Source: a virus (taxonomy: Duplodnaviria; Caudoviricetes). Taken from it: DNA of 24,965 nucleotides. Position 1 is the stretch's first letter. The number at the start of each line of letters is the position of its first letter. The translations under genes and the position numbers were made by a program. Where the stretch lies: the IMG/VR virus record IMGVR_UViG_3300025087_001226, positions 1 through 24,965 of that record; one strand, written 5' to 3'. Shown here piece by piece: positions 1-24,965 of this stretch. The notes beneath the pieces were generated by a model, which was not told the DNA's origin, did no database searches, and saw nothing but the letters and a program-made list of their open reading frames with translations.

Positions 1-777
1 TGACGCTAAATAATCCTTATTTTTCTTTCTTTCTGCTTCAGCTTCCAAGTCCCTTCTTTCTTTTTCTCTCTGGGCTTGTTCAAGTCCATAATCGTGTTGT
101 GTTTGTGCACCAAATGCCGACCTTCTTGCCCCCGTTGTTATGTCTTCAAGCCCCCTTGTAAAATTAGTGTTTACATCTTCCCTTCCTCTACCGAAATATC
201 TATCAAGTGCGTCAAAACGATTAGTAATATCCTTTTCAAGCGTGTCTATATCTTCACTTGCTAATCCGGTGGCTTCTTCCCTTGTACCTTGAATTATGCC
301 TCTTTGGTTTAAGTTGGAATTTTGCTGTCGTCTTTCAAGATTTGTTTGTACCCCCATTTCCTGATTGGCTACTTTTTCATCTTCATCAAGGCGTTTAATA
401 GCTCTATTAGTATCTTCGTTAAGTCGGTATTTATTTGTTTCGTAATCAAACGCTATCGTACCTATCTTTGCTTCCAATCCATTTGCAACCTTGAGTAGAA
501 ATTCTTTTCTTGCTTGGTCATCTGTTCCCATCGCCTCTGTAAATTGTTGTTCGATCCACTTTGCCGCCCAATCGTAGTCATCTTTTGCGAAAGCAATTAG
601 TTCATCAACATACTTATTTATTTCCGGCATTATGTTGTTATAAGTGTTAGTGAAAGGATTTGAATTACCACCACTTAAACCTTTTGCCTGTGCGTCATAC
701 TTGGCTTCGGTTTCACCCCATCCCGTATAAGCTTCTGTTCCGTAAAGTTGTATTGATTGATCTCTCGTAAGTCCCAT
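1..777 (-). CDS. Partial (runs off left edge) alpha-helical protein, probable internal virion/DNA-ejection protein
   Basis: Not in the ORF track. Manual translation from ATG at 777 (MGLTRDQSIQLYGTEAYTGWGETEAKYDAQ...EQAQREKERRDLEAEAERKKNKDYLAS) is open for 259 codons to position 1. It starts 1 nt after the upstream stop and is charged and coiled-coil-like. The function is inferred from its position after podovirus tail genes. Confidence 0.6.
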   Translation of the reverse strand, partial: MGLTRDQSIQLYGTEAYTGWGETEAKYDAQAKGLSGGNSNPFTNTYNNIMPEINKYVDELIAFAKDDYDWAAKWIEQQFTEAMGTDDQARKEFLLKVANGLEAKIGTIAFDYETNKYRLNEDTNRAIKRLDEDEKVANQEMGVQTNLERRQQNSNLNQRGIIQGTREEATGLASEDIDTLEKDITNRFDALDRYFGRGREDVNTNFTRGLEDITTGARRSAFGAQTQHDYGLEQAQREKERRDLEAEAERKKNKDYLAS

Positions 778-778
778 A

Positions 779-1465
779 TTAAATAAAATTCATAAGTAAA
801 GCTGGACTGTAATTTCTTGATAATACTTTTACCTCTGTTGCGGTTAAGACATCATTGAAAAAAGCTACATCATCCATATACCCCTCCATTTCACTTCCTG
901 CGGGTCCATTACCAATATAATACTGGTCGGTTTGGTCAATAGTTCCATTACCCGCAGTTGCCGTACCCGTTCCCACTTGAGTTCCGTCTAGGTATGTCAG
1001 CATCGCACCGCCATCACCTGCAAAGGTGCAAGCTATGTGGTGCCATTTGTTCGCTGTAATAGTACAAGCCACTTGGGCAGCGTTGTAGCCAACCCCGACT
1101 CTGTATTGTGTAAGAAATAAATTGGTTCCGTCATAATGACAATACAACTGTTTTTTTTGTGTTGCGTCATTTAATAAAAAAAACTCGTGCGTTCCTGTTG
1201 GGTCTGGCATCTTTATCCATGCTGAAAAACTGGCGGCTCCTCCACCCCAAAAATCTTCAGCTCTTGAAAAGTATTTGGTTGTGTTCGGGTTTCCAAAATC
1301 GGCACAATATCCGTATTTACCACTTGCGGTTTCACCAACTGTATTGTTGTTTGTAAGTGTTCTTGAATTTCCTGAAGAATCCGTTGTTAGGACACCTGAA
1401 TTGAACCTGTAATAAGCCTTCAGGTTTACATCTGATAAAAGTGAAGAGGAATTAAGTTCTGACAT
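779..1465 (-). CDS. LamG/concanavalin A-like jelly-roll domain protein (virion-associated)
   Basis: LamG motifs LKAYYRF, SFSAWIK, WHHIACTF, TYLDG, YYIG and GYMDDVAFFNDVLTATEV. Confidence 0.85.
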   Translation of the reverse strand: MSELNSSSLLSDVNLKAYYRFNSGVLTTDSSGNSRTLTNNNTVGETASGKYGYCADFGNPNTTKYFSRAEDFWGGGAASFSAWIKMPDPTGTHEFFLLNDATQKKQLYCHYDGTNLFLTQYRVGVGYNAAQVACTITANKWHHIACTFAGDGGAMLTYLDGTQVGTGTATAGNGTIDQTDQYYIGNGPAGSEMEGYMDDVAFFNDVLTATEVKVLSRNYSPALLMNFI

Positions 1466-1469
1466 TTCA

Positions 1470-2009
1470 TTATCCTAAATTTTGACCAATAATAAATCCG
1501 TCATAAGTATCTGCGGCAGAACAAATAAATCCGAATACATCCCACTTGCTAGCTGTAGTAGTAAGTGTCGGTTCAGTGTCGTCCTGCCAGTTAATAGTTG
1601 AAAACCAAGTAACTGTTCTTGAACCCGTACCGTCTTGTACTAACCTGATAATAAAACACTGTCCGGCATCTTCATTTTCAACCGCTAAAGTCCTATTTCC
1701 ACCCAAAGTTACTGTATGAACACTTGCCACATCCAGATCAAAAGTAATTGTTGCACCGTCCGTACCTGATTTGTAGTAAGGTTTTGTTGCCGCCGAAAAG
1801 GTTTTAACCCCTGTAATTGTCTGGGCACCGGATAAAGTAACTGCTGTGCCTGACACTTTAGAAGGGTCTATTGCTGCCGAAGAATCCAAATTGGCATTGT
1901 CAAGGTTGCCATTCACTTCAGTATATAAAGTATCAAAATTGGCATTTATGTCCGTGTAGTTGACATTTTCCGCATCTGCCCAAGTTTTAGTTTTTGAAAT
2001 TGTCCCCAT
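1470..2009 (-). CDS. Putative tail/virion structural protein (fiber- or needle-like)
   Basis: N-terminal 'INANFDTLY..VNGNLDNANL' segment and 'AQTITGVKTF' motif are typical of phage tail proteins. The C-terminus is beta-rich (LVQDGTGSRTVTW...W). It follows the nozzle gene. Confidence 0.6.
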   Translation of the reverse strand: MGTISKTKTWADAENVNYTDINANFDTLYTEVNGNLDNANLDSSAAIDPSKVSGTAVTLSGAQTITGVKTFSAATKPYYKSGTDGATITFDLDVASVHTVTLGGNRTLAVENEDAGQCFIIRLVQDGTGSRTVTWFSTINWQDDTEPTLTTTASKWDVFGFICSAADTYDGFIIGQNLG

Positions 2010-2039
2010 AAATAAAAATAGTCGCCACTAAGGCGACCC
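2010..2039 (-). terminator. Intrinsic terminator-like hairpin, cassette copy A
   Basis: Minus strand GGTCGCC-TTAGT-GGCGACT followed by ATTTTTATTT and then the ATG at 2009. The U-tract is interrupted. Confidence 0.65.
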
Positions 2040-2045
2040 GTTACT

Positions 2046-2087
2046 CTGAATCAATTTAAGTTTATAGTTCATATTAAAAACTGTCAA
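2046..2087 (-). promoter_or_regulatory. Sigma70-type promoter plus conserved start-site motif, cassette copy A
   Basis: TTGACA (2087-2082), 17 nt, TAAACT (2064-2059), then TAAATTGATTCAG. The -35 contains the TGA stop of the upstream gene. Confidence 0.8.
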
Positions 2088-3649
2088 ATATTTCTCTCCC
2101 CAATATGGCTAGTGTAACCGTTGACGGAAGGTTGTTCGCTGGCTACTGCGTGCCGGACTGAGTGCATTAAAGTTCTTCCAGTTACAGAACCACCACCGGA
2201 TGAATAATAAAAGTCTAAATCACCGCTTCCTGCACTTGATAAAATAGCCGTTGTCCCCGTTGGTCCAAGTTCAAAAGTTCCCGTTGGTCCCAAAGTACCA
2301 CCGGATGTTTGTAAATTTAAATTTCCTAGGTTTGCAAAATCCGCATCATCAACCGATGAGTGGAACGTTACATCGACATCTGCCGAATCTGCCGATCCGG
2401 TAATTCTTCCCCACTTGAACCTTTTATAAGTGTCGGGGTTGCCAAAGTCATCTTCCTTCCCGTCCCATCTTGCGTCTATTGCAGTCCCGTTGTCATCGTC
2501 CCCATAAAACCTGTAAACATAAGTGGTATATTTACTTGCCAAATAAAGATCGGGTGTCGTTGATGTCGGATATGTGGTTGCGAAGTCAATGTTCCATCCC
2601 GTATAGGTTGTCCAAGCCTCTTCACCCGTCCTTTTGGAAGCTATAAGATCATATACCAGTACAAGTGAATTTCTGGTGTCAGAACCGTTCGGAACTGAAA
2701 AGAATACCTTGTCGTTAAATGTCCAAGCTGTTGCCAAATGAAGATATGCCTTATTAATTCCTGAAATGGTTGTTTGAATTTTAGTAGACACGATATCCCT
2801 TCTGAAGGTATCTAATTGTGTTTTGTATAACCTTCTGATTTGTGCTTCATCATCTATAAACCAAATTTCATTTCCCACTCTTGTTACCCCTTTGGGTGAA
2901 ATTGTCCCGACAGCTTCATCTATATTTGTCAGTCCGCTTGCCGAAGCTGTGACCGACCAATCAGCATCACCCCAACCAGTAAGAAACATAATTGAATGTT
3001 CTTTAAAAATAACCAGTGCATCTCCCCAATCCGCTATTGTAATTAATCTCCCTCCACCGGGAAGTGATATTTTATCGGTTGTTGTATCGTAAGTACTCGG
3101 ATCGCCAAATGCCGACCAATACAACTCGTTTTCATAAGTTGCTCCGGAATATGTGACATTATTTGCGTGGAATAAGTGGTTTTTATGCCATAATGTAACG
3201 TTACCGTGAGGAACCGCTGCCCCCAAGTCTGTTAGACAGGCGTTTTGTGTTGTGGAAACTCTATCCCAGTAGTGGAGTTGGTTATCTTCGTTGCACATAT
3301 AAACCCTGTCGTTATACGATACTGTGGCAAAAGAAAAATCAATCCCCGATGAAAAACCCGTATCAAGAGCTGTCCAAGTTGTGCCTGAAGAATTGTAATA
3401 TAAATAATCATCCGCCATAGCAAGTAAATCTTCAGCACCAGTTGTCCGCATAAAGGAGTGAAGTCCATATATTGTTTTCCCTGAAAAAGAACCCTTACTT
3501 GTTAATCCATCCCGTCTTTTAAGTTGTCCTTTGTAGGTTATGTCCCAATTTCGGAGTAAGGAAGCCTCGTTCCTTTTTATCTCTCTCTGGTGAGTCGTAT
3601 CGTTAAGTCCTCCAGAATAGTCATTATAGTAAATTGCTTTTGTTCGCAT
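2084..3649 (-). CDS. Tail nozzle / tail tubular protein B-like (P22 gp10 / T7 gp12-like beta-propeller)
   Basis: 521 aa, N-terminal 'DYSGGLN...LLRNWDI...GQLKRRDG', propeller-like blades (ELYWSAFGDP, ALVIFKEHSI, VLVYDL...WTTY), directly downstream of the adaptor. Confidence 0.75.
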   Translation of the reverse strand: MRTKAIYYNDYSGGLNDTTHQREIKRNEASLLRNWDITYKGQLKRRDGLTSKGSFSGKTIYGLHSFMRTTGAEDLLAMADDYLYYNSSGTTWTALDTGFSSGIDFSFATVSYNDRVYMCNEDNQLHYWDRVSTTQNACLTDLGAAVPHGNVTLWHKNHLFHANNVTYSGATYENELYWSAFGDPSTYDTTTDKISLPGGGRLITIADWGDALVIFKEHSIMFLTGWGDADWSVTASASGLTNIDEAVGTISPKGVTRVGNEIWFIDDEAQIRRLYKTQLDTFRRDIVSTKIQTTISGINKAYLHLATAWTFNDKVFFSVPNGSDTRNSLVLVYDLIASKRTGEEAWTTYTGWNIDFATTYPTSTTPDLYLASKYTTYVYRFYGDDDNGTAIDARWDGKEDDFGNPDTYKRFKWGRITGSADSADVDVTFHSSVDDADFANLGNLNLQTSGGTLGPTGTFELGPTGTTAILSSAGSGDLDFYYSSGGGSVTGRTLMHSVRHAVASEQPSVNGYTSHIGERNI

Positions 3650-4327
3650 TTAAATATATGAATCATCGGTATACATATCGGGATTTTGTGTAATGGTTAC
3701 ACTTTTAACTTCATCTGTTTGTTTATCCTGTAGATTTTCTACCATTCTTGCAACCAAAGCATCGAACCTCATTCTCATTCTTTCAGCAGCAACGTGTTCT
3801 TCATCCTGATCTAAATAATTAGCATAAGCACCATATTTAAGAAGATGATGATACCTTGCAGGGATAGATGGTTCTGTTGCGTCAGTCGTCAACTCAGTAG
3901 GTGTATAGGTGTACCAAATCTTTAAAGCTGAAGCTGTCGTTGTATCCGGTATAGGCATAATTCCGATATTGTCCCCGATAATATAATATCCGGGGTCTGC
4001 CGTTGAAAATCCCTGTGAAGATATATCTGTGTTTGTAATATACCTTATATCAGCGTCTCCCATAGGACGAATTCTTTTCCAAGTACCGCCTATTGAAATT
4101 TCAACCTTAACAAGTTTCTCAAAATCTGAAGGCAAATCATACTCTTGCTGATCTGCAACCGTAGCCGTTGTAGAAGACTTAACAAAGTAGTCGGGATTGA
4201 CCTTAATTATCTCGTCACACATCTGCATATAGGCATCGTTTAGCCAAGTTGATAGACCCGAATCCCCGATCTCAACTCCGGGTCCTATCATATTTTTTAA
4301 ATCTGTAATTAAGGCTCCTCTATTCAT
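3650..4327 (-). CDS. Head-tail adaptor / tail tubular protein A-like
   Basis: 225 aa with 'WLNDA', 'QQEYDLPSDF', 'IMPIPD', 'IPARYHHLL.YGA'. This pattern is typical of podovirus adaptor proteins, and the gene precedes the nozzle. Confidence 0.75.
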   Translation of the reverse strand: MNRGALITDLKNMIGPGVEIGDSGLSTWLNDAYMQMCDEIIKVNPDYFVKSSTTATVADQQEYDLPSDFEKLVKVEISIGGTWKRIRPMGDADIRYITNTDISSQGFSTADPGYYIIGDNIGIMPIPDTTTASALKIWYTYTPTELTTDATEPSIPARYHHLLKYGAYANYLDQDEEHVAAERMRMRFDALVARMVENLQDKQTDEVKSVTITQNPDMYTDDSYI

Positions 4328-4356
4328 AAAAAAAGGATCGCTTCGTCAGCGACCCC
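4328..4356 (-). terminator. Intrinsic terminator, cassette copy B
   Basis: Minus strand GGGGTCGCT-GACGA-AGCGATCC followed by T7 and immediately the ATG at 4327. Confidence 0.8.
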
Positions 4357-4362
4357 AAACAT

Positions 4363-4407
4363 AATGAGTATCAATAAAAGAATATCAGTTATCTGGTTCG
4401 CTGTCAA
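4363..4407 (-). promoter_or_regulatory. Sigma70-type promoter plus conserved start-site motif, cassette copy B
   Basis: TTGACA (4407-4402, inside the last codons of the upstream gene), 17 nt, TATTCT (4384-4379) with extended TG, then TTTATTGATACTCATT. Confidence 0.8.
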
Positions 4408-7400
4408 TTAATGTCCAAATCGTGCTTGCGTCACTCGTATTTGTCCAAGTTGAACTTGAATCGGATGTGTCACTCCAAGGGGTTGTCCAATCCCCCATAT
4501 ATTCCCATCCGCCCAAATTGTGTCCCCTTACATAATCAGCGACAGCTAAAGAATCGGTTATACTTATACTTAAAAAATTGGTATTTACCGTTGTGTCCTC
4601 TGAAATCCCAACCGAATCATATAGATTAATATCATAGGATGCTTCACCAAGAACTTTCAACAATGTTACGCTTTCTGAAACGGCTATCCCGTCATAAACA
4701 CTTACGAATGTTGCGGGTACTCTGATAGATATGTGTTCGGAAACAACTATTGAATCGACATATTCACCTGAAGGAATATCAGAATCACTATCCTCACTTA
4801 CAGATATTCCATCATATAGACTGCTCTGGTCATCACTAATACCCACACTATCATAAACACTTACTTTCAATTCGGTTATCAAAACATCCTGCCCGATCCA
4901 TACGGGTGAACTGCTGAAGCTTCCATCACTTGTCCCTGCGGTATCTTTGACCGTAGTTTCACTCAAATCGTCAATCTTCCAGCGTCCAACCAATCCCGTA
5001 TCGGACGGGCTTCCTGTATAAACATCCCCAACCTCAGAAGATGTTAATACCCTGTTCCAAATCCGCACATCCCGTATTGCACCTTCAAAATAACCAGGAT
5101 CGGATTCATCCTCACAATGTCCAAATCTCAAATTAGCAGATGTGTTTTCCGAATTAATTCCGATAACCACAGTGGGTGCAGAAGTATATCCCGACCCGCC
5201 AGCAGTAAGTGTCAGTGAAGTAACAATTCCACCTGAGATGGTACAAGTAGCTGATGCTCCGCTTCCTCCACCACCGTATAAATTAACTTTTGGTGTATTT
5301 ACATAACTTGTTCCTGCATTCGTTAGTGTTATGGTATTTACAGCCCCCCCACTTATCGTACAGATTGCGGTTGCTTTTGTTCCCGTTGTCTGATGATGGA
5401 AGTGATAGGCATAAGCACCATCCCGATATATATAAGATTCATACATATCCATCGTACCAACCACATGGATCCATTCGCCTGCGGTCACTGCAGATGAAAT
5501 ATACGATCCCATTCCTAAGCCACCCTCTGAATTAAAAACATAAAGAGAAATCCTGCTTGGATAGGTACCTGTGTAATTTGCTATTCTAAATTCCCATTCT
5601 TCAGTGTTCGGACTTCCTGTTTGAGACTTACCAAGAAGATTGACATACTGATCTGAACCTGTATTTAAGGTATAGTTAAGAACATCTGGTCTCATCCAGA
5701 AAGAAACTGTAAGCGCACCCGTTGTAGAAACACTGTAAGCGTCATTGTCTGTGACTTCGACATAATCATCTACTCCGTCAAACACTAAAGCCTTGTAGTT
5801 TTCTTCAGATACCGTTATTGACTCATAGGTGTCGATCTCCTTCGGTAACTCCACCCCGACTTGCGTTACTGTTACATCTTCACTTATGGTGACGCTATCA
5901 AATACACTGAGAACATAGTTTGCCTGTAAAGCTGTAATACTCTCCGTTGCTGTAAGACTATCAAAAACTGAGGCAAGTAAGTTCTTTTCAATAACTATTA
6001 TATTTTCTGTGGCAGTTTGGATATCAAAGACGCTTACTTCAAGGAGGTTACTGCCTGCAGTAATACTTTCGCTTACATTTATTGAGTCATATACAGCTGA
6101 AATACTTAACGAAGTGACTTCAGATACCGCCTCTGCGGTTATATCTTCCGATACGGTTACCGAATCATATACATTAATATAAAAAGTGGTTTGCCCCGAC
6201 TCTTTAACCTCAACATTGACTTGGTTATATCTGCAATCGTAAGCCAAAGATGAGGTCATTGTTTGGCTTCCGGCAGTCCCTTTTAAAATATGATGACCTT
6301 CAGCATTTTGATAAGTCTCGGCTCCCTGAATCCAATCCTCAGTAGCTCCTTCGGTGGTCATTGTTGGAAGCGCCTCTGGTTCAATACAGGTAATTACCCA
6401 AGAATTATCCGATTGTGTGGTGATGGCAAGGGATGTGGTGGTTCCGGTTGTACTTACTTTTGAAGTATTATTCGGTAAATAAATATCTGTATTGTATAAA
6501 CTATAAATCCCTACCGCATAATAAGCACTTACCCCCGAAAGGACAACATTGTATGTACCGACTTCGGGTGCGATCAAACCCCAAATAGAAGCGTGTTCGT
6601 TAAATTGTCCGATCTGTTCAACTATCTTTGTTAGTGGTGTGGAATTGTAAGTTATACCGCTTGGTCCGCCACCCTGATAAGTTGCAAAAGAAACAAGGAG
6701 AAGCCTATTTTCGTGATCCGCAACCGTTATTCCATTGGTTGCTGTAGTCTCTGATGTAACAACGGTTCCGTCCAGTTCAATACCAAGCGTTGTACCCCCC
6801 GTTGTATCTTCCGTTACTGTAATCCCATCAAATACACTAAGTACAAGGTTGGTCTGTAAAACAGTTATATTTTCCGTTGTAGTTACTGAATCATAGACAC
6901 TTACATCCCAATATGCTGTTTCACCGCCCGTAGTTATATCTTCTGTTGTGGTGATACTGTCATAAACATTGACCTCTTTCGGTGTAGTACCCGTGGTGAT
7001 AACCTCCGTTGCTGTTAAGCTATCATAAACATCTACATTGTGGCTTGTTCGTAAAACTGTAACATCTTCTGAAATGTTCACCGCATCACCAACAATTGCA
7101 GTTGTACCCGACCCATCGGTATTAATATTGTCAAAAATTACGTTGCCTGGGCTTGTTTCCGACTGATAAGTGCCACCTTTTAAAACAACCGCCATTGCTG
7201 TAATGGCTACCGGTGTACCTACAGAAGCTCTATTTGTCCAACCCACCCCATCTGTTGAAGTGTCGTAGTAAAGTGTTCCGCTATCTTCCCGTATTCTCCA
7301 CCATCTATGAGTAGTATTATCGTAAGCAACTGAATCAACTGTTGTAGCACCCTCCCCATTAGGATAATACTGAAAGAAAAGCCCCGTACCTTCTTTGTTG

Positions 7401-9058
7401 ATCCTAATAACATCTCCATTGGTGGCTTCCAAAGATAAAAGTGCCTGAGCCCCCGTTGAATTTGATGGAGCTTCTACCACTTCTACATAAGCACATTTAT
7501 CATTAAAATCAAAAGCACTAGCTGACGAATAACCATCATAATTAGCCCCCACCGTAGCGTTGGCAAGTGTAATTTCTAGTTGTCCGTTTGCTTCTGAAAC
7601 TGTTACATCCGCATCACCCGTTGCTAAATTCCAAAGTCCTGTATTTCTGTCGTTATCGTCAAAGTTATCTTGTATCCCAACTACTGTGAACTCACCCAAT
7701 AATACTTGTGCTTCCACACTTTCACTCACCCCAATGGAATCAAAAACATCTATAAACTCTAATGGTACTTTGGAAGTGATATTTTCTGAGACATTTGCGG
7801 AGCTGTAAACCGATATATTGTGTTCTACCCGTAATATCGTCAAATCCTCTGATACATTTACTGAATCGAAAACATCAGGAATTTCTAAGTCAACAACGGG
7901 AGTAATTTCTTCTATTGTTATATCTTCGGAAACAGTAACACCGCTTTTGGGGATCGTTACAGCATAAACATAGAAAACAGTATCGTCAGCTGTGTAATTC
8001 CATCCCGTTGTGTAGTAGACAAGGTTTCCTGAATGTGATGGGGAAGATTCGTCATTAAAAATCTGAATGTTATTTGTGGGGTCGCCGTTCGTATATTCGA
8101 CAACAATACAATAATAACTGCTGTCCATCAGGTATTGGTTCGATCCCGTAAATGTAAAAGTTACAGCTTCACCATCAGCGCTGATCGTCCCAACATCAAC
8201 AGGGTCGGATGTGGCTAACAGGGCATCTCCGGCAGAACTTGTCCCGTATGTGCCTGAGTGGGAATATAACTTAGCATAGGCATTTCCCGTTGGTGATGTG
8301 TTTTTCTTTAAATAAAATACCGCCTGATAGATGTCTCCGGCAACTCCAGTAAATGACTGCCCAATCGCTAAATTAGTTCCATTTAGTTGTGCGTACACCT
8401 CACCATTTGTTGATGCGTAACTGTCAACCGAAAAAGAACTTGGAATGGAAAGAGGTGCGATCGCTCCAGACAAACTTGTCGCAATATCTTCAGCTACGGT
8501 AACTGAATCATAAACATTTATGTTATAACAACTTTGTTGAATGGTAATATTTTCGGAAACATTTACTGAATCAAATACATCTATTGATTTACTACTTGCA
8601 TCTGGTACCTCTAATTCAGCCCACGAAACAAACACATCAGATTGAGATGATGTTGGAATAGATACTGTTCCTCCTGAAGTAAACCTAATCCTAAGGTCGG
8701 TATAATTGGAAATTGCATCTGCTTCGGCTGGTGAAAGTGTCCACGAATAAGAAGTAGCTGTTCCCTTAACCAAATTAAAAGCGACATAAGTTGAAATAGT
8801 TGTTGAACCCTGAACAAGAATTACCGAAAGAGTGCGTTGGTGTGTATCGTTTTCTTGCCACGCCCTGAATCTAACAATATGGTCTGAACTTGACACTGGA
8901 TCGGTTACATCAGATAAACCCTTTTCAGCTGTTCCGTTTGCATTTTCTGCACCCTGAAGATAGTCTGCATCACTATAACTAACCTCGTCTATTGTGCTGT
9001 ATGCACCTGTCCACGATGTTGCTGATATGTCTGAATCTGGTCTTGCGTATTGTGTCAT
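4385..9058 (-). CDS. 1557-aa repetitive multi-domain virion protein (fiber/adhesin-like) with LamG and other beta-sandwich domains
   Basis: About 23 copies of a [IV]x[VL][YF]DS[VI]xVSE[DN]IT repeat in blocks separated by globular domains. There is a clear LamG domain near the C-terminus (ALVFDGVDDYVEV, TVSFWMRP, WIHVVGT, FEGAIRDVRIWNRVLT). The protein is very rich in Ser/Thr/Asp. Confidence 0.75.
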   Translation of the reverse strand: MTQYARPDSDISATSWTGAYSTIDEVSYSDADYLQGAENANGTAEKGLSDVTDPVSSSDHIVRFRAWQENDTHQRTLSVILVQGSTTISTYVAFNLVKGTATSYSWTLSPAEADAISNYTDLRIRFTSGGTVSIPTSSQSDVFVSWAELEVPDASSKSIDVFDSVNVSENITIQQSCYNINVYDSVTVAEDIATSLSGAIAPLSIPSSFSVDSYASTNGEVYAQLNGTNLAIGQSFTGVAGDIYQAVFYLKKNTSPTGNAYAKLYSHSGTYGTSSAGDALLATSDPVDVGTISADGEAVTFTFTGSNQYLMDSSYYCIVVEYTNGDPTNNIQIFNDESSPSHSGNLVYYTTGWNYTADDTVFYVYAVTIPKSGVTVSEDITIEEITPVVDLEIPDVFDSVNVSEDLTILRVEHNISVYSSANVSENITSKVPLEFIDVFDSIGVSESVEAQVLLGEFTVVGIQDNFDDNDRNTGLWNLATGDADVTVSEANGQLEITLANATVGANYDGYSSASAFDFNDKCAYVEVVEAPSNSTGAQALLSLEATNGDVIRINKEGTGLFFQYYPNGEGATTVDSVAYDNTTHRWWRIREDSGTLYYDTSTDGVGWTNRASVGTPVAITAMAVVLKGGTYQSETSPGNVIFDNINTDGSGTTAIVGDAVNISEDVTVLRTSHNVDVYDSLTATEVITTGTTPKEVNVYDSITTTEDITTGGETAYWDVSVYDSVTTTENITVLQTNLVLSVFDGITVTEDTTGGTTLGIELDGTVVTSETTATNGITVADHENRLLLVSFATYQGGGPSGITYNSTPLTKIVEQIGQFNEHASIWGLIAPEVGTYNVVLSGVSAYYAVGIYSLYNTDIYLPNNTSKVSTTGTTTSLAITTQSDNSWVITCIEPEALPTMTTEGATEDWIQGAETYQNAEGHHILKGTAGSQTMTSSLAYDCRYNQVNVEVKESGQTTFYINVYDSVTVSEDITAEAVSEVTSLSISAVYDSINVSESITAGSNLLEVSVFDIQTATENIIVIEKNLLASVFDSLTATESITALQANYVLSVFDSVTISEDVTVTQVGVELPKEIDTYESITVSEENYKALVFDGVDDYVEVTDNDAYSVSTTGALTVSFWMRPDVLNYTLNTGSDQYVNLLGKSQTGSPNTEEWEFRIANYTGTYPSRISLYVFNSEGGLGMGSYISSAVTAGEWIHVVGTMDMYESYIYRDGAYAYHFHHQTTGTKATAICTISGGAVNTITLTNAGTSYVNTPKVNLYGGGGSGASATCTISGGIVTSLTLTAGGSGYTSAPTVVIGINSENTSANLRFGHCEDESDPGYFEGAIRDVRIWNRVLTSSEVGDVYTGSPSDTGLVGRWKIDDLSETTVKDTAGTSDGSFSSSPVWIGQDVLITELKVSVYDSVGISDDQSSLYDGISVSEDSDSDIPSGEYVDSIVVSEHISIRVPATFVSVYDGIAVSESVTLLKVLGEASYDINLYDSVGISEDTTVNTNFLSISITDSLAVADYVRGHNLGGWEYMGDWTTPWSDTSDSSSTWTNTSDASTIWTLIDSEPDN

Positions 9059-9059
9059 A

Positions 9060-11885
9060 TTAACCTACTATTACAACTCCTTTCGCCGTTACCGATATTG
9101 ATAAAGGTTCAAATGTTGATGATGACGACTCTTCTATCGTTACACTTTCTGAAACATTACTGCTATCAGATGTTCCACCTGCGGTGTAAATTTCAAATCT
9201 CATATCCAAATTTCCCGAATCGGAGACCCACCAAACATCCGAACTGTAACCGATCGGCTTTCCGTTTGCGTAGACATTTGCATTTTGCCAACCGGGATCA
9301 CGGTAATCATCAGCATAGACATTTGTAGTTGTGTTCCAAGGTGCAAGGTAGAAACAATATTGTGTGGTAGGTGTGATCGCAAGTGGTGTGGGTAGTGAGT
9401 ACTTTGTTAGAGCGGTAGAAAGTTGTGAGTTAGGAATCGTCCAAGAATAAAGTTCGCTTCCGACAGTGTGTTCGGGAGCGAACTCTATATCTGCCGTATC
9501 GATATAAACCTTCATTCCCTGCGTTCCTGTCGAATACATACTGAAGGATATTGCCGTTAATATTGATCCCGTTGTTTTAAAACCCATCCCTCTGTATCTG
9601 ACTCCAGCCCATTCACCAAATCCTGCATAAGTATTTGCGAGAGGTTGGCTTTGATCTAATATGTCACCGCTTGAAACATAAAGAGTATTGGGTGGAATTG
9701 TTGTTACTACATCCGCTATTTCTATATCATTGTGGATATTAATAAGTTTTATGGTAGATGAACTCGTTACAACCGTGACACTTTCCGAAACACCAACATT
9801 GTCATACCACTCAGTTGTATCTAAATAAGTTTGAAGTACCGTACCCGCATAGTTGGGTTGGTAATCATAACCATCACTAGCATCGGCATCATACATTATT
9901 TGCTCAAGCCCGCCCGTAGCTCTCCAATAGTTAAAACCAATTAAGATACCGTCATTTGCAAGGCGTGTAAAAGCGTCATACATAGTCTTTAGATATTCTG
10001 TATGCTCCGTTTCCGTCCTTATTGGTGTAGATCTTCCCGAATCCAAAGACCAATAATCTCCCCATTCCTGTAAAAAGACTGGTTCGCTGTGCTTGTCGGA
10101 AACTTCACGAATATCTATTTCCATAGCCTCTGGTGATGCGTTGGTTTTAAACTGTTCGTGTCCAGAATATTCTAAGTTTCCAGAATAATCCGACAAAACC
10201 CTGACTGTCCCATCCGCTACGGTTGATGTCAGATGAAAATGATAAGTTCTGTCACAATCGGGGTTGTCCCAATAACAGGTAAAAGTATTCCAAGCGTTAT
10301 TTACTAATGCACCATTAGCCTTATTAACCTGATAACTATTTGTTTTGATCGAATAATCAGTGTGATCGGGGAGCTGTACGGGCTGGTTATATTCATTGTG
10401 GATCGTCATTGTCCAGTCGCCTGTTCCCTTATTCACAATAAAGACATCTATGGAGTCGTTTAATGCTATCTTTTCAGGTATAAATGAACATTTGTTGGAT
10501 GCTGTTTCACTTAACGTTAGTGGAACGGTATAGGTATCTGTTCCGGCTACATTTGTTTGGCTTGCATAATCTCCGCTTGAAAATCTTTCATTAAGTCCAA
10601 GAGACGATCCATAATGGTCGGTAGGTATTATGTGGGGATATTCAAACATCTCTCCACCCCTTCCCCCCTGAATTACACCTGTGAAGTTCTGCGAACTCAT
10701 ACCCGAATAAACAAATATCCCGTGATTTGCGAACATTCTTTCAATACAGTAAGCGAGTTCAACAAAGAAACTGTTATAACCCCCTTGGGTTCCTAATGAC
10801 TGGTGCGCATCCGCTTCGGGATAGGGTGCAATAATATCCCCATTCGCAAAAAGGGTGATGTTTGTTTCCAACCAGTTTAAACATTTGTATATCCAAGTGT
10901 CTGTATCTTGTATGGGGGTGATTCTCATATCATCAAATTCCCCATAGTCGCTCTCTCCTGAAAAACCGCAATATCCGTAGGTATAAGTTGTATTAGTTAT
11001 TTCTATATCCCAAGTTCCGGGTTCTGCCGATCCATCAGCCCAAGATTTGCCTTTGATTGCTGAACCGTTGCATTGTAGCTTTAGCCAGTACCAATTTCCT
11101 TCAGTATAGGTTTTTGAAACACTGCCAAGCGACTCAAGTCCGGGTCTTTCAATTCTCAACTCTCCCGTTCTCATCTGAAGTCCGTAACCTGGATAATTTG
11201 CGTCTGTTGAGGCACGGCATATAATTTGCTGATTGCCGACCTTTTTAACCTTAGCAACCATTGTCATATTGTTAAGATATATTTGTCCGTATTCCCTATA
11301 GGCTTCAAAGTCCTGTAAAAATAAAACAGTTCTTCTCCAACCGTCAGATGAGGGTCCGTGGAGTACCCCACTTGAAATAGACCAATCATTACCCGTCTGG
11401 TGTGCCGTATAGAAGTTTGCAATAGTATTAGAAGAAAAAGTATCCTCTATCGTGTCTGCAAAATATGTATATCTGTTGCCGTTTCTCCTGTCATAAACAG
11501 GGGTCATATAATAAAGACCACCCGCTTCAAAAGTACAATCAGTTCCCCTCCACAAAACACCCTTACCTTCGGTGTGGATTTTGTCGCAAAACTGTGCTGT
11601 GTAAGTAGCTGGTTCACTATCAAAAGCATAACCTCTATCTGCAACCGCCTCGGCATCGGTATTCATAGGGACAGATACGCCTATATGGGTTATGTTGAAG
11701 TTACTTACAATGGACTCAATGGCATTATCCGACTGTGTGGCTGAAATATTAGTATCAAGGGTATCTTTGGTCATACCCATAATATCAATTCCTCTAAATG
11801 GCATACCCGCCATACCCCTTCCACCGATAAGCCAATCGTTATTAAACTCCGAAACCGCTACGCTGTCATATAGGTTTATATCCAT
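9060..11885 (-). CDS. 941-aa virion protein with putative clan-A glycoside hydrolase TIM barrel, inserted lectin-like domains and DSVxVSE repeats
   Basis: Barrel-like motifs FRGIDIM, THIGVSVP, IHTEGKGVLWRG, DIIAPYPE, PVFLQEWG, LIGFNYW. ConA-like insert (GYGLQM...WYWLKLQCNGSAIKGKSW...GYCGF...FDDMRI). Starts with MDINLYDSVAVSE. Confidence 0.6.
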   Translation of the reverse strand: MDINLYDSVAVSEFNNDWLIGGRGMAGMPFRGIDIMGMTKDTLDTNISATQSDNAIESIVSNFNITHIGVSVPMNTDAEAVADRGYAFDSEPATYTAQFCDKIHTEGKGVLWRGTDCTFEAGGLYYMTPVYDRRNGNRYTYFADTIEDTFSSNTIANFYTAHQTGNDWSISSGVLHGPSSDGWRRTVLFLQDFEAYREYGQIYLNNMTMVAKVKKVGNQQIICRASTDANYPGYGLQMRTGELRIERPGLESLGSVSKTYTEGNWYWLKLQCNGSAIKGKSWADGSAEPGTWDIEITNTTYTYGYCGFSGESDYGEFDDMRITPIQDTDTWIYKCLNWLETNITLFANGDIIAPYPEADAHQSLGTQGGYNSFFVELAYCIERMFANHGIFVYSGMSSQNFTGVIQGGRGGEMFEYPHIIPTDHYGSSLGLNERFSSGDYASQTNVAGTDTYTVPLTLSETASNKCSFIPEKIALNDSIDVFIVNKGTGDWTMTIHNEYNQPVQLPDHTDYSIKTNSYQVNKANGALVNNAWNTFTCYWDNPDCDRTYHFHLTSTVADGTVRVLSDYSGNLEYSGHEQFKTNASPEAMEIDIREVSDKHSEPVFLQEWGDYWSLDSGRSTPIRTETEHTEYLKTMYDAFTRLANDGILIGFNYWRATGGLEQIMYDADASDGYDYQPNYAGTVLQTYLDTTEWYDNVGVSESVTVVTSSSTIKLINIHNDIEIADVVTTIPPNTLYVSSGDILDQSQPLANTYAGFGEWAGVRYRGMGFKTTGSILTAISFSMYSTGTQGMKVYIDTADIEFAPEHTVGSELYSWTIPNSQLSTALTKYSLPTPLAITPTTQYCFYLAPWNTTTNVYADDYRDPGWQNANVYANGKPIGYSSDVWWVSDSGNLDMRFEIYTAGGTSDSSNVSESVTIEESSSSTFEPLSISVTAKGVVIVG

Positions 11886-11890
11886 AAGCC

Positions 11891-11927
11891 AAAAAAAAGT
11901 GACGGTCTTTATGCTAGACCGCCACTT
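11891..11927 (-). terminator. Intrinsic terminator (no promoter partner)
   Basis: Minus strand GTGGCGGTCT-AGCATAA-AGACCGTCAC followed by T8. The upstream TAA stop is in the loop, and the next ATG is 5 nt after the U-tract. Confidence 0.8.
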
Positions 11928-12118
11928 GCACCAATGCCGTCATTGACATTGATCCCCAATGCAGGCGGACCTCTGTCCTCAATTTTCTTCAAAGTAATAA
12001 TAAGCGGTTTGTCTTCATTAGACCTGAACCACTTTAATATAGCTTTCCTAATAATCTTTACCGCTTTTGAAAATCCATCTGCGGTAAAAATAGTGTCATT
12101 TACGTTTATTTCTAACAT
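11909..12118 (-). CDS. Small hypothetical protein carrying two INVNDxI motifs
   Basis: 69 aa, tightly packed in the operon. EINVNDTI and GINVNDGI resemble the repeat of the two downstream large proteins. Confidence 0.65.
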   Translation of the reverse strand: MLEINVNDTIFTADGFSKAVKIIRKAILKWFRSNEDKPLIITLKKIEDRGPPALGINVNDGIGASGGLA

Positions 12119-12121
12119 AGT

Positions 12122-12286
12122 TCAATAATTAGTTTTACTACCCCTTTCAACAACTGTCAAAAATACCCTTTTTCCAACCTTTATTTTATCTCCGATTTTA
12201 GGGTTATATTTTAAATCTTTTATTACAACCCCATTGACTTCAACCGCACCCTGCTTAATTAGTCTTTTTGCCTTGCTTATGCTCAT
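12122..12286 (-). CDS. Stand-alone S4 RNA-binding domain protein
   Basis: SISKAKRLIKQGAVEVNGVVIKD..YNPKIGDKIKVGKR matches the S4 domain consensus (SxSxARRLIxQGxVxVNG...GDxIxVGK) and resembles the TyrRS C-terminal S4. I prefer ATG 12286 over the track start at 12307. Confidence 0.8.
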   Translation of the reverse strand: MSISKAKRLIKQGAVEVNGVVIKDLKYNPKIGDKIKVGKRVFLTVVERGSKTNY

Positions 12287-13088
12287 TTTTTTCAGGTATA
12301 AATTCACTTGGAATATTTAAAGGATATTGTGTCCCGTTCTGGTCAATGTGTTTTGTAAAGATATTTGTATCAACTAAAAATGGGTATTTCATCTTTTGAT
12401 ACTTATTCCACCCCGCCTTTTCAAAATACTTTTCAGTTATAACTCTTTGGCACCAAGCAAGGTCTGACGTTCCCGTTGAGGTTATCATTGTTCCCTTCAT
12501 CGGATCGTAATAAACCTTTGAAGGTTCGGCAAACACCCTTCTTGTGACCTGATCGCCGATACGGTATTCAGGACTGTCGTTCCACATAGCTCTAATAATG
12601 CTCATGTGTACCAAAAGACAGCCCGTAGGAACACCATCCGCCCAAACCTTTTCCCCCATCTTCCACTTGTCAAAATATGAGTTTCCAATACCTCTGTAAA
12701 GTAGCGGTTCGGGGGGGTTACTCTTTGTAAAGTAAAGTCCCGATACAACAGGTACGGTCTTCTTTCTCATATATTCATTAAGTCTCCAAAAAGTATTGGG
12801 TGGAAGAACATTGTCCTGCTCAACCAAAAACAACCATTCAGCATCTTTCTCGATAGCAGACCTGACTATCATATTCTGTGCATCGGATACAATATAACGA
12901 AGTGGGGCAACCGTAGGGATCCACTGCATCACATCCGCCATACTCCAGTTGGTAGGAATGAGCTGACCATATCTTGCCAAAACCCACTCAATCCTCACAA
13001 GACCCGTGACGGGCGTTCCGACAATGACATTCTGTTTCCAAACCCCAGTATTTTCTATTATTTTACTTTCAAAACTTGTATATTTCAT
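12255..13088 (-). CDS. GT-A fold (GT2-like) glycosyltransferase
   Basis: IVGTP, 'AQNMIVRSAIEKDAEWLFLVEQDNVLPP' (EQD in place of DxD), VVSGLYF, GCLLV, 'SDLAWC', 'LVDTNIFTKH'. Confidence 0.75.
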   Translation of the reverse strand: MKYTSFESKIIENTGVWKQNVIVGTPVTGLVRIEWVLARYGQLIPTNWSMADVMQWIPTVAPLRYIVSDAQNMIVRSAIEKDAEWLFLVEQDNVLPPNTFWRLNEYMRKKTVPVVSGLYFTKSNPPEPLLYRGIGNSYFDKWKMGEKVWADGVPTGCLLVHMSIIRAMWNDSPEYRIGDQVTRRVFAEPSKVYYDPMKGTMITSTGTSDLAWCQRVITEKYFEKAGWNKYQKMKYPFLVDTNIFTKHIDQNGTQYPLNIPSEFIPEKNEHKQGKKTN

Positions 13089-13696
13089 TTTTCTATAATT
13101 GCGTATAAAAGGTCGTTTCTGGCTACTGAATTTTTATGGGGTGGATTAACTGTACCCACTTTCGGTAGTTTTACACCCTTTGGAATGGTATACATTTCAC
13201 CCTTGTAAAAACCGGCTCCGTTAAGAATGTAATTTAAAAATTGTTGTGTGAACGGGCAACGGTGAACCTCACCTTCAGAATGTCCGTATTGATTCCCGTA
13301 AATTACTTCAGCCACATCGTAATACTTCTTTGGATCGAAACTCCCCTCTAGTCTCATATCAATCCAATCTTTAGCACATCCGTCAAACTGGTTGGTCATT
13401 ATTATTAGTTTTGCGCCCTTCTTCATTACTCTATATATCTCTTTTAGGTATTCAACCATCTGATACATAGGAAAATGCTCGATGGTATTCATCATCTCCA
13501 CATAGTCTGCGTAATTGTCGGGAAAAGGCATATTCTTTATATCCGCCTTGACCCACTTCGCACCTTTTTCAATTTTTGCGTATTTGTATGGTCCTTCTTT
13601 CTTCAACAACTTCTCAAAGTCAATAAAGTTATCGACATTGATAAACCCCTTTCGAAGCCAGATTCCACATCCCAAGTTCAAGTTATTTTTTGCCAT
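13085..13696 (-). CDS. Class I SAM-dependent methyltransferase
   Basis: LNLGCG motif I, GFINVD, DIKNMPFPDNYAD, IEHF, EIYRVMKKGAKL. Confidence 0.85.
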   Translation of the reverse strand: MAKNNLNLGCGIWLRKGFINVDNFIDFEKLLKKEGPYKYAKIEKGAKWVKADIKNMPFPDNYADYVEMMNTIEHFPMYQMVEYLKEIYRVMKKGAKLIIMTNQFDGCAKDWIDMRLEGSFDPKKYYDVAEVIYGNQYGHSEGEVHRCPFTQQFLNYILNGAGFYKGEMYTIPKGVKLPKVGTVNPPHKNSVARNDLLYAIIEK

Positions 13697-14219
13697 ATAT
13701 TTGATAAGGATGGAACGACTTATCGTCCAACCTTTTTTCTAAAACAACCTCCAGATTACCGTTCTGATACCAGGAACTCTCCACTATCTTCCAAGGCTTT
13801 GGTCGGTAATTCTCGTACATTTTCCCACCGGATAGTTGCCCGAACGGATCAAAGTATTCCCAAGTATATTCATTACAGGGGTTACAGTGTGTGGGGTCTT
13901 GAAAATAGCCTACCGAACCGGCATAAGGAGTTGCTATCATAAATTGTCCCCTTGGTTTTAATATTCTCCACGCCTCATCCATAAAGTTAATAAATACGCC
14001 TTTGTGGGGATCGATATGTTCTACAAGCTGAGAGGCAACCAATAAGTCAGCGCAGTTATCGGGGAATGGCCAGGGGAAAACTTCAAGGTCGTGTACAACA
14101 TCCACTCCGGGGAAATCCTGTAAATCAACATTTATAAAACCATATTGGGGTGTATCTCCACAACCCAAGTTGATATTTATATGCTCTCTGCCTTTAAGCA
14201 ACTCTTTAATCTTCTTCAT
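13683..14219 (-). CDS. Class I SAM-dependent methyltransferase
   Basis: INLGCG, GFINVD, HDLEVFPWPFPDN, LVEHI, EAWRILKPRG, DPTH. Confidence 0.85.
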   Translation of the reverse strand: MKKIKELLKGREHININLGCGDTPQYGFINVDLQDFPGVDVVHDLEVFPWPFPDNCADLLVASQLVEHIDPHKGVFINFMDEAWRILKPRGQFMIATPYAGSVGYFQDPTHCNPCNEYTWEYFDPFGQLSGGKMYENYRPKPWKIVESSWYQNGNLEVVLEKRLDDKSFHPYQIYGKK

Positions 14220-14226
14220 AAAACTG

Positions 14227-14281
14227 ATGAACTTTTGGGTAACGTTGCCGTAAATCCCAAAAGCTCATAAGTGGCAACGTT
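14227..14281 (-). promoter_or_regulatory. Interleaved inverted repeats (pseudoknot or two-state RNA element) upstream of methyltransferase gene
   Basis: On the minus strand, AACGTTGCC (14281-14273) pairs with GGCAACGTT (14249-14241), and ATGAGCTTTTGGG (14268-14256) pairs with CCCAAAAGTTCAT (14239-14227). The order is A-B-A'-B'. Confidence 0.55.
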
Positions 14282-14288
14282 TTTAAAG

Positions 14289-14783
14289 TTAAGCTGTTGC
14301 AAAGCGTAATTGATAGGTTACGTTCACGCTCTGATTCGTCTGCAATTGGCTTGTAGCATAGGTGTTTCCACAAAGGATACTTCCCAACCCCGTTGACGAT
14401 ACTGCAAATACACCGATATTTTGAATCGTGCGGTTTGCTGTAACAACATTTGAGGCTAAAGTTCCAACCATCTGTAAAGTCTTGGATGAAACTACGGAAG
14501 GCGTCATTGTGAACCTACAGGCTGCTGCATCTCCCAGTTCTGCATCAAGAGATGTTGCTGTCGCTCCTGGAGCCGTACCTGTTCCAAGCGCAAAGTAAGA
14601 TACTTGGCTTGATCCTGATATTGCTGCTGCTGGTTCAATTATGTAGTGTTGGAAACCCAAATTGGTTACAAGGTTTTTGCACCATCCGGAATCACCGACA
14701 ACTTTTTTCTTTCCGTCAGCGTGGTCAACAACTTTAAGTCTGTAAAATCCTGCTACGTTAACTGCTTCTATTGCTTTCTTCAT
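14289..14783 (-). CDS. Putative virion structural protein (beta-rich, tail-collar/decoration-like)
   Basis: 'KNLVTNLG', 'YFALGTG...TSLDAEL', 'IQNIGVF', 'VNVTYQLRF' pattern is common in phage structural proteins. Start moved to ATG 14783 because the track's GTG at 14792 lies inside the GGGGGTGA RBS. Confidence 0.65.
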   Translation of the reverse strand: MKKAIEAVNVAGFYRLKVVDHADGKKKVVGDSGWCKNLVTNLGFQHYIIEPAAAISGSSQVSYFALGTGTAPGATATSLDAELGDAAACRFTMTPSVVSSKTLQMVGTLASNVVTANRTIQNIGVFAVSSTGLGSILCGNTYATSQLQTNQSVNVTYQLRFATA

Positions 14784-14806
14784 TAGTTTCACCCCCTTCC
14801 GCCATT

Positions 14807-14833
14807 AAAAAAGGAACGGTTTTATCCGTCCCT
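14807..14833 (-). terminator. Intrinsic terminator, cassette copy C
   Basis: Minus strand GGGACGG-ATAAAA-CCGTTCC followed by T6. Confidence 0.75.
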
Positions 14834-14836
14834 AAA

Positions 14837-14880
14837 AATGAGAACAATTAAAGATTATCAGCTAATTTAATAGTTGTCAA
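14837..14880 (-). promoter_or_regulatory. Sigma70-type promoter plus conserved start-site motif, cassette copy C
   Basis: TTGACA (14880-14875, contains the upstream TGA stop), 17 nt, TAATCT (14857-14852) with extended TG, then TTAATTGTTCTCATT. Confidence 0.8.
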
Positions 14881-15998
14881 TTTAGGACGGTCTCCCTATA
14901 AGCATTAACCCATTTGTCAGCCCATACTTTTGCGTCTCTGTTGGCAAGTACATAACTGTAAGCATTTCCCCCGATCTCCAGACGTTTGTCAGGCATTAGA
15001 AGAAGTGTTTTAAGTGCGTCATAGAATTCTTTTTCAGTTCTATAACGCATCGAGTTGCTGTCTGTTATATTCTCGGAATAAGGAAGAATGTTTTTGACTA
15101 CCGAAGGCACGCCCATAGCTGACATTTCATACCACTTTATAGAACTTTTATACTGATTGAATTTCAAATCATCTAATGGAATTATCGCAATATCCAAAGC
15201 CATACACATACTTCTGAATGAATGACCCTCAAATGGCACCCACGAATGGCTTTCAAGCAAATGTTTGTTATCTTCGTCTATTATTCCCGGGAATCCGTGT
15301 CCGAAATAAACAAATTTAAATTGGAATTCCCGCATAAGTTTATTTAAAGGCTCTCTGATTGAATACAGGTCCTCATAGTGACTTGATCCACCGCTCCACC
15401 CAACTCTTAACTGCTGGTTTGGCATTAGGTCTAATTTCCACCAATTCTCGAAGTTTATGCAGTTTGGTAGTACAGCTACATTTTTATTGTACTGGCTTGC
15501 GTATTCTTTTAACCTATTAGTTGTTACAGTAACCAAGTTTGCATTTTTTAAACCCCATATATGGTCTGCTAATCGTTTCTTATTCTTCTCGATACTAAAC
15601 CCCCCCACTCCGTCCTTCCATAAGTCTTTACCATTGTGTTTAACTTCTTTAGTGCCGTATTCTTCGTAGTGATTGGAATAAGGACTTATTAGTTCCGTGT
15701 TATCGTCAATATCTAACGCCCACGATTTGCCGATGTATTCAGGCATTGAAAGGATTTGTTTTATTCCTATTTCTCCGCCAGGTCTCGTTACTAAAATATT
15801 TGCCATTTGCATTGCTTTAGATACTTCCACCATATCATCCTTCTGCTGGTCAATAACGTGTGTATCGGAATTTGTAAACCTTTGTATCATCTCAAAAGGT
15901 TGCCTTATCCTATACCAACCGCATCCACCGGAATCCACAGGGGTAGACATGATGCGTATCGGTTTTATTTCAATTTTAGACATATATGTAATTCCCAT
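14877..15998 (-). CDS. GT-B fold (GT4-like) glycosyltransferase
   Basis: GCGWYRI..P, DIDDN, VTVTT..L, VLPNCI, VGWSGGSSH..DL, DIAIIPL...FNQYKSSIKWYE...MGVP. The start may be ATG 15983. Confidence 0.85.
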   Translation of the reverse strand: MGITYMSKIEIKPIRIMSTPVDSGGCGWYRIRQPFEMIQRFTNSDTHVIDQQKDDMVEVSKAMQMANILVTRPGGEIGIKQILSMPEYIGKSWALDIDDNTELISPYSNHYEEYGTKEVKHNGKDLWKDGVGGFSIEKNKKRLADHIWGLKNANLVTVTTNRLKEYASQYNKNVAVLPNCINFENWWKLDLMPNQQLRVGWSGGSSHYEDLYSIREPLNKLMREFQFKFVYFGHGFPGIIDEDNKHLLESHSWVPFEGHSFRSMCMALDIAIIPLDDLKFNQYKSSIKWYEMSAMGVPSVVKNILPYSENITDSNSMRYRTEKEFYDALKTLLLMPDKRLEIGGNAYSYVLANRDAKVWADKWVNAYRETVLN

Positions 15999-16396
15999 TC
16001 ATATCGATCCCTTTCAACTTTTGTAATCTCAAATTCCTTCTTTGAATAAAAATGTCCTGCCGGACTATCTTTCGTGAAGTAAAAAAAGAAAACGGGTCCT
16101 GGTATAAACTTAACGTGTGTCGGATCAATAAAAGCAAACTCACTCGGATAAGTAGGTACCCGTATATCAATCAATCCGCTTGTTTTTAATACATCACCCA
16201 CCTTATTAAAAAAAGCTACTGTGTCAGGTATGTGTTCGATAACATGATGACAAAAGATAATATCGTACTTCTTGGGAAATTTATAAGTCATAAAATCCCC
16301 TACATACTTTTGACCGAAGTCTATTAAGTCGATTCCATCCGCTTCCTTAATTTGTCTGTCTTTCGGTCCGCAACCGATTTCTAATATATCAGCCAT
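15965..16396 (-). CDS. Class I SAM-dependent methyltransferase (minimal)
   Basis: ILEIGCG, YDIIFCHHVIEHI, LKTSG.I.IRVP, DPTH. Confidence 0.85.
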   Translation of the reverse strand: MADILEIGCGPKDRQIKEADGIDLIDFGQKYVGDFMTYKFPKKYDIIFCHHVIEHIPDTVAFFNKVGDVLKTSGLIDIRVPTYPSEFAFIDPTHVKFIPGPVFFFYFTKDSPAGHFYSKKEFEITKVERDRYEWELHICLKLK

Positions 16397-17285
16397 ATAT
16401 AACCTCTAATTGTTTTTCCAGCGCAAGTTTCGGATCACCACCATCAAGATAATCCTGAACAAAACATCTTCTAAATTCCGCCATACTTTCGGGATGTTCC
16501 AGTTCATAATCAATAACTTCAAGAAGTTTTTTCAATCTAACTATCTTACAGGCTGTTGATACCTGCGCAAAAAAATCCTCTTTTGTATAAACTTTCCCCA
16601 GAAGTTCTTTCGGGTGCCACAGATCAACTGATATATAAGGAATGTCCATCCAGTAGCAAAGTGCTGCAAAAGTTCCTTCACCAATTCCAACAACAACGTC
16701 AGCGTGTTTTAAAGCCTCATAACACAGCTTTATGTGATTGTTCTTGTCCCGCTCCGACATTATTGGGTTCGGATATTCAAAAGGATCGTGTTCCCCCAAT
16801 ATTATTTTTGAATAAACATAAGCCTTGTCATAAGTTTTTAACATTTTGGCAACCAATATATTTTCGGGGATATCGGTATGCCAATGTCTAGGAGCAAATA
16901 AAACTCTTTTTTCCTCGTGTGGCACTCTCTTACCCATACTGCTAAATATGGTCGTACCTGTAATAGTTACCACATCTTCGGGGATATTTGCATCTATAAG
17001 CCAATCTTTTGTCTCTTGTCCCCAAGCCATAAATACATCACCTATTAAAGGTTTGGAAAGCGGTGGAATATAGTCATTGATACTTAAAAGTCCGTGTTCG
17101 GCTACAACAACCTTTTTCCCCATCTCTTTGGCCTGCCGGCACATGGTTGATAAAACCCCAACAGCATCCTGCCAAACAACCAAGGTATCGGCTTGTTGCC
17201 AATCGGATACATAGTCACCACGATCTCTAACTGCTTTATAAAGTTCATCTAATATATTGTTAAAGTTATATATTGCGACCTTCAT
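16389..17285 (-). CDS. GT-B fold surface-carbohydrate biosynthesis protein (glycosyl- or glycerophosphotransferase-like)
   Basis: VVVAEHG, FMAWG..TKDWL...VTITG, RVLFAP, 'ALKHADVVVG..GTFAAL...DIPYI'. Lies in a sugar-enzyme cluster; the exact activity is uncertain. Confidence 0.6.
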   Translation of the reverse strand: MKVAIYNFNNILDELYKAVRDRGDYVSDWQQADTLVVWQDAVGVLSTMCRQAKEMGKKVVVAEHGLLSINDYIPPLSKPLIGDVFMAWGQETKDWLIDANIPEDVVTITGTTIFSSMGKRVPHEEKRVLFAPRHWHTDIPENILVAKMLKTYDKAYVYSKIILGEHDPFEYPNPIMSERDKNNHIKLCYEALKHADVVVGIGEGTFAALCYWMDIPYISVDLWHPKELLGKVYTKEDFFAQVSTACKIVRLKKLLEVIDYELEHPESMAEFRRCFVQDYLDGGDPKLALEKQLEVIYG

Positions 17286-18070
17286 ATATTTTGTCTTTTT
17301 AGTTTTGGTTCTTTTGGTGTTATCTTTCCATCAAGGTAATAATCAACAATGTTGTTATTAAAGGTCTGGTAAATCACCCTTAAATGTTTGGGTTGGAAGT
17401 CCGACTCTAAAAAGTTCTTACCAGCTTCAGGTTTTTGCTTGAATAATTCCCACCCATCCATTTTAAATAGTGCTATGGCCTCCTTGGTTGATTCTAAGAC
17501 GGCTTTGCAGGCTACATCGTGTATCCCATCACCCCTTTCAAGTTGTGGTACAACCTGATGAATTATGTCTCCGGCATCAGGGGAATCCTGAATGAAATGA
17601 AATGTAGTACCCGCCCAATTAGGTTCTAAGAAGTAAAAAGGCCAGAATAAGGTTGCAGCACCCCTATATCTAGGTGATAGACCCAAGTGAAGGTTAATTG
17701 TGCGAAGCGGTAGTGCGTAAACAAGTGGGGGTCGGATCATACCCGTCCCGAATACAATAGCCATATCAGGTTTGACTTTCTTAACAAAATTGACCGCATC
17801 AATATCATTTAAGGTATCTTTATCAACTTTTAAAATGGGTATATCGGGTGGTTTTTGTTCACCGAAGTATTTTTTTTCGGCATCGGCTCTTTCTTCAAAA
17901 TGCTGTCGCCAGTTCGCACTATCAACGGGTGATAATCCTTCAGGCTCTTTAATAGAATCACCCCTTAACTGCATAATCCCCCCCACCATAGGAAAAGTCT
18001 CGACTATCTTATTGGCGTAATATAGGTGTCTTGGCTGGTTTCCCCCCAACCATAGGATTCTCTCACTCAT
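17282..18070 (-). CDS. Formyltransferase (N10-formyl-THF dependent; likely sugar N-formyltransferase)
   Basis: KPDMAIVFG, INLHLGLSPRYRGA, GTTFH and DAGDII are the formyltransferase N-domain catalytic motifs. Confidence 0.85.
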   Translation of the reverse strand: MSERILWLGGNQPRHLYYANKIVETFPMVGGIMQLRGDSIKEPEGLSPVDSANWRQHFEERADAEKKYFGEQKPPDIPILKVDKDTLNDIDAVNFVKKVKPDMAIVFGTGMIRPPLVYALPLRTINLHLGLSPRYRGAATLFWPFYFLEPNWAGTTFHFIQDSPDAGDIIHQVVPQLERGDGIHDVACKAVLESTKEAIALFKMDGWELFKQKPEAGKNFLESDFQPKHLRVIYQTFNNNIVDYYLDGKITPKEPKLKRQNI

Positions 18071-18948
18071 ATCATCTTTAAAAATTCTTCCTTTGTAAGT
18101 CTTTTGGCGTTTTCAGAGGTGTATTCAAATATCCTGTCCGTATAAGTAACACCAAGTAATTCGGGTTCAATTACATAGTGATATTGGTATTCTTTTGTGT
18201 GGATGGATTCGTCTTTACTTATTAAGGATTCGTGTAATTTCTCCCCCGGTCGCATACCTGTCACATTAAGTTTTATATCAGGCGCCAGAGCTTTAAACAT
18301 ATCAACTATTCTCATTGAAGGAATTTTGGGTATAAACACCTCTCCGCCCTTCATTTCTTCTAAGGCTCTGAAAATAAGATTGCAAGCCTGATCCAAAGTC
18401 AGCCAGTATCTCGTCATTCTTTCGTCCGTAACATTTAATTCCTTTGGTTTATCTTTTAAAATTGTTTCAATAATTGAACCTCTTGATCCGATAACATTCC
18501 CATATCTTACTGAAGCGAATTTACACTCAGAGTTCTGATTTGCGGCTGTCATTAACTTCTCACCGCATAGTTTTGTAGCACCGTATAAATTAACAGGGTG
18601 ACAACCCTTGTCGGTTGAAGTTAAGATACATTTTTTGACATTGTTCACTTTACAGGCATTAATTACATTCATTGTTCCGATAACATTAGTCATTATCGTT
18701 TCTTCGGGTTGTTCTTCACCTACGGGGACGTGTTTCATAGCTGCAGTATGAATAACTACATCTATTCCTCTGAAGGCTTTAATTAATACATCTTTGTCCC
18801 TGACATCACCAACGATATAATGGGCTTTGACTTCAGACATCATCTTCCGTTGCTTGTACTCGTCTCTTGATAGAATGGTTACATCCTCAAGTCTTTTAGC
18901 AAGATGTGTTCCAAGCGATCCCGTCCCACCTGAAATTAATACTCTCAC
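18067..18948 (-). CDS. pseB: UDP-GlcNAc 4,6-dehydratase (PseB/FlaA1-like SDR)
   Basis: GGTGSLG, SRDE, HTAAMKHVP, STDK, YGATK, RYGNVIGSRGS, TDERMTR, GMRPGEKLHE. The start is likely GTG 18948 (GTGA overlap with the upstream stop, GGAGGG RBS) rather than 18993. Confidence 0.85.
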   Translation of the reverse strand: MRVLISGGTGSLGTHLAKRLEDVTILSRDEYKQRKMMSEVKAHYIVGDVRDKDVLIKAFRGIDVVIHTAAMKHVPVGEEQPEETIMTNVIGTMNVINACKVNNVKKCILTSTDKGCHPVNLYGATKLCGEKLMTAANQNSECKFASVRYGNVIGSRGSIIETILKDKPKELNVTDERMTRYWLTLDQACNLIFRALEEMKGGEVFIPKIPSMRIVDMFKALAPDIKLNVTGMRPGEKLHESLISKDESIHTKEYQYHYVIEPELLGVTYTDRIFEYTSENAKRLTKEEFLKMI

Positions 18949-19109
18949 GCTATTCCCTCCCCGTGGTATTCTTCTTTTTTCTTTAAAGGACACTTCTGTA
19001 TCGTTCCAACAAATAACTCAGGTGATTTACCTGCAATTTTCTTTAAAACAACATCCTCTCTTATTTGTTCGCACTTTGTGTTTTTACAGTCTTTACAAGT
19101 TTCTTTCAT
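18945..19109 (-). CDS. Small Cys-rich hypothetical protein (possible Zn binding)
   Basis: MKETCKDCKNTKC...QKCPL, 54 aa, with ATGA and GTGA overlaps with both neighbours. Confidence 0.6.
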   Translation of the reverse strand: MKETCKDCKNTKCEQIREDVVLKKIAGKSPELFVGTIQKCPLKKKEEYHGEGIA

Positions 19110-19471
19110 AGGTGGTTTACTACGTGCCACGGTTTAACCAACTCGTGCCTCAATGCTTTCTTATTCTTTAGCCAGTCTTTACCATAAATGGCTGTCAATA
19201 CCGTATCAACAAACATATCCACATACATATTCGGAAATTCGATGATCTTTCTATGAACCTTGGTTTTTCCACCGTGCTGGTAAACATTTAAGTTTCTTAT
19301 TCCCCGATAAATTGAAGCTATCTCTGGATCGTTGTAAGTTCTGTAAATTATCTCCCTTGCCTTTTGGTCTATCTTGTCGGCAAGAGCAATTAAAGACATT
19401 CTTAACTTTTGGTCGTCAACAACGGCAAACTGATCTATAAGTTTTTGAGGCTTTTGGGCAATACGAGCCAT
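19106..19471 (-). CDS. Hypothetical protein (basic, 121 aa)
   Basis: Clean ORF following the capsid gene, translationally coupled downstream; no motif recognised. Confidence 0.7.
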   Translation of the reverse strand: MARIAQKPQKLIDQFAVVDDQKLRMSLIALADKIDQKAREIIYRTYNDPEIASIYRGIRNLNVYQHGGKTKVHRKIIEFPNMYVDMFVDTVLTAIYGKDWLKNKKALRHELVKPWHVVNHL

Positions 19472-19494
19472 AAAAAAAGACCCTCGAAAGGGTC
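19472..19494 (-). terminator. Intrinsic terminator, cassette copy D
   Basis: Minus strand GACCCT-TTCG-AGGGTC followed by T7 and immediately the ATG at 19471. Confidence 0.85.
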
Positions 19495-19500
19495 ACTATC

Positions 19501-19541
19501 TTGAGACAATCTATATTAACAAATAAAGGGGGGGAATTCAA
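19501..19541 (-). promoter_or_regulatory. Sigma70-type promoter plus conserved start-site motif, cassette copy D
   Basis: TTGAAT (19541-19536), 17 nt, TAATAT (19518-19513) with extended TG, then AGATTGTCTCAA. Confidence 0.7.
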
Positions 19542-19550
19542 TCCCCCCCT
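19521..19550 (-). terminator. Intrinsic terminator after major capsid gene
   Basis: Minus strand AGGGGGGG-ATTGAATT-CCCCCCCT followed by TTATTT. Confidence 0.75.
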
Positions 19551-19584
19551 GCATATTGAGTTATAGACTTATATGCTAGTCCGT

Positions 19585-20481
19585 TTAGCTGGTCGTCAAC
19601 TGGATTATCTTTCCAGATGATGCCGCATTTTTTGCTTCAAGTGTTAGTTCACCTACAAGCGCACCCCTCTTAGAATCTGCAACTTTCGCTACATCTACTT
19701 GAGAGATACCTCTAAGGATAGCCACTTTCCACATATCTCTTTGAAGTACTGCGATCGTATCCGTACTCATAAATGAGTCAAGCAAGATTCGTTGTACACC
19801 AAAGTCCGACTCGTAAACAGATACTTTGTTGATAAGTTTAGCCTCGCTATCTACCTCCAAATATCTTGTATTTGAAGTTGCGAAAGCACTAATCTTTCTC
19901 TTTTGCCATCCGTTTACGTATGTTGCATCCGGTCTTCCACCATTTCCCCAAATCTCCGCAAGCATACTGTTATACAGTGCTTCGGTAAGAGCTTGAGTTC
20001 CTGTACCTGATCCAGATTCAACATAGGCTGTAAGCCAAGAAAGAATACCTTTTAACCTACGTGCTGTTCCGGAAGCTCCGGAATTTGCTGTTGCGGTGAT
20101 GAGAGCTTTCTCAACATCGGTAGCAATTTCCTTCATCTTCTTCTCCATTTGATAGGCGTATTCATCTTCAAGACCTGCAACAGAGACTGCTCTGATAGTT
20201 TCAGATACCTCAATAGCTTTTGTAAAGATTTGAGTGTAGTTCCCAGTCCTTGTTCTTGACGCTGCAAGAGCAAACGAGAAGTCAGCACCTTCAATTTGAT
20301 TGTTGGCGCTTCCTGTCGTCAGAGAGTCTGTTTGCCATTCGTGATAAGTTCCACTGGCCTTTACGTGTTCCAAGCCGGAAAAAAGAGGAGTTTCGTGCAA
20401 GGTTATCGTTGAGATAATACTTGTAAGGTCTTCTCTTTCACCAACCTGTTCGTATGTTTTTACTGCGTATGTTTGTGACAT
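19585..20481 (-). CDS. Major capsid protein (DUF5309/SU10-like)
   Basis: REDL..II....ETP, HEWQTDSL, EGAD, NYTQIF.K...VS.T, EYAYQ..KKMKE...DVE.ALI, YESDFG, GELTLE..N..SG. Follows scaffold and portal, and has a strong RBS. Confidence 0.92.
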   Translation of the reverse strand: MSQTYAVKTYEQVGEREDLTSIISTITLHETPLFSGLEHVKASGTYHEWQTDSLTTGSANNQIEGADFSFALAASRTRTGNYTQIFTKAIEVSETIRAVSVAGLEDEYAYQMEKKMKEIATDVEKALITATANSGASGTARRLKGILSWLTAYVESGSGTGTQALTEALYNSMLAEIWGNGGRPDATYVNGWQKRKISAFATSNTRYLEVDSEAKLINKVSVYESDFGVQRILLDSFMSTDTIAVLQRDMWKVAILRGISQVDVAKVADSKRGALVGELTLEAKNAASSGKIIQLTTS

Positions 20482-20515
20482 AAATTAATTCACCCCCAAA
20501 TCTTTTTTGTTACGG

Positions 20516-21205
20516 TTAGGATCTAATGATCCTTTTAATGTAGGTACGAAGTGCGTTTTTATCGCCTTTCGCAACTGCATCTTTCAGGTCATCGTTTGTA
20601 ACACCTGATTCCGATGATCCCGAACCGTCAGAAGTCTCGGTCTTGATACCTCTGGATTTAGCAATCGCCTCTTTAACGTGCCAGTTGATAATTTCTTGTT
20701 GGTGTAATTTTTCGTATGCGGTTTCGATGTCGCCAATTCTCTTTTGCATCGCAAATTTAACAACTGCGTTGCGGTCGAATTTTGGTCGTCCGTCTTTACC
20801 GTTATACTTATCCTCTAATCGAGTTAATTCACCTTTTACAAACTCATCTTCCTTTTGACGTTCAAGAGCCTCTTTGCTGACATAACCTAATTCATCAAGA
20901 ATTGGTCTAAGTGCTTGTTTGATCTGCTCCTTCTGAGGATCAACCCCAGCCGGTACAGCTTTTCCTTCAAGCTCTTTAATCCTTGCTTCAAGTTCGTCCG
21001 CTCTTCTGGCTTTTTCGTTCACTTCCCTGAATCGTGAGTAAGGAACGCTTTTCTCTGATTCATCAGTACCCTCTGCGCTAGAGGACTCCTCCGAACCCTG
21101 AGCCGTTTCTTCTACACTGGATGAAGTGTCGGTAGTATCGGTTTCTACTGTCGCTTCAGATGTTGAATCTGTAAGCGTTACATCCTCGCCCTGTGATTTG
21201 TTCAT
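20516..21205 (-). CDS. Capsid scaffolding protein
   Basis: Acidic disordered N-terminus, 'VPYSRFREVNEK' motif, coiled coil and basic C-terminal helix; lies between portal and capsid. Confidence 0.8.
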   Translation of the reverse strand: MNKSQGEDVTLTDSTSEATVETDTTDTSSSVEETAQGSEESSSAEGTDESEKSVPYSRFREVNEKARRADELEARIKELEGKAVPAGVDPQKEQIKQALRPILDELGYVSKEALERQKEDEFVKGELTRLEDKYNGKDGRPKFDRNAVVKFAMQKRIGDIETAYEKLHQQEIINWHVKEAIAKSRGIKTETSDGSGSSESGVTNDDLKDAVAKGDKNALRTYIKRIIRS

Positions 21206-21221
21206 TCAAATCACCCCCTTT

Positions 21222-21337
21222 CTGTATGTTCTACATTTTTTACGTTGTATGCCAACGACAAAACATAGATTGGTCTAGGACGGCGCTGAATCCTAGTAGG
21301 GAATGTTGAGCCTGCCCGAATCAACACCCCATACTAA
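21222..21337 (-). other. Candidate structured RNA leader upstream of scaffold gene
   Basis: Consecutive stems on the minus strand: GGGGTGTTGA/TCAACATTCC, CTAGGA/TCCTAG, and TATGTTTT/AGAACATA enclosing CGTTG/CAACG. They end next to the RBS. Confidence 0.5.
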
Positions 21338-21340
21338 AAT

Positions 21341-23275
21341 TCACTGTTGAGTTTGACCCCCCATCTGTACTATCTGATCCCTATAAACCATAACTTTCTG
21401 TAGTAATTCTTTTGGTAAAGACTTGGCTTCCGGCGCTGAAAGGAAAGCATCAATATACTGTAAGAATTCCTGAGAAGGATTTTGTGGCGGTTGGGGTTTA
21501 CCACCATTTATAATAGTCCTTATTGCCGCTATCGCTTCTACTTTACCTTCCTGAGCTTGTGCGGGTTGTGCTTGAGCTTGTGCTTGAGCATTGGCACCTG
21601 TTTGTGCGGCGTTTATTTCAATCTGTTCAGCAGCTCTTAATCGTCTTTCATCTTTACTTTTCTTGAGAATATTAGATATTGATCCGATAGAATAACCTTC
21701 CAAAAGTGTTTCCTGATCTATTGCCTGAAGCTGATACAATTCTTTTAGTACGGTTCTTCGTGCCTCGGCTGTTTGTGCTATCCAAGATGTTATCTTTACA
21801 TCAACAGCGTTCTTTGAGTGAATGACGGTTGCACCCTCCGGCGCCATATCTGTAGCTTCTTCACCGATAACATCCAAGAATATTTTCTCACCCGTTGAAG
21901 TTGTAGGTATTATCCTTCTGACAACCTGATACTTACTGGATGCTACTGCTAAAATATGTTCATAAACTTCCTCTAAGAATTCCTCAACGTTTTCTATAAC
22001 CTCAGATAAATTATTAGAATCACCCACCTGCAAGGCTTCGATGGCGTTTCCAGAATTAGCACCTGTTGGTATTCTTCCGAGTGAGGCATCGTGCGATCCG
22101 CCCAAGTCTTCAATATACCTATTAACGTTTTCTATTTGTTGGAATATAGCTGCTGACATCGGGGCAATAGGTTGTTGGTTGACTTCAAATCCCCGTTTCT
22201 TTTCTATGATCTGTCCGTTTTCGTTATTTATTACCCTTACTCCCGACCCTTTGTCTGCAACCCACTTTCCCCTATTCATCAGGTCGTTATACTCGGCAAC
22301 TTGGCTTTCTAATCTATCAAGTAATCTATTGGGGGATATTAAGTTTTTAACCCAACCAGTACCGTACATACTAAGAGGTTCGACATCACTTTGAAGTCTA
22401 AAGAATGGAAATCTTGTAAGTCCTGTATCTTCAGGTTGTCTTATTATCTTGTCTCCCGCCATAGCAGCGATCATTATTTTTACTTTCTTGATCTTGGTTG
22501 GCTTTCCGTCAGGTCCCTCCACTTCTTCATCAACAAATTCTTTGTACCAGTGTTCTTTAACAATAACTGTAGAATTAGACCTTTCTTCACCGAAAGTCCG
22601 CATACCCTTTTCCGCTTGCATAAGTCTTGCTTTCAGTGAGGAGGCCGAAAGAAGTTCGTCACCCTTCATATCCTTGATGTCATACTTGGAGTCGTTCTTC
22701 AAATCTTCAACGTTTCTTCTTACCGCTAAAATTACATATCTTGCTTCGTTGGGGTCACGTGCTACGGGATCCCAATAAAGATCATAAGTATCAACCATAT
22801 TGACGGCTATTTCACCCAATCCATCTTCTGCTTGGTCATCCCACAATACCTGCCAAAAACCTGCTGAATATTTTAAGGCGTTCCATACTACTGCTTTCAA
22901 CTTTCTTCTAAGGAATAACTTATCGTGAAGATAATCCAAGTATTTGTTTAGCTTGTTTACTTCTTCAATATTTTCTTCTGTTAAATTAAAAGGCGTTACT
23001 TCAGCTCTTGGCTTGTTTCTTAGTGAGAAGTTTCTTACAGCCCGTAAGGTGGAATATATCTTATTAATTACAACTTTTACTTTACCTCTGTCTCGGACAT
23101 TCGTAACTATCTGTTGAGTGTTGTTGTCCCACTTTGCATAGTGATTGCCCGATACCCACAAATCATACATAAACCATTGCCAATCCACCTCCTTGCGGTT
23201 TGATTCGGCAACACTCCACTCACGCTGCAACTTAGCCCGTATAACTTCTATGTCTTCACTCTTCTTCTTTGCCAT
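21341..23275 (-). CDS. Portal protein
   Basis: 644 aa after terminase, with 'VINKI', 'LYWDP.A', 'FPFF', 'YG.GWVKNL', 'SG.AI..LQ' and a Q/A-rich C-terminal extension. P22-like portal architecture. Confidence 0.88.
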   Translation of the reverse strand: MAKKKSEDIEVIRAKLQREWSVAESNRKEVDWQWFMYDLWVSGNHYAKWDNNTQQIVTNVRDRGKVKVVINKIYSTLRAVRNFSLRNKPRAEVTPFNLTEENIEEVNKLNKYLDYLHDKLFLRRKLKAVVWNALKYSAGFWQVLWDDQAEDGLGEIAVNMVDTYDLYWDPVARDPNEARYVILAVRRNVEDLKNDSKYDIKDMKGDELLSASSLKARLMQAEKGMRTFGEERSNSTVIVKEHWYKEFVDEEVEGPDGKPTKIKKVKIMIAAMAGDKIIRQPEDTGLTRFPFFRLQSDVEPLSMYGTGWVKNLISPNRLLDRLESQVAEYNDLMNRGKWVADKGSGVRVINNENGQIIEKKRGFEVNQQPIAPMSAAIFQQIENVNRYIEDLGGSHDASLGRIPTGANSGNAIEALQVGDSNNLSEVIENVEEFLEEVYEHILAVASSKYQVVRRIIPTTSTGEKIFLDVIGEEATDMAPEGATVIHSKNAVDVKITSWIAQTAEARRTVLKELYQLQAIDQETLLEGYSIGSISNILKKSKDERRLRAAEQIEINAAQTGANAQAQAQAQPAQAQEGKVEAIAAIRTIINGGKPQPPQNPSQEFLQYIDAFLSAPEAKSLPKELLQKVMVYRDQIVQMGGQTQQ

Positions 23276-23477
23276 ATATTATTTCTTGCTTAGACTCCTC
23301 AATTTCAGAAGTTCCGTCTTCTTCCGGTTCAAGGTGGTTTTTCTCCTGTTGGGTGTTGTCTTTATATTCTTGGAAGTTTCTACTCATCAGCCTGTCGTAA
23401 ATATCTTTGTTCGCTTTATATGAAAAGTATTCCTTGACAACCATCAATATCATTAAACCTGCAATTATGTATTCCAT
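23256..23477 (-). CDS. Small protein with N-terminal hydrophobic (membrane-anchor) helix
   Basis: MEYIIAGLMILMVV followed by an acidic tail; overlaps the portal start. Confidence 0.65.
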   Translation of the reverse strand: MEYIIAGLMILMVVKEYFSYKANKDIYDRLMSRNFQEYKDNTQQEKNHLEPEEDGTSEIEESKQEIIYGKEEE

Positions 23478-23488
23478 ATTTCAGCCAC

Positions 23489-23515
23489 AAAAAAAGAAGC
23501 CCCGTAAGGCTTCCC
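23489..23515 (-). terminator. Intrinsic terminator, cassette copy E
   Basis: Minus strand GAAGCCT-TACG-GGGCTTC followed by T7; the next ATG is 11 nt downstream. Confidence 0.85.
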
Positions 23516-23520
23516 GTTTT

Positions 23521-23565
23521 AATGAGACCAAGTTAAGTTTATAACGATAGTATATTTTTTGTCAA
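23521..23565 (-). promoter_or_regulatory. Sigma70-type promoter plus conserved start-site motif, cassette copy E
   Basis: TTGACA (23565-23560, contains the upstream TGA stop), 18 nt, TAAACT (23541-23536), then TAACTTGGTCTCATT. Confidence 0.78.
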
Positions 23566-23822
23566 AATTCGTTAGTTTTGGAGAGGTTGGGGTCTTTGCT
23601 TCTACCGAATAATATATTTTCTTTTACATATAAACTGTCTATTTTGCCTGAGTTGTATCTTATATATATTTCCCCCGATCCGTTTGTATCAACCATTCTT
23701 ATCATTTGAGTTATTACATCCCAAAAGAACTTATCCCACTTCCCGACATTGTTTAATTTATATATATCAGGAAAGAAGGCTTTTAAATCTTCTTCAAACT
23801 TTGTCTTTGGATCGTCTTTCAT
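23562..23822 (-). CDS. Hypothetical protein (86 aa)
   Basis: ATGA overlap with the terminase stop; no motif recognised. Confidence 0.7.
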   Translation of the reverse strand: MKDDPKTKFEEDLKAFFPDIYKLNNVGKWDKFFWDVITQMIRMVDTNGSGEIYIRYNSGKIDSLYVKENILFGRSKDPNLSKTNEF

Positions 23823-24964
23823 ACGCTATCCCAATCGGAATCAAGTCTATCTTCAAAGAAACTCGTCTCCTTGTCAATTTCTTCCTGTGCGGGTGGAATA
23901 AATGTACCGGGAATTTTACCTTCCCAAGGCTTTTTAATCTTTTCAATATAATCGTGGAAATACATAGCGTTTAAATCAGCAAGTGCATCCATCATATGAT
24001 CGTTAGACTTCTCAGGTTCTTCGGGTTGGTTGGTGTCACTGTCGGATAGTGTTGATCTGTCTTTCCACCTATAAGCTAAAAATTCTTCTATTGTGTGTTT
24101 GCAGGATGGATGAACAAAGTATTTACTAGCCCTTAATCTTTCAGAAAACTTTTGTATCTTATATCTGACATAGTTTATTGTGCTTTCGCCGGACTCTTTC
24201 TTAACTGGTACAAAGTCTTCACCCAAGTCTGATAAGTCTTTAATATCTGATGCTTGTGCGGAATCCATAGTCGAGTATTCAAGCTCTATATCCCCCCGAA
24301 GATCAGATAGTCTTCTTGCTAAGGGGGGATTAGTAAGCTCCACCTCGTACAGTTCTTTAGTCTGGTACCAAGTGTCATCTTTATCTACTCCTACCCAACA
24401 AACGGCTGTAGGGTTTCTGTAACCTCTGTCTAATCCCCTAATCCAATAAACAGGTTTAAAGTCGGGTAATTCTTTGATATGCCTTGATGTGTCAAAATCG
24501 GTATAAACTAATCCCGTTGCTTTAATAAATGCTTCGTTTGATGTGTCAGGGTATTCTTGAACAAAGAATCTTCCAAGTTCTGCTTTCTTTTGTATTAATA
24601 CTTCTTGGGTGTAAAAATCACTTGCCGGATAAAAAAGAGGCTTGAAAGGTTTACCCCCCTTCACACAATCATCCCAGAAGCCCTTAAAAAAATTAAACCC
24701 GTTAGCGGTTGTTTCAATTATCACCCTTCCCGATGGGACTACTGCCTGCATAGCACCGGCAAACAACAGTTCAGGATGTTTATAAAAAGCAAATTCTGAT
24801 AAATGTAAGTTAGTTATTGTCTTTGATCTGCCAAATTCCGTATTGTCTGCGGTACCTATGGTGTATCTTGAAGACATAGATTCATTAAATAGTTCATACT
24901 TTGAATTGTATTTAAGGGGTACTTGTACTTTGTTGATGTATTCGTAAGACTTGATGTAGGCTTT
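23819..24964 (-). CDS. terL: Terminase large subunit (partial, 5' end beyond window)
   Basis: The frame stays open from the window edge (KAYIKSYEY...NESMSSR). ATPase motifs GRSKTI..LHLSE (Walker B variant) and IIETTANG, QEYP...EAF, and nuclease motifs GLDRG..NPTA and NDHMMDA are present. Confidence 0.92.
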   Translation of the reverse strand, partial: KAYIKSYEYINKVQVPLKYNSKYELFNESMSSRYTIGTADNTEFGRSKTITNLHLSEFAFYKHPELLFAGAMQAVVPSGRVIIETTANGFNFFKGFWDDCVKGGKPFKPLFYPASDFYTQEVLIQKKAELGRFFVQEYPDTSNEAFIKATGLVYTDFDTSRHIKELPDFKPVYWIRGLDRGYRNPTAVCWVGVDKDDTWYQTKELYEVELTNPPLARRLSDLRGDIELEYSTMDSAQASDIKDLSDLGEDFVPVKKESGESTINYVRYKIQKFSERLRASKYFVHPSCKHTIEEFLAYRWKDRSTLSDSDTNQPEEPEKSNDHMMDALADLNAMYFHDYIEKIKKPWEGKIPGTFIPPAQEEIDKETSFFEDRLDSDWDSV

Positions 24965-24965
24965 T

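Follow-up and report, generated by a model that had tools for sequence, protein, structure and literature searches.

A tyrosyl-tRNA synthetase-type S4 mini-gene in the late operon of a P22/SU10-type phage

The S4 mini-gene and its surroundings

The window, i.e., the whole 24,965-nt stretch of DNA that was analyzed, is a minus-strand phage late region of the P22/SU10 type according to gene calls and Pfam/PHROGs matches. Its genes encode a terminase, a P22-type portal, an SU10-type capsid protein, a block of sugar and methyl transferases, repeat proteins, and a head-tail adaptor. The transferase block (13085 to 18993, minus strand) is a dense run of methyltransferase, glycosyltransferase, formyltransferase, and nucleotide-sugar epimerase genes between the capsid and adaptor genes, and its content differs from relative to relative; we take it, as a guess, to serve virion glycosylation. 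No tRNA genes were found within the window.

On the minus strand, positions 12122 to 12286 form an open 54-aa frame running from ATG to TGA; the plus strand of the same segment is interrupted by stops. The frame starts 32 nt inside a 277-aa upstream gene (12255 to 13088, minus strand), the last 32 nt of which overlap the S4 start in another frame. Directly downstream lies a 69-aa gene (11909 to 12118, minus strand), in the same frame as S4 and with its ATG 3 nt past the S4 stop, which ends in a terminator-like hairpin plus U-run (11897 to 11927, minus strand) also present in the S4-less relatives G002 and G003. Next come genes for a 941-aa and a 1,557-aa protein (4385 to 11885, minus strand) with LamG domains and dispersed repeats at a spacing of 21 residues. 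The initial annotation had placed the S4 gene between a glycosyltransferase and these repeat-protein genes. On the downstream side the 69-aa gene intervenes, and on the upstream side the glycosyltransferase label is weak: the 277-aa product had no match in Pfam or PHROGs, and the leads suggesting a GT2-like enzyme are the occurrence of GT2 families on 11 to 33% of members in similar clusters and a below-cut-off match in one of seven homologues.

The sequencing runs found to contain the region come from groundwater and soil metagenomes, with no RNA dataset among them. A contig from one run (X1), which may be the source sample, was identical to the window over positions 12020 to 12700, with 0 differences and 0 gaps, and thus reproduced both the A7 run at the S4 start and the TGA stop. 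Several ways in which the small frame might belong to a larger product were considered and rejected. A frameshift fusion at A7 with the GT2-like gene was discarded given the gap-free contig and the separate genes, joined by an ATGA overlap, in the related phage G001. Read-through into the 69-aa gene would be in frame in the window and out of frame in G001. As to TGA recoding, 14 of the 25 genes end in TGA and the 941-aa and 1,557-aa frames are open under translation table 11. A search for longer, fused forms of the S4 protein returned 2 of 50 candidates, both tyrosyl-tRNA synthetases (TyrRS), which is weak evidence. The same runs also yielded a phage resembling G001 together with a mosaic variant, the latter as one low-depth contig in run X3. 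Longer run contigs match the window only over the 50 bases at 12152 to 12201, with seven differences; this match reads as the coding end of a further S4-like gene, carried by an organism or phage that occurs alongside.

The 54-aa product matched the Pfam S4 family (PF01479) with an E value of 4.8e-10 and 39.5 bits against a gathering cut-off of 22.8, bearing out the family assignment of the initial annotation. The match covers profile positions 15 to 48 of 48, positions 1 to 14 being absent. The frame stays open for just 10 more codons upstream of the ATG, and starting at an upstream GTG (61 aa) adds no S4 profile positions, so the protein is an S4 domain from which helix 1 is missing. The earlier description of the product as essentially just an S4 domain was therefore right as to family but missed that the domain is shortened. 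The alpha-L motif, described in the available part of PMC4275181 as two helices plus an L-shaped loop and counted there as an RNA-binding motif, is not present as a two-helix hairpin with L-loop in the 54-aa protein.

Consistent with this, an AlphaFold model built from a 31-sequence alignment predicts one helix (residues 3 to 11) and three strands, although its quality is only moderate (pLDDT 70, pTM 0.45). Foldseek gave no match to the model at an E value of ≤0.001, the best 50 rows being mostly ribosome, TyrRS, or pseudouridine-synthase entries. The protein is basic (pI 10.3; 13 K/R versus 4 D/E). It had no match in PHROGs and none at an E value of ≤0.01 in a tblastn search of cultured phages, where P0010 found one weak match and P0079 three unannotated ones.

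Relationship to TyrRS tails and distribution among phages

The 54-aa protein shares 60% identity over 45 aa with the extreme C terminus of a 380-aa TyrRS. A profile seeded with the five first matches retrieved 658 proteins at an E value of ≤0.001. Among 76 longer proteins picked from the best 150 of these, the best model was TIGR00234 (tyrS, tyrosine--tRNA ligase) in 68, the remaining 8 scoring best elsewhere or not at all. In GTDB, 50 of 53 loci were TyrRS C termini, 47 of them with both HIGH- and KMSKS-like motifs, bearing in mind that these matches, mostly in Acidobacteriota, reflect one exact seed peptide. When PDB sequences were compared with the profile, TyrRS 6byq came first (1.8e-7) with ribosomal protein uS4 close behind (4.4e-7); TyrRS chains extended to profile positions 48 to 49, whereas uS4 chains ended at 40. 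Identities point the same way, with 25 to 27 of 41 to 46 residues for the best TyrRS tails versus 13 to 14 of 36 for two uS4-type proteins. The uS4 model PRK05327 gave 15 bits on the ORF against a cut-off of 116, the protein falling well short of the approximately 200 aa of a full-length uS4, and no Hsp15 or RqcP family match was obtained in NCBIfam at an E value of ≤0.1. The Pfam TyrRS C-terminal domain (PF22421) itself scored below cut-off (22.5 versus 27 bits; positions 33 to 79 of 83), and a quick tree of 92 S4 cores, with 2 of 89 inner branches strongly supported, mixed phage, short, and TyrRS rows. By sequence comparison, then, the nearest cellular relatives of the ORF are TyrRS C termini rather than ribosomal S4 or Hsp15/RqcP, in keeping with the TyrRS-type, tRNA-related affinity that the initial annotation had listed as a side option.

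The TyrRS catalytic domain, with its HIGH and KMSKS motifs, is absent, the 54-aa frame being bounded by stops and the upstream gene unrelated. The gene's likely origin is capture of the S4 domain at the C terminus of a bacterial TyrRS. A different origin, in which a phage attP-type sequence replaces the 3′ end of a host tyrS gene, was rejected: in G001, the integrase and the tRNA-Lys gene beside it lie approximately 19 kb off, and the S4 genes share only 69% of bases. That tRNA-Lys gene is the only tRNA gene of the complete phage G001, which has no tRNA-Tyr, a point against a tRNA-related role.

G001 (42.9 kb, with direct terminal repeats) carries a syntenic S4 copy encoding a 46-aa protein with 76% identity. 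Over 45 codons, the window and G001 genes gave a pN of 0.15 and a pS of 0.91, values similar to those of neighboring genes and derived from this one pair, with saturated synonymous sites. Purifying selection, as measured in comparison with a syntenic copy in a complete relative, identifies S4 as a maintained gene. The same Met is also the first residue of P0002, P0004, and P0007. In G001, S4 shares an ATGA with the end of the upstream gene, and its own stop in turn overlaps the start of the next gene. No Shine-Dalgarno-like run precedes the S4 ATG, and the overlapping starts and stops suggest that S4 is likely made together with the late genes through translational coupling. Elsewhere in G001 (L001, 8457 to 9108), a head-closure-like gene is divided between a 72-aa and a 463-aa frame; ahead of it lies a 147-aa HNH-like gene, labeled as such by eye and with no Pfam match.

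The S4 gene is optional and patchy among relatives. A partial scan gave 72 metagenome loci at which the upstream gene occurs; 45 were informative (upstream gene complete and at least 300 bases downstream) and one carried S4, encoding the same protein as G001. In others (L003, L008/L031, L032, L034, and L099), a 69-aa-family gene directly follows the upstream gene, without S4. Whole-record searches found S4 in one of five close records and in none of eight more distant ones, two of them complete (8 of 25 loci searched). The most informative S4-less relative is G003, a circular 42.2-kb genome with a 126-nt terminal repeat and an upstream gene closest to that of the window (74 to 76%). No S4 gene was detected in it by Pfam, and an unfiltered search with our own profile gave a best E value of 0.3. 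CheckV rates G003 39% complete, yet it also rates G001, with its terminal repeats, at 48%.

Five other phage contigs carry TyrRS-type S4 genes. The gene encodes 116 aa and follows the portal in L002; in L104 it encodes 56 aa and follows a glycosyl/methyltransferase; in L106, with the same neighbor family as L104, it has an in-frame stop; and in L105, where it precedes terminase-like genes, the 63-aa product is C-terminally short. The last two indicate that decay occurs in this family. In L107 (572 to 1274), a 129-aa S4 gene stands in tandem with a gene resembling the C terminus of cysteinyl-tRNA synthetase (CysRS; E = 1.8e-4) and a tRNA-Met gene, the tandem lying upstream of a large gene that by eye is ribonucleotide reductase-like. 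A fifth pattern match, L103, abuts the edge of its contig and resembles the end of a host tyrS gene. Roughly 30 short proteins in the databases have the shortened form as well, although some of them may be pieces of TyrRS cut off where a contig ends; the truncation point recurs in separate proteins of 72 to 76% identity. The top ESM Atlas cluster (61 aa, 91 members, 77% viral among those recorded, score 0.86) serves as a lead only. The metagenome protein P0009 (287 aa) has three S4-like repeats. No paper on phage TyrRS-type S4 mini-proteins turned up in a literature search of incomplete coverage.

Candidate roles and the late-region RNA elements

Our preferred reading, to which we assign a probability of roughly 0.5, is that the gene is a conserved but optional phage accessory, a captured TyrRS tail that is co-translated with its neighbors and likely acts as a low-specificity binder of tRNA or structured RNA. 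Under this scheme, the C-terminal S4 domain of a bacterial TyrRS would have been captured with loss of helix 1, and the 54-mer would be produced along with the late proteins by translational coupling. It would then attach to tRNA, or to structured RNA of other kinds, without much specificity, as its basic composition and the behavior of isolated TyrRS tails suggest, and may serve as a tRNA/RNA-stabilizing helper in late protein synthesis. In the portion of PMC4275181 available, TyrRS tails are described as contacting the variable and anticodon arms of tRNA, and isolated mitochondrial TyrRS tails as binding many RNAs non-specifically. The main weakness of RNA binding as the function is the missing helix together with the lack of a tRNA gene in the window. 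In a bolder extension, which we regard as speculative and rather improbable, phages of unrelated hosts would repeatedly have clipped the tRNA-gripping tails of synthetases (TyrRS here, CysRS in L107), the free mini-proteins binding, shielding, or supplying host tRNA in late translation, possibly against tRNA-cutting defenses, and the 54-mer would represent a minimal, one-helix version.

A maintained protein might alternatively use the S4 fold for a morphogenesis task unrelated to RNA, as a virion accessory or as a partner of the neighboring sugar-modifying enzymes. Location speaks for this role: in five of the seven phage contigs with S4 (window, G001, L104, L106, and L002) the gene lies inside a structural-gene block, in the first four of them after glycosyltransferase-like genes, and in L105 the terminase-like genes follow shortly. 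Helix 1 is also missing, as is the arginine matching YlmH R195. However, viral collections presumably favor contigs with structural genes, which would bias the sample of locations, and the S4 gene of L107 adjoins a tRNA gene instead. Most relatives use the same gene block with no S4 in it, and the protein has stayed strongly basic and keeps the TyrRS-type C-terminal strand motif. We consider a morphogenesis role unlikely.

Equally doubtful is that the gene is a captured fragment with hardly any effect, one that comes and goes in a variable part of the late operon. The single occurrence among 45 informative loci would fit such a fragment, as would the broken (L106) and short (L105) homologues, the incomplete domain, and the lack of a Shine-Dalgarno-like run ahead of the ATG. 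Yet 76% of residues are kept between the window and G001 in the face of saturated synonymous sites, the same truncation point is found in separate proteins 72 to 76% identical, and in both phages S4 is tightly coupled to its neighbors through its start and stop.

The initial annotation had favored the S4 protein as a candidate trans-acting factor, e.g., an antiterminator or regulator binding the leader/terminator cassettes of the late region. The cassettes considered here are hairpin-U-run elements identified in the sequence, possibly not those originally meant. Terminator-like matches numbered 25 in the window, overlapping calls included, versus 11.7 ± 3.7 in shuffles, and they correspond to seven distinct sites. 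At 23515, 19550, 19494, 14833, 4356, and 2038 (all minus strand), a promoter-like sequence, often with a CTCA motif, is followed by a GC-rich hairpin and U-run, often with an ATG just downstream. The cassettes are syntenic in G001, G002, and G003, and a variant with a TGATATAAT upstream element occurs in G004.

Two structured leaders accompany them. Two interleaved stems of 8 and 13 bp, forming either a pseudoknot or alternative hairpins, lie between the 167-aa and methyltransferase genes (14217 to 14284, minus strand). In seven phage sequences, which were picked by the stem-1 motif, 97% of cells pair and 12 of the 21 pairs show changes in both partners, a level of covariation reached in 0 of 500 shuffles. 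This leader may be of more interest than the S4 gene. The other is a structured 135-nt leader between the portal and scaffold-like genes (21206 to 21340, minus strand; about −56 kcal/mol with flanks), comprising a variable long hairpin and a 3′ half conserved in G001 and G002; by motif search, it is found in the window, G001, and partial G002 but not in G003. Rfam gave 0 matches over the window at an E value of ≤1, the two-stem leader included.

Both S4-bearing phages have hairpin-U-run sites in their late regions, and a non-specific binder could touch them. Nevertheless, circular S4-less G003 keeps six such sites on the gene strand, four with CTCA upstream, among them those that follow the capsid and 69-aa genes and those that precede the 167-aa and adaptor genes, as well as the two-stem leader before the methyltransferase gene. 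The cassettes thus do not require the S4 gene, and their occurrence in a relative without it, one of the refuting conditions set in the initial annotation itself, contradicts the trans-acting proposal for a required factor. The available parts of G002 and G004 likewise have hairpin-U-run sites, with S4 not found there. Several cassettes also have their own promoter-like sequence upstream, and they look like signals read by the host. The supporting analogy with uS4 in rRNA antitermination is weak since the protein is not uS4 but a 54-aa TyrRS-type fragment and since, in the E. coli assays as covered by the accessible text of PMC6614801, the effect of SuhB on intrinsic termination is largely independent of S4. 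A role as cassette regulator, which could at most be a modulating one, is very unlikely, and because close relatives keep the hairpins and one leader without S4, the gene is likely an optional RNA-binding helper instead.

Least probable of all is an S4 protein acting on split 50S subunits in the manner of Hsp15, RqcP, or YlmH (the first two named as an option in the initial annotation), to which a stand-alone S4 fold and Foldseek ranks of 14 for YlmH (E = 0.08) and 42 for RqcP (E = 0.19), among many S4 proteins, would be compatible: RqcP Arg2 and Arg16 (YlmH R182 and R195) are reported as essential, with both helices contacting H69 of 23S rRNA, in the available part of 10.1101/2024.03.03.583159, whereas here the Arg2 position falls upstream of the ORF start and R195 aligns with Ile3 (a weak alignment, E = 0.2), in addition to the NCBIfam result above.

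Significance and comparison with known systems

To our knowledge, most of the phage genes described as acting on translation encode tRNAs or complete ribosomal proteins. If the preferred reading is true, a free, one-helix TyrRS tail that recurs and is retained by selection would extend this set with a minimal tool for binding tRNA/RNA; its 54 residues make synthesis and testing cheap. For the window itself the practical result is negative: S4 is not to be regarded as the partner that acts in trans on the terminator cassettes, and these deserve study in their own right.

The closest parallel is the TyrRS C-terminal S4-like domain (PF22421, TIGR00234; PDB 6BYQ and 1H3E), with which the 54-mer shares helix 2, the beta strands, the terminal VGK-x-x-F strand, and a basic character. 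Unlike that domain, it is free-standing in a phage late operon, with no catalytic or helical domain and no first helix. A stand-alone S4 protein of similar size is already annotated in a phage: B2ZXQ3 of Ralstonia phage phiRSL1 (57 aa), whose name, "RNA-binding S4 domain-containing protein," is an annotation. It was the top BFVD structural match (E = 0.039, probability 1.00, TM 0.63) but shares 24% identity with the 54-mer. By sequence, the one-helix TyrRS-type form is thus a variant of a known domain. RqcP, Hsp15, and YlmH have the S4 fold in common with it, RqcP being a single-domain S4 protein of 86 aa, but the 54-mer is without helix 1 and both essential arginines, and its sequence affinity is to TyrRS. 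With uS4 of the rrn antitermination complex it shares the S4 motif, as seen in the PDB matches, at about a quarter of the length and with fewer identities than to TyrRS tails. Phage-encoded bS21, found near structural genes according to the accessible part of PMC9723584, is also a small translation-related gene in a morphogenesis region; it is, however, a whole ribosomal protein with expression data, whereas the 54-mer is a synthetase fragment known from its sequence.
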